Positions 1 to 64,000 of a stretch of 64,000 nt of DNA are shown piece by piece. Source of the stretch: Pecten maximus (taxonomy: Eukaryota); assembly GCF_902652985.1 (NCBI RefSeq), contig NC_047019.1, forward strand, positions 38,564,001-38,628,000, in the 5' to 3' direction. Both the position numbers and the translations under genes were made by a program. Position 1 is the first letter of the stretch, and each line of letters begins with the position of its first letter. The notes beneath the pieces are model-generated. The model searched no databases and was not told the DNA's origin. It saw nothing but the letters and a program-made list of their open reading frames with translations.

Positions 1-95
1 TTATTTGCTAAACCAATTATTGCCCATTTACAGGGCAAATATGCATGTCAGAAACTTGATAATATACACAGATTTACTAATTACTTGGAATCGGC

Positions 96-253
96 AAGGT
101 GTCGTCCAATAGTATTGACATCAGAGGACCACCAGGTAGAACAGGGTAATAAGGTGTCGTCCAATAGTATTGACATCAGAGGACCACCAGGTAGAACAGG
201 GTAATAAGGTGTCGTCCAATAGTATTGACATCAGAGGACCACCAGGTAGAACA
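96..253. repeat. 55-bp tandem repeat, ~2.9 copies
   Basis: AAGGTGTCGTCCAATAGTATTGACATCAGAGGACCACCAGGTAGAACAGGGTAAT starts at 96, 151 and 206. Confidence 0.95.
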
Positions 254-1111
254 CATCGAGTTGTTTTCCATGTTGTCATGACGACCCTTGTTGCAAATAC
301 ACCATGTTGTGGTTCTCACTTAATGTAACGCAAAACAAACCATAATAGTGATGGATTATTGTCAGGGAATGCTTAACATCATGTTCTGATACACGTAACA
401 ATATTAATTTTGTCGTCTTTTTAAATGGTCTTCTGAAAGTATTGGATCGATGCTTTTAAGACCTGTATATCTTTGACATGCTATCACTGTTTAGAAAACT
501 TTTTTTTAGATAAGAGCTGAGAAGGCGTAATGTGATAAAAAATGCGCGGGACTACTCATTGGAACATTGAATAGAATATCGTCTGTACTTATCTGATGTA
601 AACTGTGTATATGTGAATTTGTAGACATACGCGAACCTTGTTTTTATTATGCATTATATCAACTGTTTTTGTCCCGATTGACTCGGTAGTTTAGCTGATT
701 AACCAGCTGAGTGTGACATTTCTATAGATATATGCTGGTAAAACGGGCAGTACATCAACTTGGGTGGTGTATAGAATATGTTCTGTTTGTTATTTACGAA
801 TCGAATAATGAATTTTGCCTTTGGGGATTGTACAACATGATTATATTTTATTTAACCTTTATTTTCACTTAGAATATTATAGTGTTTCTCTCATCCTAAT
901 CTATTAGATATCTACCGAAGGGTTCATGTACTAGATTTTTTTATATTACATTTTTTTTCAGCTGTAACAATTTCGTATTCCAGGAAATGAAGTAGACGTA
1001 ATACGATTTCTCATTACTCGTGGGTTAGGTGTTCATACACTCGTCCTTTAAATGTTTCTTTTTTTTAAGTAAAATCTTTTTATTCAGGCAAAACATGTTT
1101 CTTTCCTTGTC

Positions 1112-1169
1112 TATCTTTACTGGATTAGTATCTTTACTGGATTAGTATCTTTACTGGATTACTATCTTT
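1112..1169. repeat. 17-bp tandem repeat, ~3.4 copies
   Basis: TATCTTTACTGGATTAG repeated. Confidence 0.9.
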
Positions 1170-1391
1170 TAACAGTTCAGTTATCTGGTTTTTCTTGCTA
1201 TTAAACACAATTTTACATCTTTAAAAATCAACTACGACGTACTTCGAGAATCATCTGCAGTCACAGAAATGAACAACAGAAGACAACTAAGGCTTCCATT
1301 CGTGAAAGGTACTTATCATATCTTACCAGTGAAATATAGATACATATGAATTCAAGAAAAAATGAATGGAATCTGAGAAATTCTTGGTAGA

Positions 1392-4300
1392 GTTATTGTT
1401 TGAATCCCGAGCCCGTGGTGTTGTTGTTTGGATTCCGAACTCGTAGGGTTGCTGTTTAAATTTCGAGCTCGTGGGGTTACTGTTTGGACTTCCGAACTCG
1501 TGGTGTTACTGTTTGGATTCCGAACTCGTGCTGTTACTGTTTAAATTCCGAACTCGTGGGGTTACTGTTTGGATTCCGAACTCGTGGGGTTACTGTTTGG
1601 ATTCCGAACTCGTGGTGTTACTGTTTAAATTCCAAACTCGTGGTGTTACTGTTTAAATTCCGAACTCGTGGGGTTACTGCTTGGATTCCGAACTCGTGGT
1701 GTTACTGTTTAAATTCCAAACTCGTGGTGTTACTGTTTGGATTCCGAACTCGTGTGGTTACTGTTTGGATTCCGAACTCGTCGGGTTACTGCTTTGATTC
1801 CGAACTCGTGGGGTTACTGCTTGGATTCCGAACTCGTGGGGTTACTGCTTTGATTCCGAACTCGTGGGGTTACTGTTTGGATTCCGAACTCGTGGCGTTA
1901 CTGTTTGGATTCCGAACTCGTGGGGTTACTGTGTGGATTCCGACCTCATGGTGTTACTGTTTAAATTCCGAATTCGTGGGGTTACTGCTTGGATTCCGAA
2001 CTCGCGGTATTACTGCTTGGATTCCGAACTCGTGGGGTTACTGCTTAGATTCCGAACTCGTGGGGTTACTGCTTGGATTCCGAACTCGTGGTATTACTGC
2101 TTGGATTCCGAACTCGTGGGGTTACTGTTTGGATTCCGAACTCGTGGGGTTACTGCTTGGATTCCGAACTCGTTTGGTTACTGCTTTGATTCCGAACTCG
2201 TGGGGTTACTGCTTGGATTCCGAACTCGTGGTGTTACTGTTTAAATTCCGAACTCGTGGGGTTACTGTTTGGATTCCGAACTCGTGGTGTTACTGTTTAA
2301 ATTCCGAACTCGTGGGGTTACTGCTTGGATTCCGAACTCGTGGTGTTACTGTTTGGATTCCGAACTCGTGGCGTTACTGCTTGGATTCCGAACTCGTGGG
2401 GTTACTGCTTGGATTCCGAACTCGTGGGGTTACTGTTTGGATTCCGACCTCGTGGTGTTACTGTTTGGATTCCGAACTCGTGGGGTTACTGTTTGGAGTC
2501 CGAACTCGTGTGGTTACTGTTTGGATTCCGAACTCGTGGGGTTACTGTTTGGATTCCGAACTCGTGGTGTTACTGTTTAAATTCCCGACTCGTGGGGTTA
2601 CTGTTTGGATTCTGGACTCGTGGTGTTACTGTTTAAATTCCGAAATCGTGGTGTTACTGTTTATATTCCGAACTCGTGGTGTTACTGTTTGGATTCCGAA
2701 CTCGTGGGGTTACTGTTTGGATTCCGAACTCGTGGTGTTACTGTTTAAATTCCGAAATCGTGGTGTTACTGTTTATATTCCGAACTCGTGGTGTTACTGT
2801 TTGGATTCCGAACTCGTGTGGTTACTGTTTGGATTCTGGACTCGTGGTGTTACTGTTTAAATTCCCGACTCGTGGGGTTACTGTTTAAATTTCCGACTCG
2901 TGGGGCTACTGTTTGGAGTCTGAACTCGTGGTGTTAGGCCGTTTGGATTCCGGACTCGTGGTGTTACTGTTTTTGGATTCCGAACTCGTGGGTTACTGTT
3001 TGGATTCCGAACTCGTGGGTTACTGTTTGATTCCGAACTCGTGGGGTTACTGCTTTGATTCCGAACTCGTGGGGGTTACTGTTTGATTCCGAACTCGTGG
3101 GGTTACTTGATTATCGTGGGGTACTGCGTTGATTCCGAACTCGTGGGGTTGATTCGAACTCGTGGGCTTTAAATTCCCGACTCGTGGGGTACTGTTTGGA
3201 TTCGGAACTCGTGGTTACTGTTTAAATTCCGAAATCGTGGTGTTACTTTTATTCCGAACGTGGTGTTACTGTTTGGATTCGCTGTGTGTTGGTTTGATGA
3301 CTCGTGGGTTACTGTTGGATTCGACTCGTGGTGTTACTGTTTAATTCCGACTCGTGGGTTACTGTTGGACTGACTGTGTGTAGTTGGATTCCGACTCGTG
3401 GTGTTACTGTTTAAATTCCGAACTGTGGGTACTGCTTGGATTCCGAACTCGTGGTGTACTGTTTATCCAAACTCGTGGTGTTTACTGTTTGGATTCCGAA
3501 CTCGTGTGGTTACTGTTTGGATTCCGAACTCGTGGGTTACTGCTTTGATTCCGAACTCGTGGGGTTACTGTTTGGATTCCGAACTCGTTGGGGTTACTGC
3601 TTGATTCCGAACTTCGTGGGTGTTACTGTGTTTGATTCCGAACTCGTGGGGTTACTGTTTGGATTCCGAACTCGTGGGTTACTGTTTGGATTCCGAACTC
3701 GTGGGGTTACTGTTGGATTCCGAACTCGTGGGTTACTGGTGGATTCCGAACTGTGGTTACTGTTGGATTACCGATTCGATGGGGTTTGTTTGGATTCCGA
3801 ACTCGTGGGGTTACTGTTGGATTCCGACCGTGGGTTACTGTAATTCGAACTCGTGGTTACGTTGGATCCGAACTCGCGTGTTACTGTTGGATTCCGAACT
3901 CGTGGGTTACTGTTGGTTCCGAACTCGTGGTTTTACTGCTTTGATTCCGAACTCGTGGGGTAACTTGCTTGGATTCCGAACTCGTGGTGTTACTGTTTAA
4001 ATTCCCGAGTACTGTTGGGTTACTGTTGGATTCCGAACTCGTGGTGGTTACTTGTTTAAATCTGGTAACTGTAGGGGTTACTGTTGGATTCCGAACTCGT
4101 GTGGTGTACTGTTTAATTCCGAACTCGTGGCTGTTACTGCTTGGATTCCGAACTGTGAGTTACGTGTGGTTCGAACTGTGGAGTTCGCTGGATACGAATC
4201 TGGGGAACTGTTGGATTCGGATCGGGGGTTTACTGTTTGGATTCCGACCTCGTGGTTACTGTTTGGATTCCGAACCGTTGTGGGATTGACTGTTGGGTCC

Positions 4301-7300
4301 GAACTCTGTGGTTAGACTGTTGATTCCGATCGTACTCGTGGGTTACTGTTTGGATTCCGAACTCGTGTTTTATACTGTTGGATTCCCGTGTGGGTTGTGT
4401 TGTTTGGATCGAATCGTGGTGTTTACTGTTGATTCCGAATCGTGGGTTACTGTTTTTTCCGAACTCGTGGGTTACTGTTGGATTCCGAACTCGGGTGTTA
4501 CTGTTTGTTTCCGAACCGTGGTGGGTTATGCTTGGAATCGAACTCGGGTATTACTGTTGGATGACTTGGGGTACTGCTTGATCGAACTCGTTTGGTACTG
4601 CTTTGATTCCGAACTCGTGGGGTTACTGCTTGGATTCCGAACTCGTGGTGTTACTGTTTAATTCCGAACTCGTGGGGTTACTGCTTGGATTCCGAACTCG
4701 TGGTGTTACTGTTTAAATTCCGAACTCGTGGGGTTACTGCTTGGATTCCGAACTCGTGGTGTTACTGTTTAAATTCCGAACTCGTGGGGTTACTGTTTGG
4801 ATTCCGAACTCGTGGTGTTACTGTTTAAATTCCGAACTCGTGGGGTTACTGCTTGGATTCCGAACTCGTGGTGTTACTGTTTGGATTCCGAACTCGTGGG
4901 GTTACTGCTTGGATTCCGAACTCGTGGGGTTACTGCTTGGATTCCGAACTCGTGGGGTTACTGTTTGGATTCCGACCTCGTGGTGTTACTGTTTGGATTC
5001 CGAACTCGTGGGGTTACTGTTTGGAGTCCGAACTCGTGTGGTTACTGTTTGGATTCCGAACTCGTGGGGTTACTGTTTGGATTCCGAACTCGTGGTGTTA
5101 CTGTTTAAATTCCCGACTCGTGGGGTTACTGTTTGGATTCTGGACTCGTGGTGTTACTGTTTAAATTCCGAAATCGTGGTGTTACTGTTTATATTCCGAA
5201 CTCGTGGTGTTACTGTTTGGATTCCGAACTCGTGGGGTTACTGTTTGGATTCCGAACTCGTGGTGTTACTGTTTAAATTCCGAACTCGTGGGGTTACTGG
5301 TTATATTCCGAACTCGTGGTGTTACTGTTTGGATTCCGAACTCGTGTGGTTACTGTTTGGATTCTGGACTCGTGGTGTTACTGTTTGGATTCTGGACTCG
5401 TGGTGTTACTGTTTAAATTCCCGACTCGTGGGGTTACTGTTTGGAGTCTGAACTCGTGGTGTTACCGTTTGGATTCCGGACTCGTGGTGTTACTGTTTAA
5501 ATTCCGAACTCGTGGGGTTACTGCTTGGATTCCGAACTCGTGGTGTTACTGTTTAAATTCCGAACTCGTGGGGTTACTGTTTGGATTCCGAACTCGTGGT
5601 GTTACTGTTTAAATTCCGAACTCGTGGGGTTACTGCTTGGATTCCGAACTCGTGGTGTTACTGTTTGGATTCCGAACTCGTGGGGTTACTGCTTGGATTC
5701 CGAACTCGTGGGGTTACAGCTTGGATTCCGAACTCGTGGGGTTACTGTTTGGATTCCGACCTCGTGGTGTTACTGTTTGGATTCCGAACTCGTGGGGTTA
5801 CTGTTTGGAGTCCGAACTCGTGTGGTTACTGTTTGGATTCCGAACTCGTGGGGTTACTGTTTGGATTCCGAACTCGTGGTGTTACTGTTTAAATTCCCGA
5901 CTCGTGGGGTAACTGTTTGGATTCTGGACTCGTGGTGTTACTGTTTAAATTCCGAAATCGTGGTGTTACTGTTTATATTCCGAACTCGTGGTGTTACTGT
6001 TTGGATTCCGAACTCGTGTGGTTACTGTTTGGATTCTGGACTCGTGGTGTTACTGTTTGGATTCTGGACTCGTGGTGTTACTGTTTAAATTCCCGACTCG
6101 TGGGGTTACTGTTTGGAGTCTGAACTCGTGGTGTTACCGTTTGGATTCCGGACTCGTGGGGTTACTGTTTAAATTCCGAACTCGTGGGGTTACTGTTGGA
6201 TTCCGAACTCGTGGTGTTTACTGTTTAAATTCCAACTCGTGGTGTTACTGTTTGGATTCCGAACCGTGTGGTTACTGTTTGGATTCCGAACTCGTCGGTT
6301 ACTGCTTTGATTCCGAACTCGTGGGGTTACTGTTTGGATTCCGAAATCGTACTGATTTTTTTTTTTTTGGATCCGAACTCGTGGGTTACTGCTTAGATTC
6401 CGAACTCGTGGGGTTACTGCTTTGGATTCCGAACTCGCGGTATTACTGTTTGATTCCGAACTCGTGGTGGTTTACTGCTTGATTCCGAACTCGTTTTGGT
6501 TTACTGCTTTTGATTGCCCGAACTCGTGGGGGTAACGAATGCTTGATTCCGAACTCGTGGTGTTACTGTTTTAAATTCCCGAACTCGTGGGGTTCGGTTA
6601 CTGCTTGGCATTCCGTAACTCGTGGTCTAGTTTGTGTTACTGTTTTAAATTCCGAACTCGTGGGGTTACTGTTTGGATTCCGAACTCGTGGTGTTACTGT
6701 TTAAATTCCGAACTCGTGGCGTTACTGCTTGGATTCCGAACTCGTGATGTTACTGTTTGGATTCCGAACTCGTGGGGTTACTGCTTGGATTCCGAACTCG
6801 TGGGGTTACTGCTTGGATTCCGAACTCGTGGGGTTACTGTTTGGATTCCGACCTCGTGGTGTTACTGTTTGGATTCCGAACTCGTGGGGTTACTGTTTGG
6901 AGTCCGAACTCGTGTGGTTACTGTTTGGATTCCGAACTCGTGGGGTTACTGTTTGGATTCCGAACTCGTGGTGTTACTGTTTAAATTCCCGACTCGTGGG
7001 GTTACTGTTTGGATTCTGGACTCGTGGTGTTACTGTTTAAATTCCGAAATCGTGGTGTTACTGTTTATATTCCGAACTCGTGGTGTTACTGTTTGGATTC
7101 CGAACTCGTGGGGTTACTGTTTGGATTCCGAACTCGTGGTGTTACTGTTTAAATTCCGAACTCGTGGTGTTACTGTTTGGATTCCGAACTCGTGGTGTTA
7201 CTGTTTGGATTCCGAACTCGTGTGGTTACTGTTTGGATTCTGGACTCGTGGTGTTACTGTTTGGATTCTGGACTCGTGGTGTTACTGTTTAAATTCCCGA

Positions 7301-10232
7301 CTCGTGGGGTTACTGTTTGGAGTCTGAACTCGTGGTGTTACCGTTTGGATTCCGGACTCGTGGTGTTACTGTTTAAATTCCGAACTCGTGGGGTTACTGT
7401 TTGGATTCCGAACTCGTGGTGTTACTGTTTAAATTCCAAACTCGTGGTGTTACTGTTTGGATTCCGAACTCGTGTGGTTACTGTTTGGATTCCGAACTCG
7501 TCGGGTTACTGCTTTGATTCCGAACTCGTGGGGTTACTGTTTGGATTCCGAACTCGTGGGGTTGCTGCTTGGATTCCGAACTCCTTGTGTTACTGCTTTG
7601 ATTCCGAACTCATGGGGTTACTGCTTTGATTCCGAACTCGTGGGGTTACTGTTTGGATTCCGAACTCGTGGCGTTACTGTTTGGATTCCGAACTCGTGGG
7701 GTTAGTGTTTGGATTCCGAACTCGTGGGGTTACTGTGTGGATTCCGAACTCATGGTGTTACTGTTTAAATTCCGAACTCGTGGGGTTACTGCTTGGATTC
7801 CGAACTCGCGGTATTACTGCTTGGATTCCGAACTCGTGGGGTTACTGCTTAGATTCCGAACTCGTGGCGTTACTGCTTGGATTCCGAACTCGCGGTATTA
7901 CTGTTTGGATTCCGAACTCGTGGGGTTACTGCTTGGATTCCGAACTCGTTTGGTTACTGCTTTGATTCCGAACTCGTGGGGTTACTGCTTGGATTCCGAA
8001 CTCGTGGTGTTACTGTTTAAATTCCGAACTCGTGGGGTTACTGCTTGGATTCCGAACTCGTGGTGTTACTGTTTAAATTCTGAACTCGTGGTGTTACTGT
8101 TTGGATTCCGAACTCGTGGGGTTACTGCTTGGATTCCGAACTCGTGGGGTTACTGCTTGGATTCCGAACTCGTGGGGTTACTGTTTGGATTCCGACCTCG
8201 TGGGGTTACTGTTTGGATTCCGAACTCGTGGGGTTACTGTTTGGATTCCGAACTCGTGTGGTTACTGTTTGGATTCCGAACTCGTGGGGTTACTGTTTGG
8301 ATTCCGAACTCGTGGTGTTACTGTTTAAATTCCCGACTCGTGGGGTTACTGTTTGGATTCTGGACTCGTGGTGTTACTGTTTAAATTCCGAAATCGTGGT
8401 GTTACTGTTTATATTCCGAACTCGTGGTGTTACTGTTTGGATTCCGAACTCGTGGGGTTACTGTTTGGATTCCGAACTCGTGGTGTTACTGTTTAAATTC
8501 CGAAATCGTGGTGTTACTGTTTATATTCCGAACTCGTGGTGTTACTGTTTGGATTCCGAACTCGTGTGGTTACTGTTTGGATTCTGGACTCGTGGTGTTA
8601 CTGTTTGGATTCTGGACTCGTGGTGTTACTGTTTAAATTCCCGACTCGTGGGGTTACTGTTTGGAGTCTGAACTCGTGGTGTTACCGTTTGGATTCCGGA
8701 CTCGTGGTGTTACTGTTTAAATTCCGAACTCGTGGGGTTACTGTTTGGATTCCGAACTCGTGGTGTTACTGTTTAAATTCCAAACTCGTGGTGTTACTGT
8801 TTGGATTCCGAACTCGTGTGGTTACTGTTTGGATTCCGAACTCGTCGGGTTACTGCTTTGATTCCGAACTCGTGGGGTTACTGTTTGGATTCCGAACTCG
8901 TGGGGTTGCTGCTTGGATTCCGAACTCCTTGTGTTACTGCTTTGATTCCGAACTCGTGGGGTTACTGCTTTGATTCCGAACTCGTGGGGTTACTGTTTGG
9001 ATTCCGAACTCGTGGCGTTACTGTTTGGATTCCGAACTCGTGGGGTTAGTGTTTGGATTCCGAACTCGTGGGGTTACTGTGTGGATTCCGAACTCATGGT
9101 GTTACTGTTTAAATTCCGAACTCGTGGGGTTACTGCTTGGATTCCGAACTCGCGGTATTACTGCTTGGATTCCGAACTCGTGGGGTTACTGCTTAGATTC
9201 CGAACTCGTGGCGTTACTGCTTGGATTCCGAACTCGCGGTATTACTGTTTGGATTCCGAACTCGTGGGGTTACTGCTTGGATTCCGAACTCGTTTGGTTA
9301 CTGCTTTGATTCCGAACTCGTGGGGTTACTGCTTGGATTCCGAACTCGTGGTGTTACTGTTTAAATTCCGAACTCGTGGGGTTACTGCTTGGATTCCGAA
9401 CTCGTGGTGTTACTGTTTAAATTCTGAACTCGTGGTGTTACTGTTTGGATTCCGAACTCGTGGGGTTACTGCTTGGATTCCGAACTCGTGGGGTTACTGC
9501 TTGGATTCCGAACTCGTGGGGTTACTGTTTGGATTCCGACCTCGTGGGGTTACTGTTTGGATTCCGAACTCGTGGGGTTACTGTTTGGATTCCGAACTCG
9601 TGTGGTTACTGTTTGGATTCCGAACTCGTGGGGTTACTGTTTGGATTCCGAACTCGTGGTGTTACTGTTTAAATTCCCGACTCGTGGGGTTGCTGTTTGG
9701 ATTCTGGACTCGTGGTGTTTCTGTTTAAATTCCGAAATCGTGGTGTTACTGTTTATATTCCGAACTCGTGGTGTTACTGTTTATATTCCGAACTCGTGGG
9801 GTTACTGTTTGGATTCCGAACTCGTGGTGTTACTGTTTAAATTCCGAAATCGTGGTGTTACTGTTTATATTCCGAACTCGTGGTGTTACTGTTTGGATTC
9901 CGAACTCGTGTGGTTACTGTTTGGATTCTGGACTCGTGGTGTTACTGTTTGGATTCTGGACTCGTGGTGTAACTGTTTAAATTCCCGACTCGTGGGGTTA
10001 CTGTTTGGAGTCTGAACTCGTGGTGTTACCGTTTGGATTCCGGACTCGTGGTGTTACTGTTTAAATTCCGAACTCGTGGGGTTACTGTTTGGATTCCGGA
10101 CTCGTGGTGTTACTGTTTGGATTCTGGACTCATGGTGTTACTGTTTAAATTCCAAACTCGTGGGATTGCTGTTTGGATTCCGAACTCGTGGTGTTACTGT
10201 TTAAATTCCGAACTCGTGGGGTTACTGTTTGG
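1392..10232. repeat. 28-bp satellite array (~8.8 kb, ~315 units) with higher-order repeats
   Basis: Consensus GTTACTGTTTGGATTCCGAACTCGTGGG. A diagnostic variant (GGAGTCTGAA) recurs at 2915, 5443, 6115, 7319, 8663 and 10007. Confidence 0.99.
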
Positions 10233-10542
10233 TACATGTATCATTCTCATTTGTTGTCCGATCGTGAAAGACGTTAAATTGTATTAGTCGTAAAATATAT
10301 GTGTTTTACTGAAGATATTGCTAAGTATCCTCTATACCTTACGGATAGCTCTCATTCCTTGTTGAATTTCAGTCCTTGTCTGCTGGTCTCCTGTTAATTT
10401 TAGCACGTTTTGACATGCTCTTTTGAAAAATGATATTTTTGTTTGTTTGATGATCCAGGACTATATAATATCCTACGTGAACATTAGTAAGAGTTACTAA
10501 GGCGATCGACTTGGGGATCAAGTAGAACAGGAAACACCATGT

Positions 10543-11191
10543 ATATCAACAGAACCATAAGAGATATCAACATAACCACTAAGTAGATCAACAGAACCAC
10601 CCGGTATATCAACGGAACCAACGGAACCACCAGGTTTATCAACAGAACCACCAGGTATATCAACATAACCACTGAGTAGATCAACAGAACCACCCGGTAT
10701 ATCAACGGAACCAACGGAACCACCAGGTTTATCAACAGAACCACCCGGTATATCAACATAACCACTGAGTAGATCAACAGAACCACCCGGTATATCAACA
10801 GAACCATTAGATATACATAATGTATCAACATAACCACTAAGTAGATCAACAGAACCACCCGGTATATCAACGGAACCAACGGAACCACCAAGTTTATCAA
10901 CAGAACCACCAGGTATATCAACATAACCACCAGGTATATCAACATAACCACCAGGTATATCAACATAACCACTAAGTAGATCAACATAACCACCAGGTAT
11001 ATCAACATAACCACTAAGTAGATCAACATAACCACCAGGTATATCAACATAACCACTTGGTATATCAACATAACCACCAGGTATATCAACATAACCACTA
11101 AGTAGATCAACAGAACCACCAGGTTTATCAACATGACCACTAAGTAGATCAACATAACCACTAAGTAGATCAACATAACCACCAGGTATAT
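10543..11191. repeat. 21-bp minisatellite with triplet-phased variants
   Basis: Units ATATCAACA(G/T)AACCACC(A/C)GGT and AGATCAACATAACCACTAAGT, with some 9-bp insertions (ACGGAACCA). Confidence 0.93.
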
Positions 11192-11404
11192 CTAGATTAA
11201 TTGATTCAAGCACTCCTGACTTCAGCGCACAAGACAATAGAATATATCACGAAGTGATGATGATATAAACTATAAAACTTTCTAAACGATTGTCATTATC
11301 TTGCATCCCTCCAACACAAGGGTTGCTGGAATTTCCTTCAGTAGTCAACATACATCACGGACATGCTCTTTCGTATCGAATCATCTGGAATATGTATTAA
11401 TTTT

Positions 11405-11640
11405 GTTAAAAAGATCTTTTTGATGTTGAATTTAACGTAAAATGTTTTTGACTTTGATGTTGACATACAATGGTTTTTCACGCTGAAATTGACATAAATC
11501 TTTTTGACGTTGTCAGTTGACGTAAACATCTTTTTGACGTTGTCAGTTGATGTTAAAATCTTTTTGATGTTGTAGTTGACATAAAAAAAATGATGCTGAA
11601 GTCGACGTGGAGATCTATTTGACGTTGTAGTTAACGTAAA
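11405..11640. repeat. Degenerate ~29-30-bp tandem repeat
   Basis: About 8 ATCTTTTTGACGTTGTCAGTTGACGTAAA-like units. Confidence 0.75.
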
Positions 11641-12332
11641 ATAAAATAAATAAAATGTTGTTAATAAGAATTACCTTCCAGTTTTATGTTGTGTCGCGAT
11701 GCATTTCATGCCGAGTTATTATTGTAAACATTGATCATTACAATATGGGATTGATACACGATAGTCCTCCCATATGTTCACCAGTATTTATAACACTCAC
11801 TAAACAGTTTATCTGGTAGATTGTCTTGTTTACTATCACGCAATCCTACCATCGATTGAGCTCTCATGTTTTCTTCTCCTTTTAGTATTTCACCATAGGA
11901 AGCAGTGCCTGCCCTAGGCCGCCCAGTAATGTGATATATTTCTCACAGTAAGTACGAGTGATTTTCGTTTCTTTTCCTCGATACAATGATTTGGTGATAG
12001 GAAGAGTAGAATGGGATATATTACCAGTTTGGCGAAACCCCCAGGGGACTGATGCACTTGCTATCTAGATCTTCATTGAGAGATTTATTTTTGGGTTTGG
12101 TTTGACATTTTCAGACTAACGTCACTGATACGATTTGTTATTGATAGGTATTTTAAAGTGTCCCCAGACATATATTTTATGTGCCTTTCATCACTATTCA
12201 CTGTAAAGTACGTTATTTGCTCAAAAATGGCTTACGATTTAAAAGTACATCACTGCAACGTTTCCCGTATGCTTTAGCGGCTCGAAAAAGATATTTAATG
12301 TCAAAGATAGAAGTACTGATCAAAATACAAAA

Positions 12333-12381
12333 TGTCTGTCTGTGTGTCTGTGTGTGTGTCTGTGTGTCTGTCTGTCTGTCT
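12333..12381. repeat. (TG)n/(TGTC)n microsatellite
   Basis: tgtctgtctgtgtgtctgtgtgtgtgtctgtgtgtctgtctgtctgtct. Confidence 0.9.
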
Positions 12382-13329
12382 TAGATTTTTAAAAGCTTTT
12401 GAAACACTTGAGACGAAATTCATGTTTGATGGTTTGAAAAATTCGTTTTTGGGGCGTCATTTGTTATGTGTGAAGAACAATAATTGAGTAACCGGAAGTT
12501 AAAATATGCCACGTGGTATAAGGCAAAGGTGTCCTCTCTCTTGTTTATTGTTTGACGTAGCTGCGTAACTTTTGACGTGTAAATTATGTAATTTACATGT
12601 CCACGGTGTTAAAAAAAATAAAAGAAAATTGTAAATGATATCTGAGCTAGCTGATGACACGACTTTGTTAATGGGGTACAAGGGTGTTAAAAAGGCGTCA
12701 ATAAGAGTTTGGAGAAGTGTCCGGTTTGAAATAAATAAACAACAGGGGTTTTTGTCGGCGAGAATAAAATTAAAGACAATGGTTATGCGGGTAGATAATG
12801 AGTAAAGATGGCGAAATCTCTTGGTGTGAATTTGGTGCAAACAGTAAAACATGCTCCAATCTTTGTTGGAAAGAAAACAATACATATATTGATATATTAT
12901 TCAAAGACTTGAAAAATAGGAAACTGACAAGTAAATCGATCCTCATCCAAAATTTAATAATACCAAGGATAACGTTTTTGTAAATGCAATTGGATTAGAT
13001 AACGATACCAAAACGATCTTATGAATAGTACGCCTGGTAGAGTAAATGTAATGTAATGATTTGTGACTATGAAGAGGGCGTGTTATAATTAGAGACATTG
13101 TTAATGTTATACGCATTTCATGGATTAAGTGACTACTAAATGAAGATGAAGCCAACTGCCTCACACTTTTATTTTGATTTGATTGAAAAATATATTCAAA
13201 CTGAACACAGGTTCTACAAAACTTGAAAAAGAAACACGAATTAGTCCGCTTCTTTTTTAATGTATAAAGTTCATGGTACACAATACAGTCTGATGATATT
13301 GTAAAGAAACACAGCCATCGTGGGGCCTG

Positions 13330-13490
13330 GTCCAAGATATCTGGGAAAACCAATTTCCTTCCGCCAAGATCCACTCGTATCTCCCAGTCTTCTAAAACTC
13401 TAAGAATCTCTAGGTTGGTATTCATTGCTGTTTCCGATGGCGTCTGTCCCTCTCTGAGTAATCGGATGAATGTTGAGGCTACACAAGGGT
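13330..13490 (-). mobile_element. Fragment of an REL-endonuclease non-LTR retrotransposon (HERO/NeSL-like), region just before the endonuclease
   Basis: The minus ORF contains FIRLLREGQ...ILRVLEDWEIRVDLGGRKLVFPDIL. This resembles the recalled motif F.REG...IL..A.DWE.RVDL.RKLVFP that precedes RPD..LWS in HERO-clade elements. The RPD catalytic part is missing. Confidence 0.65.
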
Positions 13491-13544
13491 GTTCTGTATA
13501 GAAACCACACAGTAGATAGTCATTCCCAAGGTATATAGGGAGAA

Positions 13545-14527
13545 AGTCCTCAGGGGAGTGCATGAAGATGTCGGTCATCAGGGACGTGACCGTACAAACT
13601 GGTTGGCAAGGCGTATGTTTTTCTGTCCCGGTCTTGATGCCGAGGTAAATAGTTGGGTTGAAAGCTGTGGTGGGTGCATTCGTAGAAAAACCCTACAGTC
13701 CCAAGGGCGGAGTTGGTTAACATCCAAAGTTCCCGTCCAATGGAACTACTTTGCATTGACTGGACCTAAGAAAGGTCACAGGGTGGCTACGAAAACGTGC
13801 TGGTTATCACTGACCATTTCACCCGCTATGCCCAAGCAATTCCAACCAGGAACCAGTTAGCGAGTACCACCACAAGGGTGTTGTACGAGCAATTTATTGT
13901 CCACTACAGCTTTCCTGCCTGAATTCACAGCGACCAGGGCATGGATTTTGAAAGGGTAGAGAAGCTACACTAGAAGTAGGTGGCCGGGTTCTGATGAGGA
14001 ACGTTGGTTTATGTGGCAAGCAAAATTGGCAGACAAATGAGCTAAGGATCTTGATATGCCCGTATACAAGATCCAGAAAGAGTCTGGAAAGGGACCTATA
14101 CAAACTACATAGGAGCCTACTTCTCCCTTTCATGTGGCTACCAAGAACATATGGTGCCCATGAATCAAGGGAGACAACCCGAAAACATCGGAACACCTGA
14201 GAGTTCCTCCTCAACTACCGACTCTGATAGCTCAGATGAGGATGGGAGTCAAGCACCCATATATAATATTCCTGCTAGGAGACCCAGACGCACTGTAGCT
14301 GATTCGCGACAGCCAGTACAAACATATTCTGTTGGTACAAGGGATTCTCCGAAAGGGAGTAAGAAGGGTCAGTGTCGAAATCTTGACACTGCAGGCAGTG
14401 ATTCTCAGATACATGACTTATTACCAGCTTAAAGTCCCAACCGAGCTGGCAAGTCTCCGAACATGTATGGAGAATGGCTCATGGGAACCTTGGTACCATC
14501 CAATTCTGGAGCTGAGAAGTGGGAGAA
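13545..14527 (+). pseudogene. Ty3/Gypsy pol remnant: integrase H2C2 zinc finger, partial rve core and C-terminal region; frameshifted and internally deleted
   Basis: HEDVGHQGRDRT...VESCGGCIRRK is the HHCC finger. Other frames give RPMELLCID, GGYENVLVITDHFTRYAQAIPTRNQ and IHSDQG, followed by LEVGGRVLMRNVGL. A polypurine tract GAGAAGTGGGAGAA lies at 14514-14527. Confidence 0.92.
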
Positions 14528-15638
14528 TGTCGTAGTGAGCAAAGTTAACTCCTGATTGTGAAACTAATAATATTTAATCTCTTCAGCTATTTGTATGTAC
14601 TGTCTTATGGCTTACCATTATAATAGTAGAGCTGTAGCATAATTGTAATTTACATTCAATTATCCGATAAGTCAGATTGATAATCACATCAGGAAAACTT
14701 TGTTTCACAGGGCAGAGGAGAAATTCTGAAACTCTCAATTATTAGTCAGATAGTGTACTTAGTATATTACCTTGGAACACTGGCCAAGGTGATAATTACA
14801 ATTTATCTAGATAACAAATTTAATTTCAAACTATACCATATGAGCAGTTATCTTTGATTCCTTGTAGGTAGGGATCGCCCCAATCACTTGGATATATGAT
14901 AATTAGCTGCTCATTGATACTCATTTGTACATAATTTTATTGTTTGTTAGATTCAACCATTATGGTTGATATTGGTTTAAATGCCAGGAGTAATTTTCCT
15001 TTGCACGGGAGAATGTCGCGATGTTCAAACTTTATATGTTAAAGTTTGACATATTGTTTAGGTATTTTAAATAGGATTGTGTGTTCAAAATACTTGCGCT
15101 GTGTATTGTGTATAGTTTGTACAAGTCCCTGTGTCAATTGATGTCTATTGTACCCGTGTATATAGTTATAGTTGTGACGTGTGAGAGATGAGTGAAATGA
15201 TTGGTTGAGATTGACACTTTGGCCCTGCATTACCCCGCGCATACCCGTGCACGTGCAAGGCCTTGCCGGACCCTGTCAAGGTAAGGCCAAACCACACCAC
15301 GCTATAAGACCTGCACGGATAGAGACGTCCCGTAAAAACCTGTGTGCCTTACAGCCACAGTGTTAAAAAGGTAAGAGTATTTAAACATAAAATATATAAA
15401 CGAAATTTTTAATCTAATAAAACTATTTACTTTAGATGATATATACATTAATTAAAATATTTAAGGTATTGTTCTTTTTGTTTCAGGTTGTTGTCTCCGT
15501 TCTGTTTAGTACTGTTAACGTTGTATATAATAAAAGGTACTCGTGAATATAACTAGCGTCTTGGAGCCTTTATTGAATAGTCCTCAGAATCATAACCCAC
15601 AGAGATATATACAGATATGTCTTATGTTCTCTGTAACA
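14528..15638 (+). mobile_element. 3' LTR of the Gypsy element (3' boundary approximate, 15601-15638)
   Basis: Starts TGTCGTAG immediately after the polypurine tract and has AATAAA near 15529. Roughly the first 850 bp align to the inverted copy ending at 36132. Confidence 0.82.
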
Positions 15639-15970
15639 AATATAAATATGTAATTTTTAGTGAATGATAGTTTCAGTTTTCACCCTAACACATTGCACAC
15701 CGAGAACTTAATTCAATTTCCCAGTACACCATGGAATTTTGAAAATGAGACTATGGTACATTCTAAGATACATATGTCTAGACGGCCGTATCGCGATGAC
15801 ATGCCATATGCGTCACAACAGTCATTTTAAGACCGTTTAAAGTCTCGCTGCAAGTCTCGCTAACGTAAAGCTGCATACTAATTCTACATACAGCCTCATC
15901 GTTGTTGGGAAGAGACAGAAAATTTATTCTGGTAAATAAACAGAGGACTGACAGATTTTTTGTTGTCTTC

Positions 15971-16945
15971 ACTAGAGTGTGAAGTTTGTCTCTAATTGTC
16001 TACACGAGAGGGTGAAGTTTGTATCTAATTGTCTACACTAGAGGGTGAGGTTTATCTCTTATTGTCTACACTAGAGGGTGAAGTTTGTCTCTGATTGTTG
16101 TCACTAGAGGGTGAAGTTTGTCTCCTATTGTCTACACTAGAGGGTGAAGTTTGTCTCTTATTGTCTACACTAGAGGGTGAGGTTTGTCTCTTATTGTCTA
16201 CACTAGAAGGTGAAGTTTGTCTCTTATTGTCTACACTAGAGGGTGAAGTTTGTCTCTTATTGTCTACACTAGAGGGTGAGGTTTGTCTCTTATTGTCTAC
16301 ACTAGAGGGTGAAGTTTGTCTCTTATTGTCTACACTAGAGGGTGAAGTTTGTCTGTTATTGTCTACACTAGAGGGTTATGTTTATCTCTTATTGTCTACA
16401 CTAGAGAGTGAGGTTTGTCTCTTATTGTCTACACGAGAGGGTGAAGTTTGTCTCTTATTGTCATCACTAGAGGGCGAGGTTTATCTCTTATTGTCTACAC
16501 TAGAGGGTGAGGTTTGTCTCTTATTGTCTATACTAGAGGGTGAAGTTTGTCTCTTATTGTCTACACTAGAGGGTGAAGTTTGTCTCTTATTGTCTACACT
16601 AGAGGGTGAGGTTTATCTCTTATTGTCTACACTAGAGGGTGAAGTTTGTCTCTGATTGTTGTCACTAGAGGGTGAAGTTTGTCTCTTATTGTCTACACTA
16701 GAGGGTGAAGTTCGTCTCTTATTGTCTACACTAGAGAGTGAGGTTTGTCTCTTATTGTCTACACTAGAGGGTGAAGTTTGTCTCTTATTGTCTACACTAG
16801 AGGGTGAGGTTTGTCTCTTATTGTCTACACTAGAGGGTGAGGTTTGTCTCTTATTGTCTACACTAGAGGGTGAAGTTTGTCTGTTATTGTCTACAATAGG
16901 TGGCGAAGTTTGACTCTTTTGTCTACACTAGAGGGTGAAGTTTGT
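15971..16945. repeat. 33-bp minisatellite, ~29 copies
   Basis: CTACACTAGAGGGTGAAGTTTGTCTCTTATTGT. Confidence 0.97.
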
Positions 16946-18388
16946 CCTTTCCAGTCTATGACATAATCTGCACGCCGAACAGTTCAGTAACATTTGAATG
17001 CCAATGGTACCATAAACATTGTACTGATGAACCCAGCACCGGACTTCGAGACTACGTATATATTGTTAGTACATTCTCCACATATTGTACATGTTCATTT
17101 AAGTGATTTAAGTAGAGACTTATGTAAAGTAACTAAAAAGGGAAGATTCTCTCATTAGTGATTTTGTTCTGGATGTCTTAAAACGCGCACTCTTTTACAG
17201 CATAGCTTGAATACAAACCTAATTTCCTAGCTAGTTTTTATTTATTTTTAATTAGTTTATATCGATTTCAATGAAATCGAGTTCAATGAATTGAAATAAA
17301 ATATAACAACATCATAACATATAAAATAAAAACGTAACTAATGTACACCCCACACAGCTAATGAATGATTTTGTATCCGTAATCAGTAGTATTGGGTACT
17401 GGGATACCTGCACATTGAGATTATAAACCGACTAGAATGACTTCAGATCATGTCATACTTCCTCATTGTCTTCTGGATATTGAAGATATCAAATCTAAGT
17501 ACTAAAAATTGTAAAGCGTGGAGATATGTTTTGCCAATATTTGCGCAACTGAATCGTCCGGTGAGTATGTGTTGTATCCAAAGACAATTCCTTAATTAAT
17601 CTGCGATAATTTGGCTAAATATGTTACCCATTGTAATAGAGATTTTGAATGAGTCACAGATTTATTTGCACAGGAGAGGAAATTGAAATAAAGATGGCTT
17701 TCATTTCATGAGTATTTGTTTATGAGTTTAACGTTTAAATATCCGCTTGTACAATCTGAAGATAATAGTCCAATGCACCAATAGCAATTAAAAAAGTCCT
17801 GTCATAGTCGTCGTATATATAGCTATGACACAAAAATTGTTTCATATTTGTTGAACATGAGATATTAATGCTCAAAGCTGAAATGTTAGATAAAAGCATA
17901 TGGTGATTAATTATACGAGTCACTTTAGTTAACTCTAAAGTCCAGGGTATTTAATCTAACAACAGCTGACTGTGTATTTCATCATGACGTTAGGGAGACC
18001 AGTCTTGCGTTGATAAATGAAAGCATGGCCATTCTAATTGGCAATGTTAAGCACTGTGATCGAGAAGATTATATATCGATAGGCTCTATACACACCTTTA
18101 GCTGTCAGACAATGAGGTAAAATATGTCGGCAAGAGATAATGTTGTCAAGGAAACTATTTCTTCGTTCCTTATATAGACAACCATGTCTAGACAAGGTAA
18201 TTATTCATATGACGCCAGCAGTTTTAAATACGTCATAGAAAACTTATTTACAAATAAAGGAAGATTGGAATGATTAATGCTATTATAGTCCTAGGGAAAC
18301 AGGTGTATGATTCATAGCCATTACATCACATATACTGTCTCTACTAAACATCTAAAGGTACTATCCACAGCTGGTATTTACACGATCT

Positions 18389-18981
18389 TAGAGGACATTG
18401 AATGGTTTCCCGCTTAAAATAAAATATATTTCACGAGTATGGCAGAATATCGATATTTTCACGAGTGTGAAGCACGAGTGAAAAATATCGAAATATTCTG
18501 TCATATGACTGAAATATATGTTATATAAAACGGGAAACTATTCAATTTTCTGTTTATTACATTTAATATACTTGGAAACAAAAAAAAGTGCGGGAATCAG
18601 TAGCATAATTCATGACGTCATCTCGTTACGTTATTCCAATTCAACTTGACGGCGTCATTTTGAAAGGACTGATCAACGCAATTGAAGCATTTTCTGCTGT
18701 TATTGGAGAATCCATACATGAATAGCTAACGTCAAGTTAGTATTTTATCAAAAACAAGTAAGAAATACAGCATATTAACCCATTCATCTATCCTTGTTTC
18801 GATTTGAAAAATCGACAAGTTTCAATGTGGTGAATACAAAGATTTGCTCTGATTCGTCAAAAACGAAAAACTGATATTTTCACTGCAAATTCTTATATTT
18901 TTACTGCTCATCGCTGCAGTGAAAATATAAGTTTTATTAGTTTGATGAATATCTATCTTTCATTGGTGAAATGCAATAAAA
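18389..18981. mobile_element. ~590-bp non-autonomous element with a ~150-bp terminal hairpin (Crypton-like)
   Basis: Imperfect palindrome at 18397-18546 with outer arms ATTGAATGGTTTCCCG / CGGGAAACTATTCAAT and centre CACGAGTGTGAAGCACGAGTG. A smaller TTTTCACTGC...GCAGTGAAAA hairpin lies at the other end. The family assignment is inference. Confidence 0.6.
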
Positions 18982-18983
18982 GA

Positions 18984-19995
18984 CATTACCGGAACTATAT
19001 TAACTTCAGTATCAATGTCTGTGATAATGTCTCCATTACGGGAACTAATGGTTAACTTCAGTATTATGTCTCCATTACGGGAACTAATGGTAAACTACAG
19101 TATTAATGTCTCCATTATGGGAACTAATGGTAAACTCCAGTATTAATGTCTCCATTACGGGAACTAATGGTAAACTCCAGTATTAATGTCTCCATTACGG
19201 GAACTAATGGTAAACTCCAGTATTAATGTCTCCATTACGGGAACTAATGGTAAACTCCAGTATTAATGTCTCCATTACGGGAACTAATGGTAAACTCCAG
19301 TATTAATGTCTCTATGATAATGTCTCCATTACGGGAACTAATGGTAAACTCCAGTATTAGTGTCTCTATGATAATGTCTCCATTACGGGAACTAATGGTA
19401 AACTACAGTATTAGTGTCTCTGTGATAATGTCTCCATTACGGGAACTAATGGTAAACTACAGTATTAGTGTCTCTGTGATAATGTCTCCATTACGGGAAC
19501 TAATGGTAAACTCCAGTATTAGTGTCTCCATTGATAAGGTAACTAATTCGGGAACTAATGGTAAACTCCTGTATTAATGTCTCATTACGGAACTAATGTA
19601 ACTCCAGTATTAATGTCTCCATTACGGGAAACTAATGGTAAACTACAGTATTAAGTTCTGTGATAATGTCTCTATACGGAACTAATGTAAACTACAGTAT
19701 AATGTCTCCATTACGGGAACTAATGGTAAGATCAGTTATAATGTCTCCATTACGGGAATAATTGTGTAAACTCAGTATTATGTCTTAATGATAATCTCAT
19801 ACGACTAATGGTAACTCAGTATTGTGTCCTGTGATAATGTCTCCATTACGGGAACTAATGGTAAACTACAGTATTAGTGTCTCTGTGATAATGTCTCTAT
19901 TTCGGGAACTAATGGTAAACTACAGTATTAGTGTCTCTGTGATAATGTCTCTATTTCGGGAACTAATGGTAAACTCCACTATTAGTGTCTATGAT
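18984..19995. repeat. 40-bp / 54-bp composite minisatellite
   Basis: AATGTCTCCATTACGGGAACTAATGGTAAACTCCAGTATT, with or without a 14-bp A(A/G)TGTCTCT(A/G)TGAT insert. Confidence 0.95.
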
Positions 19996-20818
19996 AAATG
20001 ATCAATCTAGTGCCGATATATAATTTTCTTTTCACATCCGGGATACATAACGATCGAATTGTGAAGCGAACTAGAAAATTGGTCGTAAATTACAGTCAGC
20101 TACGATAAGATATAATGTACCAAGTCGTTACGTTAGAGATGTGTCACTGTTAGTGTTATACAGAACACACGGAAAATTGCTGTCAAAAACTACGGCTTCG
20201 TTTAAGTCCAATATTGATCTCAGATCTATTTGTTCTTGTAAAAGAAAATAAATCATATTTATATATAACCTCATTACATTTGTACAATGGAAGTAGAATT
20301 GAACAGTTTACATTAATATGATATAGTCCATCTTCGGAGATAAACGGTACAGATTCAATTTCTTCGCTTCCTTCTGACACGCCCCTATTTACATTTCCTC
20401 AGTTTTTGGAGTGCTAAACTCATGTTTTTACTATTTTGATTTGTATCACAGTAGCTGTATCAAAGTAACTATATAATACTCCCTGATGCCTTTTTCTTTT
20501 CCTCGTTGGTAAAAGAAATGTTGATAAGATGGCATTGTCGATATATCAAATATGTATGAGCAATATATGTCAAAAAATCTCTTATGTGAGATGTGTTATA
20601 CACGTGTACCCAAATACGACGGAGTTCACTCCATGTTCGATATCAGGAGAGAGCTCCTCCAGTAGTACACGGTTTACTAAATAACACCATGGTTTACTAC
20701 TTTGAAACGTTGAATTTACATGAACATAACATAACTGTTTTTATATATAGTATACACCACGTAACATTACTGTTTTATCAGTTTAGCTCCTCTCAAAACA
20801 ATTTAAGAGTTAGTAACA

Positions 20819-22020
20819 GTAGAGAGTTAGATACAGTAGAGAGTTAGATACATTAGAGAGTTAGATGCAATAGAGAGTAAGATACAGTAGAGAGTTAGAT
20901 ACAGTAGAGAGTTAGATAAGTAGAGAGTTAGATACAGTAGATAGTTAGTTACAATAGATAGTTAGATACAGTAGAGTTAGATAAGTAGAGAGTCAGATAC
21001 AGTAGAGAGATGGATACAGTATAGAGTTAGATACAGTAGAGAGTTAGATACAGTAGATAGTAAGATACAGTAGAGAGTTAGATACAGTAGAGTTAGATAC
21101 AGTAGAGAGTTAGTTACAGTACAGAGTTATATACAGTAGAGAGTAAGATACAGTAGATAGTTAGATACAGTAGAGTTAGATACAGTAGAGAGTTAGATAC
21201 AGTAGAGAGTTAGATACAGTAGAGAGTAAGATACAGTAGATAGTTAGATACAGTAGAGAGTTGGATACAGTAGAGAGTTATATAGTAGAGAGTTATATAG
21301 TAGATAGTTAGATACAGTAGAGAGTAATATACAGTAGAGAGTTAGATACAGTAGAGAGTTGGATACAGTAGAGAGTTAGATACAGTAGAGAGTTAAATAC
21401 AGTAGAGAGTTGGATACAGTAGAGAGTTAGATACAGCAGAGAGTAAGATACAGTAGAGAGTAAGATACAGTAGATAGTTGGATACTGTGGAGAGTTAGAT
21501 ACAGTAGAGAGTTAAATACAGTAGATAGTTAGATACAGTAGAGAGTTAGATACAGAAGAGAGTTAAATACAGTAGAGAGTTAGATACAGTAGGGAGTTAG
21601 ATACAGTAGAGAGTTAGATACAGTAAAGTTAGATACAGTAGAGAGTTAGATACAGAAGAGAGTTAAATACAGTAGAGAGTTAGATACAGAAGAGAGTTAA
21701 ATACAGTAGAGAGTTAGATACAGTAGGGAGTTAGATACAGTAGAGAGTTAGATACAGAAGAGAGTTAAATACAGTAGGGAGTTAGATACAGTAGGGAGTT
21801 AGATACAGTAGAGAGTTAGATACAGATGAGAGTTAGATACAGTAGAGAGTTGGATACAGTAGATAGTTAGATACAGTAGAGTTAGATACAGTAGATAGTT
21901 AGATACAGTAGAGTTAGATACAGTAGAGAGTAAGATACAGTAGATAGTTACATACAGTAGGGAGTTAGATACAGCAGGGAGTTAGATACAGCAGGGAGTA
22001 ACATACAGAAGAGAATAAGA
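20819..22020. repeat. 17-bp minisatellite, ~70 copies
   Basis: AGATACAGTAGAGAGTT. Confidence 0.97.
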
Positions 22021-22939
22021 TATATTAAAGTCCAAACGTTTCGTTAAGTGGTTATACGTGTAAGAGACAACCAAAATTAATAAAGATGCAAATTTTTCTC
22101 ATTACTTTGAAATGTTCTTAAGATACAGAATTATTATTTAATGTAAGCGTTCACTTGGATCGTATCATTGTTTTTAAAAGAAGCTATTGATAAAAGAAAA
22201 AAAATCGTGAGTAAAATCGAAGCGTTTTCTATCTATTAATTAGCCCGTTCAGACAGTATTAATCTACCACATTACCACACCGAAGTGATTATATCGTTGA
22301 TATAGCAACGCAATCTTTCAATTAACACAACGGAAGCGATGTGCGTGTACAATTTCAAACATACTTCTTTGAATGGATAGCATTTCATCAAAGCATTGAC
22401 AGTAGAGACCTAGACACAGTAGGGGTTGACACGTCACGCACCTGTGTAACACGACAACATCGACCATCAGTATATATAGCTGTACACATTCACGACGACA
22501 GATGATATACCGCAATGGAAACCCCCACAAACGTTGTGCAACAGACGTAGTTGTCAGTTTAATTGAAATAATTGTTGTATAAATATCTATGCATGTACTT
22601 CATTATAGAACACTTTAACGAGCTCCGCGAAATTACGCAACTGAACCTACATCGTGTAATTAGCGACATAGAACGTTCGCTTTATCCTCCAATCACACAC
22701 TAGATTAGTTACCGGCTTTGGAATAACGCTTATAAATTTTAAGCTACCTAAATCAATCAATCTGCACATCTCTTTCGATTTAGTAGTTGCCAAATGGTAA
22801 TGATTCTTATATAAATACTATATTACTACTGATTCAATTACATGTATTCCCTGGGTTTCAAATTTTGAAAGTCTTAATTCGGCAAGGTTGCCAAGCCACA
22901 GCATGGCTGTATCTGATAATACACACCTATAGTTAACCA

Positions 22940-23930
22940 GATATACCCTACATTCGTCGATATGACCTTGAGATGTTTGACCCTGAAATACTCTGTATGC
23001 AAGAAAATTTAGGAAATTTCAGACCAATACTCGTTGTTGTTATCTACAGATCACTGAATTGCGAACTGAAACTACGGTTAAACAGCGATGAGAATTTTAT
23101 TGGAAACTGTATGAATGAAATTCACGTGGGTAACGGGTGATTTCTATGTGAATATTTTGAACGAGAGGAATTCATGTGGATTTACAGAAATAATACACGA
23201 ATAGGCACAGAACCAACTCGAATGACTCAAAGGCACTCATTGATCATATCTATATATATATATATATATCTCCAAACCTGAGTATGTTAGAACTGTAGAT
23301 ATTGTGTAAAATGGATCATAATCCTATATACAAAATGTATGTTGTGTCATTAAACAGGTATGTAGGGAGATCTTATAGGACCTGTACCATGGTCTGTAAA
23401 GCCAACGAAACACTATCTACCTGGCACAAGTTGTTCTCTAATGTCCTTGACGACTATACTCCAAAAAGGAACATCGTGTCCAGACACCATCCAAGACGAG
23501 AGGGGGCTTGGTGATATCTGACAATATACGTTATCGGGACCAGTTATAAATCTGTGGTGAAATTACTCATTATAAAATAATATCATTGACTGTAATCTAG
23601 ACAATGAATAAATGAATAAATAAATATAACAAAACTTGTGGAAAATTTATCCGTGAAGTCGCTCCCAAACAATGCTCTAACTTCTTTGCTGATGGAGAGA
23701 ATATTTTAAGATAGCAAGTTGCCTTAACACATTTTTTTTTACTGAAAATGCGGATATGTTATCTCTGCACCTTCATGATATACAGTCAAATGATCAAATG
23801 CAGCAGTATAATTCACCAAAATTAAATCACCATACCAAATTGTCTATTCCCTGTTTCATTTAAATTGTCAGTAACTTCTTGACGTCTTTAGATTAGAAGA
23901 AAGCTGTAGGCTTTGAAGGTGTAAATGCGA
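22940..23930 (+). pseudogene. Decayed L2/CR1-type LINE ORF2 fragment (APE endonuclease to pre-RT linker)
   Basis: Interrupted frames give, in the expected order: YIRRYDLE...PILVVVIYRS, GDFYVN, TEPTRMT..LIDHIY, DHNPIY, ETLSTWHKLFSNVLDDYTPKR and KKAVGFEGV (KAxGxDG-like). Confidence 0.75.
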
Positions 23931-24139
23931 TGCAATCATTATTCGTTGTTACAAATACTGAAATGTATTCCGATTAAAGCTTTTACTATGCTAATAAATC
24001 GCTGTAAAATGTACAAAATGCTTTAGTCAGATTTAAAAATATAGGTAAGCGGTGAATAAAACCAAAATTATTGTAAATACCCATATAACAAAATGTATGG
24101 ATGGGTTTGTATGAAAGTTTATTTACTGTAAGGTTATTA

Positions 24140-24810
24140 GGTACTAAGTAATACAGAGTGGGATTCAGGGGTCGAAATTCTCATGACGAAGGTCACAGTT
24201 ACTAAAAATAGAGATACTTTTTCGTCAAATTTTGGTTTCCAGATGATAACTTTAGAAAGATTGATGAATTTGGTTGAAACTTCATACAATGTTCGTTTAT
24301 ACGGTAATACAGTGAGATTATGTTTGGTGTCGTAAGGTCACTGTTGCTAAAAGTAGGCACTTTTCGTCAGATTTTGGTTTCCAGATGATAACGTCACAAA
24401 GGATTGATAAAGTTGGTTAACACTCCATACAATGTTAGCGTATGAGATAATACAGAGTGGGATTGTGTTTGGGGTCAGACGGTCAACTGCAAAGGTCCCT
24501 GTTACTAAAAATAGACTTTTGTCGTCATGTTTCAGCTTCCAGATGATAACTGGTGATAGGATTGAGCGATTGTATTAATATAAATATAATAATATTATAT
24601 ACATTAGAAAATATATATAGGGTGGAATTAAGTTTGGGGTCAAAAGGTTAACTGTGAAGGTATCGTACTAGAATAGACATGTATCCCCATTTTTGGCCCC
24701 AACATAAAACATGCGGGTAGCAAAGTTTGGTCAGAATAACACCAGCAGTCAACTGACGTACTTGCATACCAAGTCAAGAACTCAAACACAAAGGTCACTG
24801 TCACTGAAAT
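24140..24810 (+). repeat. Diverged ~140-160-bp tandem units resembling bivalve Helentron/HINE-associated satellites
   Basis: TAATACAG...GGGGTC...AAGGTCAC.GTTACTAAAAATAGA...TTCCAGATGATAAC recurs 3-4 times. The family call is recalled, not verified. Confidence 0.55.
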
Positions 24811-24875
24811 AAGGTTTTCATCACCATATTATCATTCCTCGCTCAAACTCATAGGATAGTTAAGAAATCATTTTA

Positions 24876-24961
24876 AAAATGTGACAGTTGTTCATTGCTA
24901 GAAAGGATTGTTAAAATGTGATAGCCGTTCATTGCTAGAAAGGATTGTTAAAATGTGACAG
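24876..24961. repeat. 37-bp tandem repeat (~2.3 copies, with related partial copies at ~25084-25140)
   Basis: AAAATGTGACAGTTGTTCATTGCTAGAAAGGATTGTT. Confidence 0.75.
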
Positions 24962-26132
24962 GTTTTTTTCTCATTTTTTTTTTATTTTTCGAAGTTCACC
25001 AAACAATATTACATTCACGTATTTAACTCGGAGGTCAAAGCAAAAGTGTAACTTCCACAGAGGTTACTAATGAGCATTGTTATTGTGACAGTTGTTCATT
25101 ACGAGAAATGATTGTTAAAATGAGACCTCTGTTCATTTTTTTCTTTAAGGTACAAACTTATGAACTTCTCTTTAGATTTCTTAGATATGCGTTTTGCCTA
25201 TTTCAGTCTTGGGGAAATTCATTCACGAGGATCTCGTCACTTTTGAAACAAAAAATGTGCAGATATGAAACGCGGAATACTCCGCAATGTAGAGGATGTA
25301 AATTATTATTGCTGGAAGTCGATTAGTGAGTAGCCAGTGATGAGATACCCGGAGCCCCACACGTACAGCAGCACATCTACGTGACAAGTCTTTTGTTTAC
25401 GTTTACATTTATGTGTCAGTGGAAGTAAGGGTACCTCCGGAGAGTGCATAATTACCAAATATTGTGTTTACATTCTGTCTTAAAAGTCGGACACAAACCT
25501 CATACATGTAAGCAGGCGACGTTTAGTTTTGATGACGTTAGCCCAGTTCAGTCCGCAGCTCAACATGTGTGAAAATATAAAATTGATTTAATCATGACAA
25601 ACCCGTTAATTGCTCATTGTTTGAATTTTCCTCTTGATGAAACGTATTTAAGTATTTACGTTGTTGCAGATCGCTTTCCTGACAACATTGAACAGTGATA
25701 CATAAACTCTACATGTGCGTTAAAAATAGCACTTAAAGTAAAAAGGAATTCCATTCATAAAAAGTAGTTCAGCTAGGTAGCTCTTGCCATTGACTCCTCC
25801 AGTCATTATCAAGTGGGTGTGGCCTATTTTCAACAAAGATATATTTACCAAAAAGATTTGAACATTTGGTGTAAAAAAAAACACAATCACTGAGATATGT
25901 TTCTTAAATTATTTTTCAATAATTCATATGTGTTTTTATTTATCAATTTGCCATATGTTGTTTTAGATCTACTAAGATATGACGTGTTATTAACTATTTA
26001 GGACCATGTGGTATATCAACATTTGTCTAATCGTGTATCACCTAAGTTTAAAAAAGCAATTACTATTGTTATAAAATATCACTATTGCTACCACAATTTG
26101 ATTATTATTCAAATCCAAATGCATGAAAAAAT

Positions 26133-26752
26133 CATTACAACTGTTGAATAACAAACAGTTTATACCATACGTGGAAAAAACTCTAAACGCGTTTTGATTG
26201 GTTGACACGATGACCTTTGACAGGGACTATTTTTATCACGTGGTTTAAGCGTCTGACTGGCTTACACTTGAAGGGACGATTCTCAAAGTCGTGGAAATAA
26301 TAACGCACAAGAAGTAGCTCGCAGATATTTTTTGTCGTATTCTTATCAATGGATATAGATTAACATCAATTCACAGCTTTGAAAATAATAAAAATGCCTA
26401 TTGTTAGTTATGATTTGTAATAAATTATGCAATTTCCACACTCTTCCGAAATTGTCAGTTTGCATATTAATTAGCGGTGTTTCATAACTGATATTGTGAG
26501 AAGAACACACGTTGATACAAAACAGGTCAATTAGTCCTTAAACTATTTTATCTATTGTGGTAGAGACATGTCACACAGATTCGTGGTTGTTGTACATCTG
26601 TATATAGTATTTCTTTCACTCTCAAATGGTTTTTTTTCCAAAGTTATAAACAACACTCGCTATAGTTCGTGTTTTTTGTAACTTTTGAAAAATAATTAAA
26701 TCGGGTAAAAGAAATACCATTTACAACGACCATTCGTTGTGTAACCTTTATA
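26133..26752. mobile_element. ~620-bp dispersed non-autonomous element with a long right-end hairpin (Crypton-like), copy 1
   Basis: Homologous to 43110-43662; both begin CATTACAACTGTTGAAT and end TCGTTGTGTAACCT. The hairpin at ~26565-26750 is centred on CACTCGCTATAGTTCGTG. Confidence 0.7.
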
Positions 26753-26940
26753 TCACTATAAATAAAGACGAGTGCTATTATCATTATAGATATCACTATA
26801 AAAAGATGATTGCTATTATCTTATAGGATATAATTATAGATAAAAGCTATCACTATTATCATTATAAAATATCACTTCAGGAGGATTGCTATTATTTCAA
26901 AATAAAACTTTATCTTTATAATTACTATTATCATTACTAT
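26751..26940. repeat. Degenerate AT-rich minisatellite (ATCACTATAAATAAAG.CGATTACTATTATCATTAT), left part
   Basis: Same unit family as 38056-38520, with a trace at ~26054-26090. Confidence 0.7.
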
Positions 26941-28219
26941 TACAAGCTAACCGGTAATAAGTATTTACATATTAATGTATTTAAAATGTTGCCGTATCCG
27001 TAAAGAATATAGAAAAACAAATATTGTGACCGGTAGCATTGTGTTTTAATACTTTTTCATCTAGGGAAAGCATGGTCTTTCATTGATATGTCACACGAGT
27101 ATTTTAAATGTGTGGGTTTTTTCCTTGAAATTATGCACAAACAATGTCTGACAATTATGCACACAGTTTATTAAACATAAACAGACACACGCGGAGACAT
27201 TGACCTGAAATAAAAAGAACAATACATGTACCTAGAATACATACGGACACGTGTAAGCGATGCCTATAATTACATTATTTAATACTGAACGCATTAAATA
27301 TTCATTTAGGTATATTTTATATGCTTATTTTATATCCTATTTTATTTCATAGTTACACTTTTAACAATATACATTATTTTTACACTAACTTTGACCCTAT
27401 GGAGCCCGACCACGTGTATGTAGCAATAACAGGCTATTTTTTTTAATTATAGGAAACATTTCAGGAAAATGTGTTTATTGTTATATTTCAATTCAATATA
27501 ATTGTAACAAGAAATATCTTTAAAAAGATAAACGGATTAGTTTTAATGCTGGTTGTTATCATGTAAAACTGATGGTGAAATAAATTAACGAACTAAAGTG
27601 TTTTAGCACGAATAACTAAATCATATCAGTTTGAATCATTTTTGGTAATAATAAGACTGCATTTGAATCAGGAATATAGTTTTATTAATGTGTCCTTTAA
27701 AAAGATAATCTACTTATTCAGTTTGCATTCAATCTTATCTTTGTTTCGTTTTTAGCTGCATACCTGCATTTTGCATTTACCGCTACATTGACCAATCACA
27801 TGCTTCATCTTGACCAGTAACGCCACCTGTAGCGTCATATCCGGGGCCAAAAGAAAATTATACAGCCGACAATTGGCAGAAATATTATAGGAAACACGAT
27901 TGGACGAATTCGCCTTCAAGGAAACTATTTGTTTCAAGATTTTTGTCAGGATAATGTTAGTCCCTTTACCAATTTTCCTATCTCCATGGCTTTGTTGTAC
28001 AACTAATGTGCTTTGTTCTTGCTCATTCAGCTCATCATGTATTATTTGTGTATTTAGAACTTAATATCATATATATATAAGTTTTATATTCCTTCACAGT
28101 TACATTCTAGACACTGTCGATCATTTTTGAAGAGTGACAATGAAGCTACGTTGTGTATACCAGAAACATTCAATGTAGTATCTTCCCTACATTCTGGATT
28201 ATATGTATTAGCGGGCTAT

Positions 28220-29785
28220 TTACTCCATCAGTGGCATAAACTTGGTTGGTCGAAGTGGTTTTCGAGACTGACTATGGACATAGACCCCAAGGTAGAAGAG
28301 AACACTGGCGATATGAGCACACATACCAACAGTCCTCTGACCGGTTGGACACATACAGTAGTAATTCTGTATTGGTGGTTGTTCGGTAACTGAGTACTGG
28401 ATCCATATGTTGTGTTTCGTTTGCGATTTATGACGAGATCGGATTTGACATCGAATCGGGTCAGAAGAGTGTTAGTATGCCATGACTTCATAATCTCCAT
28501 CTGCTGTCAAATGTTCCGATATGTATCCGGGGCCCAACTTCAGCTGGTACGTCCCACATGCCAGAGTTTCTAGATATTCTTGGTCAAGACGTGGAACTCG
28601 AGCTGGGCTGCCTCTAGCTTCTGCCATTGGGATTTGGCTCTCCGTGATAGGTCTGGCTCTTTCTCAACACGCTCTGCTACGATGTTGAACTTGTTTAGAA
28701 GTGACTTCATCTCCAGAGCAACTTTTTCATCTTCGGCTGCTTTTGTTGATGAAGGCTGATATATGGGTCCACGTAGCCAATTCAGACATGCCGTGACACT
28801 TTTCAGAAGACTTTCGAGATTTTTGATGAAGTAGTTTGATGTGAGTTCAGTTTAAAAAAAATCTGAATTGCTTGAAACGAGAGTGATAACTTTCGAACAC
28901 CCATCTTGTTTTAGTGATACACCTGTCTGTGTTTGCCTCTATACCATCATGTTGACTTTGTCCAGGTTTGAGAAATGTCGGCAAGTGAGTCTCGTATCCC
29001 TCGTCTGATAGTTTGCTCAAAATGTCTCGGAAACCCCTGTCTACAATTACCTGATCATCTTCCTCTAGGATACCTGACAGACTTTGTAATGAGGTAAGTA
29101 TCTTGTCAGTGATTTTGGCGTCATTATCACTACCAGGAAATGGGCCGACAGTGTCTAGAACGTAACCGTTAGGGAACACAATACTCATAAACTTCACGTA
29201 GTTGCGGTTTTTTTTTCGACCGCAGTAACTTTTCCGCTGAAACTCTTGTTCTTCACTTTTGTCGATATATATATATGTACCATCCAATATTACAGTGACT
29301 TTGTTGCCGAAGAATGTTTTTGTTTTTACCAAGAAGATGACTTGAACACACCCTGGAATTCCCAGGCATGTACAGTTTATGTTTGATAAGCAGCTGGTGT
29401 CTTGCTTTCTTACTGATGCAGCTAGAACTCTTCATGTTGTAAGTTCGACAAATGCTACACTTTCTGTTTGAAGAAGGGGCATAGTATAAATCATCTACAG
29501 AAAGATACCCGTCCAGAGTGTCAGATTCGTCAATAGAATCGTCATTGTCTACGTAAGCTTTTTTCCGTTCCGGTTCATTGGCATTCTCGGATGCAGGACG
29601 TTTCTTGAGGTATCTGAGAAAGCATTTTGGACATATCTTTGCTTCTGTTGATTCAGAAAGTATGACACCTTCAGAAAGGAGACCATCTTTCATCCAGTCC
29701 TGAATTTTTCGCGGATTTTTACCATCGCCAACCTGGTTGTACTTGAACTTAACTTACATCCCAACCCAACACAGGAGTTCTCCAT
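28220..29785 (-). pseudogene. DDE_Tnp_4-type (PIF/Harbinger/ISL2EU clan) transposase with C-terminal SWIM zinc finger; frameshifted, HTH region deleted
   Basis: Catalytic motifs VILDGTYIYI, VIVDRGFRD and KTRWVFESYHSRFK. Hand translation downstream gives ACGTYQLK, RSRHKSQTKHNIWIQY and YYCMCPTGQRTVGMCAHIASVLFYLG (CxC..CxH, SWIM), with a stop at 28220-28222. The N-terminus is Cys-rich from the ATG at 29785. There are several frameshifts and one internal stop. Confidence 0.9.
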
Positions 29786-30700
29786 TTTCCTATTTAAGAC
29801 AAAGACAACTTTACTACAGAAGAACTGAACTAAATAGAATTGTAAAACGTAACAGCAATTATAACAACATGCCGAGCACCATTCGCGGTGAGTAGTCAAA
29901 AGACCAAGTGGCAAACGGAACTTTTGTGTGGCACACCCCAACGGAGGAGAAGCTTTGAAGAAGTACTGAGGACGAAGATGGTCAAGTGAGAAAAATGATG
30001 AATCATACGTAATACGGAACTACTATAAGTATGTTAAACATAGTAGAACATAATACATTGCCATGGACATTGTATCAAATCATTTTCATAATAAATCAAT
30101 AGGTTGTATTATTGTGTACGACAAGGACCACTTGTATCGCCCGTGCATTTTTTCCACATACATTTTTCAACATTGAATTACTGCCCTTATCCAGTGATTC
30201 GGTACGACTTTCTTTTGCTGGTATACAGAGGGATAGTCAAATATGTTTTTAAAACACTAACATTTGATTTTAAAAATGGTATTTTGAATTTGATGAAAAT
30301 TTTCCAATTTTGGTTTTCTACGTCATCTTGTACTAAACTCGTTTGTTTTTTCCTGGTCAACTGTTTATCATTTTAAACTGCAATGTATGTACAATACCTA
30401 GTCGTGAGAAAACCTCTTAGTGACAAACAGAAATACCACTTATGAGTCTGTGAAAAGCACAGGTATGCCTGTACACGAAAAAGTGAAGTAGATGGCGCTA
30501 TGGGCGCGCTTATGGGTCAAGTGGAAAATAACATCTTGTTCCATTAGAGGGACAGTTTGTTAAATCCCTTCCACACAAGAAATTATTTTTCCAGGCGCTT
30601 TATATCAACAAAAGTTTGATAATTTCTGAAATAGCCCCGCCACGTTTCCATCATACTAATGAAAACTTTCCGCATCCATAAAGAAATATTGCAATAACCA

Positions 30701-33700
30701 TCAACAGCCAGGGTACATATATATCTGTTGAGATACCTGCGATCTCACGTGTCCATCATACCACTGATTTTGTTCATCTATCACAAACTTATGTCGCACG
30801 TCTTTCCCAATGAGCGAAAGTCTTTCAGCTCCAGATCTTTTACTACTAGTCTCACTCGGCAACGTAAATGACTCCAGAATTAGGGTTTTCACATTTTCTG
30901 CCATTTCGTTCCAAGACAAGTCTTTCCTTTTCTTATTCACAGATTTGCTGAAATTGTATATTTTCGGGTTGTTGCTTGTTTGTCTTAGAATATTTTTACG
31001 GAATCTCATTTGTGACTTCAGAGCATCAAGTTTTTCTTTATCCTTCATCGTTGCCAGCATTACATCCACTTGTTTGACTGTCTGCCAAAGTCCCCAAAAC
31101 AGAATGTCATTAGTTTGAAGAAGATTTTCTGCTTCCTTCCTTCTTCTTGCATCTTGATTTTTTTAAGTTTCTCTTGTAGAACCGCTTCTTTCTTCTGAAC
31201 TATTTTGTCTCTGCGTGCCTTATACAATTCTCTTGTTCTAGCTACATTATTGTATGCATCCTCTAGTTGTCTGTTCACTTCTTCATTGTCCTTACTTTCC
31301 AGCCATGATTGTCTTATTTATTGAGAACATAACATAAGCTTCTGCTGAGAGTGTTTTTATATGAGGTTTACACCTCATAAGGCCATCCAAACATGCAAAA
31401 ACAGACTCGCTGAATTTATTGTGCTTGGCTACACTTTTTGTGGTTTCCTTCAATTCTTCGCTTGGGTTTGCAAACTTACCACCAGGTAGATGGTCTCGAA
31501 AATGATTCTTCGCTAGTTTGGCGATTGCAGGAAGAATAATTCCAAGGATTGTACATGTCTCTCCATCATATTGCGATGGTGTAATGAGCTTCTCATATAC
31601 TTTGTCTCTTTTCACATATGTATCCTCCCCAAAAGGTAAAATTTGTCCACTCAGAAATGTTGTTAATTGCAAATAGTGCCTATTCATATCAATTATATGA
31701 ATTTCCTTATTCTCTATCAAATTCCATAGGGGAGAGGTTACAAGTTTACAAATCAATCCAAGAGCTTTGCATCCAGCAATAAAGAAAGAAGTATTCAGGT
31801 CATGTAGACCCACTGGTTGGATCCATGGTCTTTGAGTCATGGAAAAAATACACCACGCCTGCATTATGAAACAGGATGTTAAATCGATTTCCCTTGAATG
31901 GTGTAAGAGGAAGACTCTGCATTCCATTTTCTTTTAGGAAGTCCTTAATGTATGTCATAAAAGGGCCGTGACATCCTGATTTGGCATCACCGTTGTAAGA
32001 AAATGCTTTACAACATGTTCGTATTAATCTCAAAGTCCCTGATTCTAAGCTCTTCTGGAATTTCTTGTTGAAAATAGGAACATCTTCATTGAAATTTGTC
32101 TTTTCGACCTCCAGAATGGATTGGTTAACTTCGGCAATATGAACAAGAGAGTGAAGGCCACAGAAAAATTTATTCAAGCGTGACAAAACATTTCTGTCCT
32201 CTTCATCTAAGTCATTCCAATCTTGCACCATTTCGGGAAGAACTTCACATCGGTACGTTTCCAATAACTGATTGAATTTCATTTCTGTTGCCGCACGGTC
32301 AGACATAGTGTTACGAATATGAAACAACATGTCTTGAGAAGTTAAACTCTGCGTATTGTAGTACCTCTGATCTAAATCAAACATAATCTCTTTAAAGGCC
32401 TGTAATGTATCCTTTCCTGATTTAGTTACAACTTCTCTCAATCCCAAAACATTCGGATTTCCGTCAGAGTCTCTAACAGCATACACACCAAACTTCGTAC
32501 CAAATTTAGATGTTTCATCAGTCTCTATTGTGGTATTCTCTTGGATTTTTCTGCTTGTCTTTCAAGCGGCAATTTTGTTGTTCGGCTGAAGATTAGTCAA
32601 TTCCTGTTCAGTCAAATCATGATTTCCAGAGGAATCAATGGAATATGACGGCAGAAGGAACTCTCCTTGCAAAAATTCGTTGTAATAGTCAACATTTCTT
32701 TTTTTTTCAATTTGGCATTAGTTTCGGCAATCCTTTTTACCTTCTTACAGTAAGAGTTCAACTTCAGCGACACATTGCTTATCTGTTTTACCTTTTCCAG
32801 TAAATCTGTTGCAACTTCTTTTATAATTTTTTTTTCAATCATTGAAATTATGTCACTGTTTTTCATATCAAATGACATTGTCTTTCTCCTCTATCACTGA
32901 CTCCGAAAGTAATAATTGTTTGAGTTGATTTATCTAGATCGTCACAATCTACTAGCTTATTTCCAGTGTAAATATCACAAGAAAATAGCTGTATATGACC
33001 GTTTATGTATGTCTGAGAATGATTATGAGATGTACCTGATAAAGTTATAGATGTTCCCAGCTCTGGTGTAGCTCCTTGTGGATCTGAAATAAACAAACAG
33101 TTTATTACTTATCAAAGTAGAAAAGAAATTTGTGAAAAATTAGAGTTATTGAAAAAAAGGCTCCAATTTTCATAAATTATGTTTTAGTTGTAGTATTACC
33201 TTGTAATAATTTCTTTCTTGGTTTCTTCTGCAATAGGCTTGTACTGGGTGTGCATTCAACTTCCGACTTGGATTCCAACTTTTCTACAATATGCAAAGAT
33301 AACTGCAAATAGAGAAAAAAATATCAAATGTAACATATATTTCATGCATGGAAGCAGTAGAATATGAAGATTTAAGATATGATGATTTCATCATAACATA
33401 AATACCTTGCTTTCCAAGTACTTGCAAGATAATTTCCGACATACATGTTCATTGATTTGCAACACGTAAATAACATAATTTTTGTATTCCCCTTGAAATT
33501 AATCTTCTTTGCCAAATTCAAGTTTCCTTGCTTTTTTGTGATACTTAAATATCCTGGTAAACTGATGAATGCCTCTGATATTCATGGAACCTCTCATGAA
33601 TTAATGTTATACAAGGTTCATATGCACAAATAGATTAAATGGACAACTTGGTTTCCTACAATGCATATACATTTTTAAGAATAACATTTGAAAAAAATGG

Positions 33701-34660
33701 TAAATGCTGTAAGTCCTAACCCTTTTTAGTTGCAATCTTTTCACAGTGATCTTTTCTGGGGTGGGAGTGGTAATGTCACTGTCGCTGTCACTATCTTGTG
33801 ATTCTGATGGGCTGAAACAAAGATCAAGTTGTTAAAAAAAAAAAAAAAAAAATGGCATACATATTTCAGTAAGTTCATATCATCATTTACTTTTGTTGGA
33901 GTTCTATACTAAACATCTCTTTTGAATCCTGGATTAAAACATTATACTGTAATTATACCATTATTTAATACTGCATTCAGTCCTGTAAATATGCACACAA
34001 GGCAAAAATAAAAGAGAATGTTTTGTGTTCCATTTCACTTTCAGCAACAATGTCATTTCTTCCTAGTATAATGATTTTTATAATACATGGTGAATATATT
34101 TAATTTTCAAGAAAATTTACAATAGTTAAAGAAAACATTGAACACTTAATATCTTACCTTTCAATCCATGACGATATATCTTCTCCACAGTAGATTCTTG
34201 ACATTATCACTCACAGCATGCTAGTTCAATACTATACAGTGTATATAAAATGTTCATGAAGTACAATCGAATGACATCGTTGAAATGTTACTGTTTTGTC
34301 AAAGCCTACACTGGCAGTCTGGTGAAATTTCTCGTTCTCTGTATGAAAATGGAAATATATTTGATTATTGAATTGATTTCTTTGTGAAAAAAATGTGTCA
34401 TGTGCAATCTGAATCTACATTTAAATTAAAGAACATACTGTTATATTATAACCATCCATAACAACTAGTGATCACCACTCAAATTGACCACTTTTTTGTG
34501 TAACAACGCTAGATTCATAGGCCTACCGTACGTTTCTATATTCTATAAGTAGTAAACTTCGACTACTTGATTAGAGTTATCCCTCCTTCGAAAATCATGG
34601 CGAATTATTTCAGTGTGGAATACTCTTCTTCTTTGACCCTGCGCACGGTTGCGCTTCATT
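30701..34660 (-). pseudogene. Intron-containing DDE transposase with a CxxH motif (hAT/MULE/P-like clan) and a C-terminal Spin/Ssty-like domain; disrupted
   Basis: Successive minus ORFs give TIETDETSKFG (D1, ~32518), NTMSDRAATEMKFN (D2), FFCGLH (CxxH), GNRFNILF and KHNKFSESVFACLD..R.KP (E), then a coiled region and LIGKDVRHKF...WYDGHVRSQ. Minus-strand splice donors (TACC/TTACC on +) occur at ~33197, ~33403 and ~34154. The 5' limit is uncertain. Confidence 0.78.
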
Positions 34661-35229
34661 CTAAAGTTTTGACAGTGAAGTTTTCTGAAAGAAAAGTGCC
34701 CTAGGTTTCATAATATCACTGTCAAGGGGTGTCACAAAGGGTAAGTAAGGAAATATTAACGATTATTATCGGTACCTCGTCTCTCCGCTCCAGTTTCAGT
34801 TGCCAAACTATTTTCTATTCTGGTTTACCACATGGTTAGATATTGCTTTGCATTCCTATTAGTCAAAACACACAATTGATTCCGATTAACACGTGTCTTT
34901 ATATATATATTAGGCCTCTTTTGCTATCACATGGCTACCAAAATGGTAGCGATGACGCCATATTTACGCTGTGGGAGGCTATGAATAAAGGCGTTTTTGC
35001 TGAAGAAAAACATCGATAAACGTTATAATCATATGAAAGACAAGTAGAACATACTTTATTGTGATTGCTGTGTAGTGAAAATAGAAAGAACGACAGTTAT
35101 AGCCGATAAACATGGAATTCAATTATGACCTATTTAACACGGGACATAATGGGAAAGTGCCATAACTTGCGTATAGTCTAGTATGCCTGTCATTGCTAGT
35201 GTATGTCCTATGTTAAATATTTTAACATT

Positions 35230-36132
35230 AAGGGCAAGATATTTAAAAAGCAAATATATTAGTTTAATGTATTTTATCTATATCAAATACATATAGCTAA
35301 AACATATTAAATAATGTATTTATATTATTTTAAGTTAAATAAACTTACCTTGAAGCACTGTGGCCGTAAAGCACACAGGCTTATACAGAACGTGTATGTG
35401 GGTGCAGGGTCTATAGCCGTTGTGGCTGCACTCACCTGGGCAAGGCCCAGGTAAGGTTTTCCACGTGCACAGGTATAGGGTCATGCAGGGTCAAAGTGAC
35501 ACACTCAACCAATCCTTGCGCTCACCTCTCTAACGTCACAATAACAACTATGACACAGGGACTTGTACAAACATTATACACGATACACAGCGCAAGTATC
35601 TATATACACCTTACATTTACAGGTGTTGGTTAGACTATTATTAAAGTTTGACCACCGTGACATTCCCCCCTGCAAAGGAAAATGACTCCTTGCATTTAAA
35701 CTAATATCAACCATAATGGTTGAATCTACTAATAATATAAAAGAATGAGCAGCTAATTATCTAATATCCAAGTGATTGGAACAATCCCTACCTACAAGGC
35801 ATAACAGATAACTGCTCATATAACACTATAGAAAGAAAAATCTAAAATTAAAAACCTGTAGAAATTGAAATTATCACCTTGGCCAGTGTCCCAAGGTAAT
35901 ATAATAATATATACTACAACTACTTAGAGGAATTTCAGATTTTCTCATCTGCCATGTGGAACAAAGCTTTCCTGATGTGAATATTAATCTTTTACTTGAT
36001 AATTGAATGTAAATTACAATTATGCTACAGTTTCTACTTATTTAATGGTAAACCATAAGGTATTACACACAATTAGCTGTAGATATTAAATATTAATTTC
36101 ACAATTTGAAGTAAACTTTGTCCACCACGACA
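35230..36132 (-). mobile_element. Diverged inverted copy of the Gypsy LTR (solo or partial; may extend to ~34970)
   Basis: The reverse complement starts TGTCGTGGTGGACAAAGTTTAC, versus TGTCGTAGTGAGCAAAGTTAAC at 14528. Collinear blocks are shared, e.g. AGATTCAACCATTATGGTTGATATT and CACTGGCCAAGGTGATAAT. Confidence 0.85.
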
Positions 36133-36239
36133 GATATGTGCAATATTTTTCTATCTATAGTTACATTATCTTTAACATTTGTCGTTCAAATCTTAAGCTA
36201 CATGTAGTATTCCAAGCAACTGGTTTTCATTTGACAGAA

Positions 36240-36760
36240 ATAGTGACATTGACCTTTGACATCCAAGTCTGAAAGAGTACTTAAGGCGTTATGCAGCAAC
36301 CAAACAAGAGCCCATATGGGCCTGCATTAATCACCTTCTTCTTTGGACTTCTTTTTGAAGTTGAGAAAAAAATGGTTTAAACATTAAAACATGTTTGACT
36401 TCTGTGACCTTGAATGTACGCCAATGTTGATCGTTTTTAAACAAATTTTGTATAACTTCACAAGCATACTCAAGGTTATTTAGGTGAAGATTTCAAATTG
36501 GTTTTTGCATGTCTGGCTCCAGTGGTCTTTAATGAAGGTAAAAGCCATTCATTAAAACAAACCTGGTAGGGTAGCATTCAAGATTTGGGACCATCACTAC
36601 AGAATGCATGTGCATTTGAATTGCAGAATCTCCTTTTGTGTCCCACTCTTCCTCCTTGGGAGTCAGCATAGTGCCTCAAGATACTTAAACAACAATTAGA
36701 CTAAATAATGCCTCAGGCCATTGTGATCATCAAGTCAGCCATACAGAAGAAAGACAATTT
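36240..36760. mobile_element. Possible decayed Helentron/HINE-like non-autonomous element
   Basis: AACAAGAGCCCATATGGGCC hairpin-type start and GTGACCTTGA/GACCTTTGAC motifs recalled from bivalve HINE repeats. Confidence 0.35.
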
Positions 36761-37092
36761 AACAGGGATGTTATATTGGACTATTTGCCCTTCTGACACT
36801 CTCTGCAACCATAGAAGAGTTATATCCTATATCACAAACTGGCAGTTGGATTAAAACCCCCAAGGAGAGTTGGGTAACCTTAAAATGAAAACAAAGAGAC
36901 ATAATTAGTGATGAAATCATGCAATTTTGAACTAAATTTGTGTTGATCTGACAGATCCGCCAATTCAAAATGTCCAACATTATAGGAAGTTTTAACCAAA
37001 CTAAAAATTTCATTAAAATTATTGTTAAAAAGAAAGTAGCAGAGCATTTCTATATATATTCTATGTATATGTTATTGAGACATGTATGTATA

Positions 37093-37311
37093 GGGGCCGC
37101 GGTGGCCGAGTGGTTAAGGTGTCCCGACACTTTAACACTAGGCCTCCACCTCTGGGTTGCGAGTTCGAAACCTACGTGGGGCAGTTGCAAGGTACTGACC
37201 GTAGGCCGGTGGTTTTTCTCCGCGTACTCCGGCTTTCCTCCACCTCCAAAACCTGGCACGTCCTTAAATGACCCTGGCTGTTAATAGGACGTCAAACAAA
37301 AACAAACAAAA
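37093..37311 (+). mobile_element. Full-length tRNA-derived SINE (V-domain-like core, (CAAA)n tail)
   Basis: Pol III A box TGGCCGAGTGG, B box GTTCGAAAC, core GGTTTTTCTCCGCGTACTCCGGCTTTCCTCCAC, and tail CAAACAAAAACAAACAAAA. Confidence 0.9.
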
Positions 37312-38055
37312 TGTACATGTATTGCAAAACAAAAAGCAAATTTTAAAAATCAACCAATTCTCAAAATCCACTAAATATAGATGACTATTTCTTTACCAAA
37401 AGGAAACTTGAACTTGAAAGAAATGAGAAGAAACTCTTGAGGACATTTGATAGAAAAAAATGTAAAGACTCATGTGAGGGACTATAACCACAGAGATATT
37501 ATCAAAAGAAAGGAAATTTAATTTAAGTATACAAATAACCAAGTGTAAACCTTGTTATAGGATATATATATCTGATTTATATGAATATGTCATCTGCCCC
37601 CATCAATGGAATGTAAAACAACCATAACAATAAAATGTTAAAATCATACCTACATGGAAAGTAAAATGGATTTGTAATATAAAGTTTCACCTCTTTTGTA
37701 ACTTCCAGATTTCTTGAACTGGAGGAATTGGAGAAATGAAGTCAATGTGACTTATTAAAATAACTTATTCCATTTTTCATCCACTTTCAAATATCATCAG
37801 ATGTATATAATGAGGTGTAGAACAATTGGAAACAAAGATAAATGGCAAACTGCTAGAACCAGATGTAAAGGAAAGAAAACAAGGGGTCACAACTCCTCCA
37901 AGTTAGTGAAAATCCAACCCTTAATTTAGCCCTTTCTGACGGAGAGGCTGCTGGTTATATTTCATTTGTAAGTACAACCTCCAATGCAAAAGCTTAGTCA
38001 GCACTTTCCATCCGAAATGATGTGTGACAGCTATGGCGTTCCATAATTATAGACT

Positions 38056-38520
38056 AAAGCGATTACTATTATCATTATCAAAAATCACTATATCACTATA
38101 AATAAAGGTGATTACTATTATCTTGATAAAATAACACTTCATTACTAAGGATAAAGACGATTGTTATTATCATTTCAACAGATAACTTTATCTTTGTTAT
38201 CAATATTATCATTATCAAAAATGACTATGTCACTATAAATTTAGGCGATTACTATTATCATTATAAAATATCAATACATCACTATAAATAAAAGGGATTG
38301 CTATCATCATGATCAAATATCACTTTAAATAAAAAAAGCGATTACTTATATTATTACTGTAAGTGTAAGTGAAATATCACTGTATCCCTGTTAATAAAAG
38401 CGATTATAATCATCATAAATATCACTATTGCACTATAAATAGATGTTATTACTATTATCATAAACATATCACTACATCACTATAGATAGATATTATTACT
38501 CATATCATCATCAAATAACA
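38056..38520. repeat. Degenerate AT-rich minisatellite, right part (same family as 26751-26940)
   Basis: ATCACTATAAATAAAGGTGATTACTATTATC-type units. Confidence 0.75.
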
Positions 38521-38979
38521 CGAATATCGACTTTAAAAGGAAACCTTAATTTCAAGTCGACAAAACGAGGGCGACACATTTACAAAAATAGATTTCCACA
38601 GAAACCTTTGTGTGCAGTTACACACACTTCAATTTCGATCAATTTAGACACAAAGTGGACTATATAACAAACACATGAAGAGCAAGAAAAAAATAGGACA
38701 TATCCTTCTTGGGGCTTTGGTTCCTTTGTTTTCATATCAGGAGGTATGCATAGCTTCAGGGAAGAACCGTCAAAGGTAAAGTCCCAATTTGTACGTGGTT
38801 AAAAACTAACTTTGAAAACGAAAGAAATCAAGAAAATAGTGAACAATAGGCCTTGCCACGAATGCAGTCGACATCACCATATTTTTTCTAAAAATCGGAT
38901 TTAAGCCGCACATTATTGTTATATTTACATTTATTTGAGTTAAAATCTGCCTTTCTTAAATAAATAGGTTCTTTATTTT

Positions 38980-39280
38980 CAATAATTTCCTTGTATGTTC
39001 ATTTGAAAGAAGAGCATCATTAAATCAACTTCTTTTCTATGATTGCATTGCAACCAATCTGACACACAGTTCAAAGCCTTGCCGTGACGATGATCAACAT
39101 AGCGCCAAATTGACGTCATAGTAACGCATTTATTCGCAATCATTATCCTCGCTGTGTTTAATTCATTCGTAGCATATAGCGAAGAATTTCCATAACGGTG
39201 ATCAAAATGACTGCATCGTTTAACATAGAGGCAAAGGGAGACCGTGGTGCCAAATGCAAATATAAATACATGATATATAT
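38980..39280 (+). repeat. Old dispersed repeat, copy 1 (related to 57715-58010)
   Basis: Collinear shared motifs: AAGC.TTGCC.TGACG, CGTCATAGT.ACG, ATTCAT.CGTAGC, TGACTGCATC and GGGAGACC..CCAAATG. Confidence 0.5.
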
Positions 39281-39869
39281 TGATTATAGACAAATAAGGT
39301 GTTAACTCTATTATAGACAGACATTCTAATGACAACAGATATATATTGATAATGATATTTGAAATGCACGTCTTTATAAAAAGAAAAATCATAATTATCT
39401 GCACTACGTATTGGATAAAAAACATGTGATATATCATTTAAAACTTTGAATTAATTTTTATTACTATATACTGCATTTTTCATTTACTGTACTTTTAAAA
39501 AAACCAATAATCGTCATTCAGTTCACCAACTAACATAATAACAGCACGACTGATTTCGATTAGGCAGGCCAGATCATCTACAATATATAGTTCACTACAA
39601 AATAATTTTTTTATCCATTCCCATAGATACTGTTAACATTTACATCTCAGATTCACATATTGCTTTAATTTGCATCAAAATTGATATAAATCAAATTCCC
39701 AAGATGTGAAAACTAGAATACAGCGTGTGTGTGCCAAATTGAATCCCGACCTCAATCACTGTCAACAATGTATTCCTACGCGCTGGACTGAAACCAAATA
39801 TAAAGTACTCATGGAGAAATGTGTATGCTTTATATTGAACGCAATTTTAATTGAGAAACACATGTATTA

Positions 39870-40145
39870 TGTAAACTGTTACCGGCAGTAGTTTTATGAT
39901 GTTAACTGTTATCGGTATAAATTGTAAGATGTAAAATGTTATCGTAATAATTACATGATGTAAACTGTCATCGGTAGTAATTGTAAGATGTAAACTGTTA
40001 TCTGTAGTAATTGTAAGATGTAAACTTTTTACCGGTAGTAATTGTAAGATGTAAACTGTTATCGGTAGTAATTGTAAGATGTAAACTGTTTTCGGTAGTA
40101 ACTTTAAGATGTAAACTGTTATCGATAGTAATTGTATGACGTAAG
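39870..40145. repeat. 30-bp tandem repeat, ~9 copies
   Basis: GTAAACTGTTATCGGTAGTAATTGTAAGAT at 40051, 40081, 40111 and neighbouring positions. Confidence 0.92.
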
Positions 40146-41570
40146 CTGCCGTATGTGTATTATATAAACCGCTATAGGTAGTAAATGTTTTACTAAAACC
40201 ATAAAAAAGAAAGCAAAGTGTAAGATCAATATGAAAACCCGGATATTACCAAACAGTTTATAGATTTTTCGCCTCGATAGGCATTCTGTGAACTACTTAC
40301 ACAAATAAACCAGTTATTTCCTATACAAGGACTCTTGGGATTACAATAAAATGAGATTTTATCACAGGATATGAGTTCCATGCAATGGTCCAGATTGGCT
40401 GTATATTGCTTCGACTACAGCAATCGTCACTCCAGTATGTTCTTGGAAATATTCCGGTGAATTACGTTGTGATTGGCAATTATATACTCTATTTCTATCA
40501 ATTTAGGGACACACGAGCTGTTATTTGAAAATTGATGCTACAGTTTTCTATTGACGTCGGTTTCTAATATATTTCTTACCGACTGATACCGCAATATCAG
40601 ATGTCCTTGGTTGTTTATATACAGTAATATTACCGCCTCGTTACAGTGTAGGGATGTTGTATACACAGATACAACAAACTGTAACAGCAATATGTTTCTC
40701 CATGAAACAATGCTATCAAAACATTAAAACTGTCCCTAGATACAACGAAACGAGACAATGCTAGCATTTGGTAAATAATTCAGACTAAAAATGACTTTAA
40801 GTTAGAAAAATGTACCCGTGTGTTTTACTGACCGTCTGGCGTATGTTACAAAAATGACAAATCAGAGATGTGGTGATTAAAAAGGATGCATGACAAATCA
40901 GAGATGTGGTGATAAAGAAATATTTGCATTGAAGAATTCTCAAGCGGATATATTAAGTGTAGTTCTTTGGGAAATGAATGGCTCACAATGTTCTAAAAAT
41001 CAGACGATGTTGTCATTTCTGGTTATACATAATGGAGGGTTGGATGGGCAAGTATTTTCTTTTTTTTTCGCAGAAATATTTTTCCCTTTTGATAAAATGA
41101 TGAGGAATTGTATCTGGTTACCCTAGCCCTCCTAGCTACGTTTGTGTCTGTTTATGTTAATGGGTGTTAAAGGTGCTCACCGCCGAAACAAACAACAATT
41201 TTCTGATTTAAATGAATGATAAAATTACTAAGTAAACATTGTCTATGTCCCTAATCCAATTTCACGTAACGCTGGGTTTCGAACAATATGCAATTGCATA
41301 AATTTCTGACCGATCTAAATCGTTAAGATGTCGAGATAACAAGCAGATAAGGTCAGTACAAAGTTCACTCCCATAATGCAGTGCGTGCGAAAACTGATGC
41401 TCTGATGAAAACAGAAATGGTCGATCGGAAACGTGACTGATAGAGAACAGTAACAGAGTCCGCTACCAAAAATAGAAAACGAATATGACAATGACAGTAC
41501 CTTAGAAAACATTTATTGTTTTGTGAGGAGGATACATTGAGTGAATGTAATCAAACAAGGAACGGAAAAG

Positions 41571-42100
41571 TATGGCGGATGATTTCAGTCATGTACCCGC
41601 AATGCGAAATGTAACAACGCGCCAAGTGAAAAGCGACAATGCGTCATGCGAAGAACGACAATGCGCACTATCGTTTCTCGCTTGGCACATTGTTGCACTG
41701 TCGCTCCTCGTTTGGTGCACTGTCGCTCTTCGCATTGCGCACTGTCGCTCTTCGCATTGCGCACTGTCGCTCTTCGCATTGCGCTTTGTCGCTATTCGCT
41801 TTGTGCATTGTCGCTCTTCGCATTGCGTACTGTCGCTCTTCGTTTGGTGCCCTGTCGCTCTTCGTTTGGTGTACTGTCGCTCTTCGCATTGCGCACTGTC
41901 GCTCTTCGTTTGGTGCGCTGTCGCTCTTCGTTTGGTGCATTGTCGCTATTCGCTTTGTGCATTGTTGCTCTCTGTATTGCGCACTGTCGCTCTTCGTTTG
42001 GTGCACTGTCGCTCTTCGTTTGTTGCACTGTCGCTCTTCGCTTGGCACATTGGTGTACTTCCAATGCGACAGTGCGTCATGGCCGAAATCAGCCACCATA
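41571..42100. mobile_element. MITE with terminal inverted repeats (TIRs), TA flanks and an internal 22-bp tandem array
   Basis: The left end TATGGCGGATGATTTCAGTCATG matches the reverse complement of the right end, TATGGTGGCTGATTTCGGCCATG, at 19/23. The interior holds ~17 copies of TGTCGCTCTTCGCATTGCGCAC. Confidence 0.85.
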
Positions 42101-43109
42101 GAGAAGCGTTCATCCTACTTGATAATGTAAATGTACAAGTGCAAATGGGTGAAAATCTTCTTTTTTTTACGCCATGCCCTACCACGAATCGTTTTCTGTT
42201 GCATACACTATGGGCTTAATGTTGTTTTAATCTCAATAACGACTTCAAGAAACCTAAACCAATAATCTATTATCTGTAACAAAATGTATTAAACATTCTT
42301 CGATTTTTGATACAGTGCCGTCGTTGAAATGAAAATAAAGTTCACAATCCGGGTACTGGAATCTTGACCGGGGTACACATTTCAACTCAAACCAATGATG
42401 TTACTGTCGTCTCGCTTTCGATATTATTGCGTCATTCTCTAAATTTAACCTTTATGCATGACTATGTAAACGAAAGTATTTTCCTGCTCAAGCTAGTTAC
42501 TACACTGTCCAATAATGTTATAGAAAGAAGGAACGGACATATTGAGGCAAAATGTATTCATGACAGCTTTAATTTCGATTTGTGTTTATGTCGATGTATC
42601 ATTAACCCTTTAACCGAATGCATGGCAAAAATGGAAAACAATGATAATGAATATATTACTAAACTAAGTACATGGACTTGTAATCTATGTATTTTTTTTT
42701 ATAGCTACAGACATGATAAACAAATCCATTTTTAAGTAAGGAGACTTTGATATTTGTTAGTATTCTAAACCTGTGAACATAGTTTCCTAAAGTAAGTTAA
42801 AGGTCGGGTCTCCGGTAATGTTGATTTCCCATAGGGTTCGGCCTAAAGAATGTTTACATTTAGATATCTCTCACCGACATATAGCTTTGTGGCGTCAAAG
42901 GTGGTTCCCTTGGCTTTATATTTAACCCAAATTAATCGATGCTGCACTTGTCTTATCAACTAATTAGGTAACTCAATTAATAAACTTAGAAAGCACATTG
43001 TCACAAATCAGATAAAGTTAATTATTTATTTTTTACGAAGTAGAGAAGTTTGAACCATAAACTTAATAAACTAACTGGGTGTTATTCAACTCACAAGGCA
43101 TCAACTAGA

Positions 43110-43662
43110 CATTACAACTGTTGAATCACGTGGAATAAACTAGTTGCGTTTTGATTGGCTGATACGTTGACCTTTGATCGGGACTATATTTTTGATCACG
43201 AGCTTCAATGCGTTTTGGTTGGTTAAACTTGAAGACCGCTTCACGGGGTCGCGGAAATGATGATACAAAATTAAAAAAAACAGTTAATAGTTTTGTGATA
43301 ATTCATTTTCATATAGATTTATATCAAATTATCGTTTTGAATGAGCTTTCTAATTATTTATTATGATTAATTGTTAATTAAATATCTACACTTTTTTCCG
43401 AAGTTGTCAGTTTTGCATATTAATTAGCGACATTTCGCTTTAGGTCATATGCTTCCACCCACCTAACACTGAGAAAGACCACCCGTTGAAACAAAGCATG
43501 TTCATCCATTCTTAAAATAACTTTTATTTGTGCTAGAAACAGGTTACGTAAAAGCGTGGTTATATATGGTATTTCTTTCACCCTATGTTTTGTATCTTTA
43601 GAAAATAACTAACTCGAGTCAAAAAGCCAATACCACAAACACTCGTTGTGTAACCTCTATAT
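43110..43662. mobile_element. Hairpin-ended non-autonomous element, copy 2 (same family as 26133-26752)
   Basis: Shares both ends and the internal blocks GCGTTTTGATTGG, GACCTTTGA and TTGCATATTAATTAGCG. The hairpin centre is partly deleted. Confidence 0.7.
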
Positions 43663-43794
43663 ATTACATGGGCGATAGTTATTAAAAAATCTTACAATAA
43701 TATACCAAATATACACCAGTCTCAATGATTTTTTGACATTACTTTCAATGTCAATGAGTTGAAATACAGTACCAAATTAAAGCGCTTTGATCCT

Positions 43795-45610
43795 ATGTAT
43801 CAGTTCGTGTCTGACGGAGACTTTAAACACCTAATACACTACCGTTCCCACAAAGACAGATAGGTGTGTAGTTGCGGGTTATAAATTTGTTTTTAGGAGA
43901 GAAATTAAAACCAAAAAGAGAATAAAACTTCATAAGCAAAAAATTGGTTGCTAGATGTTTTAAAGCAGATGGCAATTATTTGACTTATGATCAATAGATT
44001 GGCATGTGTGCGAAGTGTTTAAAAAGAAATATCAGAAACGAAAGCCTTAACCTGTAGATCAAAACGTTGGTGTTGATGATGAAACGTGGCGGAACATTCC
44101 ATTATTATCCGTAGAGGATTTTTATGACATGTCTTCCCCTGCCAAATACACGCTATGTATGAAGGGTTTCAATCAAAATCCATCCTTTTTGCCTAAGCGC
44201 ACAACACACCAATTGTAGTATCCTTGGTCCTCATGTATTTGGTCTCATTATCTCATAGGGAAATACCCTGACGCACTGATGAATGAGAAATTCCTAGCTA
44301 CATTCCAGATCAAAGGAAATCATCAATGGTTTTCTGGAGATATCACATATGCTATAAAAGTCTTCATTTACTTTGCATTTTTACTATCTGGATGATGCAA
44401 CTTGTCAAGCCTGGACAGGCTAGACAAGAACAAAGTTTTTAGAAAGTCTTTCACATTGTTCGTCCTCTGTTGACACTGACACCCCGAGGACTCACTACTG
44501 TTAAACATGTTGCTCTTGGTAAACGTGAAGACGACAAACGGGCAAGCGGACGACTGCTATAACTGACGGTAGATACACCTTTATGTCTAAGAGTTCTGAT
44601 CACAAGCTCCAGAGAATTCCTACTGTGGCTAGATGAAGCGGAACTACTTGAAGTTCATGAGCATAGCTCTGTCTGATGGTTACAGTCTGGACAAAGTAGG
44701 ACTTTTTCCTGGAAGCGATAATGATGCGAGGATTACAAAAGACATCATGGATAGTATCTCATGGCTGGAGAAAGATGACAATGTCATTGCTGTTCGAGAG
44801 TTGAAGGATGCTTTGTCAGATTTAGAATCGCGCACGCGGTTTGACAACAAGGATATCGTCTTATGTGACGACATGCAAGGTAACCTTGGTAGAGCCATAA
44901 CTAAATCCAGATGGGTAGTGGAGTCATATCACGGACGATTCAAGCAAAGGCAGGTTTTCAAAACACAGCTTGCCTCTAATTATTTCATTGATGTCTTCGA
45001 AGCATTCGTTAGAAAAGCAACAGTCTGTCTCAATGGAATCCGATGACCCATATTTGTAAGAACACCAGAGCGAGGAGCAAAGGATAGGGCACTTGTTGAC
45101 AAAAGGAAAGCGCGCCTTAGTGTTCACAATATCTTAGCTCAGCTTGTGCAAGATAAATCAGATCTTCCCTGAAGGGCCAAGTCACTATTTGTCAAACTAG
45201 ATGCGACTGCGGATAATTGTGACTTTCCAAATTTAGACATATAATACATTCGGACAATATCCTGTGGCACATACTTAATGCCACTGGCAGCTGGCCACGT
45301 CAGTACGCGTACTTCAGTGACAATGGTGACTAAACGATCTGGAACTATCGGTACTCACGGGACAATGTACGATGTCAGATCCACTCCAGGCGTAGAAGGT
45401 GTAAAGTACAATGTTTGGATCCAACATGGTAGCTCCGACAATCTTAATAACATAAAGGATCATTATTGCTAGTGTCCTACGATACAGGGAACCATAGGAG
45501 TATGTGCTCACGTAACTAGTACCCTTTAATGTTTAGGATACTACATGCATTTGGAAACCAGTAAGCCTTTGCATCAAAACGTCAGAAGGTTTAAGACAAA
45601 CCTCAAGTAA
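43795..45610 (+). pseudogene. Second, more decayed DDE_Tnp_4+SWIM transposase
   Basis: RNYLKFMSIALSDGYSLDKVGLFPGSDNDARIT, ITKSRWVVESYHGRFKQ, SCGTY, VKYNVWIQ and HYC*CPTIQGTIGVCAHVTSTL align motif by motif with the 28-kb copy. The stop is at 45608-45610; the 5' limit is approximate. Confidence 0.85.
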
Positions 45611-46231
45611 TGTCATCTTCCAGGTATCATGTATGGTCGACTTGGACAATTATAACTACAATGTAAACCAACACTGACATGGCCAATCTAATTCTAAGAC
45701 GAGGAAGCAGTGGTCAAAACGTTTAATATTTGTGGTAATCAGTGAACATGACAGCCATTTTGGAAGTAGGGGTTTAACGTAAGTGGGGATTTCACGTAAG
45801 TGGGGATTTCACGTGAATGAATTAGTAGTGAAGGTTTTAGTCCCTGTGTACTCACTCAGTTCACTTCACAATATCTAAATGCAAAACATTTTCCCCTTAT
45901 GCTCATTGTTCTTTTAAGAATAGCAATATTGTCAATCGGTTTTAATTACTTTGCACAAGACCACTAATTAATATTTTAGTACAATTAAGAATGGAATGTA
46001 AAAGACATTTCTATTTTCAACCTTCAGAAAATTTCGCGTAATGTAAAAGGAGCATATTCCTACTCAAAATCAATCAATTTATATCTCCTGTTCTTAATGT
46101 GTTAAAAAATGTAACTTCTTGCTTTGCATATGATATCTGACATGATATTATCAGCATGTTCATGTTTAGTTTTAGTTTTTAGTTAATAAAAAAGAAATAA
46201 TTTTGTCGCATTCTTCTTCCGCTCCTTCGGA

Positions 46232-47112
46232 CTCTAGTGTTATATTGACTAGATATATATGAGTTAGATATCTATGTGTGTTACTCTGGTGTTGTATTGA
46301 CTATATATAAGAGTTAGATATGTATGTGTTACTCTAGTTTTGTATTGACTAGATATATGAGTTAGATATCTATGTGTGTTACTCTGGTGTTGTATTGACT
46401 AGATATATGAGTTAGATATCTATGTGTGTTACTCTAGTGTTGTATTGACTAGATATATGAGTTAGATATCTATGTGTGTTACTCTGGTGTTGTATTGACT
46501 AGATATATGAGTTAGATATATGTGTGTTACTCTAGTGTTGTATTGACTAGATATAAGAGTTAGATATATGTGTGTTACTCTAGTGTTGTATTGACTAGAT
46601 ATATGAGTTAGATATCTATGTGTGTTACTCTAGTTTTGTATTGACTAGATATATGAGTTAGATATCTATGTGTGTTACTCTGGTGTTGTATTGACTATAT
46701 ATAAGAGTTAGATATATGTCTGTTACTCTAGTTTTGTATTGACTAGATATATGAGTTAGATATCTATGTGTGTTACTCTGGTGTTGTATTGACTAGATAT
46801 AAGAGTTAGATATGTATGTGTTACTCTAGTGTTATATTGACTAGATATATGAGTTAGATATATATGTGTTACTCTAGTGTTATATTGACTAGATATATGA
46901 GTTAGATATATGTGTGTTACTCTGGTGTTGTATTGACTAGATATATGAGTTAGATATATATGTGTTACTCTAGTGTTGTATTGACTAGATATATGAGTTA
47001 GATATATGTGTGTTAATCTAGTGTTGTATTGACTAGATATATGAGTTAGATATCTATGTGTGTTACTCTACTGTTGTATTGACTAGATATAAGAGTTAGA
47101 TATCTATGTGTG
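46232..47112. repeat. 48-50-bp minisatellite, ~18 copies
   Basis: TGTTGTATTGACTAGATATATGAGTTAGATATCTATGTGTGTTACTCTAG. Confidence 0.96.
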
Positions 47113-47988
47113 TGGTCGATTTATTTGCCAACAGTCTCATCTACCTATTACAAAAATGATTTCATGATGGTGAAATATCTAATTAAGTTATATATAAAGG
47201 TGACTAAACCCTTTCTATTTGGTGATATAGAAAAATATAAAAGATATAGAAGAAATTTTAGAGTGTAAGTTCTTTGGAATAATATTACTTTCCAATGGGG
47301 AATTTACATAAACTAGTAAAGACCTTTGACCTAAAAGTTGAAATGTTTTTTGCAACTTAACGGTAATTAAATAGAATTGCTGATATTGCGATATAGCTTT
47401 AGAAACAATTGTGTTTTTTTTTAATTAAGCCGATTTAAAAATATAATTCCGAAATTAGGTATACAGACTTTCAAGGGCAAGTACAAATGGCACATATGTA
47501 GACATATTTTCAAATCTTGATTAAATTTCGTTTGAAAAAAATTTTAAACTCTGCAAATCGACACTTAGGATAGGAATATATACAGTTAATGTTGCCTCAA
47601 GGACTGAGCCAGACGAACATACCGCGGAATATTTCATTAATACTCAACCATTGTGTTATTAAGCAGTGATAAAGACGAAATAAATAGACTCGTTCAAAAA
47701 ACACATTAAAGGTCAATACAGATATCTGAAAACTGCGACATATACGAGGATTTCGTATAGGTTTCCGGTGTTAAAAGAAGATAATAACATTAGATGTGAT
47801 TTTAAAAATGACCCTTTATTTGTAAATAAGAAAGAAAACTTGAAACAATTTTTAGAAAAAATGAAGACTTGAAAATTTCTTTTTTAACAATATGCGAACT
47901 TCCAAGTTTAAAAGGAAGTTGTATATCAATACTTATATTTCAGATAACATGCATTTTTCCAAATATTCAGTTACTTGAATTTGTGAAC

Positions 47989-48324
47989 GTCTAATGGTTT
48001 ATGTTAAAAGTCTAATGGTGTATGTTAAAAGTCTAATGGTGTATGTTAAAAGTCTAATGGTTTATGTTAAAAGTCTAATGGTTTATGTTAAAAGTCTAAT
48101 GGTGTATGTTAAAAGTCTAATGGTTTATGTTAAAAGTCTAATGGTTTATGTTAAAAGTCTAATGGTTTATGTTAAAAGTCTAATGGTTTCTGTTAAAAGT
48201 CTAATGGTGTATGTTAAAAGTCTAATGGTTTATGTTAAAAGTCTAATGGTTTATGTTAAAAGTCTAATGGTGTATGTTAAAAGTCTAATGGTTTATGTTA
48301 AAAGTCTAATGGTTTATGTTAAAA
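47989..48324. repeat. 21-bp minisatellite, 16 copies
   Basis: GTCTAATGGT(T/G)TATGTTAAAA. Confidence 0.97.
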
Positions 48325-48730
48325 GAAATAGTCTGTGGTTAGATGATCACCAAACAGTATTATTAAGATAAAAATACGATTATGCGGTACATTTACCATA
48401 AAACAGTATCAAAAATAGCATGATTTCACAGAGAAGTGATTTGTTTCGTTGAATTTAAAATGTATTATCAAACTGCTCCACCAGCTGCGTGGAAGAATAA
48501 TGACTAGGTTTTGTGTTCTCCGGCTGCCTCCCACTGATCGAACTTAACAGCCATCTTTACGGAATATATTATGGAGTTGGTCGTTACCTTGATACGAGCC
48601 CTACAACCGATTAAAAGGTGAACGTTCATTTATTGAATGCTTACTAATATTTCTTTTTGACCGATAGAACTTCCTTGTACACATGGTTTTTAATGGAGGC
48701 GTTATTTTGACCGCCCGTCACACGGGAACT

Positions 48731-49009
48731 TGACCTGTATTCGGACGATTTACAGGATCGTGGACCTGACCTGTATTCGGACGATTTACAGGATCGTGGA
48801 CCTGACCTGTATTCGGACGATTTACAGGATCGTGGACCTGACCTGTATTCGGACGATTCACAGGATCGTGGACCTGAACTGTATTCGGACGATTTACAGG
48901 ATCGTGGACCTGAACTGTATTCGGACGATTTACAGGATCTTGGACCTGACCTGTATTCGGACGATTTACAGGATCGTGGACCTGACCTGTATTCGGACGA
49001 TTTACAGGA
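48731..49009. repeat. 36-bp tandem repeat, ~8 copies, each unit partly self-complementary
   Basis: TGACCTGTATTCGGACGATTTACAGGATCGTGGACC, with a CCTGTA...TACAGG stem in every unit. Confidence 0.96.
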
Positions 49010-50337
49010 TAGGGATACAATCGGACCATCTAAGTGATGATTATGAATTTATTTTTATTGTAAATAGGCATATTTAAACCGTTCTGAGCTAATTTTGAAT
49101 ATATACAAAATCAGTCATCACTCTGGGATGGGAACGCGGGATTTTTACCCGTGTTTCTGATAGAAATCTCAGTTAATTATATTTTAAGAATCTTAATGTA
49201 GGCCTATTATATGTAGATCTATCAGAACTGTTCCATTCACTTCCTCCTTAATTAGTCGTGATAATCTCACATGTATGTCAATTCTGACTCAGAACAATTC
49301 CTGCAAATTAAGTCTATAAGCCAGGGCCGGTCAGAAGCGGGTGGCTTTTCACTATATTTTATTCAGACATGTAGATTGATGTGAATTTGATCAAATTCAT
49401 GAACAAATGATACGGATTTGATTTGGTAGTTTCATTGAGTCCAACTTGAGTAGAGACTTAAATAAAAGTGAGATCAAACAAAATCGCAGCCGTTATAATG
49501 ATAAAATCCGGTACTGGCTATACAAACACAAATGGAAGATATTACGCCGATCAAGACCGATAGCAACGGTTTCAGTATGGCAACTGGAATCTACCAATAT
49601 TGAAGGTTGTCATGTTTCCGCTGTAAAAAATGGATGAGAAGAAAATGTTTCCTACATCGAGTAGTACCCGTCACCTCGTATATCAGCCAGATATATGCTA
49701 GACTTGAACCAGAATTACAGTTTTTATCAGAAGATGTCTGGTGGCCTTGACCATTACCGACCTATAAATATAGTTATAGCATAATGTATCCTTTTAAAAT
49801 TCAGCAGACATATTTCATCTTCAGTCTTATTCATCTTTGACGAAAAAAGTACTAAACTTAACATTTTCAAACTGAACAAAACGTCTCAGCCAAACTACTC
49901 GTTCTAATGATTCATTTTTCAATTCTATTTGCTATTTCTGCAATGACTTGGAACAGTTACCGTGAGACAAATACTGGTTTCTTTCATGCTTGGACTGTGT
50001 GCTTGGGTCTGTGTCATAAACATATAATTTACCTTGGTTTCAGAAGTTCGCTGTTGAAACCCAACGTCAATATAAAAAATCCCAACTTAACCACAAGACG
50101 ACATTCGGTGGTTCTCCGTGTTTGTACCTTCCCAATACAACTACTGGCAAATATGAAAGCTGCTTTACAAACCAATAACTTGATTTATCCCTAGATGAAT
50201 TCACAAGGGAGGAAAAGTTTCATTCAAAAGTCGTTGTCATAGTTACCTCTCTACTTTTTACTGAGTGAGTTGACTGTATACATTAAGGTACCTAAGAGCA
50301 GTAACAGTTATTAAGGCATAATTGGAGTTGGTTCCTC

Positions 50338-50650
50338 AAAAGTTAGAAAACACGAATGCCATAGATATAGCAGGCAACGTAAAAAGTTAGAAAACACGAG
50401 TGCCATAGATATAGCAGGCAACGTAAAAAGTTAGAAAACACGAGTGCCATAAATATAGCAGGCAACGTAAAAAGTTAGAAAACACGAGTGTCATAGATAT
50501 AGCAGGCAACGTAAAAAGTTAGAAAACATGAGTGCCATAGATATAGCAGGCAACGTAAAAAGTTAGAAAACATGAGTGCCATAAATATAGCAGGCAACGT
50601 AAAAAGTTAGAAAACACGAGTGCCATAAATATAGCAGGCAACGTAAAAAG
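50338..50650. repeat. 44-bp tandem repeat, 7 copies
   Basis: AAAAGTTAGAAAACACGAGTGCCATAGATATAGCAGGCAACGTA. Confidence 0.96.
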
Positions 50651-50983
50651 CATAAAAATCTATCGAAAATACCGTCAAAGTACCACTGAAACAAATAACA
50701 TTCTCCTGCACGAGAAAGGTATGTTTCCACGGAATATTCTGTACATAATCTTATCAATTCAAATAGGATAACCTTTGATATTTAACGCTAAGCGCTTAAT
50801 CGCCAAATTTGAGTTTAGAACATTTCAGGTACCAAAATAAACTGTAGATATGGACTAAATATGTTCTTATGATGCCTCGTACATGCCGCGGCAGCGCGAA
50901 ACACAATGGTTCTATACACAACTCTCATTAATATCAGCTATACATGCAACACCAAGAAACATAACTGCTTCAATAAACAAGAA

Positions 50984-51270
50984 CCGTATAAAACGTAAAT
51001 ATGTCATAGTACACATTTATATATCACCCGTATAAAACGTACACATGTCATAGTACACATTTATATATCACCCGTATAAAACGTACACAAGTCATAGTAC
51101 ACATTTATATATCACCCGTATAAAACGTACACATGTCATAGTACACATTTATATATCACCCGTATAAAACGTACACATGTCATAGTACACATTTATATAT
51201 CACCCGTATAAAACGTACACATTTATATATCACCCGTATAAAACGTGCACATGTCATAGTATACATTTAT
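50984..51270. repeat. 44-bp tandem repeat, ~6.5 copies (unrelated to the preceding array)
   Basis: CCGTATAAAACGTACACATGTCATAGTACACATTTATATATCAC. Confidence 0.95.
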
Positions 51271-51705
51271 ATTAAACTTCGTATAAACGTACACATTACA
51301 AACAACTAAACCTCCATCAACCCAAATGTCATCAGGAGAAGGACACATTTAATTGATAGTTTGATAAAAAAAATAAAACTATAAAGGTAAACATATAGCC
51401 ACAAGGGTTTCAAGTTGCTGGTTATATTTTTAAATAATTAGTTTAAAATGCATCATTTTTGGAAGTAAGTCATCATGCAGGCATTAATTAGTGAAAAAAA
51501 GTACGTGGAAGTGGAGAAAATGTTACTTAATTAGAAATATTTGAAACAGTAATGATAGTAATAGAATCCATAACGACGAGAATTAATACCGAAGTGCTAC
51601 AATTATCTATAATGAATCTGCTATACCGTCATTAGTGTATGATTATAATGTCCCTTGAAGGTTATCTGCTTGGTAATAATCTAAGGATCTGCCTCGGCGA
51701 TTAAT
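51233..51705 (+). repeat. Local segmental duplication, copy 1 (~470 bp of non-satellite DNA)
   Basis: Near-identical to 53573-54046 (offset ~2341 bp). Confidence 0.95.
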
Positions 51706-52550
51706 GAAAACAAAACAAGAGAGAGGAAAACAGTGATTAAAGAAAAAACAAAACAAGACAGAGGAACACAGTGATTAATGAACACACAAAACAAGAGAGA
51801 GGAAAACAGTGATTAATGAACGCACAAAACAGGACAGAGGAACACAGTGATTAATGAACGCACAAAACAAGATAGAGGAACACAGTGATTAATGAACGCA
51901 CAAAACAGGACAGAGGAAAACAGTGATTAATGAACACACAAAACAGGACAGAGGAACACAGTGATTAATGAAAGCACAAAACAAGATAGAGGAAAACAGT
52001 GATTAATGAACACAAAAAACAAGACAGAGGAACACAGTGATTAATGAACACACAAAACAAGACAAAGCAAAACAGTGATTAATGAACACACAAAACAAGA
52101 CAGAGGAACACAGTGATTAATGAACACACAAAACAGGACAGGGGAACACAGTGATTAATGAACGCAAAAAACAAGACAGAGGAAAACAGTGCTTAATGAA
52201 CACACAAAACAGGACAGGGGAAAACAGTGATTAATGAACACACAAAACAGGACAGAGGAAATCAGTGATTAATGAACACACAAAACAGGACAGAAGAAAA
52301 CGCTGGTTAATGAACACAGAAAACAGGACAGAGGAAATCAGTGATTAATGAACACACAAAACAGGACAGACGAAAACAGTGAAAAATGAACACACAAAAC
52401 AGGACAGACGAAAACAGTGATTAATGAACACACAAAACAGGACAGAGGAAATCAGTGATTAATGAACACACAAAACAAGACAGAGGAACACAGTGATTAA
52501 TAAACACACAAAACAGGACAGAGGAAAACAGTGATTAATGAACACAAACA
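51699..52550. repeat. 38-bp satellite, array 1 (~22 copies)
   Basis: GATTAATGAACACACAAAACAGGACAGAGGAAAACAGT. Confidence 0.97.
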
Positions 52551-53442
52551 AAATGGCCTCAAGTTACTTTCGGCTTAGAGAGCTTTCGAATGCTAGAATT
52601 TATCTACATAAACCACAATAAAAAATAAAGCAACACAAGTCGTCAAAAATCTTATTATAAGCGCTATTCTTGATCTATACGAAGTTATCAAATTGTCAAT
52701 GTCGCCTCACTCACAGGGGCTCGTTGCCGAATTTTCAGAAATACTAGGCACGACAACATTAAAAGTCCAGTATTTATATAAAAAAAAAAAAAAAACAATC
52801 TTGTGAACATCGGCAGTATCGACATGGTTACCGGTTGTGTATGCATACTGCATTTTAGTGTTGTGGTTATTCACTGATGTCAAAGGCCTATCTAATTCCA
52901 AAATCGAGCCCCGGTGAAGTTGAACATCGTCTGTTAAGTTAGCGACACTGATGTGACGGGTAAGACTTGAATCTGTATCGAACGAAATATCCTTGGAATC
53001 GTTTTCACCTACTTTCAAGACGACTTTCATTTAGAATTTGAGAGCTGATATTCTTCTTAAGATAACGTAAATACAGTCGATAGAAACATAAGTGTTTCCG
53101 AGGAATCGAGCCTGTCCTGTGCAATACCCGTTCAACGACGCATCACTTCTAAATGATAACCGTATATCATTGCGCCGAAAAACGGCTTTGATTTTAAACA
53201 ATATGAAATTATGCAATTGTGAACAATTTAACCATATCTACAAACGTATATGAGATATAAGAACAAAAAAAAGACAAAATTATGCAAAAAACATTTTATA
53301 TGATTGCTATTAATAACGACATGAGGGACTTTATTATTCCTTCTGGAAATTTCAGCTGTTCCGGTATTTGAAATTGATGACGTCAGTGATAGGGGAAGCG
53401 GCACATTTAACGCGTCTTAAGCTACATTTTATAAAAAAAAAT

Positions 53443-53569
53443 ATATATAAATGTAAATATAAGCATTGTGACGGGCGACATTCTATTTATCTGTCACCCA
53501 AATTGTATTCATATCGACTGTATATTACCATTTGGTAACAATTCAATGCTTATATTTACATTTATATAT
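53443..53569. repeat. Perfect 26-bp inverted repeat with a 75-bp spacer (possible element terminus)
   Basis: ATATATAAATGTAAATATAAGCATTG (53443-53468) and CAATGCTTATATTTACATTTATATAT (53544-53569). Confidence 0.85.
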
Positions 53570-53572
53570 CAC

Positions 53573-54046
53573 CCCGTATAAAACGTAAATATGTCATTGT
53601 ACACATTTATTTTTAAACTTCGTATAAACGTACACATTACAAACAACTAAACCTCCATCAACCCAAATGTCATCAGGAGAAGGAAACATTTAATTGATAG
53701 TTTGATAAAAAAAATAAAACTATAAAGGTAAACATATAGCCACAAGGGTTTCAAGTTGCTGGTTATATTTTTAAATAATTAGTTTAAAATGCATCATTTT
53801 AGGAAGTAGGTCATCATGCACGAATTAATTAGTGTAAAAAATAAGTGGAAGTGGAGAAAATGTTACTTAATTAGAAATATTTGAAACAGTAATGATAGTA
53901 ATAGAATCCATAACGACGAGAATTAATACCGAAGTTCTACAATTATCTATAATGAATCTGCTATACCGCCATTAGTGTATGATTATAATGTCCCTTGAAG
54001 GTTATCTTCTTGGTAATAATCTAAGGATCTGCCTCGGCGATTAATG
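53573..54046 (+). repeat. Local segmental duplication, copy 2
   Basis: Near-identical to 51233-51705. Confidence 0.95.
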
Positions 54047-56997
54047 AACACACAAAACAAGATAGAGGAAAACAGTGATTAAAGAAAAAACAAAACAAGA
54101 CAGAGGAAAACAGTGATTAATGAACACACAAAACAAGACAGAGGAACACAGTGATTAATGAAAACAGGAAACAGGACAGAGGGAAACAGTGATTAATGAA
54201 CACACAAAACAGGACAGAGCAAAACAGTGATTAATGAACACACAAAACAGGACAGAGGAACACAGTGATTAATGAACACACAAAACAGGACAGAAGAAAA
54301 CACTGGTTAATGAACACAGAAAACAGGACAGAGGAAATCAGTGATTAATGAACACACAAAACAGGACAGACGAAAACAGTGAAAAATGAACACACAAAAC
54401 AGGACAGACGAAAACAGTGATTAATGAACACACAAAACCGGACAGAGGAAATCAGTGATTAATGAACACACAAAACAAGACAGAGGAACACAGTGATTAA
54501 TAAACACACAAAACAGGACAGAGGAAATCAGTGATTAATGAACACACAAAACAGGACAGAGGAAATCAGTGATTAATGAACACACAAAACAGGACAGAGG
54601 AACATAGTGATTAATGAACACACACAACAAGACAGAGGAAAACAGTGATTAATGAACACACACAACAACACAGAGGAACACAGTGATTAATGAACACACA
54701 AAACAGGACAGAGGAAAGTAGTGATTAATGAACAAACACAACAAGACAGAGGAACACAGTGATTAATGAACACACAAAACAGGACAGAGGAAAGTAGTGA
54801 TTAATGAACACACAACAAGACAGAGGAAATCCGTGATTAATGAACACACAAAACAGGACAGAGGAAAACAGTGATTAATGAACGCACAAAACAGGACAGA
54901 GGAACACAGTGATTAATGAACGCACAAAACAGGACAGAGGAAAACAGTGATTAATGAACACACAAAACAGGACAGAGGAACACAGTGATTAATGAACGCA
55001 CAAAACAAGATAGAGGAAAACAGTGATTAATGAACACACAAAACAAGACAGAGGAACACAGTGATTAATGAACACACAAAACAAGACAAAGCAAAACAGT
55101 GATTAATGAACACACAAAACAAGACAGAGGAACACAGTGATTAATGAACACACAAAACAGGACAGGGGAACGCAGTGATTAATGAACGCAAAAAACAAGA
55201 CAGAGGAAAACAGTGATTAATGAACACACAAAACAGGACAGAAGAAAACACTGGTTAATGAACACAGAAAACAGGACAGAGGAAATCAGTGATTAATGAA
55301 CACACAAAACAGGACAGACGAAAACAGTGAAAAATGAACACACAAAACAGGACAGACGAAAACAGTGATTAATGAACACACAAAACAGGACAGAGGAAAT
55401 CAGTGATTAATGAACACACAAAACAAGACAGAGGAACACAGTGATTAATAAACACACAAAACAGGACAGAGGAAATCAGTGATTAATGAACACACAAAAC
55501 AGGACAGAGGAACATAGTGATTAATGAACACACAAAACAGGACAGAGGAAAGTAGTGATTAATGAACAAACACAACAAGACAGAGGAACACAGTGATTAA
55601 TGAACACACACAACAAGACAGAGGAAAACAGTGATTAATGAACACACACAACAACACAGAGGAACACAGTGATTAATAAACACACAAAACAGGACAGAGG
55701 AAAGTAGTGATTAATGAACAAACACAACAAGACAGAGGAACACAGTGATTAATGAACACACAAAACAGGACAGAGGAAAGTAGTGATTAATGAACACACA
55801 ACAAGACAGAGGAAATCCGTGATTAATGAACACACAAAACAGGACAGAGGAAAACAGTGATTAATGAACACACAAAACAGGACAGACGAAAACAGTGATT
55901 AATGAACACACAAAACAGGACAGAGGAACACAGTGATTAATGAACACACAAAACAGGACAGAGGAAAACAGTGATTAATGAACACACAAAACAAGAGAGA
56001 GGAAAACAGTGATTAATGAACACAGAAAACAGGACAGGGGAACACAGTGAGTAATGAACACACAAAACAAGACAGAGGAAAACAGTGATTAATGAACACA
56101 CAAAACAAGACAGAGGAACACAGTGATTAATGAACACACAAAACAAGAGAGAGGAAAACAGTGATTAATGAACACACAAAACAGGACAGAGGAAAACAGT
56201 GATTAATGAACACAAAACAAGACAGGGGAACATAGTGATTAATGAACACACAAAAAGACAGAGGAAAGCAGTGATTAATGAACACACAAAAAGACAGAGG
56301 AAAGCAGTGATTAATGAACACACAAAACAGGACAGAGGAAATCAGTGATTAATGAACACACAAAACAAGACAGAGGAACACAGTGATTAATGAACACACA
56401 AAACAGGACAGAGGAACATAGTGATTAATGAACACACACAACAAGACAGAGGAAATCAGTGATTAATGAACACACAAAACAGGACAGAGGAACATAGTGA
56501 TTAATGAACACACACAACAAGACAGAGGAAAACAGTGATTAATGAACACACACAACAAGACAGAGGAACATAGTGATTAATGAACACACAAAACAGGACA
56601 GAGGAACACAGTGATTAATGAACACACAAAACAGGACAGAGGAAATCAGTGATTAATGAACACACAAAACAGGACAGAGGAACACAGTGATTAATGAACA
56701 CACACAACAAGACAGAGGAAAACAGTGATTAATGAACACACACAACAAGACAGAGGAAAACAGTGATTAATGAACACACAAAACAGGACAGAGGAAAGTA
56801 GTGATTAATGAACAAACACAACAAGACAGAGGAACACAGTGATTAATGAACACACAAAACAGGACAGAGGAACACAGTGATTGATGAACACACAAAACAG
56901 GACAGAGGAAAACAGTGATTAATGAACACACACCACAGGAAAGAGGAACACACGTACAGTGATTAATGAACAAATAAAGCAAGACAGAGGAAAACAG
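54039..56997. repeat. 38-bp satellite, array 2 (~78 copies)
   Basis: Same unit as 51699-52550, with shared variant blocks such as CTGGTTAATGAACACAGAAAA...GTGAAAAATGAA. Confidence 0.98.
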
Positions 56998-57714
56998 CTA
57001 TTAAATTAAGAAAACAAAGCGAAAAGAATTGAAGGAAGAAGAGCTTCATAGACTATTTAAATTTATCTTGACTTAACTTTCGATACTTCCGATCGCCAAT
57101 ACAAGAAGGCATAAAGCAACGATCCCTTTCGCGAAAGGTTTGTCGCCTATGAATGTCTTAAATTAGACAATTAAAAAGTCTCAGTGGGATATGTCTTCAG
57201 TTGGTTATGTAGAAGGCATGGACATGTATTGTAATAGCTATGGAGCCGTGCAAACGTATCCTATGTCGAACTGATTGTCCATATATGTTCGTGCCTGAAA
57301 TAAACGAAGACATCTCATTTTGTAATACTATTACGGAAACTTGTGGGTGGTCACTGACACTGACCATTTGTCCAGGTACTGACTAACAAGTTATTAACAT
57401 TTACATGTATTTTTCTGGCGTACTTTGTTACAAGGTGATTTTGTGTTAATAAACTAAAGTGTCCAGATAGAATCAGTACTCTATTGAATATATTGTCCTG
57501 GTTAGGTGTCCGTGTGTATGAGTGGCGTGTCCGATTTGAATAATACATGAAACAAGCAAAAATATGCAGGATTAACTAAGGTCAACCATTAACAGTGGTC
57601 TTAATGAGTAATCTTTATGGGAAACGTCAAGATAAGACTTCTAAATACAACCAAACAGGCGTTATCGTTACATTCGCAGTGTAAACAATGTTTATAAACA
57701 GTGCTTTACTTTCA

Positions 57715-58010
57715 CCCATTCCCTTGGATATTTGCAGGAATTACATCTTAAAATTAAATTTATTTCTGTGATTGATTCGAACCAGTATGATATAAAGTAC
57801 AAGCTTTGCCATGACGCAAAAATGTCGTCATAGTGACGTAATTGTTATCGGTCAGAGTCCTCGTTTAGTTAGATTCATCCGTAGCGCACTACTAATCATT
57901 TCCGTTGCATTGATGAAAATGGCGTAACAATGACATAGTGTGATTTTGACTGCATCTTTGTGCTACATGAACCACAGGCTAATATTGGGGAGACCAAATG
58001 AAAATATATA
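57715..58010 (+). repeat. Old dispersed repeat, copy 2 (related to 38980-39280)
   Basis: Same collinear motifs as copy 1. Confidence 0.5.
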
Positions 58011-59113
58011 ATAATAGAACGATGAGATCTATTTTCATAGAAATACTTCCGTTTCACGTACATTCACGCATGGAGTAGACATTGACAATAAAAATAACGA
58101 GCGTAGCGTGGAATCGCGAGGAATCTGTCAGGAAAATGTGGTGTTATAATGAATGTTGATAACGCCCCGATTATATTGTTTACCTGACTCAAGGCAATCA
58201 CATGGCACGCCAGTCGATGTCAATATAGTGCCTAACTAAGCAGCCCTCTAGCTGTACGGGTGCGCAGAGTCAAATTAGAGACGAAAATCGTTCATTTTAC
58301 TTTAGAATCCTCACCGCCTGTATTTGTGTTCATTAGGTGCTTGTCCCACACTTCAAATTGTTTCAATTGTGTATCTCCTTGATTTGGAAATGTCAATTTC
58401 ACCGGTTAGCTCGACGTTCGTATCGCTGCACACACCCCAGGCGAGTTTGTGCTTCTAGTAGTCCCTAGTGTGTCTGTCAGTGTCGACCCAACGCTTCATT
58501 AGCAAAAGAGGAATACCAGAACACAAAATGTACCTTAATACATGACCGCCGGCCATTTTAAACTGCATGATACACAAATATTGAATATACAGGCATTAAT
58601 TAGGCGTTCCTATTGTTCCTACGGGAATACAACAATGCATGCAATACATTAACTCATCAATAAACTTGTAAACAAGCCATAACTGTACCGCCATGTACTT
58701 TACATTAAGTGGCAGTGAAGCATTATCTGTCCATATAAATGTATTTTAATACAAGAATCAGCAATTCGAAGCTCGATTGCAAAAATATTGGATATACAAA
58801 CTTGAAACAGAATTGCCATTGTATGTCTGATAAGCAGTGCTGATCGTTTACGAGTGGCGTCTAAAGGCTAGTATGAAGCACTTAAACTTGCTGCGCTATG
58901 ATGAACTGGGTGAAGATATAGATGAAATATACATTTTTGCAATTTTGTGCCATTTTAATACGACCTAACCAGAATGTAATCGATACCATACATATCATTC
59001 TGTTTACCAATGTGTTGATGCACTGGCTATAGATACAGAGGCAATATCATATCAAACTTTCTACTAATTAAGTGAAGCATTCGATATACTATAATATATT
59101 ATGTGATTTACAG

Positions 59114-59361
59114 GTTTACCGGACAATACCATGGCCATCTTGGTTACCCAGGGACTATAATGGGATAGAAATAGACCTACTGGACAAGAGTTGGATACTG
59201 AACATTAATACACCAGTAATATACGGGTTACCATTAAAGACTACTCCACTCGACACAAGGATGGCTGCTTTACAATGTCCCCTTAATTGCCGGATCCAAG
59301 TGATATATGGGTTAGGCGTCAGTCAGAGAGCACATCACGTCCGCTACTACAATAGAAATAG
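59114..59361 (+). CDS. Candidate internal coding exon of an unidentified gene
   Basis: Acceptor TTTACAG| and donor AG|GTAGAC enclose 248 nt that are open throughout in one frame (VYRTIPWPSWLPRDYNG...CPLNCRIQVIYGLG...). It is GC-richer than its flanks. I recognise no homology. Confidence 0.35.
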
Positions 59362-60417
59362 GTAGACACTTCATGTCAGACGCTGAGCGTGAACAAACAT
59401 AAAAATCCATAGGAGAAAATGGCGTATACGACTTTCAACCCGACGTTACTACCCTAAAGTATACAGGAACCAGCGACAGTTATCGAGTGTGTATCCATCT
59501 GTAGTGATATCAATGAGTGCGAAGCATGCCTGTCCTTTAGGAACTTATTGCAATAAGTGTCAGACATTATCAATCTTATGTATCCGTATTGATCATGTGT
59601 GTGAAGTTTTGATTTTTTAAACGAGTATTGCATCTGATATTTGCATGGAATGCGGTTTATGCTTTCTGTCGTCTGCATTTTGGTTTTGTAAACAAAAGGA
59701 TCATTAATCTTTTTAAAAAATGAATCATGTTAGAAAAAAACTTGTGGCGATTCCTTTGTTCACATAAATGATTTTCAGTGTCTCTGACGAAAAGCACTAT
59801 CAGGCTGTGATATCATAACTCTCCAACTCCGTGATAAAGCTTGCTATTTTATAATGAATGATTTATTTCCCAACGGTAATTACAACCAGGACCAGGCCTT
59901 CAACATGCCGAATACAGCCAGCCCGTACACATTTTATTCTCCGATACTTCCCTCCAGCCCGAGTGTTAAAACCCCATGGACAGAACGTCAGCCAACCCCC
60001 TGAGCCTTCGTATATGTTAAAACTACTGGGAAATGGTATTACTTTATGACCTCACATTTGGCAAAGACACTATATAGCCGAGTCGGCCTAGCTTTGAAGT
60101 CGTAGGTTTACCATTGGAGCAGTGTGCTGGTCCTATACTTGGGTAGCACTCCGTCGACTCAAGCTAAACACCAGTACCTCACATCTCTGAGCTCCTTGGT
60201 GGAGCGTAGCCTGTCTGTTTGCTGTGTCGTGTTCAGTTTGGCGAATGCAAGTGTCGGCAGGTATAAGGGATAATGCTTGGCCTATAGGAGCGTAATCCGT
60301 ATCACAGCCATGTCGCCACGTCACTCTGCTGCTCAACCGGGGAGGATACACCTGGCTCGGCCAAATGTAGACATCACTAAGCAGGCCACACCCGACACAG
60401 AGAGGGGCCAGTGTGTG

Positions 60418-60496
60418 TATATATAGCCATCTCTTGGGTATTAATTCTTCAGAAGGTTGCATTCCACAACAAAACCTTATCTATACAGAGGTAAGT
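60418..60496 (+). promoter_or_regulatory. Candidate TATA box with a short non-coding first exon and strong splice donor
   Basis: TATATATAG at 60418-60426 follows a GC-richer stretch; GAG|GTAAGT is at 60488-60496. Confidence 0.25.
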
Positions 60497-61439
60497 AACT
60501 ATTTCAATCTTCTTCGTGACCTATTGTTTACCAAGATATGTACACAAACCGAAACTAGAAAGCATTAGTTCTTTGAATGTTCTTTCGTCCAAGTCAGAGG
60601 TTTTATTGATGTTTAGGGAAAACGGTCATGCACACTTGAAGTAACCATGGAATTTATACTTGACCAAAATAATAATGACACTTCTGGTATATTGTTCCAG
60701 ATAAACGGTGCATGTTCAATTGATTTTGTAACCTACTCAGGCACTTGTAGAATGTACAGTGGTTTTGTTAACAAGCGTTGTTTGTGAAGAGTCTAGTCAC
60801 GGAAACCTTGGCTAATAGTTGTAGGATACATTGTCACGTTCTGTTCGTGCAGAGTCGCAATAAGCATCCAGACAATGGCGGGCTCTCTTCTATTGGTAAA
60901 TACGTTGACTCTTAGATTTACGTTATTTCTTACTAAACCCGTTTTCGATAGGTAAATCAATTAATATTGTAATCCGTCATTTCAGTTATCAAATGTCTGA
61001 GATATTTTTATGTAGATCACAATTCATCTAGAGTAATGCATACTGATTTTTACGCTCTTTATCTCCGCATATTCCACTTACTTGGTTTATGTTTTTACTC
61101 GGCGTACTCATAGGCGAACTATGTCCCATGTGTTTGTTAGGTGGTAAAACATTATGTAGCTGAATGCCATGTTGGAACGTTAAATAAACTTCCTGGTTTG
61201 TTCCTGGAAGCCACAAGGTCAGTTATAGTTTGACTCTTACAATCATTTGTAGAAAATGTCAATTTTAATAACAGATTCAATACAACATTTGCTGGAGAGT
61301 ATATTGTTGGCAATGGTAATAAAGACTTCCATTAGATGTGCATTTATCAACAAATACAGTGTAAGGGGAAAGATGAGTGGAAAATTACGTCATACAGATA
61401 TTTGTAAGGCCTTCTAGGACTCGTCAGGGATGATAGTGG

Positions 61440-62170
61440 TATATGTATTCATTCTTAATTTGCCTAAAGAGTATTCTATTGTTGTCAGCACACATTTTAT
61501 TTTGAATTTAACATTGTCTAACGAGTATGCAATTGTTGTTAACAATGTTTTGTCAATAAACATATTTTGAATTAAACATTGTCTAATGAGTATGCAATTA
61601 TTGTCAATACACATTAAATTTTGAATTTAACATTGTCTAATGAGTATGTTATTAATGTCAATACATATTCTATTTTGAATTAAACATTTTGTCTCACGAG
61701 TATGCAATTGTTAAATTTTTATTCAACAACATTTTTTTTAACCATCGCCTTTTGAGTATGCCATTGTTGTCAAAACAAATTATATTTTGAATTGACCATA
61801 GTCTAATTTGTATGCCATAGTTGTCGCTACACATTCTATTTTGAATTTAACATTGGCTAACGGGTATACAATTGATGTCAATAGACATAATTTGAATTAA
61901 ACATAGTCTAATGTGTATGCCAAAGTTGTCAAAACACATTGTATTTTGAATTAAACACTGTCTACTGTGTATGCTATTGTTGTCGATTCACATTCTATTT
62001 TGAATTTAACATTGTCTAACGATATTGCAATTGTTGTCAATACACATATTTTGAATCTAACATTGTCTAATGAGCATGTTATTAAGGTCAATACACTTTA
62101 TATGTTAGATTTAACATCGTACAATGCGTATGTCATTGTTCTTAATACACATTGTATTTATTTATAATGA
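61440..62170. repeat. Degenerate ~55-60-bp tandem repeat
   Basis: About 12 TTTTGAATTTAACATTGTCTAATGAGTATGCAATTGTTGTCAATACACAT-type units. Confidence 0.85.
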
Positions 62171-62174
62171 ACTG

Positions 62175-63610
62175 TTAGATATTAGGCATATAAACATCGA
62201 ATGGGTAGATATTGAGTAGAAAACATTGGATGGGTATATGTTGAGTATATAAACATTGAACTGTTAGATATTGAGTAGTAAACATAAAATGGGTCGATAT
62301 TGAGTAGTAAACATTGAATGGGTAGATGTGAAGTATGTGAACGTTGAATGGGTAGATATTCAGAATGTGAACATTGAATGGGTAGATATTGAGTATGTGA
62401 ACGTTGAATTGGTAAACATTTAGTATGTAAACATCAAATGGGTAGATATTGAGTATGTAAACATTGAATGGGTAGATATTGAGTATGTAAACATTGAATG
62501 GGTAGATATTGAGTATGTAAACATTAAATGGGTAAATATTCAGAATGTGAACATTGAATGGGTAGATATTGAGTATGTGAACGTTGAATGTGTAGATATT
62601 GAGTATGTGAACGTTGAATGGGTAGATATTTAGTATGTGAACGTTGAATGGGTAGATATTTAGTATGTAAATATGAAATGGGTAGATATTGAGAATGTAA
62701 ATATGAAATGGGTACATATTGGGTACGTGGACATCGAATCGGTAGATATAGAGTATGTAAATATTGAATTGGTAGATATTGAGTATGTAAACATTAAATG
62801 GGTAGATATTGAGTATGTAAACATCAAATGGGTAGATATTGAGTATGTAAACATTGAATGGGTAGATATTGAGTATGTAAACATTGAATGGGTAGATATT
62901 GAGTATGTAAACATCAAATGGGTAGATATTGAGTATGTAAACATTGAATGGGTAGATATTGAGTATGTAAACATTGAATGGGTAGCTATTGAGTATGTAA
63001 ACATTGAATGGGTAAATATTAGGAATGTAAACATCGAAGGGGTCGATATTAAGTATGTTAACATTGAATGGGTAGATATTGAGTATGTAAACATTGAATG
63101 GGTAGATATTGAGTATGTAAACATCAAATGGGTAGATATTGAGTATGTAAACATTGAATGGGTAGATATTGAGTATGTAAACATCAAATGGGTAGATATT
63201 GAGTATGTAAACATTGAATGGGTAGATATTGAGTATGTAAACATTGAATGGGTAGATATTGAGTATGTAAACATCAAATGGGTAGATATTGAGTATGTAA
63301 ACATTGAATGGGTAGATATAGAGTATGTAAATATTGAATTGGTAGATATTGAGTATGTGAACATTGAATGGGTAGCTATTGAGTATGTAACATTGAATGG
63401 GAGAATATTGAGTTAGTAAACATTGAATGGGTAAATATTGAGTACGTTACATTGAATGGATAGATATTGAGTAAGAAGACATTGAATGGGTTAATATTGA
63501 GTATGTAACATTGAATGGGTAGATATTGAGCATGTTAAAATTAAATTGATAGATATTGAGTATGTAAACATTGAATGGGTAGAAAATTGAACATGTGAAG
63601 TTTGAATGGG
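62175..63610. repeat. 30-bp minisatellite, ~48 copies
   Basis: AACATTGAATGGGTAGATATTGAGTATGTA. Confidence 0.97.
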
Positions 63611-63624
63611 TATATCAGCTGGAA

Positions 63625-63875
63625 AACATGTTTTCTAAATAAAGTATGTTTTCTAAGTAAATATCATATATTTTGTAGGTAAATAATGTGTACTTTGCAA
63701 GTAAATAGTGTGTTTTTAGCAAATGAATAATATGGACTTTGTAGGTAAATATTGAACAGTTCACATGCAAGAAATGTAGAATTTGTAAGTTAATATTTTA
63801 CAATTAGCAAGTAATTAATGTGCGCTTTGTAAGTAAATATTTGTGTACTTTGTAAATAGATATTTGTACATTTTA
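63625..63875. repeat. Highly degenerate ~25-bp AT-rich tandem repeat
   Basis: Recurring TGTACTTTGTAAGTAAATA-like units. Confidence 0.5.
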
Positions 63876-64000
63876 AGATAGTATAGATAATTAGATATTA
63901 GAGAATTTAAAACAAATACTGCACATTTCTCAATATGTTTAGGGAGACATTATGTATTGTGTAGATAATGTGTATAATTATATCGTACAGAAGTTATAAG

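Follow-up and report, generated by a model that had tools for sequence, protein, structure and literature searches.

The chromodomain of chromovirus integrases and the PHD finger of RAG2, which partners the DDE enzyme RAG1, are histone readers that act where the reaction takes place. The transposase described here resembles both in joining a reader to a DDE enzyme; it differs from the chromovirus case in the reader fold and in that the latter is a retrotransposon, and from the RAG case in the fold and in that RAG2 is a separate subunit. Among DNA transposons, hAT transposases have a CxxH motif after the second catalytic Asp and carry an RW motif, MULE/Mutator elements have an IS256-type core, a 9-bp target duplication and long inverted repeats, and P elements combine a THAP domain with a P-type core. 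Classical hATs are described as bearing the PF05699 dimerisation domain and a BED finger, and the hAT target duplication as usually 8 bp (8-9 bp in hATm), with hAT5 an exception at 5 bp. As for the reader, repeat 2 of Spindlin1 is reported to bind H3K4me3 via an aromatic cage (F141, W151, Y170, Y177), while E142, D189 and D184 anchor A1 and R2 of H3, and the Spin/Ssty family is there stated to be vertebrate-conserved (PMC3967050). Spindlin has itself been linked to mobile DNA: it is reported to silence young transposons in mammals, SPIN1 recognising them via H3K4me3 plus H3K9me3 (bioRxiv 10.64898/2026.08.20.746118).

The window is a 64,000-nucleotide stretch of Pecten maximus DNA (contig C5, 38564001-38628000), and the genome searched for relatives comprises 918 Mb. 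Positions 27421-35198 (minus strand) are a decayed copy of a cut-and-paste DNA transposon, here family A, 7778 bp long including a foreign insert. The copy was delimited by end-to-end homology, spanning 27420 to 35201, to a sister copy with an intact transposase gene (G000:C3553:22348-29599). Its 14-bp terminal inverted repeats, TAGCAAT(G/A)ACAGGC, start at 27421 and 35198; placed by the sister homology, the 5' repeat is TAGCAATGACAGGC (35185-35198, minus) and the 3' repeat is TAGCAATAACAGGC (27421-27434, plus), the two matching at 13/14 positions. A 7-bp target duplication, GTGTATG on the plus strand, lies immediately outside them at 27414-27420 and 35199-35205. The sister has a different duplication, GTGACAG, and flanks unlike those of the window copy, so the two are separate insertions.

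The transposase's main coding exon, now disrupted, occupies 30737-32878 (minus; limits from the sister alignment), with its ATG at 32878, upstream of the gene start in an earlier note made from the letters of this DNA. It encodes an N-terminal coiled coil (mostly deleted), the DDE core, a linker and the first half of a Spin domain. The earlier note had read a disrupted minus-strand gene with four motifs, and all four are present on that strand: TDETSK with the first catalytic Asp (32505-32522), MSDRA with the second (32292-32306), the CxxH motif CGLH (32151-32162) and NKFSESVF with the catalytic Glu (31397-31420). To these we add an RFN motif, NRFN (31878-31889, minus). Across 65 aligned homologues the first Asp is found in 63 and falls in gaps in 2, while the second Asp, the C and H of CxxH, the R, F and N of RFN, and the E and F of the Glu motif are invariant in 65/65. 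The disruption was confirmed against the intact sister: over 2175 aligned bases there are 54 substitutions, 2 in-frame deletions and 7 frameshifts before the donor, 4 of these within 30737-32530.

The exon ends as had been claimed, in LIGKDVRHKF...WYDGHVRSQ at 30814-30737 (minus), followed by GT. This terminal piece is the first half of the Spin/Ssty domain and includes the positions matching Spindlin1 F141 and W151. The GT donor and first 10 intron bases, in phase 0, are at 30727-30736 (minus), where homology to the sister stops. From there a foreign stretch (27863-30726, minus), which includes a PIF/Harbinger-type element present in many copies (DDE_Tnp_4 at 28850-29428, E 1.8e-13; ~40 genome matches at 86-98%), has replaced 769 bp of the family A element, namely the remainder of the intron together with the last Spin exon, which accounts for the second half of the domain being absent from the window, as the earlier note had said. 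The non-coding 3' end of the transposon resumes at 27435-27862 (minus), 92-97% identical to the sister copy. Frameshifted, and having lost the exon that would supply the cage's second half, the window copy is functionally dead.

Elsewhere in the window are a second, weak DDE fragment (44633-45046), a tandem array of a 28-bp unit (1350-10200), an inverted repeat pair of ~650 bp, 81-100% alike in pieces (14568-15235 and 35478-36095), and a retroelement-like fragment (13516-13860).

What the window copy has lost can be read from its sister. There a 532-nt GT..AG intron opens at the predicted CAG|GT and ends in TTTCAG, and the exon after it, VPGFCDWYNVKY...DLIIKV*, completes the Spin/Ssty domain; the spliced protein has 962 aa and reaches 87 bits with the domain profile, versus 20 bits unspliced. 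The intron and the domain-completing exon support the proposed CAG|GT as a probable donor. The sister's last exon was also found independently with the intronless domain of a second family, B, as protein query (E 2.6e-7). Many homologues stop after SQV, the same break as the intron position, and the database record of the sister lacks the second half domain because it was read into the intron. The domain profile matches 28 of 80 metagenome loci, 4 of them with both halves and GT/AG at this position and many others intronless. Among the joints listed for 4 RNA runs there is no contig bridging the Spin intron of family A, and no RNA record among those listed comes from the family A gene. Database names such as 'SPIN3-like protein' on bivalve transposases (records looked at: P0052, P0067, P0001) are explained by the Spin/Ssty domain that rides on them.

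Taken alone, the half domain in the window matches nothing in Pfam at E<=1, as might be expected if its likeness to Spindlin were due to chance, or to recent capture of a host Spindlin exon by one copy. Against a profile of 14 homologous complete domains, from which the window copy and its sister were excluded, it is the sole match in six frames of the window (14.1 bits, E 9.8e-6); 20 block shuffles of window 10001-64000 reach -0.7 bits at best. PF02513 is found above its curated cut-off in 8 of the 16 homologues scanned (27.5 bits in family B), and this genome has 11 matches, 8 above cut-off. A profile of 13 transposon domains, run against a structure bank, retrieves all 17 Spindlin sequences (E<=2e-31; next E 0.17), with 66 bits for Spindlin repeat 2, 41 for repeat 1 and 19 for repeat 3. 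Residues 964-1034 of an AlphaFold model of the family B transposase match Spindlin-4 (Z 9.7, rmsd 2.6, 69 aligned). The claimed Spin/Ssty motif is upheld by the PF02513 matches, the Spindlin retrieval, the Spindlin-4 fold match and the cage residues, and the alternative that intact homologues lack a Spin/Tudor fold or aromatic cage is contradicted by that Z score and by the cage. From sequence and model, then, the reading of the transposase tail as a true Spin/Ssty domain with a predicted aromatic cage is supported.

The likeness is to repeat 2 of Spindlins 1-4 (PF02513; 4MZG, 4UY4, 5A1H), in sequence, predicted fold, cage and acidic anchors. Spindlin differs in having three repeats in a host protein, versus one (in a few cases two) on a transposase, and its W151 is usually Y or F in the transposon domains. 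The common motifs of the latter are divided: VP and KYD are shared with repeat 1, W and L.DY..GDL with repeat 2, so that in VPG and KYD the transposon domain looks closer to repeat 1. Cage residues were counted in the 174 complete domains among 233 profile matches. Four aromatics are present in 94/174 and three in 73/174; the Y170 position is kept in 172/174, D184 in 160/174 and D189 in 138/174, and 73/174 have all four aromatics and both Asp anchors, while the E142 equivalent is not conserved among the 174. Families A and B read F, Y, Y, Y, D, D at the cage and anchor positions. At least one cage aromatic is missing from 80/174 domains, and the Y177 position is L in 44/174, one large subgroup. 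Such incomplete cages, and the different small barrel in seven divergent members (below), would suit a tail that is a small beta-barrel for another ligand: piRNA-pathway methyl-arginine, a host cofactor, or else DNA, as with the SH3-type C-terminus of integrases. Repeat 3 of Spindlin is indeed reported to bind proteins, not histones (bioRxiv 10.64898/2026.08.20.746118). Given that the best match is to repeat 2, that the anchors D184 and D189, specific to the H3 N-terminus, are kept, and that full cage and both anchors coincide in the 73 domains counted above, we consider another ligand distinctly improbable.

The enzyme that carries the tail is predicted to be Hermes-like. The family B model (mean pLDDT 84) has Hermes as its best match (Z 16.2, rmsd 4.1, 345 aligned residues), the alignment extending to Hermes residue 609; the top 10 Foldseek rows are Hermes chains, and lesser matches are ISCth4 (Z 10.2) and P transposase (Z 9.1). 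An RNase H fold in the N-terminal part is thus predicted, in line with the DDE reading of the earlier note, and fold, copies and termini together contradict the possibility that this part lacks such a fold and is a single-copy sequence without termini. The likeness to Hermes (PDB 8EDG, 4D1Q) includes, beyond the fold, D-D-E, CxxH, a helical insertion and short terminal inverted repeats. The differences are a 7-bp rather than 8-bp duplication, a length of ~960-1030 aa that includes a long coiled coil, 10% identity, an extra linker and Spin domain, and the lack of any PF05699 or BED match in 48 proteins (16 at E<=1 and 32 at E<=0.01). Where hAT transposases have RW this family has RFN, which we take to be its counterpart.

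We therefore file the transposase as hAT-like and outside the classical hATs (Ac, Buster, Tip, hATm, hATx), since no dimerisation or BED profile matches it and its target duplication has 7 bp instead of 8. The superfamily, which the earlier note had left unassigned, is in this way narrowed to hAT-like, with classical hAT features partly absent. MULE/Mutator was rejected (the ISCth4 match is below that of Hermes, and a 9-bp duplication fits 0/25 copies), as was the P element superfamily (no THAP or P-transposase Pfam match, and the lower P transposase Z). The 7-bp-TSD hAT families of Repbase are presumably the hATw subgroup, to which our family, with its own 7-bp duplication, possibly belongs. 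Repbase does contain hAT families labelled '7-bp TSD' (PMC4455052), and the label hAT-hATw has been applied to amphioxus and Hydra repeats; neither a definition of hATw nor a link of hATw to a Spin domain was found in those parts of the literature that were searched.

Mobility is recorded in the genome itself. The family A 5' end finds 36 matches, and of 28 further loci examined 19 have both ends, all of them non-coding derivatives of 1.2-2.2 kb. Family B, 7.16 kb long, has a transposase ~32% identical to that of family A and terminal inverted repeats of 13 rather than 14 bp, with ends TAGC(G/A)ATGCCAAA; its 4 copies are ~99% alike in unrelated flanks, and the family is shown to have been recently mobile. 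Exact 7-bp target duplications flank 18/25 paired copies (21/25 at <=1 mismatch), and duplications of 5, 6, 8 or 9 bp fit 0/25; the consensus is C-W-W-W-W-W-G, and the 7-bp rule is that of this one genome. Among metagenome loci, of which 32/80 were scanned on contigs mostly too short for the purpose, repeat-plus-duplication pairs were not above a swapped control. Contigs of 4/4 public runs join the flanks of a family B copy, skipping 7168 bases that equal the element plus one 7-mer; the flank looks repetitive, so what the contigs show may be a second copy of the target, not an allele lacking the element. The claimed cut-and-paste family is supported by its termini, 7-bp duplications and many copies, and the intact copies, inverted repeats, target duplications and last exon that the earlier note proposed to seek were all found.

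The tail is a regular part of this enzyme. When proteins of >=900 aa were retrieved by the catalytic piece alone, 56/58 had the domain, either complete or as its first half (hand count). Mean identity across 54 full-length members is 37% in the Spin domain, 36% in the first RNase H part, 29% in the linker and 17% in the N-terminus; by this measure the Spin domain and the catalytic core are equally conserved. Removal of 49 truncated proteins from 211 with a near-complete core left 162, of which 142 have a Spin domain (one repeat in 139, two in 3), 7 another small barrel and 13 neither. Since 20/162 complete-tail members do without it, the Spin domain is dispensable in some lineages. Identity with Spindlin proteins, which would be expected to show three tandem repeats and no transposase, was rejected, 139/142 being single-repeat transposases. 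Two tandem Spin-like repeats are seen in P0095, P0117 and P0268, and a weak second repeat in P0115 and P0118. Members with the domain occur throughout the tree built from the 162 cores, some with an intron splitting it and others without; being midpoint-rooted with weak deep nodes and drawn from a sample partly chosen by Spin-containing profiles, this FastTree tree is silent on gain versus loss.

The Spin domain has named hosts among bivalves, gastropods and sea urchins; in a hemichordate member the tail is the other barrel. No three-repeat Spindlin host gene was found in this genome, a count that is a lower bound in that intron-split genes may escape the search. Chance likeness, or capture of a host exon by one copy, is scarcely credible alongside these hosts and this gene count, and is refuted by the PF02513 matches, the 56/58 carriage, the Spindlin retrieval and the spread over the tree. 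The family is invertebrate and numbers 1,809 clusters at 50% identity (E<=1e-30); in an atlas comparison the best scores were <=0.83, leads at most. New matches of the domain profile have the core or linker of this transposase in 96/107 cases, and the remaining 11 appear on inspection to be fragments or products of internal deletion. At L051:1500-1674 and L052:1500-1659 (both minus) there is a Spin-like domain (27 bits) with neither core nor linker of this family; upstream of it in L052 is a fragment whose motif we take to be YqaJ-like, and L052 is perhaps another transposon bearing a Spin domain. The other barrel has the motif VAVAFENTWY.G...F.WP (P0303, P0310, P0311, P0316, P0319, P0337, P0339; L009, L010). 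In the 7 divergent members it is weakly similar to Agenet (E 2e-4), and its structural matches reach Z 4.3 at most, with chromo, Sm, KOW and integrase domains on a par. The presence of this other barrel suggests that the tail module was swapped.

Transcript-like contigs of family B come from two runs of one study, presumed to be RNA. In these contigs upstream exons are joined across a GT..AG intron, and a further skip of 4386 bases, running from AAG|GCAAGT to TTTCCAG|G (L083:2130-6517, contig C9), takes out the whole transposase frame. The splice-like ends of this skip suggest a GC-AG intron, and the family B transposase seems to sit within an intron of the transcript that the element itself makes; the skip may instead be an internal DNA deletion, and contig depth is not a basis for ranking isoforms. 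In both families the putative upstream exons, placed by splice signals in the window copy (32860-34340, minus; L083:1300-2310 in family B), have acidic and PPTP stretches. The upstream open frame extends as far as the transposase ATG and contains KSTQT..FG, which to us resembles a site for dynein light chain LC8; in the window copy this last open stretch ends ...KSTQTIITFG...CHLI*, overlapping that ATG. No start codon of the upstream frame was identified in families A and B.

For the intact transposase we lean, with somewhat more confidence than doubt, towards a Spin domain that acts in target choice by methyl-histone reading. The enzyme would cut and join by its D-D-E triad as Hermes does, with a 7-bp stagger, while the tail, on its long helical linker, would bind a methylated H3 tail, most likely H3K4me3. 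Binding by a single domain might be weak and that of several transposase subunits together strong; tethered in this way to marked nucleosomes at target choice, the transposase would insert with a bias towards marked chromatin. The window copy, frameshifted and without its last Spin exon, is incapable of such reading. Spindlin repeats are reported to pack into one globule (PMC3967050), so a lone Spin repeat may act differently.

Flanks of 1 kb showed no bias when 30 insertions were set against 39 arbitrary stretches: CpG observed/expected was 0.83 vs 0.78 (p=0.88) and GC was no different (p=0.27), with p=0.06 for GC at 300 bp; 5/28 loci had no usable flank, and two flanks were near-duplicates. 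Flank CpG is a blunt proxy, because CpG content does not tell promoters from unmethylated intergenic DNA, and selection clears promoter insertions. Flanks without CpG bias would also be expected of a reader that serves the donor side or regulation, recruiting the transposase to the element's own H3K4me3 copies, shielding these or repressing them, without steering insertion. Host SPIN1 offers a parallel in its recognition of young transposons (bioRxiv 10.64898/2026.08.20.746118). A family B splice that removes the transposase frame would likewise be a sign of self-regulation. The flank test is weak, however, and the chromovirus chromodomain and RAG2 PHD finger work at the reaction site; a donor-side or regulatory role is in our view possible, if rather unlikely.

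A transposase-Spin/Ssty fusion was not described in those parts of the literature that were searched (including PMC12905397, PMC8721813, PMC6004678, PMC13465017 and PMC9004415; Repbase, Dfam, subscription journals and supplements aside), and on Spindlin evolution in invertebrates or amphioxus nothing was found in the literature searched. In this genome, 9/11 PF02513 matches lie inside transposon copies, and L226, a weak candidate for a host Spindlin, has no profile match. The Spin-profile protein search listed no vertebrate Spindlins and so cannot exclude invertebrate ones. The motifs that transposon domains share with Spindlin repeats would fit a split of the two before triplication, and two-repeat transposases exist; motif sharing, distribution and genome counts are compatible with descent in either direction. 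That an old animal transposon lineage has its own H3K4me3 reader, with vertebrate Spindlin a domesticated and triplicated tail, is a tentative idea that we would not at present expect to be borne out.

The presence of Spin/Ssty on a large invertebrate transposase family makes that family a candidate origin for Spindlin. If target choice by the tail is true, it would be a direct, testable case of a DNA transposon choosing its targets by chromatin mark, and the near-identical intact copies of family B are material for testing such a built-in reader.
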